Source of the DNA: Pseudidiomarina andamanensis
GTDB taxonomy: Bacteria > Pseudomonadota > Gammaproteobacteria > Enterobacterales > Alteromonadaceae
Length of the DNA stretch: 32,000 nt
Reading direction: 5' to 3'
Assembly (NCBI RefSeq): GCF_009734345.1
Contig: NZ_CP032551.1
Coordinates: 750,001-782,000, forward strand
Part shown: piece by piece, positions 1-32,000 of the stretch
How the letters are laid out: every line of letters begins with the position of its first letter
Numbering within the stretch: the stretch's first letter is position 1
Program-made: the position numbers and the translations under genes
Notes under the pieces: model-generated
Database searches by the model: none
Seen by the model: the letters and a program-made list of their open reading frames with translations, nothing else
Told to the model about the DNA's origin: nothing

Positions 1-2
1 AA

Positions 3-392
3 GTGCTTGCTGATTTTACTGCAGCATACCAGCAAGCTCACGGTAAAAAACCAAAAATTGAAGCAAAAGGCGGCTGGTACAGCGTCGACGGCGGTAAAAA
101 TGTGCGTCTTGCACAACTTGCCGAAGAAGCAGAAAGCTTAGCTGGTGGCGCATCGAAAAAGCCAGCGGCTAAAGCTGAGAAAAAGACTGAGAAAAAAGCT
201 GAGCCAGCGAAAAAAGCCGCTCCAGCTAAAAAGTCAGCAGCGAAAGCCCCAGCCAAAGCAGCAGCGAAGTCTGATGCAAAAGGCGCCAAAGTGGCAAAAT
301 CTGCGAAAGGCGGTTTAACGGCGAAAGAATTATGGCGCCAACGTCTTGAGCAAGACAGCAGCTTGTCACGCCTGCCTCGCGGTTACGATTAA
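3..392 (+). CDS. C-terminal part of a Lys/Ala-rich (histone-H1-like tail) protein; 5' end lies outside the window
   Basis: ORF is open to the left edge. It carries the low-complexity repeat AKKAAPAKKSAAKAPAKAAAKSDAKGAK and is followed by a strong terminator at 407-435. Confidence 0.6.
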   Translation: MLADFTAAYQQAHGKKPKIEAKGGWYSVDGGKNVRLAQLAEEAESLAGGASKKPAAKAEKKTEKKAEPAKKAAPAKKSAAKAPAKAAAKSDAKGAKVAKSAKGGLTAKELWRQRLEQDSSLSRLPRGYD

Positions 393-406
393 TCGCTCAA
401 GCTTAC

Positions 407-435
407 AAAAAAAGGGACGCTATCGTCCCTTTTTT
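407..435. terminator. Bidirectional rho-independent terminator
   Basis: Stem GGGACG (414-419) / CGTCCC (424-429) with a 4-nt loop. An A-run (407-413) and a T-run (430-435) flank it. It sits between convergent ORFs. Confidence 0.8.
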
Positions 436-465
436 AATACTTATCTTTTACAGCTTTTTAAGCCT

Positions 466-993
466 TTATTTCTTACCGATATAAAGCGTGATCTCGCCAA
501 CAGGCAAACCGAACTTATACATCTGCGTGCGGTTGATCATGTTGTCTTCATCAACCAAATATAACCAATCATCAAGCTGCACTGAAAAAGGCTCGCCATC
601 ACGCTCAATAATCAGCGTGTAACTCCAATTTAAGACGTTACCTGCGGTTGTGCCCTCGGCGACACCTTTCACATCACTAGCGCGGCCTTCATAGCTATTT
701 TCGCCCGTTTTTGTAATGTACCAAATGCGCTCTTGCTCACTGCCGTCGGCATAATAGAATTGTTCGTCAAGAACCCCTTCGTTGCCGTTCCACGTGCCTT
801 TTAAATCGGCACGAAAGCGTTGAATCACCTTACCGCTATAATCTTGCACCATACCGTAAGCAACTAACTCGCCGTTAAAGAACTCTTCAAGTTTTAACTG
901 CGGTTGCTCACCCTGGTAATCTTCAATATTGGCCGAACAACCAATCAGAAAACTCAGTGCACTCGCTGCCACTAACATCTTTAAAAATTTCAT
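466..993 (-). CDS. DUF3833-like lipoprotein
   Basis: Signal peptide plus lipobox (LSFLIGC). It is the last gene of the cfa-type cluster, and its start overlaps the upstream stop by 1 nt. The family call is from memory of this conserved neighbourhood. Confidence 0.7.
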   Translation of the reverse strand: MKFLKMLVAASALSFLIGCSANIEDYQGEQPQLKLEEFFNGELVAYGMVQDYSGKVIQRFRADLKGTWNGNEGVLDEQFYYADGSEQERIWYITKTGENSYEGRASDVKGVAEGTTAGNVLNWSYTLIIERDGEPFSVQLDDWLYLVDEDNMINRTQMYKFGLPVGEITLYIGKK

Positions 994-1535
994 TATTGAA
1001 CTCCTATCAATTCGTTGCGTGCGTCCTTAAAGCGAGAATTTTCATCAAGCCAAATCGCGAGGAAATCTTCGGTAAATTGCGCTGATTGAATCTCTCCAAT
1101 CTCGCCTGATGGGCCAAAAAATTTAGCGTAACCCTGCTCGGTCTCTAGCAAAGTAATGCAATCGCCCTCTTGTACGTTCGGCCACATTTGACGCAATTCA
1201 CTCAGCCATTGTTGGTGGTCAGCACTAATAGTAATGCCCAGCCGTTCCCATTCTTCAGCGGTGGTATCAACGAGATCTTTTGCCTTGATATCGCGTAGAT
1301 AACTCAACTGCAGTGCACGTTGTTCGGCGCTGTCGAGTGCGCCCGTATCGGTGCGTAGTTCGGCATCATAGACATCCCAAAACCAAACACTCAGACGAGT
1401 CTCGCCTACTTTTTGCAATGTTTCGAATTCATCAACCGTACATTGCGATGCCAGCGCAGAAGGACTAATGCCGCTTAAAACCAGTGCCGAAGAAACAACA
1501 AAGCCGTCACGTAAATAAGAGAATAATTTCGTCAT
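993..1535 (-). CDS. Chalcone-isomerase-like family protein (secreted)
   Basis: N-terminal signal-like segment. Position is between the DUF2878 and DUF3833 genes, as in the conserved cfa/DUF1365 cluster. Confidence 0.6.
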   Translation of the reverse strand: MTKLFSYLRDGFVVSSALVLSGISPSALASQCTVDEFETLQKVGETRLSVWFWDVYDAELRTDTGALDSAEQRALQLSYLRDIKAKDLVDTTAEEWERLGITISADHQQWLSELRQMWPNVQEGDCITLLETEQGYAKFFGPSGEIGEIQSAQFTEDFLAIWLDENSRFKDARNELIGVQ

Positions 1536-1553
1536 GATGAACCTCCTCGTTGG

Positions 1554-2087
1554 TTAGCTCGCGGCTTTCACAAAGCGCGGCATTAACCAAGCAAATATCA
1601 CCATATATACGGACCAAAGTGCCGCATAGATTACCCAGAGCTGCCATTCAGGCGCCAGCAGCTCGGCTGCACCTAAACGGATACCAATGGCATAGGTCAG
1701 CGGGCCGGAAGCTATCCCTAACAACGCAGCCCACAGCGGACGCCCGGCTAGCCCGCTCAACGTATTCATGAGCATGCCAACAAAGCCAAGCCAGAGCAGG
1801 ATTAGCCATAACGGTAAAAACCCGCCAGTGAAAGTTAGAATACCAACACCAACGACTGTGCCTTCAAGCGCTAAACCCAATAACACCAAAATGATATAGA
1901 GAGACCAATTAAAATCGCTGCTACGAATGGCTAAAACAACCTGTAGTGCGACTAGAATAACGGTTGCAATTAACCAATCAGCACGACCGGCAACAGCACT
2001 AAGCCAGACTAAATCAAATAGAAATAGTCCAGCTAATTTAGGAAGCCAAGTACGAACAACTTGGCGCGATTTTTCATTTAACGACAC
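1554..2087 (-). CDS. DUF2878-like polytopic membrane protein
   Basis: Highly hydrophobic with several predicted TM helices. It overlaps the cfa-like stop by 10 nt. Confidence 0.65.
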   Translation of the reverse strand: MSLNEKSRQVVRTWLPKLAGLFLFDLVWLSAVAGRADWLIATVILVALQVVLAIRSSDFNWSLYIILVLLGLALEGTVVGVGILTFTGGFLPLWLILLWLGFVGMLMNTLSGLAGRPLWAALLGIASGPLTYAIGIRLGAAELLAPEWQLWVIYAALWSVYMVIFAWLMPRFVKAAS

Positions 2088-3316
2088 TGTGGTTTGGTTG
2101 CCACAAGTTGCACCGCTGATACGGTACGCTCACGGAAACCACCTTCGCAATAGCACAGATAATAGTTCCACATACGACCAAAGCGTTCGTCGTAACCATG
2201 TTTCATCAATTCGGGATGCGCGTGGTTAAATTGCACACGCCAATCAGCCAAAGTCTGCGCGTAGTCATAGCCAATGTCATCAATATGACGAATCACCATG
2301 TCGGTTTGTTCAGTAAACATTTCTGCCATCATGGTTAATGACGGCAAAAACCCTCCCGGAAAGATATATTTCTGAATAAAATCAACCGAGTTGGCGTAAC
2401 TTTTCATGCGCTGATCAGCAATCGTAATGGCCTGCAAAGCCATTTTGCCATTTGGTTTTAATAGCCGATTACAAGTTGTAAAGAAGGTTGGCATGTATTT
2501 ACGACCAACGGCTTCAATCATTTCCACCGATACCAACTTGTCGTAAGTACCAGTAAGATCGCGGTAATCTTCTTTCAACAATGTAATCAAATGACCGAGA
2601 CCTTCTCGCTCAACCAACGCTTTCGTATAACTATACTGTTCTTCTGAAATAGTCGTGGTTGTCACTTTACAGCCGTAGTTTTTTGCTGCAAAGACAGCTA
2701 GGCCGCCCCAGCCCGTGCCAATTTCAAGCAAATGATCGGCAGCTGTTAACTCAAGGCTGTCGCACAAGCGCTTCAATTTGTGCTGTTGCGCTTCAGCAAG
2801 AGTCGCATCTTCATGTGGATACACCGCACTTGAATACTGCAGCGCTGGGTCCAAAAATGCCTGATAGAGGTCGTTGCCTAAATCATAGTGCGCCGAAATA
2901 TTCTCTTTTGCTTGGCGTTTACTGTTATTGCGGCGCCAATGCTGAAATTTTTGAATCGGCAATAAAATCCAGCTCAACTTGGCTTCTGCCGCATCAAGGG
3001 CCGGCAAATTCCGAGCGAATACCTGAATGACGTGGGTTAAATTAGGGGTTGTCCAGCTTTCGTCCATGAACAGCTCGGCAGCGCCAATACTGCCGCCAAA
3101 TAGAAAGCGGCGATAGAAGCCCGGTTTCTGTATATCAATTTCGGCCTTTAATGTGCTTTTTTCAGAGCCAAAGCGGCCAACAATCTGACCACGCTCTTTC
3201 ACCACCAAATAGCCTTCGGTTAACCGGCTAAGCAAGCTCAACACGGTCTTTCGTAATACTTTATCGATACTACCTAAATCGTTTTGCATAACCGTCAATG
3301 CATTCTCTTCGTACAT
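2078..3316 (-). CDS. cfa: Cyclopropane-fatty-acyl-phospholipid synthase family SAM-dependent methyltransferase
   Basis: SAM-binding motif LLEIGTGWGGLA and a Cfa-like C-terminus (YLCYCEGGF). Length is 412 aa. Confidence 0.9.
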   Translation of the reverse strand: MYEENALTVMQNDLGSIDKVLRKTVLSLLSRLTEGYLVVKERGQIVGRFGSEKSTLKAEIDIQKPGFYRRFLFGGSIGAAELFMDESWTTPNLTHVIQVFARNLPALDAAEAKLSWILLPIQKFQHWRRNNSKRQAKENISAHYDLGNDLYQAFLDPALQYSSAVYPHEDATLAEAQQHKLKRLCDSLELTAADHLLEIGTGWGGLAVFAAKNYGCKVTTTTISEEQYSYTKALVEREGLGHLITLLKEDYRDLTGTYDKLVSVEMIEAVGRKYMPTFFTTCNRLLKPNGKMALQAITIADQRMKSYANSVDFIQKYIFPGGFLPSLTMMAEMFTEQTDMVIRHIDDIGYDYAQTLADWRVQFNHAHPELMKHGYDERFGRMWNYYLCYCEGGFRERTVSAVQLVATKPQCR

Positions 3317-3328
3317 TAGAACAAACCC

Positions 3329-4078
3329 TTATTTAGACTTATCGGTGTTGGGATGGGTGTACACTGGTGTACGCTTCAACCACAACCGCAATGCCTGCCA
3401 ATAAATAGCGCTTACGGTACCCAACGTGTTTATGGGATATCTTAGTAATACGTTACGAATGGATTTCGAGTTCAATTCAACGCGCGTTAATTTTACTGTG
3501 GCACTGAAATCGCGCTTTTTTGCATGCACATCGAGATGCACCATAGCGTGGTGTTCCGGTGTCGGCTGAGGAGGAATAAGTTGCCAGTGGTAGCGCATAT
3601 CTATTGGATTAAATGGTGATACATGAAAGGCTTTGTCGTGCACAAGCGCGGTCGACAAATCCAGCGCATAATAATGACGCTCGTTCCAAGGCGTATTGCT
3701 CACTTCAGCAAGCATATAACTGTAATCCGTTTGACATTCCGGTTGCACGAAATAACAATTCAGCGGGCTAAAATACAACCCAAACGTACGCACAGCGCCG
3801 AGAAAAAACACTCGGCCTTTGATTTCATGGCCGGTTAACTCAGCAAGTTTATCGCGCACGGCTTGCGCTAAATCACCTTGGCTACCACGTAAATAATCTT
3901 CGCGCTGAAACCGAAGCGGTGCAAAGCCCTTGGTTGAAAACCAGCGGCTTTGCGCAGCAACTTGCTCAAGCTCATCAAGAGCCAACCACCACTGCGCAAT
4001 GCTATAACTAAATGCATGTTGCGTGGGGCGATAACGGGCATGATGCACGCGCCCCTTTAAAATCGCACTAGCTAACAT
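3329..4078 (-). CDS. DUF1365 family protein (UfaO-like, furan fatty acid pathway candidate)
   Basis: Typical about 250 aa size. Sits immediately downstream of, and overlaps by 11 nt, the FAD-oxidoreductase gene, upstream of the cfa-like gene. Confidence 0.7.
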   Translation of the reverse strand: MLASAILKGRVHHARYRPTQHAFSYSIAQWWLALDELEQVAAQSRWFSTKGFAPLRFQREDYLRGSQGDLAQAVRDKLAELTGHEIKGRVFFLGAVRTFGLYFSPLNCYFVQPECQTDYSYMLAEVSNTPWNERHYYALDLSTALVHDKAFHVSPFNPIDMRYHWQLIPPQPTPEHHAMVHLDVHAKKRDFSATVKLTRVELNSKSIRNVLLRYPINTLGTVSAIYWQALRLWLKRTPVYTHPNTDKSK

Positions 4079-5348
4079 CCCAGTCGATTCCTAAGCGTCT
4101 TGCCACATCAACCGCACTACGCACGCCATCTTCGTGGAAACCGTTATACCAGTAAGCGCCCGTAAAGTGACAATGGTGATGACCACAAATGCGGTCGCGT
4201 TGCTCCCGTGCTTGCATCGATGCCACGCTGTAAACCGGATGGGCGTAATAGTAAGTTCCCAGAATTTTCTCTGGATGAATAGCCGATGTGTTATTCAAGG
4301 TCACACAGAATACCTCCGGCGCATCAATGCGCTGTAAGATATTCATATTATAGCTCACCGAACTTGGGCGCGTGCGGGCATCGTCATCATTGTGTAATAA
4401 GTAGTTCCAACTCGCCCATGCACGTTTATTGCGCGGCAACAAACGCACGTCGGTATGCAATACCACTTCGTTCATTTGGTATGGAATATTACCGAGAACC
4501 TGTTGTTCAGCTTCTGTTGGCTGCGCTAACAAAGCGAGTGCTTCGTCGCTATGACAAGCAAATATCACCTCGTCAAAGTCTTGCTTATTTCCGTCCGCAA
4601 ATTCGAGTGTGATAGCACCCTCACGCTCCGGTAGGTCTCGATGGACAGCGACAATATTGGCATTGAGCGTAATGTTGTCGGCAAACCCCGCCGTAAGCGG
4701 TTTTATGTAGGCGCTAGAACCACCAATAATGGTATGCCATTGTGGTCTGTCCGCCACGTTTAACAGGCCGTGGTTCGAGAAAAAGCGCAAAAAGAAACCG
4801 AGTGGAAACGCTTCCGCTTCTTCTAGGCTTGCGCTCCAAATTGCAGCAACCATCGGCAATAAATAGAGCTCACTCACTTCGTTGGAGATGTTTTGTTGCT
4901 TAAGAAACTCACCCAACGTAATTTCATCGAGGTTATCGCCATTTTCATAAGCCGCTTTAGCTGCTTTATTAAAGCGCAAAATGCCGTTAATCAATCGATA
5001 AAAACTCGGTGAAAACAAATTCTTGCGCTGTGCAAATAACGTATTGAGGTTGTGGCCGTTGTACTCTAATCCGGTTTCTGGGTCACGCACACTAAAACTC
5101 ATTTCAGTATCTTGCCAAGCCACGTTTAGCTCTCGCATGAGTGCACGAAAATTCGGGTAGGTACGGTCATTAAAGACGATAAACCCTGTATCTACTGCAT
5201 AATCTTTGCCATGCGCTTTAACTGGTACTGTGTGGGTGTGCCCACCAATATAATCATTCTTTTCAAACACTTGTACATCATGTTGCTTGTGCAACAAATA
5301 GGCTGATGTAAGGCCCGCAATACCTGAGCCGATAATGGCAATCTTCAT
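4068..5348 (-). CDS. NAD(P)/FAD-dependent oxidoreductase, amine-oxidase/desaturase-like (UfaD-like candidate)
   Basis: N-terminal dinucleotide fold KIAIIGSGIAGLTSAY. Length is 426 aa, and the neighbourhood is conserved. Confidence 0.85.
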   Translation of the reverse strand: MKIAIIGSGIAGLTSAYLLHKQHDVQVFEKNDYIGGHTHTVPVKAHGKDYAVDTGFIVFNDRTYPNFRALMRELNVAWQDTEMSFSVRDPETGLEYNGHNLNTLFAQRKNLFSPSFYRLINGILRFNKAAKAAYENGDNLDEITLGEFLKQQNISNEVSELYLLPMVAAIWSASLEEAEAFPLGFFLRFFSNHGLLNVADRPQWHTIIGGSSAYIKPLTAGFADNITLNANIVAVHRDLPEREGAITLEFADGNKQDFDEVIFACHSDEALALLAQPTEAEQQVLGNIPYQMNEVVLHTDVRLLPRNKRAWASWNYLLHNDDDARTRPSSVSYNMNILQRIDAPEVFCVTLNNTSAIHPEKILGTYYYAHPVYSVASMQAREQRDRICGHHHCHFTGAYWYNGFHEDGVRSAVDVARRLGIDWDVS

Positions 5349-5385
5349 GAAAGTACTTCTCCGTAAGGTAAGCCGTAACGACGAC

Positions 5386-6102
5386 TTAAGCCATTCGCTT
5401 AGACAACGCCACCTGCCATGATTGCGGTAAGCGCGACATTAATTTTAAAAACCAACCAAACACAGTTGGAAAGGTAATATCCGTGGTTCCTTTACGAATT
5501 CCCTTACGGATTCGATCAGAGGCAAATTCAACTGATACTCGCATCGGCATCTCAAAATCATTCGCATCAGTCATTGGGGTTTCGACAAAGCCAGGAGATA
5601 CCGTAAGAACTTGAATACCCTTCGGTTCGAGGTCAACTTGCAGACTTCGTGCAATGTATTGAATGGCTGCTTTGGAACCACCGTAGGCTTCGGCACGAGT
5701 AAACGGCAGCAAGCGCGCCGTACTGCCAACAAGCACAAGCTTGCTACCAGCTTTCATATTCGGTAGTAACGCCTCAACACAGCGCATCATGCCAAACACG
5801 TTCACTTCAAATACGCGCTCAAACATCGCAGCTTCGAAGCGGTCAATATCAACATATTCACACACTCCGGCCGATAGAATCACCACGTCAACGTCGGTAT
5901 AAGCGGCAAGCGCTTGCTGGGTTTGATCGGCATCACTAACGTCTAAACGCTGTGCAGCAATATTGTCAGGGAAGCGTTGTTCTAACTCAGCGAGTACATC
6001 GGTATTACGTCCGCAGGCTATAACCGTGTGGCCTTCGCTCGCATAATCCATCGCAACTTGTTTGCCGATACCTGAGGTGGCGCCTGTAATCAGAATGTTC
6101 AT
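5386..6102 (-). CDS. Short-chain dehydrogenase/reductase (SDR)
   Basis: TGxxxGxG motif (ILITGATSGIGK) and catalytic YGGSK (YxxxK). Confidence 0.9.
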   Translation of the reverse strand: MNILITGATSGIGKQVAMDYASEGHTVIACGRNTDVLAELEQRFPDNIAAQRLDVSDADQTQQALAAYTDVDVVILSAGVCEYVDIDRFEAAMFERVFEVNVFGMMRCVEALLPNMKAGSKLVLVGSTARLLPFTRAEAYGGSKAAIQYIARSLQVDLEPKGIQVLTVSPGFVETPMTDANDFEMPMRVSVEFASDRIRKGIRKGTTDITFPTVFGWFLKLMSRLPQSWQVALSKRMA

Positions 6103-6536
6103 GATGATTTCACCCGCGTTTTAATCTTATCAATCACATAGCCAATCACGGGAATGTGTTCATACAGCATCGCGCCAGCGTCGTAATAGTCGGTTTGCGA
6201 TAAAATTTTATCGTTTTCAAGCTTCAAATGACTGGTACCCGGCACGACTATCTCACGCCCTTGCGCTAATTTCGGGTGCTTCAAGCGCATCTGCCACGTC
6301 ACAAACACATCATCGCCCTGCCGCGCTCTATCTGCGAATGCAAAATGGCAATACTCGACGCCTTTGATGGTGTTTAAAAAGTAGGTTTTAAGATCGTCTA
6401 TGCCCTGCACGTGATGAATTGGGTCAACAAAGGAAACGTCTTCACAATACAACGTATCAAGTGCAGCAATACTGTCTTCATTTAAGTCGTCATAGAGCCG
6501 TTCTAGCTGTTCAACGATATCTGCCACACTAGTCAT
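6099..6536 (-). CDS. NTF2/SnoaL-like fold protein
   Basis: 145 aa. There is a 4-nt overlap with the SDR start, and the position matches the conserved cluster. The fold call is by family memory, not a computed search. Confidence 0.6.
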   Translation of the reverse strand: MTSVADIVEQLERLYDDLNEDSIAALDTLYCEDVSFVDPIHHVQGIDDLKTYFLNTIKGVEYCHFAFADRARQGDDVFVTWQMRLKHPKLAQGREIVVPGTSHLKLENDKILSQTDYYDAGAMLYEHIPVIGYVIDKIKTRVKSS

Positions 6537-6557
6537 GATTCCCCCGTCGTTCTGTGT

Positions 6558-7964
6558 TTATAAGGCCTTAAAAGCCGTTAAGAAACGCTCCCTTGCTTGC
6601 TTATGGTTCACAATAGGAGCCGGATAATCGTCGCGTCCACGTTGTTTTAACCATGCAGTTGGCGCATGAATCTGTTTGGCCGGACAATCTTTTAATTGTT
6701 TAACCCATTTACGAATATAGCTGCCGTCGGGATCAACTTTTTCGCTTTGTAACGTTGGGTTAAACACCCGAAAATACGGTGCTGCATCAGTACCGGTTGA
6801 AGCACTCCACTGCCAGCCGCCATTGTTCGCAGCAAAGCTACCATCAATAAGATGTTGCATGAAAAACCGCTCACCCCAACGCCAGTCGATCATCAGATCT
6901 TTCACTAAAAAATGCGCCACAATCATGCGCACGCGGTTATGCATCCAACCTTCAGCGGCGAGTTGACGCATACCGGCATCGACAATGGGATACCCGGTTT
7001 CACCGCGACACCACGCGTCAAATTCGGCTTCGTTATTACGCCATTGCATGGCATCGGTATGCTTCAAAAACGCCTTGCCATAACTTAAGCGTGGCACATG
7101 CTGCATTAAGTGCAAATAAAACTCGCGCCATATCAGCTCGTTTAACCAAGTATCGGCGCCCTTGTCCAACCCTGCTGGAAAATTCGGACTTTGCTGCGCC
7201 ATCAAATGTATAGCTTGCCATGGTGATAAAATGCCAAGCTCCCAATACGGTGAAAGTCGCGACGTTGTGTCTAACCCTGGCATATCGCGCTCAGCCGCAT
7301 AACCATCGACATTCTCGGCGAGATAACGGTGCAAGGCTTCGCGAGCGGCAGCTTCGCCAACGTCCCAGGCGCTCGAATCGCGCTGCGGATAATCAATTTC
7401 TGGAATGGTTGCCACCTGAACAGACTGGCGCTGCGGCAGCGCTGCAATCGACGGCAGCCCTTTTTCTGAAACGTATTCTCGCCATGCTTTCGCAAACGGC
7501 GTGAATTTCTGATACATACTCCCTGCTTGCGTGGTAATAACTGGCGGCACCACTAAGCTGCCGTGGTGTTGGTGCACTGCAATGTCGTGGTCTTCCAGCA
7601 CCGCTTTCACGGCAAGATCACGGCGCTGTTCATGTACAGGATATTCAGCATTAAAATGAAGCTCAGTAAGCTCATGTTCCTGCGAAAAACGTTTCACCGC
7701 TTTCGCCGCGTTTGCCCACGAATCAATCACCTCTATCGACAAGGCAATACCATGCTCCGCTGCGTCCTTTACGAACTCATGCAAGTGTCGACGCAGCAAG
7801 TCCCACTTTATCGGCGCCCAATCATGCTCGCGCATTTGCTCAGGGCACAACAGTAACAGCGCAGGAATCGCACGTTCGGTGCTATTCACCTCACTGGCTG
7901 CGGCCACCGCTGGGTTAGCAGCCAAGCGTACATCACCACGAAACCACACCCCGGCGTAACTCAT
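6558..7964 (-). CDS. phrB: Deoxyribodipyrimidine photolyase (class I CPD type)
   Basis: Motifs TGYPIVDAGMRQL and NNGGWQWSASTGTDAAPYFRVFNP. The start overlaps the ybgA stop in ATGA, as in the E. coli ybgA-phr operon. Confidence 0.93.
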   Translation of the reverse strand: MSYAGVWFRGDVRLAANPAVAAASEVNSTERAIPALLLLCPEQMREHDWAPIKWDLLRRHLHEFVKDAAEHGIALSIEVIDSWANAAKAVKRFSQEHELTELHFNAEYPVHEQRRDLAVKAVLEDHDIAVHQHHGSLVVPPVITTQAGSMYQKFTPFAKAWREYVSEKGLPSIAALPQRQSVQVATIPEIDYPQRDSSAWDVGEAAAREALHRYLAENVDGYAAERDMPGLDTTSRLSPYWELGILSPWQAIHLMAQQSPNFPAGLDKGADTWLNELIWREFYLHLMQHVPRLSYGKAFLKHTDAMQWRNNEAEFDAWCRGETGYPIVDAGMRQLAAEGWMHNRVRMIVAHFLVKDLMIDWRWGERFFMQHLIDGSFAANNGGWQWSASTGTDAAPYFRVFNPTLQSEKVDPDGSYIRKWVKQLKDCPAKQIHAPTAWLKQRGRDDYPAPIVNHKQARERFLTAFKAL

Positions 7965-8896
7965 AGTGCGTACCTCAATTTCAAATCAGCCGGATACGGA
8001 TTTAAGTACCGTTGCCCCTGCAAATAATCATTCGGATATTCGCGCAGATAGTGCCGTAACAACGTCAGCGGCACTAATAGCGGCTGTATACCGTCGTGAT
8101 AATCCATAATTAACGTACTGAGTTCAGCTTTCTGATCTTTGCTAAGATGCTGACCGAAATAGCCCTGAATATGCTGCAAAACGTTGGTGTGATTAGCTCG
8201 TGTCGCCGGCTTACCTAATGCGGCCATAATTGCTTCAATATATTGTTTGGCAAAATCTGCATCGATGTCTTGCTGGTCAGCCACCAAACGCCCTAAACGA
8301 CGATACTCGGCCTGGTTGTGCGCTAATAACAACAGCTTCAGTTCGGTATGAAAGTTCAACAAATCAGCTTTGCGCAGCGGTTGTGGTAATTGTTGCCACG
8401 CATGATATACAAACACGCGCATCACGAAGTTCTCACGCAATGGTGCATCATTTAAGCGGCCATCTTCTTCCAACGGCAGCGCCGGATGCAATTCGCGCAA
8501 ACGCTTTACAAAAATGCCTTCAGCCTCTTTGCGCGCATAGCCAGTGTCTGGGTCATAAAGTTTCACTCGTTCCATGCCACAACTCGGTGATTTGGCACAC
8601 AAAACATAGCCACTCAACTGCTTCAAATGCGGCTGCGCTTTATCAGCGAAGTGACTGAGCCTATCGGTTACATCGTCACCTGTTTTCGGAACCACGGCAC
8701 GCACACCGTGGGCGTGTTGTTCTAAACGAATGGTAGGACGCGGCACAGGCATACCAATACCAACTTCTGGGCACAACTTAACGAACTCAACATGGCGTTG
8801 CAGTTCATTCGCGCAAAAATCAGATTTCTTATGGCCACCATCAAACCGTACTTGATCGCCTAGTAAGCAGGCACTGATACCAACTTTTATTGTCAC
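7961..8896 (-). CDS. ybgA: YbgA-type DUF523 + DUF1722 protein
   Basis: N-terminal ISACLLGDQVRFDGGHK (DUF523-like). GTG start is preceded by GGAG at 7-nt spacing, and it forms an operon with phrB. Confidence 0.8.
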   Translation of the reverse strand: MTIKVGISACLLGDQVRFDGGHKKSDFCANELQRHVEFVKLCPEVGIGMPVPRPTIRLEQHAHGVRAVVPKTGDDVTDRLSHFADKAQPHLKQLSGYVLCAKSPSCGMERVKLYDPDTGYARKEAEGIFVKRLRELHPALPLEEDGRLNDAPLRENFVMRVFVYHAWQQLPQPLRKADLLNFHTELKLLLLAHNQAEYRRLGRLVADQQDIDADFAKQYIEAIMAALGKPATRANHTNVLQHIQGYFGQHLSKDQKAELSTLIMDYHDGIQPLLVPLTLLRHYLREYPNDYLQGQRYLNPYPADLKLRYAL

Positions 8897-8973
8897 CGTG
8901 ACACTCCTTGGTTGTGACTTTCATTCTAGCCTGACGAAAATTACGAAAAATAGCTACAAAAGTTCACCAGAAT

Positions 8974-9003
8974 TAATCCAAAACAAAAATCCATGCGTAA
9001 TTG
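8974..9003 (+). promoter_or_regulatory. Candidate ECF (sigmaE/ChrR-type) promoter: TAATCC-N18-TAATTG
   Basis: Shares the architecture and the GCGTAA -10-like element with the site at 9674-9703, at identical 18-nt spacing. It lies 31 nt upstream of the LON-N gene start. Confidence 0.35.
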
Positions 9004-9033
9004 CGTTAACTGTCATCTAAGAGGTTAGCAATA

Positions 9034-9657
9034 ATGACGCAAGCGCAACAAACAATGCCTTTATTTCCGTTGTCGGGGCACGTGTTACCGGGTGGTACCA
9101 TGCGACTGCGCATATTTGAGCCACGCTATATTCGCATGGTCAAAGAAGCTTGTAATGGTGCATCGTGCCGACCTATTGGTATGTGCATGTTGAATGAAAA
9201 TGGTGATCGCGACTTAAATACGCACATTCACCCTATTGGTACCGCTGCGACTATTATCGATTTCGAACAGCTACCTGACGGTTTATTAGGTATCACAGTT
9301 GCCGGACAGTATCTGTTTCGAATTTCAGATATTGAAGAACAAGAAGATGGACTTCGCGTAGGCCATACCGATGACGTGCCAGCCTGGCCAACCCAGAAGC
9401 TAACATTAGCTGATAATTTTTTAGCTGAGCAACTTGTAGAAATTTACAATACTTACCCTGAGCTTGCCGTTGCGCATGACGACGCCCAGCTTAAGCAGGC
9501 TGATTGGGTGTGTTTACGTTGGCTAGAGCTGATACCTGTCAGTGCGCAAACCAAGCAAGAATTGCTTCAAGCACCAACCGCTGATGCCGCATTAACGTTC
9601 TTGCGTGACCTTGTCGCTGAGAGTGAACAACAAAACGAACAACAAGCCGCAGGATAA
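9034..9657 (+). CDS. LON-peptidase N-terminal substrate-binding-domain protein
   Basis: LPLFPLSGHVLPGGTMRLRIFEPRYIRMV is the typical LON-N / PUA-like opening motif. There is no ATPase or protease domain. Confidence 0.8.
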   Translation: MTQAQQTMPLFPLSGHVLPGGTMRLRIFEPRYIRMVKEACNGASCRPIGMCMLNENGDRDLNTHIHPIGTAATIIDFEQLPDGLLGITVAGQYLFRISDIEEQEDGLRVGHTDDVPAWPTQKLTLADNFLAEQLVEIYNTYPELAVAHDDAQLKQADWVCLRWLELIPVSAQTKQELLQAPTADAALTFLRDLVAESEQQNEQQAAG

Positions 9658-9673
9658 ATTTTGCTCGCGGGCG

Positions 9674-9703
9674 TGATCCAACCGCAAAATAACTGCGTAA
9701 AAC
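9674..9703 (+). promoter_or_regulatory. Candidate autoregulated ECF sigma promoter: TGATCC-N18-TAAAAC
   Basis: TGATCC at 9674-9679, then 18 nt, then TAA at 9698, preceded by GCG. It matches my recollection of the Rhodobacter sigmaE-type -35 TGATCC. It lies upstream of the ECF sigma ORF. Confidence 0.45.
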
Positions 9704-9782
9704 ACAGACAATATGTTGAATATCCTGGTGGGTATAAACTACTATGCAGACAGCAACTCATAGAATAACGAAACGGAACACT

Positions 9783-10364
9783 ATGTCTTCTGCGCAGCCG
9801 GATAACCCCGAGCACGCTGCCGAATTACTTGCGAAGATAGCTGCAGAGCAATCACGAGCCGCATTTAGCGAATTATTTCGCTATTTTGCGCCGCGTTTGC
9901 AAGCGTACGCTACCCGCCAATTTGGTAACGAGCAAACCGCCATGGATTTGGTTCAGGAAACCATGACCAACGTTTGGCACAAAGCCCACTTGTTCAAACC
10001 TGACCGAGGCTCAGCGGCTACTTGGATATTTACCATTGCACGTAACATTCGCTTCGATTTGTTACGTAAAAATAAGCATCGCCAAAACGATTTGAGTGCA
10101 GACGATTTGTGGCCTGTATTAGCCGAAACAAACGACTCACTTGATGATGATTATGCACTCGACAATGATTTACTTATGCAGCAACTCGCTGTGTATTGTG
10201 AGCAATTACCGAAAGCACAACGGACAGTGATTGAGCTTATTTATATTGAGGGTAAATCGCAGCAAGAAGTTGCTGATGCCCTTGAAATTCCGTTGGGTAC
10301 GGTGAAATCGCGCACCCGTTTAGCATTACAGAAATTGAAAGAGTTGATACAGCACGATGATTAA
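9783..10364 (+). CDS. rpoE: ECF (sigma-24 family) RNA polymerase sigma factor, RpoE/ChrR-partner type
   Basis: Region 2 (DLVQETMTNVWHKAHLF) and region 4 HTH (QQEVADALEIPLGTVKSRTRLAL). There is an 8-nt overlap with the anti-sigma gene. An alternative upstream ATG exists at 9744. Confidence 0.88.
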   Translation: MSSAQPDNPEHAAELLAKIAAEQSRAAFSELFRYFAPRLQAYATRQFGNEQTAMDLVQETMTNVWHKAHLFKPDRGSAATWIFTIARNIRFDLLRKNKHRQNDLSADDLWPVLAETNDSLDDDYALDNDLLMQQLAVYCEQLPKAQRTVIELIYIEGKSQQEVADALEIPLGTVKSRTRLALQKLKELIQHDD

Positions 10365-11028
10365 ATTCCACCCTTCAGAACAGCACTTGGTTCTATATAC
10401 CGCTGGCGAACTCAGCCCTGCCATGTTGATGATGGTTGGAACCCACGTGGATATGTGTCCGAAATGCCAAGCGCATGTGCAAGACATTGAACAGCACATG
10501 GCAGCGAAGCTATTTGGTGAAACTGAAACGGCAAACATTGTTCACGGGTTCGATGAGCAAGCTATGTTGCAAAGCATTTTCAGTTCTCAGTCACCTGCAG
10601 GATCTGCTGCGCCGGCTGCTAACGATAGTCTCTTTTTAGAAGGTCAGCGTTTTGCCCTACCACCAACGTTAGCACGTAATTCGCATCGTATTGGTGAGTG
10701 GAGTCGTTTGCCGGGTAAACTTTGGCGTGCGCCGGTACGTGTCGGTGGCGAAGAGATGCTGAACTTCATTTACATGGGTGAACGTGCATCGTTACCGGAG
10801 CATACGCACAAAGGCAACGAAGCAACCTTGGTGGTGAATGGCGTGTTTAACGATGAGCACAATGAATATCGTGATGGCGACTTTATGTTGCTTGATGATC
10901 ATCATAAGCATTCACCAGCCACGCAAGATCATGACTGCTTGACCATTGCGGCGCTTGAAGGCCCGCTGCATTTCACAACCGGTTTAAGCCGACTGTTGAA
11001 CCCTTTCAGTAGTTTGTTCTTCAAATAG
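10357..11028 (+). CDS. chrR: ChrR-type zinc anti-sigma factor with C-terminal cupin domain
   Basis: ZAS motif HVDMCPKC (HxxxCxxC). Cupin-like segment HTHKGNEATLVVNGVF...DGDFMLLDDHHKH. Confidence 0.88.
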   Translation: MIKFHPSEQHLVLYTAGELSPAMLMMVGTHVDMCPKCQAHVQDIEQHMAAKLFGETETANIVHGFDEQAMLQSIFSSQSPAGSAAPAANDSLFLEGQRFALPPTLARNSHRIGEWSRLPGKLWRAPVRVGGEEMLNFIYMGERASLPEHTHKGNEATLVVNGVFNDEHNEYRDGDFMLLDDHHKHSPATQDHDCLTIAALEGPLHFTTGLSRLLNPFSSLFFK

Positions 11029-11041
11029 AACGCGTAGATAC

Positions 11042-11071
11042 AAAAAGGCCGCTTCGTTAGCGGCCTTTTTT
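11042..11071. terminator. Bidirectional rho-independent terminator between chrR and ihfA
   Basis: Stem GGCCGC (11047-11052) / GCGGCC (11060-11065), flanked by an A-run and a T-run. Confidence 0.8.
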
Positions 11072-11083
11072 ATTGCTTAGCGT

Positions 11084-11374
11084 TTACTTTTTCGCAGTGC
11101 TGACGCGTTGTTTCAGCTTCTGACCAGGACGGAATGTTACCACCCGTCGCGCAGAAATAGGAATATCTTCACCGGTTTTCGGGTTCCGTCCCGGTCGTTG
11201 GTTTTTCGTGCGAAGTTCGAAATTACCGAAGCCCGATAATTTCACTTCCTCACCGCTTTCCAACGCACGTCTAATTTCCTCAAAGAAGTTCTCGACCAGA
11301 TCTTTTGCATCACTTTTGTTCAAACCAAATTTCTCAAACAAATGCTCAGCCATTTCTGCTTTGGTCAGCGCCAT
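11084..11374 (-). CDS. ihfA: Integration host factor alpha subunit
   Basis: Near-canonical IHF-alpha sequence ([13 protein letters not shown]...[27 protein letters not shown]). Confidence 0.97.
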
Positions 11375-11377
11375 AGC

Positions 11378-13765
11378 TTACTCCCTTAGGGTTGCCCCGA
11401 ATTCAGATGTTAGCATCTCCACAACCGTCTTCACGGCTGCATTGATTTCATTGTCTTCAAGAGTGCGCTCAGGATGCTGCAATGTCAACGACAGTGCTAA
11501 ACTGCGATGACCTTCAGCTACCCCAGCCCCTTGATATACATCGAATAAGTTTAGGTCAACTAAATGATTTACGCCAATATTTTCAATTGCTGCGAAAATT
11601 TCTCCAGCGGCAACCGAGTCGTTCACCACAATCGCGAGATCACGACGAATTGATGGATACTTCGAAATTGGCTGCGCCTGCGGAACAGTTCGCTTAGCAA
11701 TCGCATTGAGTTCAAGTTCAAACACGAAGGTACGGCCATTTAGGCCAAGCTTCTTCTCGAATTGGGGATGCACTGCGCCCACGTACCCGACACGTTTCTC
11801 GCCACGGAAAATTGCAGCTGATTGGCCTGGGTGCAAGGCTGGGTGTTGATCCGCAACAAAACGGAACTCATGCGCGGCGCCAGTTAATGCAAGCAATGCC
11901 TCAACATCACCTTTGATATCGTAAAAATCAACCGCACGCTCACCATCGCTCCAGTGTTCCGGATAAGCTTTACCTGCACGAACACCCGCAATCATCGGCT
12001 GCTGTACCACGCCATTCTCAGCTTTCTCATCAGGCAAGAATCGCAAACCGGTTTCACAGAATGCTAAGCTTTGTTGTTGACGTTTTTGGTTGTGTGCCAC
12101 TGCACCAATCAAACCCGGCCATAAGCTGACGCGCATGGAAGACATCTCAACCGAAATTGGGAACGGCAATGTTAACGCAGCCGTTTCATCAAACAACATG
12201 GCTTGATGTTTCGGGTCAACAAAGCTGTAGGTAATCGCTTCTTGATACCCACGATCAATTAACGTGCGCTTCATGCCACCTGCGCTAAGCTGCGCTTCTT
12301 GGCGTGGAATCATACGCAGTTGCGCTGCTGGTGCCGCCGCTTGAATACGGTGATACCCATAAATACGAGCAACTTCTTCAATCAAATCTTCTTCAATGCT
12401 GATATCGAAACGGAAAGTCGGTACTGTCACATTCCAACCAGAATCTGTGGTGATCACCACAAATCCTAGACGTTTCAGAATTTCAGTCACTTCTTCAGTG
12501 GCAATACGAATACCAAGCACGCGCTCTAAACGCTCAGCACGCAAGGTGACATGCGCAGCTTCTGGCAAATGCTCAACACTGACGGCCTCAACAATTGGGC
12601 CAGCTTCGCCGCCACAAATCTCGAGTAATAATGCTGTCGCACGTTCCATGGCGGTACGTTGCAATTCAGGGTCAACACCACGCTCGTAACGGTGTGATGC
12701 GTCAGTATGCAAGCCGAAGCGGCGGGCACGGCCAGCAATCGCATCAGGGCTGAAGAAAGCACTCTCTAGGAACACGTTTTTCGTGGTTTCAGTCACACCA
12801 CTACCTTCGCCACCGAAAATACCAGCCATGGCGAGCGGTTTTTGTTCATCAGCAATCACGAGTACGTCGTTTTGTAGGGTGACTTCGTTACCATCAAGTA
12901 ACGTCAGTTTTTCTTCTGCCTTCGCCATACGCACATGCACAGCGCCTTCTAACTTGTCGTTATCAAAGGCATGCATAGGGTGACCGAGTTCTAACAATAC
13001 GTAGTTGGTAATATCAACAACTGGGTCAATGCTACGAATACCACTACGACGCAAGCGTTCTTGCAACCACAACGGTGAGCTCGCGCTGACGTTCACGTTA
13101 CGAACCACACGGCCTAAATAACGCGGACACGCCGCAGGTGCATCAAGCACTACCGCACGCTCTTCGTCATGAGCTGCAGGCACAGACTTAATTTCTGGCT
13201 CAGTCACTTCCAAACGGTTTAATACGCCCACTTCACGCGCGATACCACGCAAACCTAAGCAATCAGCACGGTTTGGGGTTAAATCAACGTCCAAAACCAC
13301 ATCATTGAGGTCTAAATACTCACGATAATCCATGCCTACCGGCGCATCTAACGGCAATTCAATAATGCCGTCGTGATCATCACTTAAACCTAACTCTGAG
13401 CTTGAACAAAGCATACCGTGTGACGGTTGGCCACGCAGTTTCGCTTTTTTAATTTTGAAGTCAACTGGCAATACCGCACCAACAGTTGCCACAGCAACTT
13501 TCAGGCCTAGGCGGCAGTTTGGCGCGCCACAGACAATTGTCGCCAACTCATCAGCGCCAACATTCACTTCGGTCACTTGTAACTTATCGGCGTCTGGGTG
13601 TTGCCAGCATTTCACAACTTCACCAACAACCACACCAGAAAACACTTCAGCCACTGGCTCAATGCCGTCCACTTCGAGACCGGCCATGCTTAATTGTTCA
13701 GATAACGCCACGCTATCTAGCGCAGGATTCACCCAGGTACGTAACCACTGTTCACTAAATTTCAT
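11378..13765 (-). CDS. pheT: Phenylalanine--tRNA ligase beta subunit
   Basis: 795 aa with [14 protein letters not shown] at the N-terminus. Synteny pheS-pheT-ihfA. Confidence 0.97.
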
Positions 13766-13781
13766 CTGCTTACCCGGCTAA

Positions 13782-14774
<993 letters not shown>

Positions 14775-14844
14775 TTATGACCCGTGCGGTTTCACGATGA
14801 TTTTTCAAAACTAAATAAAGTGCTCAATGATACCGAAAAAGCAC

Positions 14845-14874
14845 AAAAAAAGGGAGCAGTTACGCTCCCTTTTT
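14845..14874 (-). terminator. Rho-independent terminator after rplT (upstream of pheS)
   Basis: Stem GGGAGC / GCTCCC (14852-14857 / 14864-14869), followed on the minus strand by a 7-T run. Confidence 0.75.
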
Positions 14875-14890
14875 CAACTTTTCAACCTGC

Positions 14891-15244
14891 TTACAGAGAG
14901 CCTTTCGCTTTCTCTACCAAGGCAGCAAAACCGTTTTGGTCATGAACTGCGATGTCAGCAAGGATTTTACGATCGATTTCTACAGATGCTTTTTTCAAGC
15001 CATTGATAAAGCGGCTGTAAGACAAACCGTTTTGACGCGCTGCAGCGTTGATACGAACAATCCACAATTGACGGAATTGACGTTTCTTCGCACGGCGGTC
15101 GCGGTATGCGTACTGACCTGCTTTGATAACTGCTTGCTTCGCTACGCGATAAACGCGTGAACGAGCACCATAATAACCTTTCGCCTGCTTCAGGACTTTC
15201 TTGTGACGCGCACGCGCGATCACACCACGTTTTACTCGTGCCAT
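14891..15244 (-). CDS. rplT: 50S ribosomal protein L20
   Basis: [30 protein letters not shown] is canonical L20. Confidence 0.98.
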
Positions 15245-15260
15245 TTGCTATCTCCTTCCC

Positions 15261-15458
15261 TTACGCGAATGGTAACATACGCTGAACTAAGCCAACATCA
15301 GACTCGTGCACCATGCTTTTCGCACGTAGGTGACGCTTCCGCTTTGAGCTCTTTTTGGTCAGGATGTGACGCAAATGAGACTGTTTACATTTGAAGCCGC
15401 CTGAAGCGGTTTTCTTAAAGCGCTTAGATGCGCCTTTCTTGGATTTCATTTTCGGCAT
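15261..15458 (-). CDS. rpmI: 50S ribosomal protein L35
   Basis: [23 protein letters not shown] is canonical L35. Confidence 0.97.
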
Positions 15459-15551
15459 GAAAATTACTCCGCATTGTTAATTAAAAGTGTAACAGGGTGA
15501 GTTTGGTTCTTACTTGTTCAAGTAAAAAACCGCCCTACTTGTGAACCACAG

Positions 15552-16094
15552 TTACTTCTTAGCAGGGGCCAGAACCATAATCATCTGGCGACCCTCAGCA
15601 CGTCTTGGGAACGATTCGCAAGTTGAAATTTCGGCTAGGTCATTCTTAATGCGCTCTAGCAGTTCGATACCCAACTCTTGATGTGCCATTTCCCGGCCAC
15701 GGAAACGGATAGTGACTTTCGTTTTGTCACCTCCCTCCAGAAAGCGAGTCAGGTTGCGCAGTTTTACCTGATAATCGCCCTCGTCAGTTCCAGGACGGAA
15801 TTTAACTTCCTTCACCTGAATCTGTTTCTGGTTTTTCTTTTGCTCTTTCGCGTTCTTAGCTTTCTCGTAGAGGAACTTACCATAATCCATCAGACGACAA
15901 ACCGGTGGCTCCGCATTTGGGCTAATTTCCACCAGATCAACACCAGCCTCTTCGGCTGCAGTAAGAGCTTCTTGAATACCTACGACGCCAATCTGTTCAC
16001 CTTCAACCCCAATGAGTCGTACTTCATTGACGCGAATTTCTTCGTTGATCCGATTTTTGTCACCAGCTTTCTGAGTTCTTTTTCCGCCTTTAAT
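15552..16094 (-). CDS. infC: Translation initiation factor IF-3, initiating at AUU
   Basis: The ATG-based ORF (15552-15932) lacks the IF3 N-domain. The same frame stays open up to ATT at 16092-16094, preceded by GGAGG. Its translation [29 protein letters not shown] matches the E. coli IF3 N-terminus (MKGGKR...RINGEIR..EVRL). Confidence 0.92.
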
Positions 16095-16113
16095 GGGTCA
16101 TTCCTCCAGTCAA

Positions 16114-18030
16114 TTAACTAATTTTGCGGCTGTTTACTTCGTCGCTGAGCTCGGCAATAAATTGCTGTAGCCCTTTAACACCATGGTCTTCACCACGACG
16201 AGTACGCACCGCAACCGCCTGGTTTTCGACTTCTTTATCGCCGACAACCAATAAGTATGGAACACGTTTTAGAGTGTGCTCGCGGATTTTAAAGCCTATT
16301 TTCTCATTTCTCAAGTCAGCAATGGCTCTAAATCCAAGTTTATTCAATTCTTTTACTGTTTTGATGGCATAATCGCGCTGATTATCCGTAATATTCATCA
16401 CCACAACCTGCGTTGGCGCCAACCAAGTCGGGAAATATCCCGCATATTCTTCAATGATGATACCCATGAAGCGCTCAAGTGAGCCCAAAATAGCACGGTG
16501 AATCATCACCGGCGTGTGACGCTCGTTATCTTCGCCCACATAAGTCGCACCTAAACGACCTGGTAACGCGAAATCGAGCTGCACAGTACCGCACTGCCAT
16601 GCACGACCTAAACAGTCATGCAGGGTAAATTCAATTTTCGGACCATAGAACGCGCCCTCACCTGGCAAGTATTCAAACTCGATGCCGTTGTTCTTCAACG
16701 CATCAGCCAACGCTTGCTCAGCATGATCCCAAGTGGCGTCATCGCCCAAACGCTTCTCTGGACGCGTTGATAGTTTCACCACAATGTTGTCGAAACCAAA
16801 GGTTTTATAGGTTTCGTACACCATTTTAATACAGCCACTTACTTCTTCTTGTACTTGTGCATCAGTACAGAAAATGTGCGCATCGTCTTGCGTGAAGCCA
16901 CGTACACGCATCAAACCATGCAATGCACCTGACGGCTCATTCCGGTGACACGAGCCGAACTCGGCCATACGCAACGGTAAATCACGGTACGATTTCAACC
17001 CTTGGTTGAAAATCTGCACGTGCCCCGGACAGTTCATTGGCTTAATCGCGTATTCGCGATTTTCCGATGCGGTGGTAAACATCAGCTCTGAGAACTTCTC
17101 CCAGTGGCCAGAACGTTCCCACAGCACACGGTCCATCATCAACGGACCTTTGACTTCCTGATACTGATACTCGCGTAATTTCTCGCGAATAAAACGTTCA
17201 AGTTCTAAGAACACTGCCCAACCATTGTTGTGCCAGAACACCATGCCTGGTGCTTCTTCTTGCCAATGGAACAAGTCTTGCGTTTTACCAATTTTACGGT
17301 GATCGCGTTTTTCAGCTTCTTCTAAGCGCTGCAAATACGCTTTCAATTGTTTCTTGTCAGCCCACGCGGTGCCGTAAACACGCTGCAACATTTTGTTGTC
17401 AGATTTACCACGCCAGTATGCACCTGCCACCTTCATGATTTTGAAGTGCTGACAAAAACGCATGTTCGGCACGTGCGGTCCACGACACATGTCGACGTAT
17501 TCTTCGTGATGATACAAACCCGGACGATCGTCGCGGCTAATATCATCATCTAAAATTTCAATTTTATACGGTTCATGGCGGCTCACGAACGTTTCACGGG
17601 CTTCAGCCCAGCTCACCTTCTTCTTCACCACATCGTATTCAGTTTTTGCCAGCTCAAGCATACGCTTTTCGAGCGCTTGCAAATCATCTGCAGTTAACGT
17701 GTGCTCCATATCAACGTCATAATAAAAACCGTTATCGATAACCGGACCAATCGCCATTTTTACATCTGGGAACATTTGCTTCAGGGCATGGCCTAGCAAA
17801 TGCGCACAGCTGTGACGAATGATGTGTACACCATCGTCGTCTTTTGGCGTGATGATCTGAACAGTCGCATCATCGGTAATTAAGTCACAAGCGTCTGCCA
17901 ATTCACCGTTTATACGCCCTGCCACAGTCGCTTTGGCTAAACCAGGGCCAATATCTTGGGCAACGTCGAGAATAGAAACAGGCTTGTCGAATGAACGTTT
18001 ACTTCCGTCGGGGAGCGTTACTACAGGCAT
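16114..18030 (-). CDS. thrS: Threonine--tRNA ligase
   Basis: 638 aa starting [10 protein letters not shown], with class II motifs. Synteny thrS-infC. Confidence 0.98.
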
Positions 18031-18104
18031 TATTTTCTGTCCTTTTTACAGTGGTGGCACCTACCAAGTGTCACTTGTTATTTTGAAAGGCCACACTATA
18101 GCGT

Positions 18105-19022
18105 ATGATGCCCGCCATGGAAACCCTAACCGCCACAATCATTGGCCCTCTGGCCGCATTAACCGCTGCGTTATTCTGGGCGCTGGCGACCCTTTTATAT
18201 AGCCAAGCCGGCAGTTATTTGTCGGCTGCTCAACTGAATCTGGTGAAAGGCATCGTCGCTTGCCCATTGTTGGTGCTGGCTGGTTGGTTTACCGGTCAGC
18301 TGTTAGCGATTGAAGGCAACCTTGCCACGTACCTGCTACTCGCGAGCGGCGTTATCGGTATAACGCTCGGTGATACCCTGTATTTCGCTGCATTGCGCCG
18401 GCTCGGGCCATGGCACACCATGTTATTGGAATACCTCGCGCCACCATTTGCAGCATTACTGGCTTGGCTACTGCTAGCGCAAGGCATGCGCTGGTTCGAA
18501 GTGGTTGCTGCTTTGGTCATTATTAGCGGTATTTTTGTGGTTATCAGTGAAAAACCGAAAAGTGCCGAGCGCGTGCAACTGAATATGAGCGGCGTTGCCG
18601 CTGGCGTTGGTGCCGCACTTTGCCAAGCCTTAGGCCTCGTCATGTCGTTTCATGCGTTGCAAGAATTTGAAATGAGCCCCCTAAATGCGGCGTTGCTGCG
18701 ATTGCTTGCCGGCACCTTTGCGTTAACCATTGCCTTACTTCTTTTAAAACCCAGCTTGATTCAATCCACCCGCTCAGCGCTGCGGCATACGTCTATTCCA
18801 TGGCTACTTGTGGCAATTGTCATGGGTACCTTTTTGGCCATTTGGTTACAGCAAACCGCCATTGCTTATATCAACCCAGGCCTTGCACAAACCTTGCTCG
18901 CCACAGCGCCGTTGTGGCTTATTCCCATTCAATGGTTTCGGGGCCAACCGTTATCAGCCCGAAGCATCTTCGGAGCACTTATTGCCGTAGGCGGCATCGC
19001 ACTGTTATTTGGAATTCAATAA
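18105..19022 (+). CDS. DMT superfamily (EamA-like) transporter
   Basis: About 10 hydrophobic helices arranged as two EamA-like halves. Confidence 0.8.
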   Translation: MMPAMETLTATIIGPLAALTAALFWALATLLYSQAGSYLSAAQLNLVKGIVACPLLVLAGWFTGQLLAIEGNLATYLLLASGVIGITLGDTLYFAALRRLGPWHTMLLEYLAPPFAALLAWLLLAQGMRWFEVVAALVIISGIFVVISEKPKSAERVQLNMSGVAAGVGAALCQALGLVMSFHALQEFEMSPLNAALLRLLAGTFALTIALLLLKPSLIQSTRSALRHTSIPWLLVAIVMGTFLAIWLQQTAIAYINPGLAQTLLATAPLWLIPIQWFRGQPLSARSIFGALIAVGGIALLFGIQ

Positions 19023-19132
19023 GTTAGGTTTTTCGTACGCACAATTGCGTTAAATTCGAGTGAACTTCCAAGCAAAATCTCAGTTCTAAGCCATACTCAA
19101 AGGTAGTTACTGAACAGCACTTGGAGGTATTC

Positions 19133-19342
19133 ATGAACGCCGACAAACTGTATGACGCCGGCTTACGCTGCCCCTACTGCGGGCACCACGTTCACGTGAG
19201 TATTGACGCCTCAGCAGGCGATCAAGATTATCAAGATGAATGCCGCGCCTGCGGCGCCGACATTCACTTGTTAGTGAAACTCGATGAGGTTAACGATAAG
19301 ATTTTTGTTCGCGTCGCGAGCGACGACGAAAATTTCTATTAA
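19133..19342 (+). CDS. CPXCG-motif cysteine-rich (zinc-ribbon) small protein
   Basis: CPYCG...CRACG cysteine pairs. ATG at 19133 is preceded by GGAGG, so the upstream TTG start of the track ORF at 19121 is unlikely. Confidence 0.75.
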   Translation: MNADKLYDAGLRCPYCGHHVHVSIDASAGDQDYQDECRACGADIHLLVKLDEVNDKIFVRVASDDENFY

Positions 19343-19950
19343 TCTGCCGCCGCTGCGCGTTGATTCAACACCCGTTCTACGGTTTCAACAATGGTCATGG
19401 TTTGTTGATCAAATTCAAGATTGACAGTGTCAGCGTGTTCCAAATTGGTTAAACGCAGTGTTTCTGGAATTAAATGTAAGCTAAAACGGTTACTTTCAAC
19501 CTGCCCAACCGTCAAACTCGCACCGTTGACACTGATAAAGCCCTTCGCCAATACATAAGGCTTGAACTGTTCAGGAAACTCAATCCAAAGCGCCAAGTTG
19601 TCAGTGCTCCGCTCACGTTTCACAATGGCGCCAGTGCAATGAATATGGCCTGACACATAATGCCCACCCATTTCATCGCCAACTTTTAGCGACCGCTCAA
19701 AGTTAACTTTATCACCCACAGCTAATCCACCAAGGTTGGTAAGCCGTAAGGTTTCATCAATAATGTCGAAATTCACAGTGGTTTCAGTAAATGCCACCAC
19801 GGTTAAACAGCAACCGTTAATTGCAATACTCGCGCCAAGCGCCACGTTGTGCAAATGTTCAGGTGAAACTTCAACAGTCAGCTGGCGAAAGTTGTCGCGG
19901 TCGTGCAACTGGGCAACCGTTGCTTGAGTTTGTACAATTCCAGTAAACAT
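19339..19950 (-). CDS. ribE: Riboflavin synthase (alpha chain)
   Basis: MFTGIVQ start and two lumazine-binding repeats (SIAINGCCLTV, ISVNGASLTV). Confidence 0.93.
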   Translation of the reverse strand: MFTGIVQTQATVAQLHDRDNFRQLTVEVSPEHLHNVALGASIAINGCCLTVVAFTETTVNFDIIDETLRLTNLGGLAVGDKVNFERSLKVGDEMGGHYVSGHIHCTGAIVKRERSTDNLALWIEFPEQFKPYVLAKGFISVNGASLTVGQVESNRFSLHLIPETLRLTNLEHADTVNLEFDQQTMTIVETVERVLNQRAAAAD

Positions 19951-19974
19951 ACTTTCTCTTTTAAGGCTTTGTGA

Positions 19975-21042
19975 ATGACACAGATTGTAACGCTAAAACA
20001 ACGTATTGGCTACGCTGCAACAGCGAGCTTAACGATTATAGCTTTACTTGCATTAGCAGCCTGTAGCCCTGCTCCCAGCGGCTTGTCGCAGCTTCATGAT
20101 TATCAGCAACGGGTTGCCAATACCTTGGCGCGTGACGCCATTTCATATCAACCACAACCGCCGCAACAAATTCCCGCGACGCGCGAGTTACGCCTCACCA
20201 TTCCGCAACTGCAAATATCTTTGCTAGACTCCATGCGCCTTGACGCTTGCCGTGCAGGTACGCTTATTGCTGAACGCAACAGCTCACTCGGACGACTGAC
20301 TAGCGGTGTGATGCGCTATTACCATGACCGACAGTTGCTCGATGCGTTATATGACTGCGCTGAGCAATTAAAAACGAGTGAGCCGGAGCTTGCGCAGCGC
20401 GTACTTGAACAAGCGAAAGCGAAGCAAACCATGATGCCATTATTACGGATGCAGGCGATTATCTCCGACGATAGTTTGAGCAATGCGTTGAGTACAGCAG
20501 ACCGAGCCCTGCCTGCAGCCGAAGGCGCAAATTTTGCGCCGATACTTCAGGCACTCAATGTGGTGTTAAAAGTATTAAATAACGAATCTGAACTACCCGC
20601 AGAGAACCAGCTCGAACAAGCACTTGAAGCCCTCGACAAAAGCCCTTATTTAGGCCAATTGTGGCGGGCACTGTTTGATAACCAACAGTACCTACAACAA
20701 CTCAACCCCCTGGTGTTAAATATAAGCGCTGAAGCTGGTTGCTTAAGTAAAGGCGTACCCGAACGAGCGCGTGTATTGCGACAGGTGTTTATTGCTCGCT
20801 TTAGCGGACCCGTCCAGCAGCATATTAGTGCCTTGGTGCGGCATGCTCAGCAACTTGATGACTATTTTGAAGCGTTGTATGCCGGTTCGGAACTACTACA
20901 GACCCAACCAGCACTAGTAACGTGGAATGACTATCTGCAGCATCTTGCCACATTGGATGATCAACTCGTTACAGAAACCCGTAACCACGTTGAATATTGG
21001 CAACAATTATTTACTGACTGTGAGTTTACGCCGGGCGCATAA
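19975..21042 (+). CDS. Conserved hypothetical lipoprotein (DUF3080-like)
   Basis: Lipobox LALAAC after a hydrophobic N-terminus. The family name is recalled, not verified. Confidence 0.6.
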   Translation: MTQIVTLKQRIGYAATASLTIIALLALAACSPAPSGLSQLHDYQQRVANTLARDAISYQPQPPQQIPATRELRLTIPQLQISLLDSMRLDACRAGTLIAERNSSLGRLTSGVMRYYHDRQLLDALYDCAEQLKTSEPELAQRVLEQAKAKQTMMPLLRMQAIISDDSLSNALSTADRALPAAEGANFAPILQALNVVLKVLNNESELPAENQLEQALEALDKSPYLGQLWRALFDNQQYLQQLNPLVLNISAEAGCLSKGVPERARVLRQVFIARFSGPVQQHISALVRHAQQLDDYFEALYAGSELLQTQPALVTWNDYLQHLATLDDQLVTETRNHVEYWQQLFTDCEFTPGA

Positions 21043-21099
21043 TTAGAGAAGAAGCAGGCACAAACAGTTGGCGACACCGACAAAAAATGGTAATTTGTT

Positions 21100-21118
21100 G
21101 ATAACGATTCTCATTAAC
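21100..21118. promoter_or_regulatory. Fur-box-like operator
   Basis: GATAACGATTCTCATTAAC matches the 19-nt Fur consensus GATAATGATAATCATTATC at 15/19 positions. It ends 30 nt upstream of the 21149 ORF start. Confidence 0.45.
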
Positions 21119-21148
21119 GAACCTGAATTTCGCTTTTAAGGAGCACCT

Positions 21149-21577
21149 ATGAAACTTTTACCCATTGCTAGCGCTATTGCACTTTCTTTGGCATTCATCG
21201 CAACGCCTGTTGTCGCGCACGATCACGGCAAAAAAGATCATAAACACGAAGAGCAAGAGCGTCCTGACCATTACAAAGGCAAGCCGTCAGAAAACCTTGT
21301 TCAAGCACTGAACAACTTGCGCGAGTACAACAAGCTTTTGAATGCTGAACTGCAAGGCGAACTAACGCCGCAGAAAATGGCAGAAATTCATCAGTTAACC
21401 TATACCCTTGAGCGTGCGCTTGAGCGTCTTGACCATGAAGTGGATGAAATGAAAGAAGTGTTGGAAGAAGTTCATTTAGGCTCTGAGCGCATGGAACTGG
21501 ATAAAGTGAAGAAAAATGGCGCGAAGTATCTCGAAGCCTCAAACAAGATTGTTGAAGCTGGCCGAGCGCACAAATAA
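21149..21577 (+). CDS. Secreted helical protein with His-rich N-terminus
   Basis: Signal peptide (ALSLAFIATPVVA), then HDHGKKDHKHEEQERPDH. The stop overlaps the MoxR start (TAATG). Confidence 0.7.
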   Translation: MKLLPIASAIALSLAFIATPVVAHDHGKKDHKHEEQERPDHYKGKPSENLVQALNNLREYNKLLNAELQGELTPQKMAEIHQLTYTLERALERLDHEVDEMKEVLEEVHLGSERMELDKVKKNGAKYLEASNKIVEAGRAHK

Positions 21578-22413
21578 TGAGTTTTAAAAGTACCGACAGC
21601 TATATCGTGGCCGATGACCTCGGCCTTGCGGTAAACGCAGCAGTCACTCTTGAGAAGCCATTGCTCATAAAGGGCGAGCCCGGTACTGGTAAAACCCGAC
21701 TGGCGGAAGAACTCGCCGCTAGTTTGGGCGCACCGTTGATTCGCTGGCAAATTAAATCGACAACCAAAGCGCAACAAGGCTTGTACGAGTATGATGCCGT
21801 GTCGCGGTTGCGCGATAGCCAGCTTGGTAGTGACAAAGTTCACGACATTGCCAACTACATTAAGCCGGGCAAATTGTGGCAAGCCTTTACTGCCGATGAG
21901 CGCCCAGTTTTGCTGATTGATGAAATTGATAAGGCGGACATTGAATTCCCGAATGACCTCTTACACGAGCTCGATCAGATGGAATTTCACGTGTATGAGA
22001 CTGGCGAGCAAGTGCGCGCCGAACATCGCCCAATTGTCATCATCACCTCGAATAATGAAAAAGAACTGCCGGATGCATTCTTGCGCCGATGTTTCTTCCA
22101 TTATATTAAGTTTCCGGATGCCGACACCTTGGCGCAAATTGTGCAGGTACACTACCCTGACATTCGCAAAGACTTGCTTAGCACCGCACTCGAAGTGTTC
22201 TTCGATTTACGCCAAGTACCGAGTCTGAAGAAAAAACCTTCTACTTCGGAGCTGATTGATTGGTTAAAGCTATTGCTAGCTGAAGACATCAAACCGGCCG
22301 AGCTTGCCAAAAGCAACGGCTTAATGCCGATGTTTGGTGCGTTGCTGAAAAACGAACAAGACGTGCAGTTGGTTGAGAAACTAGCATTTATGTCACGTCG
22401 CCAATCGTCATAA
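21577..22413 (+). CDS. MoxR/CoxD-like AAA+ ATPase
   Basis: Walker A GEPGTGKT and Walker B VLLIDEIDKA. It is paired with a downstream VWA protein. Confidence 0.88.
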   Translation: MSFKSTDSYIVADDLGLAVNAAVTLEKPLLIKGEPGTGKTRLAEELAASLGAPLIRWQIKSTTKAQQGLYEYDAVSRLRDSQLGSDKVHDIANYIKPGKLWQAFTADERPVLLIDEIDKADIEFPNDLLHELDQMEFHVYETGEQVRAEHRPIVIITSNNEKELPDAFLRRCFFHYIKFPDADTLAQIVQVHYPDIRKDLLSTALEVFFDLRQVPSLKKKPSTSELIDWLKLLLAEDIKPAELAKSNGLMPMFGALLKNEQDVQLVEKLAFMSRRQSS

Positions 22414-22417
22414 CTCT

Positions 22418-23629
22418 ATGCTCATTGAGTTTTTCTTATGCCTGCGCAAGCATGGCCTCAAAACCAGCCTCACCGAGCTCTTAGATTTGCTCGGTGCGCT
22501 GGAGCGCGGCGTGGTGTTTGGCAATGTGGATGACTTCTATACCCTCGCCCGCTTGGTGCTGGTGAAAGATGAAAGCCAATATGATCGCTTTGATCGTGCT
22601 TTTGCCGAGTACTTCGAAGGTGTTGAACAAGTGGACTTGGCCGCAGCTATTCCCGCCGATTGGTTGGAGCGTAGTTTGCAACGTCAGCTCAGCGAAGAAG
22701 ATAAAGCAAAGCTGCAATCGCTCGGTGGGCTCGATGAGTTGTTAAAGACTTTTCGCGAGCGCTTAGCCGAGCAACAAAAGCGACACGCTGGCGGCAATAA
22801 ATGGATTGGTACCGGCGGTACATCGCCTTTTGGCGCTTATGGTTACCACCCTGAAGGCATTCGTATTGGCCAAGATGGCAGCAACGCGCGACGCGCTGTG
22901 AAAGTATGGGATAAACGTGAATTTCGTGATCTCGATGGCGATGCCGAGTTGGCGAATCGAAACCTGCAATTGGCGCTACGCAAACTGCGCAAGTTTGCAC
23001 GAACTGGCGCTGCCGAAGAACTCGATTTGAACGCCACCATTCGTGCTACCTCACAAAAGGGTGGGTTGCTTGACCTACAATGGCAGCCAGAGCGCCACAA
23101 CGCAGTGAAAGTTTTGCTGTTGTTTGACGTGGGCGGCTCAATGGATGACTACATTTATGAGTGCGAACAGTTGTTTGCTGCTGCTCGCAACGAATTTAAA
23201 CACCTTGAGTTTTTCTATTTTCACAATTGCGTGTACGAACATGTCTGGAAGGACAACAATCGGCGTTATGACGAGAAGTTACCACTGCTAGAGCTAATTA
23301 ATCGCTATGGCCGTGATTACAAGCTGATATTTGTCGGCGATGCCACTATGGGACCGTACGAAATAGCCTACCCTGGCGGTAGTGTCGAACATTGGAATGA
23401 AGAGCCAGGTGCGGTATGGATGCAACGTTTGTTGCATCATTTCTCCGATGCGGCTTGGTTAAATCCTCAGCCAACCAGCCACTGGCGCTACTATCAATCG
23501 ATTGATTTAATGCAGCAGTTGATGAGCCAGCGCATGTATCCGCTGACTCTAGACGGCATTAGCGCTGCCATTACGACGCTGTTGAAAAAATCTGTCGCAG
23601 CTGCGGCGCCTTCACCATCAAACTCTTAA
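22418..23629 (+). CDS. VWA-domain (CoxE-like) protein
   Basis: MIDAS-like segment LLLFDVGGSMD. It starts 4 nt after the MoxR stop. Confidence 0.8.
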   Translation: MLIEFFLCLRKHGLKTSLTELLDLLGALERGVVFGNVDDFYTLARLVLVKDESQYDRFDRAFAEYFEGVEQVDLAAAIPADWLERSLQRQLSEEDKAKLQSLGGLDELLKTFRERLAEQQKRHAGGNKWIGTGGTSPFGAYGYHPEGIRIGQDGSNARRAVKVWDKREFRDLDGDAELANRNLQLALRKLRKFARTGAAEELDLNATIRATSQKGGLLDLQWQPERHNAVKVLLLFDVGGSMDDYIYECEQLFAAARNEFKHLEFFYFHNCVYEHVWKDNNRRYDEKLPLLELINRYGRDYKLIFVGDATMGPYEIAYPGGSVEHWNEEPGAVWMQRLLHHFSDAAWLNPQPTSHWRYYQSIDLMQQLMSQRMYPLTLDGISAAITTLLKKSVAAAAPSPSNS

Positions 23630-24020
23630 GCGAATACTGGCTTAGGTAGTCATAAAACAACTCTTTACCACGTGCGACAATGCCTTTCAGTTCGCACGCT
23701 GGTAACGCTACGCAGTATGGATTTTCGCATTCAATCCATTTTTCATCGCCTTCAAGCTGGCGAATCACAAATGCCAGTGAGATATCTTCCGGTTTCTTCG
23801 CCAGTAAAAAGCCACCGTTCTTGCCACGACGCGTTTCAATCAGTTCTAGACGCCCTAAATGATGTACCACTTTATTCACATGATTGGCTGACAGACCAAA
23901 GGTGTCACAAATTTCACGAATGGTGGCTAGCTTTGGTTCGGTGCAGTTTCCATCTGCTTCAAAGCTCGCCAAATACATCAAAATGCGCAAGCCATAATCT
24001 GTATATTTTTTCAGCTGCAT
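23571..24020 (-). CDS. nsrR: Rrf2-family Fe-S transcriptional regulator, NsrR-like
   Basis: MQLKKYTDYGLRILMYLA wHTH and a three-Cys cluster (CENPYCVALPAC). Start is taken at the internal ATG at 24020, which aligns with the E. coli NsrR N-terminus. Confidence 0.85.
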   Translation of the reverse strand: MQLKKYTDYGLRILMYLASFEADGNCTEPKLATIREICDTFGLSANHVNKVVHHLGRLELIETRRGKNGGFLLAKKPEDISLAFVIRQLEGDEKWIECENPYCVALPACELKGIVARGKELFYDYLSQYSLKSLMVKAPQLRQIFSTAS

Positions 24021-24108
24021 AGATTGTCCAAAAAGGTACATTTTCGAGGCATTATAGTATAGCAAACCTTGATCTTCATCAAACATACATTCATAATGCG
24101 CTTTATAA

Positions 24109-24131
24109 AAACATGCATTGGAGATGTATTT
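24109..24131. promoter_or_regulatory. Two NsrR-half-site-like motifs
   Basis: AACATGCATTG and GAGATGTATTT resemble the AAGATGYATTT half-site. They lie directly upstream of the ATG at 24133, divergent from nsrR. Confidence 0.3.
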
Positions 24132-24132
24132 T

Positions 24133-24366
24133 ATGAGTCAGCAACGTTCCGGTCATAAATTACTCAAGGGCGCTAACTTAGCTATGGTGATTTTCTTAGT
24201 CTTATTCTTAGTTGTCGCCTATTTAGCATGGGGTTTAGAGGCAGAGTTTCCATTGATGGTGATTGCCGTACTGCACTTCTTGCAAATACTGCTGGCAGGT
24301 TTATTCAAACTGTCTTACGTGGTGCGATTAATAGCGCAGCACCATTTAGGACAACCGCTGCGCTAG
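24133..24366 (+). CDS. Small two-TM membrane protein
   Basis: Two hydrophobic helices. The ATG at 24133 is preferred over the upstream TTG start of the track ORF at 24118. Confidence 0.55.
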   Translation: MSQQRSGHKLLKGANLAMVIFLVLFLVVAYLAWGLEAEFPLMVIAVLHFLQILLAGLFKLSYVVRLIAQHHLGQPLR

Positions 24367-24375
24367 ACGATTGCT

Positions 24376-24654
24376 TTAGTACCCTTCCATAGTGGCGAGG
24401 CCAATTCCGCCAACTAATGCAACGAAGGTGAATAGAACTAAAGCAACAACCATCCATATCAACATAGCGCGCGCCCAATTACGTTTGCTTAGCGGTGTTG
24501 AATGGCTAAATGCCCAAACGATTAACAAAATAAGGCCAACGAGCGGTATACCTGCTAAGAAGATCGATAGAAACCAATTTCCTGTACTTGTGTGCTCTTG
24601 ATTGACGTACGGTGCAGCTTGGTTGTTTGGTGACGTTGTATTCGATTGTTCCAT
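24376..24654 (-). CDS. Small membrane protein (2-3 TM)
   Basis: Polar N-terminus followed by hydrophobic helices. No recognisable family. Confidence 0.55.
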   Translation of the reverse strand: MEQSNTTSPNNQAAPYVNQEHTSTGNWFLSIFLAGIPLVGLILLIVWAFSHSTPLSKRNWARAMLIWMVVALVLFTFVALVGGIGLATMEGY

Positions 24655-24844
24655 GGGTTTATCCCTGTTTTTATTATCATTTTTGAAAGATTAGTCGCAA
24701 TTTTCATTGCGAATTTAAGCATAAGTCACAAATACAAATATGCAAATTAATTAATTTTGGGCAATTGGTTTGACCAAGCGCAAAGAATTTGTTGGCTAGC
24801 TTCATATACTAACATTCACATACATTTCAGATGTGGAGGTAGTC

Positions 24845-25927
24845 ATGGCCGCCGTATTAACTCGTCATCATGATGTACTCGCTGCGCTTCATGCGCCTGA
24901 GCAATTTAGTAATAAGGTTTCCTCTCATTTAAACGTGCCAAATGGAATGGATGGTGCTGAGCACCAGGCTTATCGCGCTCTTATTGAGCCATTCTTTAGT
25001 AACGTTGTACTCACACAATTTCAGCCCAAATTGCAGGTCGTCATTGACGAATTGTTGGCTAATCTTGATGCGCATAACGATGTGGAAGTAATGGAGACGC
25101 TCGCTCACCCATTTGCATTGCGCGCGCAGTGTGCATTTATGGGCTGGCCGGTGGCGTTGGAGCAACGTTTGACTGACTGGATGGCTGCGCAGAACGCGGC
25201 TACTTTGGCGAAAGACCGCCCTACACTTCGAGCATTGGCCGACGAGTTTAGCGATATTGTTGTCGAACAATTCGAGCGCGCTCGTCGTGGTTTGACTGCT
25301 CCTGAATCTGTTACCGCACAGCTCACACAGTTGCGCTTAAACGGCGACCCCGTAGCTGATGACTATTTGGTAAGTATTGTTAGGAATTGGACTGTCGGTG
25401 AACTCGGCACCATTGCCGCCGCGGTTGGATCTATTGTTGGTTTTCTCGCACAAAACTCGGTTGTACAAAAGCAACTACGTGCAGCGCCAATGCATATCGA
25501 CCATGCCATTGATGAAATATTGCGGCTTGGTGCGCCGTTGCTGACCAACCGCCGTCGCACCACCTGCCCTGTAGGCTTTGGTGACCAGTCGTTTGAAGCA
25601 GATACCACGGTAACCATTGATTGGCGTGCCGCGAATACCGACCCTGGCGTTTTTGCCGAACCACACCAGTTTAAATGGGATCGTGATCCTCATTTAAACC
25701 TACTCTATGGTGCGGGCGTTCATGTATGCCCAGGGAAGCCATTGGCACAGTTGGAGCTCAGGTTATTCACACAGAGCTTATTGAATAAATTCACCAAAAT
25801 TGAATTGGGCACTCGGGCTTTCGAGCGTGCAGAGCCTCCGCGCGGCGGTTATCGCCAACTTTGGGTGAAACTTAGTCAATTGAACCACAGCAGCGCAAAA
25901 AGCACTTGCACCGCCGCATTGGAATGA
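24845..25927 (+). CDS. Cytochrome P450 (unusually short, about 360 aa)
   Basis: ExxR (DEILR) and Cys-ligand loop YGAGVHVCPG. ATG at 24845 is preceded by GGAGG. Confidence 0.85.
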   Translation: MAAVLTRHHDVLAALHAPEQFSNKVSSHLNVPNGMDGAEHQAYRALIEPFFSNVVLTQFQPKLQVVIDELLANLDAHNDVEVMETLAHPFALRAQCAFMGWPVALEQRLTDWMAAQNAATLAKDRPTLRALADEFSDIVVEQFERARRGLTAPESVTAQLTQLRLNGDPVADDYLVSIVRNWTVGELGTIAAAVGSIVGFLAQNSVVQKQLRAAPMHIDHAIDEILRLGAPLLTNRRRTTCPVGFGDQSFEADTTVTIDWRAANTDPGVFAEPHQFKWDRDPHLNLLYGAGVHVCPGKPLAQLELRLFTQSLLNKFTKIELGTRAFERAEPPRGGYRQLWVKLSQLNHSSAKSTCTAALE

Positions 25928-25973
25928 CTAATATAGCGCCCGTTCGCATTCGTGAACGTCAGCAATACAATGT

Positions 25974-26050
25974 GCGTCCGTAGCTCAGTTGGTTAGAGCA
26001 CTACCTTGACATGGTAGGGGTCGGTAGTTCGAGTCTACTCGGACGCACCA
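25974..26050 (+). tRNA. tRNA-Val (anticodon GAC)
   Basis: The cloverleaf was folded by hand: acceptor GCGTCCG/CGGACGC, anticodon stem CTACC/GGTAG with loop TTGACAT, T-loop TTCGAGT, and encoded CCA. It is nearly identical to E. coli tRNA-Val(GAC) as I recall it. Confidence 0.95.
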
Positions 26051-26104
26051 TCTTCTTGAAGTTCCAGAGCTCTTAGTTTCATTAAATTTTTGTCGATAAA
26101 TCGG

Positions 26105-27613
26105 CTAAAACAAGCTTAATTGGTTGTCATTTGAAGTCGACTTTGTGGTGCGTTTTTTGCGTGACGCAAACTGCCGGCGGCGCTCTTTATTGCGGTCGGC
26201 GGGCTGTAAGTTATAGCGCGTACGAAGTTCCGCAATAGCGGCTTTTATTTGGCGATGGGATTGCTCGAAATCGACGAGTGGTTCTGGGTAAAAGAAGTCA
26301 TCATTCCACCCAGCTTGTTGCTTGAGCTTATTAGGCATCTGCCATGGCTCAAATAACCATGCGCCCTCCACGTGCTGCAATTCTGGTATCCAGCGCTTCA
26401 CAAACACACCATCTGGATCTAACCGCTGCGCCTGCATCACTGGGTTATAAATTCGAAGAATGGAATTACTCGCCTGCCCGCTTTGCATTTGTACTTGCGG
26501 ATAGTGAATGCCAGGTTCGTAATCCACAAACAACTTCGCAAGCCATTTGGCGACAGGTTGCCAAGGTAAACCCAATGAATACGTTGCTGCCGATACCAAC
26601 ATGGCCCGCATACGGAAGTTAATCCAGCCGTGGTGATGCAAATAGCGCATACAAGCGTCAACCATTGGCCAACCGGTACGTCCGTGTTTCCACGCTTCAA
26701 ACTTTACGGCGTCAAATGCGGGTTCTAGCTGCGCCATTTGCGGAACTAACGGTCGGTTTTCCATATAGCAATGGCTTTCAAAGCGCTGAGTGAAATAACA
26801 GTGCCACCACAATCGCTTGGCAAAATCGTTCAAACTTCGTCGCCAGTAACTGTTTACCGTGCGTTCTTGGATGGCATCAGTTTGCTGGACTAATTCTTTC
26901 AAGCTAATACAGCCGTACGCCAAGTAAGGGCTGAGACGAGAGCACGCAGTTGGTGCCGTCAGCGGTGAGCTGATTGAACCATGATAGCGTTCGCTGCGGC
27001 GGGTTAAAAAGCTCGTTAAAGTCGCCAAGGCTTGCGTACGCCCGCCGCTTTGACGCTTTCGGCATGGATATTCGTCTTGCGTGACGTCTACAGCTAAGTT
27101 AATTGATGGCTCATCGAAAGTGACGAAATCGATTTCACTAGGCAATTCAGCCTGTGGCTGCGACATATACGCAAACCAATGCTCGTGAAACGAACCTTCA
27201 CGTCGCTTCACCGGCCGCACAACACCAAACTGAGCATATTCATGCCATACAACGCCGTTTGAGTGGCACCAGCGTTTTACTGCCTTATCACGTTCAAACG
27301 TCCACGAGTTGCCCTGCTCTTCGTGGCTATGCAGCGTCAACGTCCCAAACCGCTGTTTTAATCTTGTCAGCGTTTCGACCACGTTTCCCTGTGTTATCCA
27401 CAAGGCACCGCCAAGGCGCTGAAGCTGCTCTTGCAAATCAATCAGCGATTCGCGCACAAACTGCCATTGCCGATTACTAGTATCTGGTAATTGCCAGTAG
27501 CCCGGTTCAACTACATAAACGCACAGCACAGGCCCTGTCTTGCTTGCTGCAGCCAAAGCTTGGTGATCAACTGTACGTAAATCGCGTTTAAACCAGACAA
27601 CTTGGAGATTCAT
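26105..27613 (-). CDS. Cryptochrome/photolyase family protein (divergent, basic C-terminal tail)
   Basis: VVWFKRDLRTVDH N-terminus and TGWPMVDACMRYL FAD-domain motif. ATG at 27613 is preferred over GTG at 27622. Confidence 0.88.
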   Translation of the reverse strand: MNLQVVWFKRDLRTVDHQALAAASKTGPVLCVYVVEPGYWQLPDTSNRQWQFVRESLIDLQEQLQRLGGALWITQGNVVETLTRLKQRFGTLTLHSHEEQGNSWTFERDKAVKRWCHSNGVVWHEYAQFGVVRPVKRREGSFHEHWFAYMSQPQAELPSEIDFVTFDEPSINLAVDVTQDEYPCRKRQSGGRTQALATLTSFLTRRSERYHGSISSPLTAPTACSRLSPYLAYGCISLKELVQQTDAIQERTVNSYWRRSLNDFAKRLWWHCYFTQRFESHCYMENRPLVPQMAQLEPAFDAVKFEAWKHGRTGWPMVDACMRYLHHHGWINFRMRAMLVSAATYSLGLPWQPVAKWLAKLFVDYEPGIHYPQVQMQSGQASNSILRIYNPVMQAQRLDPDGVFVKRWIPELQHVEGAWLFEPWQMPNKLKQQAGWNDDFFYPEPLVDFEQSHRQIKAAIAELRTRYNLQPADRNKERRRQFASRKKRTTKSTSNDNQLSLF

Positions 27614-27617
27614 GAAA

Positions 27618-27645
27618 AGCACTTAGAGTGAAATACCTAAGTGCT
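27618..27645 (-). promoter_or_regulatory. Perfect 9-bp hairpin abutting the cryptochrome start codon
   Basis: AGCACTTAG (27618-27626) / CTAAGTGCT (27637-27645) with a 10-nt loop. On the minus strand it is followed by TTTTC and then ATG. Confidence 0.4.
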
Positions 27646-27900
27646 AAAACGTGTGCCAAAGATGAGGAGATCATTCGCGACCGTTATTACGGACAACAAA
27701 ACTTAAGCTTTTTCGTTTATATAGTCGTTTCGATAGCGACGCGATTAGCTTTTGAACTAGGTGTTGGTTATCATCTTTAAATAATCTGAAGCTTCGGTGC
27801 GTCGGTGCTAAGGATTTCTCTAAGGTATTGCAGTCAGATCCTAATTTTTAAGATTGTAGTCTGCTATGTGCCAGGAGCGGACGTTGACGCTCGCATTGGC

Positions 27901-27979
27901 GGCTGGTTTGGAGCGCGGCGGAAAACCAGTCCGGTGGAAGCCCGTAAGGGCCGGAACGAACTTGAATGACTGGTTATGC
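27901..27979 (-). repeat. attC-like element, possibly degenerate terminal attC
   Basis: On the minus strand GCATAAC starts immediately after the TGA stop at 27980. The central segment TTTGGAGCGCGGCGGAAAA is nearly identical to that of the 28786-28857 site. No convincing GTTRRRY partner was found. Confidence 0.45.
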
Positions 27980-28768
27980 TCAAGCACTTGGACCATGCTG
28001 TTTTGGCCCATGCCAGTCGAATGCTTCCAATGTCTGTTGCAGAATATTTTGAAGCCTCTCCATTGATTCCGGTGACACATCAACCTCCCCATAATGACCG
28101 TCAGCCATTGTTGAGGCATATTTGGAGCCATTAAGGGAGTTGAGAATAAGCACACCTCCGTTGGGGGCGCTTATCATATTGTTTTCAACTGGCTTCAGAT
28201 CCAGAGGCTTCGGGTTCCTTCCAGCACCAAGGCCACGCGATCTATCCTCCAAGTGCTGAGCGCTGTTCCTTACTCCTCGAAGATCGGGAAATGCTTCGCC
28301 TACCTGGCCATGCAGCTCTGCAACGATTTCCGGCACACCGTCTTCTCTTGATAAAACCCCAAGGAACTTTTCAAATGAATCAATAGCGTAGAGAAAGGCT
28401 CGAGCGTATATGAAAGGTAAATTGTGCTCGAATTCCCGTGGTTGAAATCCATTCGACCATTTTTCTCTTTTGAACCGGACTTCGGTTTTAAAATTGATCT
28501 CATCCCACTGCTCGTGCCCCAGAAACCCACCGTACTCTTGCTCTATTTCCCGCCTAATCTCACTCCTTCGTTGGGCATCTCGTTCCCAGTTTTCACGGTC
28601 AGCGACTGACGGGCAGACAGATCTGGCTTCAGTAAACAAGTTCAGTGCAAAATTTGCCTCAAAATACTGTGATTTGAGTGATTGCAGCAGATTTCCGATT
28701 TTCCACGACCAATCCCGATCCTCACTTTCGAGCCATGTTCCAGGGGTTACGATTTCAAACACATACAT
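27980..28768 (-). CDS. Hypothetical protein with RNxxxH (HEPN-like) motif; single-gene cassette
   Basis: RNSAQH is encoded at 28253-28270, in a helical context. The start ATG at 28768 is preceded by AGGAG. The track start at 28789 lies inside the attC core. Confidence 0.7.
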   Translation of the reverse strand: MYVFEIVTPGTWLESEDRDWSWKIGNLLQSLKSQYFEANFALNLFTEARSVCPSVADRENWERDAQRRSEIRREIEQEYGGFLGHEQWDEINFKTEVRFKREKWSNGFQPREFEHNLPFIYARAFLYAIDSFEKFLGVLSREDGVPEIVAELHGQVGEAFPDLRGVRNSAQHLEDRSRGLGAGRNPKPLDLKPVENNMISAPNGGVLILNSLNGSKYASTMADGHYGEVDVSPESMERLQNILQQTLEAFDWHGPKQHGPSA

Positions 28769-28785
28769 TGCATATACTCCTAAGA

Positions 28786-28857
28786 GCATAACGCCGCGCT
28801 CTGCGGCAAATTTGGAGCGCAGCGGAAAATTTGTCCGACAGCAGCGCCTTGTTATGC
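28786..28857 (-). repeat. attC recombination site (72 bp)
   Basis: Minus strand reads GCATAAC-AAG-GCGCTGCTGTCGGAC-AAATTT-loop-AAATTT-GCCGCAGAGCGC-GGC-GTTATGC. The R boxes are perfect inverted repeats. Three single-base bulges all lie on the 5' arm. It starts 16 nt after the DprA-like stop. Confidence 0.75.
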
Positions 28858-28873
28858 GAATTTTGCGTCCGTG

Positions 28874-29848
28874 CTAAATCATGCTTTGCTGGACCGGACT
28901 TGGCGCCATGACGACAGCACTTGAACAAAGAATTTTTGGAAGTGCTGTTGCACTGCTTTCTTCACTAAAAACCACAATGCTAGGCTCTTCTGAAATAAGT
29001 TGCCTATTTAAATCAAACATTGGGTTGTTTAAGTGCTGCTTTTCATCGTAGATAACTGCCCTAGGTATTGAATAATCTTTGGCGTAACCCATTGCTAATC
29101 TGGAACCGCTATCATTTCCTATATCGTTCTTGGCGTAACTAGCAGACAATACGATTGAATTGCTAAAAAGGGCCTGTAATCTATCTCGCTCTTGATACCT
29201 GCCACTTAGCTGCATTTTGGATTTTGGCGCGGTAAGATATTCAGAAATTAATAATCCACCACTTGCGACAATATCCTTGGCCAAATCTTTGTTCTTGGCT
29301 GGCATAATATCGTTTAGCGGGCTTGGGAGGATTGCAATTGTCTTTCCCTTGGAATCTAAAGCTTGCAGATGAGCAATGGAGTCACAACCCAACGCCAGAC
29401 CACTAACTATTACAGCGCCATTGGCCACCAAGTTAGCAACAAGTTTCCGTTCTATCGCTTCTATCTCTTGGGTGGGATTCAGTAATCCTATTACTGCAAT
29501 ATTGTTACTTTCAGTGGATAGCAGCGAAAGATCGCCTTTATAAAATAGAAAAATCGGGCGTTCACTATTTTTCACGGAGCCGCGATGTGCGGGGAAATCA
29601 TCATCTCCAATAGCGACAACGCCATCAACTGCACCCACTGACTCGGAAAGTATTCTTCGCAACATCGACTTTTTCTTGTTGAAGTCCTCAATGGTGATTG
29701 TGCCCTCTGACTTAGAGGATTCGTTTAATAGCTTAACGATAGCTTCTTCGGGCTTTGGGGTTGAAAGATTCTTAACAATCCAAGCCCGTCCAATACCTTT
29801 ATAAATTCTGGCAGCCATGACATTGATGGCGTTCTCGCTACATTTCAT
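28874..29848 (-). CDS. DprA/Smf-like (SLOG superfamily) Rossmann-fold protein
   Basis: DprA-type motifs VSGLALGCDSIAH, GGLLISEY and RYQERDRLQALFS. It is not in the usual housekeeping dprA neighbourhood. Confidence 0.8.
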   Translation of the reverse strand: MKCSENAINVMAARIYKGIGRAWIVKNLSTPKPEEAIVKLLNESSKSEGTITIEDFNKKKSMLRRILSESVGAVDGVVAIGDDDFPAHRGSVKNSERPIFLFYKGDLSLLSTESNNIAVIGLLNPTQEIEAIERKLVANLVANGAVIVSGLALGCDSIAHLQALDSKGKTIAILPSPLNDIMPAKNKDLAKDIVASGGLLISEYLTAPKSKMQLSGRYQERDRLQALFSNSIVLSASYAKNDIGNDSGSRLAMGYAKDYSIPRAVIYDEKQHLNNPMFDLNRQLISEEPSIVVFSEESSATALPKILCSSAVVMAPSPVQQSMI

Positions 29849-29864
29849 ATCAGTTTCCCATTCC

Positions 29865-30488
29865 TCAGAATCTTTTTGGCGTGTTTCCGATCGCGTAGAA
29901 CACTACCGACCTAGCCCCGTTATCAAACAAAGCTTGCACCATATCTTCATCAATGTTCACCGTTTTTGTGTATATGTCATCGACTAGTAAGATGTCGCGC
30001 CCCCTGATATGCGCTGAGAAATTGCAGGTATCTGAAGCGATGCCCGGATAGGGCATTCGACCATCGTTCTCGAATCCATCAACAGGGTTTCGCAGGTGGG
30101 TAGTTCGGGTGTTCGTATGCCGGATAATAAAATCCGATCCATCTGCAAATCCGGGGGTTGAACGAGCATATGCCCCGACCGTTGCCTTAAACAATAACTG
30201 GTCTGGACGATAAGAAGCTTCTGCCTTGGCTCTTGGGACGACGCAAACCGTCAAGGTGCTTGCCTCGACCTGCTTGATAATTTCCGGGAAATCTATACCG
30301 AGAACCGTATTCAGATCGTTGATCGCGTATCTGATATTTTGTTGGCTCCAATTGTGATGGGGATCATTCTTGAGTTTGTACAGGAAATCCGGATTTCCTG
30401 GTTGACCCGCTCCATGAAAGTCGGCATGAAAATAGCCTGGCACATTTCGGTTCAAGAACTGGTTTGCTTCCATTATGAATTTGTTCAT
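29865..30488 (-). CDS. Phosphoribosyltransferase-fold protein (ComF-like)
   Basis: PRPP-loop-like RDILLVDDIYTKT near the C-terminus. Start overlaps the HAD stop (ATGA). Confidence 0.75.
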   Translation of the reverse strand: MNKFIMEANQFLNRNVPGYFHADFHGAGQPGNPDFLYKLKNDPHHNWSQQNIRYAINDLNTVLGIDFPEIIKQVEASTLTVCVVPRAKAEASYRPDQLLFKATVGAYARSTPGFADGSDFIIRHTNTRTTHLRNPVDGFENDGRMPYPGIASDTCNFSAHIRGRDILLVDDIYTKTVNIDEDMVQALFDNGARSVVFYAIGNTPKRF

Positions 30489-31084
30489 CTTGTAATCCTG
30501 CGTACATCTATTATCTGATCAATTCCAATGCCGCAAGCAATAGCTGACTCAATGGCCTTTTCATCATTCTCAAACACCAACATGGACATGCTTCCTTTCG
30601 GAAGTTCAGCCATCAATTGCACGTACTTATCTCTTTGAGATTCAGCGTCTCTATAGATCTTCCGTGTGAACTTCTCGATAAGTCCGTGATGGTTGAGTAA
30701 CATTTCCGCTCGACATCTGCGACTATTTGTGGCCAAAACAACTTCTTTCTCTTGGACGCGTGCAACTATTTCAATTAGTCGCGGGATGGCCTTTGTTTCT
30801 GAAAGATATTTATGATATGAGCGCTCTTTAAGTAAGGCAATCTCTTCAATTTGTTTGTCAGTGATGCCCGGAATAATTTCTTCAAGTACTTCTCGCGTTA
30901 TTCTGGTGCCCGGAGTGAAATCAATTTCTATTTGTGTAGATAGAACGAACATCACAGCATCTTTATACGCCAAAAAGTTGGCGTGATCGGAATCCACCAA
31001 GGTTCCGTCCAAATCAAATACGATAACTTCCGCTCGCTCAGCTTTGGCCAGCCATTCTTCACGTGCTTGATTTCCGTCAACCAT
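30485..31084 (-). CDS. HAD-superfamily hydrolase (phosphatase-like)
   Basis: Motif I VFDLDGTLVDS, motif II VLATNS, and a cap domain between them. ATG at 31084 has GAGG at good spacing. The track start at 31102 lies inside the attC core GTTATGC. Confidence 0.85.
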   Translation of the reverse strand: MVDGNQAREEWLAKAERAEVIVFDLDGTLVDSDHANFLAYKDAVMFVLSTQIEIDFTPGTRITREVLEEIIPGITDKQIEEIALLKERSYHKYLSETKAIPRLIEIVARVQEKEVVLATNSRRCRAEMLLNHHGLIEKFTRKIYRDAESQRDKYVQLMAELPKGSMSMLVFENDEKAIESAIACGIGIDQIIDVRRITR

Positions 31085-31098
31085 GCTCCGCCTCATTC

Positions 31099-31198
31099 GC
31101 ATAACGCCGTTGTAACCGGCAAAAAATTGTTGGCTAAAATGTGAAGCGAAGCGTAACAGCCAACAAGTTTTTTGTCCGCGTTGACAACTTTGTTAGGC
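31099..31198 (-). repeat. attC recombination site (100 bp)
   Basis: On the minus strand GCCTAAC (a perfect RYYYAAC) starts 1 nt after the TAG stop. The far end reads GTTATGC. The L arms GTTGTCAACGCGGAC / GCCGGTTACAAC pair with three bulges on the 5' arm, and an extended 15-bp stem carries an about 20-nt loop. Confidence 0.75.
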
Positions 31199-31199
31199 T

Positions 31200-32000
31200 C
31201 TACATTTCGTATAAGCTCAAACCCATTGAAGCACCTATAGCGTACCAAACTCTCTGCCAGAGAACACGCTCAAGGTCATAACCAATGAATGATGTTTCCT
31301 CATTACCATGCCTAAGTAATTTCCCATTGGACAAGTATTTGAAATTAAAGGTTCCCAGTTGCTTATCACTTAGCTGTTCAGGAAGGACAGCACGAAGAGG
31401 TTTAAGATAAACAGGATCATCAGCAACTAAAATAAACTCATCAAATAAGTGCGAAAAACTTTCCATATGGTTACCTAACTCGAGTGTATACCATTCTTCA
31501 GAAACGGTATTTATCCTAATTTCACCTTTTTCATAATCCTTCGTTGAACCGTCAAGATGCTTTATCTCATGCCCATCTTCTGGTGGGTGGAAGACAAACG
31601 CAGTGATAAATGATTTTTCATGAAGCCACTCTATGGCATGAGGGATAAATTCATCAATTTCAACAGGCTTTAATAATCGATTTGGATGAAGCTCTTTAAA
31701 GAAACGTAAGGCCTTAGCTGTTTCTCTATAAAGAAAAGGATAGTCGATGTACATTACACGGTACTTAGCTGGTGCTCTTTGCATTCGTTCTTTGTATATT
31801 TCTCTAACTTCAGCAACGCATGATTTAGGGTTTCGGTTTATCTCTCGCCCTGTGAACCTTATAACGGCGTATCCAGCTCTTGAAAGGTAACGCTGCCGTA
31901 TGGCGTCTTTTTCTAACTGCTCTTTCGTTGAATGATAGTCATGCCCATCTAACTCAACTATTAGTCGAGCATCTTTCAATATAAAATCAACACGGAATCG
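31200..32000 (-). CDS. DUF559 (Vsr/restriction-endonuclease-like) domain fused to an unknown about 170-aa C-terminal domain; 5' end outside window
   Basis: The frame is open to the right edge (RFRVDFILKDARLIVELDGHDYH...GYAVIRF). The track start at 31979 (TTG) is internal to the domain. Confidence 0.7.
   Translation of the reverse strand, partial: RFRVDFILKDARLIVELDGHDYHSTKEQLEKDAIRQRYLSRAGYAVIRFTGREINRNPKSCVAEVREIYKERMQRAPAKYRVMYIDYPFLYRETAKALRFFKELHPNRLLKPVEIDEFIPHAIEWLHEKSFITAFVFHPPEDGHEIKHLDGSTKDYEKGEIRINTVSEEWYTLELGNHMESFSHLFDEFILVADDPVYLKPLRAVLPEQLSDKQLGTFNFKYLSNGKLLRHGNEETSFIGYDLERVLWQRVWYAIGASMGLSLYEM

Follow-up and report, generated by a model that had tools for sequence, protein, structure and literature searches.

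A probable integrase-less gene cassette array beside a conserved non-coding leader in a Pseudidiomarina chromosome

The right end of the window, by which we mean the whole stretch of 32,000 nt that was analysed, is very probably a genuine integron-type gene array of three cassettes on a Pseudidiomarina chromosome (Table 1). We assign it with high confidence to the integrase-less arrays of CALIN type, here on an unusual, integrase-unlinked platform; IntegronFinder would class it as a CALIN. By definition, a CALIN has two or more attC sites on the same strand and lacks an intI within 4 kb, a distance of 10 kb being checked as well (PMC4889954). Both features were found here. The initial annotation had proposed an integron-type array or, as a second form, an integrase-less attC cluster, and the second form was borne out. 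Its observations that the genes are co-oriented and that the window lacks intI held as well: all five ORFs of the array lie on the minus strand, and no IntI-like ORF or homologue is present there. The cassettes, described as visibly AT-rich, do have a lower GC content (0.41-0.46 over 28.5-32 kb vs about 0.47-0.50 in the flank), although the drop is only modest. The view past the right end of the window was provided by 20.6 kb of genome GCA_054779515.1 (Pseudidiomarina sp., locus L001), in which the three cassettes were counted. There, the gene of cassette 1 extends to what would be position 32150 of the window numbering, and G|TTAGGC, near 32178-32180, marks the start of the cassette (full gene and junction in L001 8905-9885). 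The full protein matches Pfam DUF559 (E 8.6e-14) and MTES_1575 (E 1.8e-12).

Table 1. Features of the cassette array, listed from the proximal to the distal end (window coordinates).
Feature	Position	Strand	Description
Cassette 1 (DUF559 nuclease-like gene): DUF559/MTES_1575 endonuclease-like	31200..32000, leaves window	-	full protein 316 aa
attC of cassette 1	31099..31198	-	100 nt, R'' GCCTAAC, R' GTTATGC, four bulges
Cassette 2 (HAD + PRTase + DprA-like trio, read as split-toxin ShosTA): HAD-superfamily hydrolase, first gene	30485..31084	-	199 aa, Pfam HAD families E about 1e-8
Cassette 2: ShosT-like phosphoribosyltransferase	29865..30488	-	207 aa, PADLOC ShosT PDLC03962 E 2.8e-7, weak match
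Cassette 2: ShosA-like DprA-family antitoxin	28874..29848	-	324 aa, PADLOC ShosA PDLC03961 E 7.8e-49
attC of cassette 2	28786..28857	-	72 nt, R'' GCATAAC, R' GTTATGC, three bulges
Cassette 3 (262-aa protein, widespread): function not assigned	27980..28768	-	262 aa, helical, invariant R-N-x3-H motif
Decayed terminal attC of cassette 3	27882..27979	-	R'' GCATAAC (27973-27979), R' GTCAACG not GTTAACG
Conserved post-array sequence TCCGCTCCTGGCACA	27867..27881	-	follows last attC in several independent arrays

Three imperfect palindromes follow minus-strand stop codons at distances of 0, 16 and 1 nt, at the positions given in the initial annotation (27980, 28874 and 31200). In plus-strand reading, one GTTATGC (27973-27979) directly touches the stop codon 27980-27982, a second GTTATGC (28851-28857) has 16 nt between it and the stop codon 28874-28876, and a GTTAGGC (31192-31198) has 1 nt between it and the stop codon 31200-31202. 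In minus-strand reading, the 31.1-kb site is GCCTAAC-AAA-GTTGT(C)AAC(G)CGG(A)CAAAAAA(C)TTGTTGGC...GGC-GTTATGC and the 28.8-kb site is GCATAAC-AAG-GCGCT(G)CTG(T)CGG(A)CAAATTT...GGC-GTTATGC. In both, an R'' of the form RYYYAAC and an R' one base off GTTRRRY form the base of a palindrome 3' of an ORF, with a 3-nt spacer and with single-base bulges on the 5' arm only (coding-sense strand). Boxes, spacers and 5'-arm bulges agree with the attC layout that had been described for these two sites; the bulges number four in the 31.1-kb site and three in the 28.8-kb site. The extrahelical bases of the top strand are G/C, T/G and A, not the canonical C and A. They are confined to the R''/L'' arm, and the central spacer is unpaired. 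Such a spacer and extrahelical bases on the R''/L'' arm mark the bottom strand as recombinogenic. DNA folding of the two sites gave -19.9 to -23.7 kcal/mol and z -2.8 to -4.0 vs shuffles (-19.9 and -21.3 kcal/mol for the 28.8-kb site; -21.6 and -23.7 kcal/mol for the 31.1-kb site, z down to -3.98). Judged by sequence, both sites keep every structural requirement for excision.

As a stand-in for the attc_4 attC model of IntegronFinder, a covariance model (R1) was trained on 13 attC sites taken from metagenomic arrays and not from this genome. It covers a single attC family: of 25 attC sites, 8 were out of register in a MAFFT alignment and only the 13 regular ones were kept, so that R1 misses the attC subfamily of the P. 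donghaiensis locus L004. The R1 alignment was 90% paired with compensatory changes in 16 of 21 pairs, a result reached by none of 500 shuffles. R1 matched the 28.8-kb site with 82.6 bits (E 2.3e-20) and the 31.1-kb site with 42.7 bits (E 2.3e-9), each over the full length and on the minus strand only. The attC-model search suggested earlier, approximated in this way, was therefore passed by these two sites, and by the 27.9-kb site only in part. No further R1 match below E 0.4 was found in the 32-kb window and the 20.6 kb of L001, which together cover 52 kb of the about 2.5-Mb genome. A strict shape scanner recovered both full sites and one coding false positive in the window, overlooked genuine attC sites in L004 and had a background of about 0.7 matches per 100 kb over the 1.5 Mb of other loci scanned. 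When loosened, it gave too much noise (123 background matches in 1.35 Mb), and chain-walking with the covariance model was used in place of both scanners.

Cassettes 1 and 2 meet between 31105 (G) and 31104, cassettes 2 and 3 between 28792 (G) and 28791. For all three cassettes, R'' is the exact reverse complement (7/7) of the GTTxxxx at the cassette's own 5' end; the pairs are GTTAGGC/GCCTAAC, which is the discriminating one, and then twice GTTATGC/GCATAAC. Where R'' is complementary to the 5'-boundary TTRRRY, the circularised cassette restores a paired R box. The rule also holds along the chains of 20 of the 29 loci that share the leader described below, with many different 7-mers.

The origin of the array lies 178 bp past the window, where a discrete non-coding leader of ~350 bp ends in G|TT (...ACAAATG|TT). 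Looking beyond position 32000, as had been advised, thus revealed an attI-type junction and no intI within 8.9 kb. The leader (L001 8555-8907) is 88% identical to a sequence in P. donghaiensis (L004 15470-15812), and the similarity ends exactly after GTT. It was also found on 27 metagenome contigs, which together with P. donghaiensis and this genome gives 29 loci. Among these, 25 different sequences, the first cassettes, follow the leader GTT. Since the same leader is followed by so many different cassettes, it behaves as an attI-type site, with its G|TT end as the candidate insertion point. The left boundary of the leader is sharp as well, and the leader occurs in single, tandem and inverted/divergent copies. 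Other identities of the leader were rejected: structured RNA (fold z -0.95, no Rfam match), coding sequence (no ORF in six frames of the consensus) and attC (no R1 match). A crude scan of the leaders of L001 and L004 found no sigma-70 consensus promoter, which leaves Pc-like expression unsupported.

The locus is variable between species. The array sits in a 6.4-kb accessory island (L001 7020-13431). In P. tainanensis, Usp directly adjoins the photolyase gene and the whole island is therefore absent. In P. donghaiensis the locus lies elsewhere. The comparison among relatives that had been called for thus confirmed cassette gain and loss, in these two species and in the metagenome leader loci.

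No IntI homologue was detected by tblastn (E <= 0.1) in the window, in L001 or in the leader loci, which reach as far as 12 kb upstream; the queries were IntI1, VchIntIA and one IntI protein each from L016 and L068. Near the array, IntI is absent within 8.9 kb upstream and 28 kb downstream. An intI beside attI and array, as in a complete integron, was found neither in the window nor in L001 nor in the 27 leader loci. The sequences thus directly show the attC structure with its covariation, the boundary rule, a hypervariable junction, presence and absence between species, re-use of one cassette in another array and the lack of a nearby intI, whereas the recombinase's identity and location, its present-day activity and the mode of cassette expression are inferred. 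An integron integrase would act in trans, encoded at another place in the genome or brought in by an incoming element. It would recombine the folded bottom strand of the attC of a circular cassette with the double-stranded leader site at G|TT. Recombination at this point would let new cassettes enter beside the leader and push older ones distally.

Two versions of this history have to be weighed. In a split integron, a distant functional IntI, possibly with its own attI and array, might serve the leader and array in trans, so that the array would be active now, which we regard as a serious possibility somewhat short of an even chance. That natural populations carry 25 different first cassettes at a single junction implies that an integrase acts frequently, two attC sites are structurally intact, and about half of CALINs lie in IntI-encoding genomes (PMC4889954). 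Against it stands the lack of intI in all 29 leader loci, several of which reach 8-12 kb upstream. Alternatively, the genome might be devoid of IntI and the array a fossil or passively exchanged, its cassettes having arrived in an ancestor or through the transient presence of an integrase on a plasmid; this could well be so, although we would not call it probable. The diversity would then come from horizontal exchange of entire leader-array units by homologous recombination via the conserved leader and terminal flank, an explanation that we likewise hold to be plausible without being the expected one. The array is short, with three cassettes, its terminal attC is decayed (GTT mutated to GTC), the flanks conserved on both sides could support homologous recombination, and the other half of CALINs is found in genomes without IntI (PMC4889954). 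However, the two proximal attC sites show no decay, and many unrelated cassettes are joined exactly at G|TT, so that site-specific insertion must have recurred.

A complete integron with intI just past the right end of the window was the first reading of the initial annotation, and the cassette orientation indeed puts the array origin right of position 32000. It is now highly improbable, as L001 covers 10 kb past the HAD gene of the window without a tyrosine recombinase, and the leader is followed by a 75-aa ORF, a 140-aa ORF and cupin, Usp, SulP, CSD and thioredoxin genes. That the palindromes are intrinsic terminators or REP-type repeats which follow genes by chance would suit their imperfect form and their place just after stop codons, but is scarcely credible, since they have no T-tracts, carry bulges on one arm only, show AAC and GTT core triplets at the stem base and an R'' that matches the upstream cassette boundary, have stems that covary with sites from arrays elsewhere, and, with no other R1 match in 52 kb of genome, are not a dispersed REP element.

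The sharp left boundary of the leader and its tandem and inverted copies are not accounted for by a simple attI remnant. A more speculative and rather unlikely reading is that the ~350-bp leader is a self-contained mobile attI platform, served by an integrase never linked to it. This platform would be a non-coding unit whose left border is a GTCCGCT...AGCGGAC hairpin and whose right border is G|TTAACG together with that hairpin again, a structure we propose only tentatively. Its spread across Idiomarinaceae chromosomal sites as single, tandem and divergent copies is conceivable rather than likely, and the same caution applies to the idea that each copy gathers a separate mini-array, one to four cassettes long and often made up of defence genes. 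The cassettes of sister arrays include Shedu, PD-T7-3, PDC-S11/S21 and SIR2. The leader was not found on plasmids, phages or viral contigs, and a Pfam search found no recombinase between the divergent leader pairs in L086 and L098. A genome-wide REP element was rejected for the left-end hairpin, GTCCGCT occurring at chance level in the window. If leaders are mobile platforms, the integron would be a distributed system in which a remote or visiting enzyme serves numerous cheap docking sites, and one class of CALINs would have a concrete origin.

The array shares with the CALINs described in 2016 (PMC4889954) attC sites on one strand, co-oriented cassettes of unrelated functions and no intI within 4-10 kb. 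Like most of them it is small and has no intI pseudogene nearby (83% of CALINs have fewer than six sites, and 95% lack a nearby intI pseudogene; PMC4889954). Integrase-less attC clusters are common and are usually described without an identifiable attI, whereas this array can be tied to a defined site: it begins at a conserved, discrete leader whose G|TT end appears to have received cassettes again and again across 29 independent loci. With marine gammaproteobacterial sedentary chromosomal integrons, such as the Vibrio cholerae superintegron (10.1101/2024.07.02.601686), it has in common the chromosomal location, attC sites of R''-spacer-L'' type with extrahelical bases, and cassettes mostly of unassigned function with toxin-antitoxin or defence content. 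It differs from them by the lack of an adjacent intI, by having only three cassettes, by heterogeneous, dissimilar attC sites (72 and 100 nt) and by a locus position that is not conserved, being absent from the sister species P. tainanensis and elsewhere in P. donghaiensis. As in attG insertions, SALINs and small CALINs (Loot et al., 10.1101/2022.09.11.507474), cassettes lie outside the canonical intI-attI platform, and the insertion point has the 5'-GWT-3' core of attG sites, here G|TT. Insertion at attG has been proposed as an origin of small CALINs (10.1101/2022.09.11.507474). Insertions at attG are spread across very many positions, whereas here one site within a conserved element appears to serve repeatedly, as a dedicated attI would. 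At the leader, an integrase in none of 29 loci contrasts with 25 different first cassettes. If an unlinked integrase serves these sites, cassette capture would need no canonical intI-attI unit, and small CALINs could be active docking stations and not debris. A search of literature and supplements on Idiomarina or Pseudidiomarina integrons found none.

Cassette 2 is read as a ShosTA-like phage-defence module with a predicted split toxin. The ShosA-like protein also matches Pfam DNA_processg_A (E 9e-37) and the ShosA structure PDB 9vzo (E 2.3e-14), and its gene adjoins that of the PRTase-type ShosT, for which the match is weak and a Pfam search gave none. In a sequence search, the HAD and PRTase proteins did not match solved ShosT structures. 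The stop of the HAD gene overlaps the PRTase start (ATGA), with the gene start as called in GCA_054779515.1. The ShosT of E. coli is a fusion in which a HAD-type pyrophosphatase domain precedes the PRTase at the N-terminus (PMC11961720). The order of a DprA-like ShosA after a PRTase-type ShosT, and a HAD-type hydrolase activity tied to the toxin, agree with ShosTA (PMC11961720, PMC12961424). Whereas a single 424-aa ShosT of E. coli contains both the hydrolase and the PRTase domain, two overlapping ORFs (199 and 207 aa) are present here and the system is packed as one 2.3-kb cassette. A split-toxin variant carried as one cassette would be an addition to known ShosTA and, together with the Shedu, PD-T7-3 and SIR2 cassettes of sister arrays, would extend the view of integrons as defence-gene banks past the large Vibrio-type integrons.

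The 262-aa protein of cassette 3 has 476 homologues (65-86% identity) in many proteobacterial genera and no match in Pfam, NCBIfam or PADLOC. Its structure model (pLDDT 73.6) had no match in a fold search against the PDB. Its helical character and the invariant R-N-x3-H motif, read from alignment A6, suggest that it may be HEPN-like. A comparison made for cassette 3 placed it also in a different array, the unrelated 12-gene array L112, with an identical 5' boundary (G|TTATGCTC), an intact attC (5596-5667) and different neighbours; by sequence, this cassette has been re-used in another array. In Chromobacterium the gene occurs as a lone gene.

At the distal end of our array, the third palindrome, claimed as an attC-type element, retains R'' and an intact inner stem-loop and is decayed, not working. 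The outer 5' arm is disrupted, the element does not fold into a single hairpin (z -0.96 and -0.77), and only model positions 21-54 of R1 match, at 27900-27933 (24.5 bits, E 3e-4). With its altered R', it lacks the R''/R' core-site pair despite its R''. Because the distal attC is decayed, the 262-aa cassette is probably fixed in this genome. Beyond it, a GTTAACG+TCCGCTCYTGGCACA motif closes the arrays in L087, L090, L094, L096, L105 and L106, and the post-array sequence of our array probably represents what originally flanked the insertion site on the right.

The three elements at the right end of the window lie 0, 16 and 1 nt past the minus-strand stop codons at 27980, 28874 and 31200, as initially annotated, and all five ORFs are indeed co-oriented on the minus strand. 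Of the three, the elements at 31.1 kb and 28.8 kb show the canonical attC layout. Their minus-strand reading gives GCCTAAC and GCATAAC, respectively, as R'' boxes, and each has an unpaired 3-nt spacer, a long stem, a loop and an R' box GTTATGC. The bulges are single-base and restricted to the 5' arm, but they number four in the 31.1-kb and three in the 28.8-kb element, not three throughout as previously stated. Folding of both elements as ssDNA gave -19.9 to -23.7 kcal/mol (z -2.8 to -4.0, dinucleotide shuffles). A strict shape scanner with a background of ~0.7 hits/100 kb (1.5 Mb of other DNA) returned these two sites from the window, plus one false positive in coding sequence. The AT-richness ascribed to the array is visible as a lower GC content, but the drop is modest, from about 0.48 to 0.41-0.46.

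The GTTxxxx at the 5' boundary of each cassette is the exact reverse complement of its own R'' (GTTAGGC/GCCTAAC for cassette 1; GTTATGC/GCATAAC for cassettes 2 and 3), and therefore a circularised cassette would regain a perfectly paired R box. Such restored pairing is the signature of G|TT recombination. The array has the structure that integron-integrase recombination at an attI-type site generates. The array starts at the G|TT end of a conserved non-coding unit, termed leader, which lies just outside the window in L001, a locus of the same genome reaching ~10 kb further (window position = 41085 minus L001 position).

Coordinates of array, leader and related features
Feature	Position	Strand	Basis or score
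Cassette 1 (DUF559 gene)	window about 32179 to 31105	-	boundary logic
Cassette 2 (HAD, PRTase and DprA-like genes)	window 31104 to 28792	-	boundary logic
Cassette 3 (262-aa protein gene)	window 28791 to 27888	-	boundary logic
R1 match	window 28786-28857	-	82.6 bits, E 2e-20
R1 match	window 31099-31198	-	42.7 bits, E 2e-9
R1 match, model positions 21-54 only	window 27900-27933	-	24.5 bits
Leader	L001 8555-8907 (window-equivalent 32178-32530, just past window)		
Hairpin-half repeats	L001 8018-8040 and 8566-8585		flank 75-aa CxxC-motif ORF
Halomonadaceae attC clusters	L036 6699-8998; L078, L050, L035 and L022 at 11782-13487		near photolyase gene

The attC-model check proposed in the initial annotation was approximated with R1, a covariance model built from 13 regular attC sites of metagenomic arrays, none of them from this genome. 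In the R1 alignment, pairing was present in 90% of cells and double changes in 16 of 21 pairs. The covariation score was 0.585 vs 0.154 in shuffles (reached by 0 of 500), and slid-control alignments dropped to 25-42% pairing. The three outermost R-box pairs were frequently unpaired, as expected because the neighbouring cassette supplies those bases. With filters off, R1 yielded two full-length significant matches and one partial match in the 32-kb window, and nothing else below E 0.4. R1 detected no additional site in L001, which means that the ORFs on the upstream side of the leader do not belong to cassettes of this attC type. Leader loci, 185 kb in all, contained 52 sites.

No single-hairpin fold was obtained for the third, 27.9-kb element (z about -0.9, dinucleotide shuffles). 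The 262-aa cassette is also carried, at 85% identity, by L112, an unrelated co-oriented array of 12 genes. This copy has the same 5' boundary as in the window, G|TTATGCTC, and an intact attC (GCATAAC-CAG-TGCGT(C)AAC(G)GGA...GTTAGGC). The window's element keeps the inner stem-loop and the first 11 nt past the stop; ~35 unrelated nt stand in place of the outer 5' arm, leaving the 3' arm partnerless. The third element is a decayed attC, so that the 262-aa cassette is probably immobile in this array. Its protein (gene 27980-28768) has 476 homologues of fixed length with 65-86% identity, in Limnobacter, Chromobacterium, Acinetobacter, Rhodoferax, Aromatoleum and Paraburkholderia and also in Desulfuromonadales; L110, L111 and L112 are among the loci of the family. 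The Chromobacterium homologue is a single gene flanked by core genes, which fits a widely travelled cassette. The family is without annotation, and a fold search of its model gave no match. The predicted structure is helical, and an R-N-x3-H motif, invariant in the family, is reminiscent of HEPN nucleases.

The product of cassette 1 is a nuclease-like protein of 316 aa (DUF559/MTES_1575). In cassette 2, PADLOC assigned the DprA-like protein to ShosA (E 8e-49), in line with its match to the solved ShosA structure 9vzo, and the 207-aa PRTase to ShosT (E 3e-7). ShosT of E. coli consists of an N-terminal HAD-type pyrophosphatase domain fused to a C-terminal PRTase (PMC11961720). Here, in contrast, HAD and PRTase are two overlapping ORFs: the stop of the 199-aa HAD hydrolase ORF overlaps the PRTase start in an ATGA (both ORFs together, window 29865-31084), and the arrangement was identical in an independent sequencing run (L002). 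Given the E. coli fusion, cassette 2 most likely carries a ShosTA system whose toxin is split. The cargo of sister arrays comprises Shedu, PD-T7-3, PDC-S11/S21, SIR2, HigB, an SMR pump, GNATs and MliC.

In L001, ...ACAAATGTTAGGC sits 28 nt upstream of the DUF559 gene start. Searching metagenomes with the terminal 31 nt of the leader yielded 27 contigs. Together with L001 and the P. donghaiensis locus L004 these make 29 leader loci, and the sequence after ...ACAAATGTT takes 25 different forms among them, a diversity that requires repeated insertion at one G|TT. From the junction, cassette chains keep to the rule that R'' is reverse-complementary to the cassette's own 5' R' over a variety of 7-mers, and the attC bulges lie on the 5' arm. 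The arrays contain 1-4 cassettes, and many terminate in G|TTAACG followed by TCCGCTCCTGGCACA. The window array terminates in the same motif, but with GTCAACG. It seems to be the right half that the insertion site originally had, with a T now mutated to C in the crossover triplet.

The leader is odd in several respects. It forms a discrete unit whose two ends are both well marked. Its left limit is sharp, ~351 bp upstream of the junction (~220 bp in a short form), and its left end is a GTCCGCT-N10-AGCGGAC hairpin. The last ~220 nt are almost invariant in the 29 loci, and no ORF, consensus promoter, Rfam match or stable RNA fold was found in them. A terminator-like hairpin (L001 8670-8692) divides this part from a more variable 5' part, which the short form (L087, L093, L101, L106) lacks. 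The leader was not found in plasmid, phage and viral collections. Tandem, head-to-tail copies occur in L085 and L096, where one array ends in G|TTAAYG and the hairpin and the next leader begins immediately. Divergent copies (L086 4970-5321(-)/7995-8337(+); L098 4299-4640(-)/6213-6564(+)) stand back-to-back, their arrays pointing outwards both ways, with a block of genes other than recombinases in the middle. No recombinase was found between tandem or divergent copies. The leader's left hairpin has its right half repeated at the 3' end of the 140-aa ORF (ATGAGCGAGGAGCGGACCT vs ATGAGCGAACAGCGGACCT), as if the 75-aa ORF segment had been inserted at the hairpin.

The reported absence of intI from the window was confirmed by tblastn with IntI1, VchIntIA and two IntI proteins from other loci. 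These queries had no match in the window or L001 and readily picked up IntI in L016 and L068. Beyond position 32000, where a search had been advised, L001 shows the leader junction instead of intI, and no recombinase gene is among its genes upstream of the junction. IntI was found in none of the 29 leader loci, including those with 8-12 kb upstream. Within the loci covered, the integrase is not linked to the leader. The initial observation holds, its alternative reading as an integrase-less attC cluster is supported, and the array is a CALIN by the IntegronFinder definition. The integrase may be encoded elsewhere in the genome or may be absent, or visiting, and the two possibilities are about evenly split; of known CALINs, half are in genomes with IntI elsewhere and half are not (PMC4889954). 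Small CALINs are known to arise by insertion at secondary attG sites (10.1101/2022.09.11.507474), but the repeated use of one site in a conserved element makes the leader G|TT look more like a dedicated attI. While the array is ordinary in kind, its unusual part is this conserved insertion platform unlinked to an integrase.

A comparison of the locus among strains had been suggested initially; here, related species were compared. The array-flanking photolyase protein is 92% identical to that of P. donghaiensis and 88% to that of P. tainanensis, which assigns the genome to this genus. In P. tainanensis the photolyase gene directly adjoins the Usp gene, and L001 7020-13431 (6.4 kb, including the entire array) is missing. 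In L001, the order upstream of the leader is 75-aa ORF, 140-aa ORF, then cupin, Usp, SulP, cold-shock and thioredoxin genes. The cupin gene and both ORFs (L001 7017-8462) belong to the missing island and have no attC sites by R1; the island thus comprises more than the cassette array, and its borders showed no repeats. P. donghaiensis shares only about L001 8562-8910 of the island (~350 bp, non-coding), located 4 kb downstream of the photolyase gene. The leader alignment stops exactly at GTT, and a different first cassette follows, with homogeneous attC sites of roughly 120 nt.

Integron features recur next to the photolyase-family gene (window 26105-27622) in lineages that are not related to each other. 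In an Atopomonas genome and a Burkholderiales MAG, its neighbour is an IntI gene (L016 2175-3116; L068 8887-9849). In 1.45 Mb of photolyase loci, R1 matches were confined to five Halomonadaceae loci, where they form clusters that lack IntI and lie ≤3 kb from the gene. Such recurrence seems much more frequent than a random gene would show by chance. In Pseudidiomarina, arrays occupy either side of the photolyase gene in two species.

What the first reader, a model, noticed from the sequence alone, without database searches (positions are those of the whole stretch)
28786..31198. Three-gene integron cassette: HAD phosphatase, ComF-like PRTase and DprA/SLOG-like protein (candidate nucleotide-centred defence system)
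**What the sequence shows**
- Between attC 31099-31198 and attC 28786-28857 lies one about 2.3-kb cassette with three co-oriented ORFs and no internal attC.
- The first ORF is a HAD hydrolase (VFDLDGTLVDS).
- The second is a PRTase-fold protein. Its PRPP loop ILLVDDIYTK lacks the usual TTG after the DD.
- The third is a DprA/Smf-type Rossmann protein (SGLALGCDSIAH, GGLLISEY, RYQERDRL).
- The HAD stop and PRTase start overlap (ATGA at 30485-30488), and the PRTase-DprA gap is 16 nt. The genes therefore look like one operon.
- Integron cassettes normally carry one ORF, so a three-gene cassette is unusual.
- The only non-coding sequence upstream is the attC itself. Expression must come from read-through or from a promoter within or upstream of the attC.

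**Context from memory**
- Recent work reports that integron cassettes act as reservoirs of anti-phage systems.
- A two-gene DprA-like plus PRTase module is, as I recall, catalogued as a candidate defence system from phage-satellite hotspots (DprA-PPRT). I know of no described version with an obligatory HAD partner or in an integron.

**Mechanistic hypotheses (inference)**
- (a) DprA and ComFC are the ssDNA-handling pair of natural transformation. Paralogues might sense or trap incoming phage or plasmid ssDNA.
- (b) The system might follow SLOG/LOG-type logic. The PRTase would build a nucleotide from PRPP plus a base, the HAD phosphatase would convert it to a nucleoside, and the SLOG protein would bind or cleave it. 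The outcome would be a signal, a toxic analogue or nucleotide depletion.
Basis: partly seen in the sequence, partly recalled or inferred. Interest (0 to 1): 0.9.

Follow-up and report, generated by a model that had tools for sequence, protein, structure and literature searches.

The report
Split-toxin ShosTA defence cassette in integron
The three genes are a real single integron cassette, but they belong to the already characterised ShosTA toxin-antitoxin anti-phage system, with its normally fused two-domain toxin encoded here as two separate genes.

Summary
Three co-oriented minus-strand genes sit between two well-folding attC sites, with a 4-nt overlap and a 16-nt gap. They encode a HAD hydrolase, a PRTase and a DprA-like protein.

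The PRTase and DprA-like proteins match the ShosT and ShosA profiles of the known ShosTA (Shosta) defence/toxin-antitoxin system. Published ShosT is a fusion of an N-terminal HAD-type hydrolase and a C-terminal PRTase. The "extra" HAD gene is therefore the detached N-terminal half of the toxin.

Supporting evidence:
- Genuine HAD-PRTase fusion proteins occur in the same PRTase family.
- A two-domain profile aligns collinearly with the Pseudomonas phage ShosT and, more weakly, with E. coli ShosT.
- HAD is adjacent in 67 of 71 informative loci across many phyla, in two gene orders.
- All three genes are under purifying selection.
- The same 2.3-kb unit occurs in other genomes, with homology ending at the attC core (GTTATGC).

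Verdict: a new architectural variant of a known system, carried as one mobile cassette.

Open points: the substrate of the HAD enzyme, and the clade-wide loss of a DprA ssDNA-contact arginine.

The parts
31099..31198 (-). Upstream attC (belongs to the preceding cassette). Its R' core GTTATGC at 31105-31099 marks the start of the three-gene cassette.
   Evidence: The hairpin folds at -23.7 kcal/mol with z = -4.0. An inverted repeat is seen at 31121-31135 / 31158-31172. Homology to L001 begins exactly at GTTATGC.
30485..31084 (-). HAD-IA phosphohydrolase gene, 199 aa from Met7 (the open frame extends to 31102). It is the split-off N-terminal module of ShosT. The catalytic motifs are DLDGT (D24 at 31015-31013, D26 at 31009-31007), ATNS, K153 and ENDE.
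   Evidence: Pfam Hydrolase/HAD_2 match at E about 1e-8. The motifs are invariant in 32 homologues. hhalign to the N-terminus of Pf-phage ShosT gives 92% probability. HAD-PRT fusion proteins exist in the same family.
29865..30488 (-). Divergent type I PRTase gene (207 aa), the ShosT catalytic (toxin) module. The PRPP loop is ILLVDDIYTKTVNIDED, with D170/D171 at 29981-29976. Its start overlaps the HAD stop (ATGA).
   Evidence: PADLOC ShosT PDLC03962 match at E = 2.8e-7. The AF2 model has pLDDT 80, and its best PDB fold matches are H. pylori ComF 7p0h and ShosT 8zvc/8zvd/8zvb. The family has 1567 hits, the 120 listed all stand-alone (155-216 aa, most about 207), and 71 invariant columns.
28874..29848 (-). 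DprA-like gene (324 aa), the ShosA-type antitoxin.
   Evidence: Pfam DNA_processg_A match at 9e-37. PADLOC ShosA PDLC03961 match at 7.8e-49, covering 35-289. PDB ShosA 9vzo and 8zva match at about 2e-14. It scores below the NCBIfam DprA equivalog cut-offs.
28786..28857 (-). The cassette's own attC (72 nt), reading GCATAAC...GTTATGC.
   Evidence: The hairpin folds at -21.3 kcal/mol with z = -3.2. Inverted repeats I5, I7 and I8 lie here. Homology to S. algae L077 ends exactly at 28786.
28786..31105 (-). The whole mobile unit (about 2.3 kb): a roughly 20-nt leader with a Shine-Dalgarno sequence, three genes and the attC. No promoter-like site lies upstream of the HAD gene.
   Evidence: The blastn homology blocks to L077, L078, L001 and L002 span this unit. 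The promoter scan found no promoter-like site upstream of the HAD start; the single minus-strand match in 27600-32000 lies inside the HAD gene (30840-30812, 9 of 12).

Best explanation
This is a ShosTA-family toxin-antitoxin / abortive-infection module carried as one promoterless integron cassette. Its toxin is split into two polypeptides.

**Proposed mechanism (inferred by homology to E. coli ShosTA; not tested for this cassette)**
1. The 207-aa PRTase binds PRPP through its invariant DD loop. It transfers the phosphoribosyl group to a still unknown acceptor.
2. This perturbs purine and nucleotide pools, causing replication stress, DNA damage and growth arrest.
3. The 199-aa HAD enzyme has an intact Asp nucleophile. 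It hydrolyses a phosphate ester or anhydride linked to that reaction.
4. The most likely HAD substrate is the released PPi, which would pull the reaction forward. The 5'-phosphate of the product is the alternative.
5. The DprA-like ShosA counteracts the damage without needing to bind the toxin, by engaging DNA and RecA-dependent repair.
6. Phage infection tips the balance towards the toxin. Possible triggers are host shut-off, which would deplete a labile antitoxin, or phage ssDNA competing for the antitoxin.

**Expression and mobility**
- Translational coupling (ATGA overlap, 16-nt gap) keeps the three products co-expressed.
- Transcription must come from upstream of the cassette.
- IntI-type recombination at the attC cores moves the trio as one piece.
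For: **What the sequence and comparisons show**
- The proteins match the ShosA and ShosT profiles.
- The same broad ShosT model also catches E. coli ShosT at 2e-53 and the Pf-phage ShosT at 1e-17.
- Solved ShosA chains match at 2e-14.
- The PRTase model's best PDB neighbours are ComF and ShosT.
- Published ShosT is an N-terminal HAD-type hydrolase plus a C-terminal PRTase.
- A Pseudomonas Pf-phage ShosT is annotated as HAD/PRTase and has the same toxin-then-antitoxin order.
- The HAD family aligns to that N-terminus at 92% probability.
- A profile of real and virtual HAD-PRT fusions aligns collinearly. Against Pf ShosT the probability is 94% (E 1.4e-7). Against E. coli ShosT it is 60% (E 8.8e-5).
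- Real HAD-PRT fusion proteins (P0225, P0232, P0241, P0319, P0220) lie inside the same PRTase family.

**Co-conservation**
- 61 loci have the order HAD-PRT-DprA and 6 have PRT-DprA-HAD, out of 73. Median gaps are 3 and 13 nt.
- The loci span many bacterial phyla and one archaeal MAG.
- dN/dS is 0.06-0.5 for all three genes.
- The catalytic motifs are invariant.

**Defence context elsewhere**
- A WYL regulator lies 24-57 nt upstream in 8 Bacteroidota loci (289 nt in a ninth, L040).
- Other neighbours include Cas, restriction-modification, Gabija and retron-type genes.

**From the literature**
- Toxicity, PRPP binding, the DD-mutant phenotype, ssDNA and RecA binding, and anti-T7 activity are shown for E. 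coli ShosTA.
Against: - Sequence similarity of the PRTase to solved ShosT is weak. phmmer and a family profile find no ShosT chain in the PDB.
- The Foldseek E-values are only about 2e-3, with TM about 0.4.
- The single-domain hhalign covers only the PRPP loop.
- The HAD model does not retrieve the ShosT N-terminal domain among its top 50 PDB matches.
- The E. coli ShosT N-terminal domain has a degenerate motif I (FSIADVV). The window's HAD is canonical, so its substrate may differ.
- The ShosA-like clade lacks the arginine equivalent to E. coli R139, which is essential there.
- No promoter was detected for the cassette.
- No function was tested here.
Confidence: 0.78

Rival explanations
1. 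Same family, but the HAD enzyme is a 5'-nucleotidase or sugar-phosphatase acting on the PRTase product. The pair would then make a nucleoside-type toxic analogue or signal, or the HAD would detoxify the product and act as a second safeguard. It would not be a pyrophosphatase.
For: - The HAD has a full catalytic set and a C1 cap, as in HAD-IA sugar and nucleotide phosphatases. Its fold neighbours include pseudouridine-5'-phosphatase HDHD1A.
- The best NCBIfam match is the beta-phosphoglucomutase-family hydrolase subfamily (TIGR02009, E 3.3e-12), with a weak pyrimidine 5'-nucleotidase match (3.4e-4). The BT2127-type diphosphatase match is only E = 0.013.
- The ShosT acceptor and product are unknown.
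- HAD is separable, can follow DprA in the gene order, and can be absent.
Against: - For E. coli ShosT the N-terminal domain showed PPi hydrolysis and bound phosphate. Its mutation only mildly lowered toxicity.
- No substrate evidence exists for this clade.
Confidence: 0.2
2. The module serves mainly as an addiction (post-segregational killing) cassette that stabilises the chromosomal integron array, and anti-phage defence is secondary or absent in this host.
For: - It belongs to a toxin-antitoxin family.
- It sits near the distal end of a cassette array that borders core genes.
- It is established knowledge, not tested here, that toxin-antitoxin cassettes are common in sedentary chromosomal integrons and stabilise them.
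Against: - The cassette lacks a detectable promoter of its own, whereas array-stabilising toxin-antitoxin cassettes usually carry one (own knowledge).
- Most relatives are not in integrons. They sit beside WYL regulators and defence genes.
- Anti-phage activity of ShosTA is shown experimentally (PMC9122126).
Confidence: 0.15
3. The genes are paralogues of the natural-transformation pair DprA and ComFC, acting in uptake or processing of incoming ssDNA.
For: - The best single PDB fold match of the PRTase is H. pylori ComF.
- The third protein has a DprA domain.
Against: - The DprA equivalog cut-offs are missed: 116 against 191 bits, and 87 against 495 bits.
- The GntX/ComF match is only E = 0.023.
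- There is no Cys-rich zinc finger; only C82 and C155 are conserved.
- The unit is mobile. It is present in an archaeal MAG and in candidate-phyla (Peribacteria, Saccharibacteria) MAGs.
- It is always linked to a HAD or to defence neighbours rather than to competence genes.
Confidence: 0.03

Closest known systems
ShosTA (Shosta) of E. coli APEC O1 / P2-like prophage hotspot (PDB 8ZVA-8ZVD, 9VZO; here L074)
   Same: - It pairs a DprA-like antitoxin with a PRPP-binding PRTase toxin that has a DD loop.
- A HAD-fold hydrolase module is associated with the PRTase.
- The genes are adjacent and co-oriented, and the system rides on mobile elements.
- Both hit the same PADLOC ShosA and ShosT models.
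   Different: - The E. coli toxin is one 424-aa fusion. Here it is two genes.
- The E. coli hydrolase domain is short (164 aa) and lacks the DxD nucleophile. Here the HAD is 199 aa, capped and catalytically canonical.
- The gene order in E. coli is antitoxin first. Here it is toxin first.
- E. coli ShosA has R139. This clade has Leu at that position.
- PRTase sequence similarity is barely detectable.
ShosTA of Pseudomonas filamentous phage PfAC02a (OR790968; here L075)
   Same: - The order is HAD, PRTase, then DprA-like.
- The HAD motifs are canonical (FDLDNT, GDD).
- Its ShosA is the closest phage-record DprA-like match, at 38% identity and E 4e-20.
- The two-domain alignment is collinear, at 94% probability.
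   Different: - It is a fused 478-aa toxin with a canonical TTG PRPP loop and a C-terminal Cys-rich tail.
- The window's PRTase has the unusual loop DDIYTKTVNIDED and no tail.
PsyrTA / RqlHI
   Same: It has a DprA-like antitoxin and a toxin that contains a PRTase domain.
   Different: - The window's PRTase gave no PsyrT match. Pf-phage ShosT hits only the C-terminal part (557-685 of 689) of that much longer model. From memory, PsyrT carries a RecQ-like helicase region, and the 207-aa PRTase has no room for one.
- The PsyrA match is much weaker than the ShosA match: 5e-17 against 8e-49.
DprA + ComFC of natural transformation
   Same: It shares the Rossmann-type DprA fold and a ComF-like type I PRTase fold.
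   Different: - The proteins fall below the equivalog cut-offs.
- There is no ComFC zinc finger.
- The context is a mobile cassette and defence islands.
- A HAD partner is present.
Integron cassettes encoding phage defence (sedentary and mobile integrons)
   Same: It is a promoterless unit bounded by attC sites, carries defence cargo, and occurs in different arrays.
   Different: - It has three genes in one cassette of about 2.3 kb.
- ShosTA was not mentioned in the two integron-defence preprints searched. Of the papers that mention both integrons and ShosTA, the two I read do not link them.

Membership tests
ShosTA (Shosta) defence / type IV toxin-antitoxin system | DprA-like antitoxin that matches ShosA profiles | tested here: met
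   PADLOC PDLC03961 matches at E 7.8e-49 over residues 35-289. PDB ShosA 9vzo and 8zva match at about 2e-14.
ShosTA (Shosta) defence / type IV toxin-antitoxin system | Toxin with a PRPP-binding PRTase domain (DD of the PRPP loop, PPi loop, long flexible loop) | tested here: met
   - PADLOC ShosT PDLC03962 matches at E 2.8e-7.
- D170/D171, the R86/K88 loop and the RHTNT..TTH loop are invariant.
- Residues 129-144 are a low-confidence flexible loop.
- ShosT 8zvc is the second-best PDB fold match.
- The match is weak at the sequence level.
ShosTA (Shosta) defence / type IV toxin-antitoxin system | Hydrolase (HAD-fold) domain and PRTase domain in one polypeptide | tested here: not met
   There are two ORFs with an ATGA overlap, and 67 of 73 related loci also encode HAD as a separate adjacent gene. 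Fused forms do exist in the same family. The module is therefore present, but split.
ShosTA (Shosta) defence / type IV toxin-antitoxin system | ssDNA-contact arginines of ShosA (E. coli R139, R234, R261) | tested here: inconclusive
   - The R234 region (RDR[LI]Q) is kept in 72 of 74 proteins.
- A GSR arginine is kept in 7 of the 9 aligned ShosA-type proteins (Ser in the two reference ShosA).
- The R139 position is hydrophobic (LL, VL or LI) in 67 of 74 proteins.
ShosTA (Shosta) defence / type IV toxin-antitoxin system | Toxin toxicity neutralised by the antitoxin; protection against phage | not testable with these tools
   This is known only for E. coli ShosTA (PMC9122126).
Integron gene cassette | Bounded by attC sites that have R''/R' cores and an imperfect bulged hairpin, with the ORFs reading towards their attC | tested here: met
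   z-scores are -3.2 and -4.0.
Integron gene cassette | The same unit occurs in other contexts with breakpoints at the attC core | tested here: met
   - The S. algae L077 homology block runs 31120..28786, with different neighbouring cassettes.
- The Aliidiomarina L001 block starts at GTTATGC.
- Azonexus L002 and Thiotrichales L004 keep attC remnants or a full attC.
Integron gene cassette | Integron integrase and attI on the same replicon | not testable with these tools
   No intI lies in the window. The array runs off the window end at 32000, and core genes begin below about 27.6 kb.
Housekeeping DprA (competence) | Score above the NCBIfam equivalog cut-off | tested here: not met
   TIGR00732 scores 116 bits against a cut-off of 191. 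PRK10736 scores 87 bits against 495.
ComFC / ComF / GntX | N-terminal four-Cys zinc finger plus a PRTase that matches the family model | tested here: not met
   The GntX model matches only at E 0.023 over 45 residues. Only two conserved Cys residues are present, and they are not in a finger.
HAD superfamily, subfamily IA phosphohydrolase | Motifs I-IV (DxDxT, T/S, K, acidic pair) and a C1 cap | tested here: met
   D24, D26, T28, K153 and E172-N173-D174 are invariant or nearly so. Pfam and NCBIfam HAD-IA models match. The capped fold has pLDDT 90.

The most novel reading that the evidence does not exclude
The split is functional rather than a neutral fission. The toxin would be active only when the two polypeptides act together, and the canonical HAD enzyme would work on the phosphoribosylated product rather than on PPi. 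In parallel, the clade's ShosA has lost the GTR arginine, so it may no longer read ssDNA the way DprA does and may sense a different ligand or DNA form. That would make this widespread clade (392 clusters) a mechanistically distinct tripartite system. It could also be a convenient route to the unknown ShosT acceptor, because the catalytic subunit is small and separable.
Probability: 0.15. Interest if true: 0.6.

Novelty: new variant of a known kind. Interest (0 to 1): 0.4.

Why it matters
- A multi-gene defence system can be packaged and exchanged as a single integron cassette. The same 2.3-kb unit appears in several lineages with recombination-site breakpoints.
- The work defines a large, previously unremarked branch of ShosTA in which the toxin is split. 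Standard tools would report only two genes and ignore the HAD gene (no PADLOC model matches it).
- The catalytically intact, separable HAD and the small PRTase give a cleaner handle than the E. coli fusion on two open questions: what ShosT phosphoribosylates, and what the hydrolase does.
- This is not a new kind of immunity.

Tried and rejected
- Sequence searches of the PRTase against solved structures found no ShosT chain. This held for the single sequence and for the 16-sequence profile. The link had to come from the PADLOC profile, the fold search and the fusion proteins.
- hhalign of single-domain profiles against the E. coli ShosT sequence gave only the PRPP loop, and nothing for the HAD.
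- My first attC heuristics were unhelpful. The strict RYYYAAC/GTTRRRY version missed both real sites, and the loose version flooded the window with hairpins. I then used attC scans only on the flanks of the trio. Most non-proteobacterial loci show no attC.
- The exact DprA-like protein is not on record in the contig index.
- Rfam gave only a sub-threshold chance hit.
- No sigma-70-like promoter was found upstream of the HAD gene.
- No attC could be shown after the last ORF, 27980-28789.
- I rejected a recent frameshift or pseudogene as the cause of the split. The split is conserved across phyla, and all three genes are under purifying selection.
- I rejected a hidden internal attC (see the observation check).
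- I did not identify the host organism. Cassette proteins are closest to Shewanella algae, but cassettes are mobile.


Full report
**1. The observation**

| Gene | Coordinates | Length |
|---|---|---|
| HAD | 30485-31102 | 205 aa |
| PRTase-like | 29865-30488 | 207 aa |
| DprA-like | 28874-29848 | 324 aa |

- The HAD stop and the PRTase start share ATGA. The PRTase-DprA gap is 16 nt.
- Both flanking elements fold as long, bulged, imperfect hairpins typical of attC sites. Their energies are -21.3 and -23.7 kcal/mol as DNA, with z = -3.2 and -4.0. Only 0-1 of 200 shuffles fold as well.
- On the gene strand the cores read GCATAAC...GTTATGC and GCCTAAC...GTTATGC.
- The core GGCGTTATGC occurs only at these two places in the array.
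- There is no room for an attC between the genes.
- Homologues and independent gene calls give a 197-199-aa HAD. The real start is therefore probably the ATG at 31084, behind a GAGG, and not the ATG inside the attC core.
- That leaves about 20 nt between the recombination point and the start codon. The simple scan finds no promoter-like site upstream of the HAD gene.

**2. What the proteins are**

- Pfam calls the first protein a HAD hydrolase and the third a DprA domain (9e-37). It finds nothing for the second.
- PADLOC assigns the third protein to ShosA (7.8e-49, nearly full length) and the second to ShosT (2.8e-7).
- The same broad ShosT model hits E. coli ShosT at 2e-53 and a Pseudomonas phage ShosT at 1e-17. 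Other members of this PRTase family hit it at 1e-7 to 1e-9.
- Solved ShosA structures (9VZO, 8ZVA) match the third protein at about 2e-14.
- It scores well below NCBI's cut-offs for true DprA.
- An AlphaFold model of the PRTase (pLDDT 80, with a disordered loop at 129-144) finds H. pylori ComF and then ShosT (8ZVC, 8ZVD, 8ZVB) as its best PDB neighbours, ahead of HPRTs. The scores are weak, with E about 2e-3 and TM about 0.4.
- The HAD model (pLDDT 90) is a capped HAD-IA phosphatase.

**3. The key to the "third gene"**

- Pu et al. 2025 (PMC11961720) and Yang et al. 2026 (PMC12961424) solved E. coli ShosT.
  - It is a 424-aa protein.
  - Its N-terminal Rossmann hydrolase domain resembles the HAD-family pyrophosphatase BT2127.
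  - Its C-terminal domain is a PRTase that binds PRPP.
  - D331A/D332A abolishes toxicity, while a hydrolase-site mutant lowers it only slightly.
- I retrieved two reference systems.
  - The first is the P2-like phage version, with ShosA followed by a 424-aa ShosT.
  - The second is from a Pseudomonas filamentous phage. Its 478-aa ShosT is annotated "HAD family hydrolase/phosphoribosyltransferase" and is followed by ShosA.
- The window's HAD (199 aa) plus PRTase (207 aa) add up to such a toxin.

**4. Evidence that this is homology and not coincidence**

- (a) The HAD family profile aligns to the N-terminus of the Pseudomonas ShosT at 92% probability.
- (b) An exhaustive profile search with the PRTase family found 392 clusters. 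Fourteen of the best 150 are proteins of 386-427 aa with the PRTase in the C-terminal half.
- Several of these (P0225, P0232, P0241, P0319, P0220) carry an N-terminal HAD domain. The three whose sequences I read (P0225, P0232, P0241) also have a continuous linker.
- (c) A profile made of these real fusions plus "virtual" fusions of adjacent genes aligns collinearly over both domains. Against the Pseudomonas ShosT it gives 94% probability (E 1.4e-7, 17-405 vs 1-391). Against E. coli ShosT it is weaker, at 60% (E 8.8e-5).

**5. Co-conservation**

A pattern scan of one genome per species returned 73 loci. The architectures are as follows:

| Architecture | Loci | Notes |
|---|---|---|
| HAD-PRTase-DprA | 61 | Median gaps 3 and 13 nt |
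| PRTase-DprA-HAD | 6 | L060, L064, L066, L068, L070, L071 |
| No HAD | 4 | L054 and L069 have >5 kb on both sides; L032 and L058 have short downstream flanks |
| Cut by a contig end | 2 | Uninformative |

- The hosts span Pseudomonadota, Bacteroidota, Desulfobacterota, Bacillota, Spirochaetota, Campylobacterota, Fusobacteriota, Planctomycetota, candidate phyla and one Methanosarcinales MAG.
- dN/dS between the window and four relatives is 0.06-0.5 for all three genes. HAD evolves fastest.
- The HAD motifs DLDGT, K153 and E-N-D are invariant in 32 homologues.
- The PRTase has 71 invariant columns, including VVPRAK, RHTNT..TTH and LLxDDxYTxTVNIDED.

**6. Cassette mobility**

- The window and a Shewanella algae contig share 97% identity over exactly 31120..28786. 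That block runs from the last few bases of the upstream attC to the last base of the cassette's own attC. The neighbouring cassettes differ: HNH_5 upstream and an unknown 197-aa protein downstream, against DUF559 and a phrog_5322-like ORF in the window.
- In Aliidiomarina maris (92% identity) the homology starts precisely at GTTATGC.
- Azonexus keeps the GTTAGGC leader and the downstream ATTCGCATAAC box. A Thiotrichales MAG has a 93-nt attC right after the dprA-like gene.
- The trio therefore moves as one cassette. Most relatives in other phyla are not in integrons.
- In nine Bacteroidota loci (eight Bacteroidales plus Sediminibacterium L040) a WYL-domain regulator lies upstream on the same strand, 24-57 nt in eight of them and 289 nt in L040. 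Other flanks carry Cas1/Cas3, type I/III restriction-modification, GajB, retron-type reverse transcriptases and NERD/Mrr genes.

**7. Mechanism**

- By homology I take this to be a ShosTA-type toxin-antitoxin / abortive-infection module.
- The PRTase uses PRPP on an unknown acceptor and perturbs nucleotide pools and replication.
- The HAD enzyme makes the reaction irreversible (PPi hydrolysis) or processes the product.
- The DprA-like antitoxin counteracts the damage through DNA and RecA.
- These steps are shown only for the E. coli system and are inferred here.

**8. Differences from the E. coli system**

- The E. coli hydrolase domain has lost the DxD nucleophile (FSIADVV). The window's HAD and the Pseudomonas one are canonical. 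The substrate may therefore not be the same.
- The ShosA-like proteins of this clade carry LL, VL or LI in 67 of 74 cases. At that position DprA and both reference ShosA proteins have the G-T-R arginine (E. coli R139). That arginine is essential for ssDNA binding and antitoxin activity in E. coli.
- The RDRLQ arginines are kept.

**9. Comparison and novelty**

- It works like ShosTA and carries all of its modules.
- It fails one architectural criterion, the single-polypeptide toxin, and is inconclusive on one residue-level criterion.
- The held literature gave no description of a three-gene or split ShosTA.
- ShosTA was absent from the two integron-defence preprints I searched.
- Ten papers mention both integrons and ShosTA, and the two I read do not link them.
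- The library is incomplete, so this absence is not proof.
- I classify it as a new variant of a known kind, of moderate interest.

Noticed in passing
window 27980-28789 (-), and 27860-27990: The last ORF of the array (269 aa, no Pfam hit) matches phage protein family phrog_5322 (unknown function) end to end at E 6e-102. No convincing attC hairpin follows it (z = -0.66), so the array seems to end in a degenerate site next to a photolyase gene.
   Followed up: partly
window 31200-32000 (-); L076 875-1825: The upstream cassette encodes a DUF559/MTES_1575 (Vsr-like endonuclease fold) protein. It is 316 aa in an identical contig, so the window end cuts it.
   Followed up: partly
L040, L042, L045, L046, L049, L051, L053, L055, L059 (about 4.1-5.4 kb in each locus): A WYL-WCX regulator gene lies upstream of the HAD gene on the same strand in nine Bacteroidota loci (24-57 nt in eight, 289 nt in L040). 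This suggests a dedicated transcriptional switch. A conserved unknown protein of about 265 aa follows the dprA-like gene in five of these loci.
   Followed up: partly
proteins P0214 (544 aa), P0279 (491 aa), P0281 (622 aa), P0208 (401 aa): Other architectures occur in the same PRTase family. There are PRTase-DprA single-chain fusions (toxin fused to antitoxin), a cold-shock domain + Sel1 repeats + PRTase protein, and an unknown N-terminal domain + PRTase protein. I did not check whether any of these are assembly or gene-calling artefacts.
   Followed up: partly
DprA-like ORFs of L001-L073; window codons for 'IGLLNPT' (about 29490-29470): The canonical DprA 'GTR' ssDNA-contact arginine is replaced across the clade by hydrophobic residues, while the RDRLQ motif is kept.
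   Followed up: yes
L005 and L006 (same Prolixibacteraceae chromosome, about 70 kb apart); L019; L072: One chromosome carries two PRTase matches about 70 kb apart that give identical gene calls for the whole trio. L019 has a second PRTase copy about 2.5 kb downstream. L072 shows a tandem duplication with a truncated dprA-like copy.
   Followed up: no
L037 (Methanosarcinales MAG), 4847-7381: The complete HAD-PRTase-DprA trio occurs on a contig binned to an archaeon. Its proteins are 45-57% identical to the window's. This suggests inter-domain transfer, unless the contig was mis-binned.
   Followed up: no
L077 9380-9400: In the S. algae copy, the core upstream of the cassette reads ATTATGC instead of GTTATGC. 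This is a point difference in the recombination core.
   Followed up: no
window 1-27622: The rest of the window is core genome: pheT, thrS, a lumazine-binding (riboflavin synthase-like) gene, an Rrf2 regulator, a P450 fragment and a photolyase. The window therefore catches the distal end of a chromosomal cassette array. No integrase lies in the window.
   Followed up: partly
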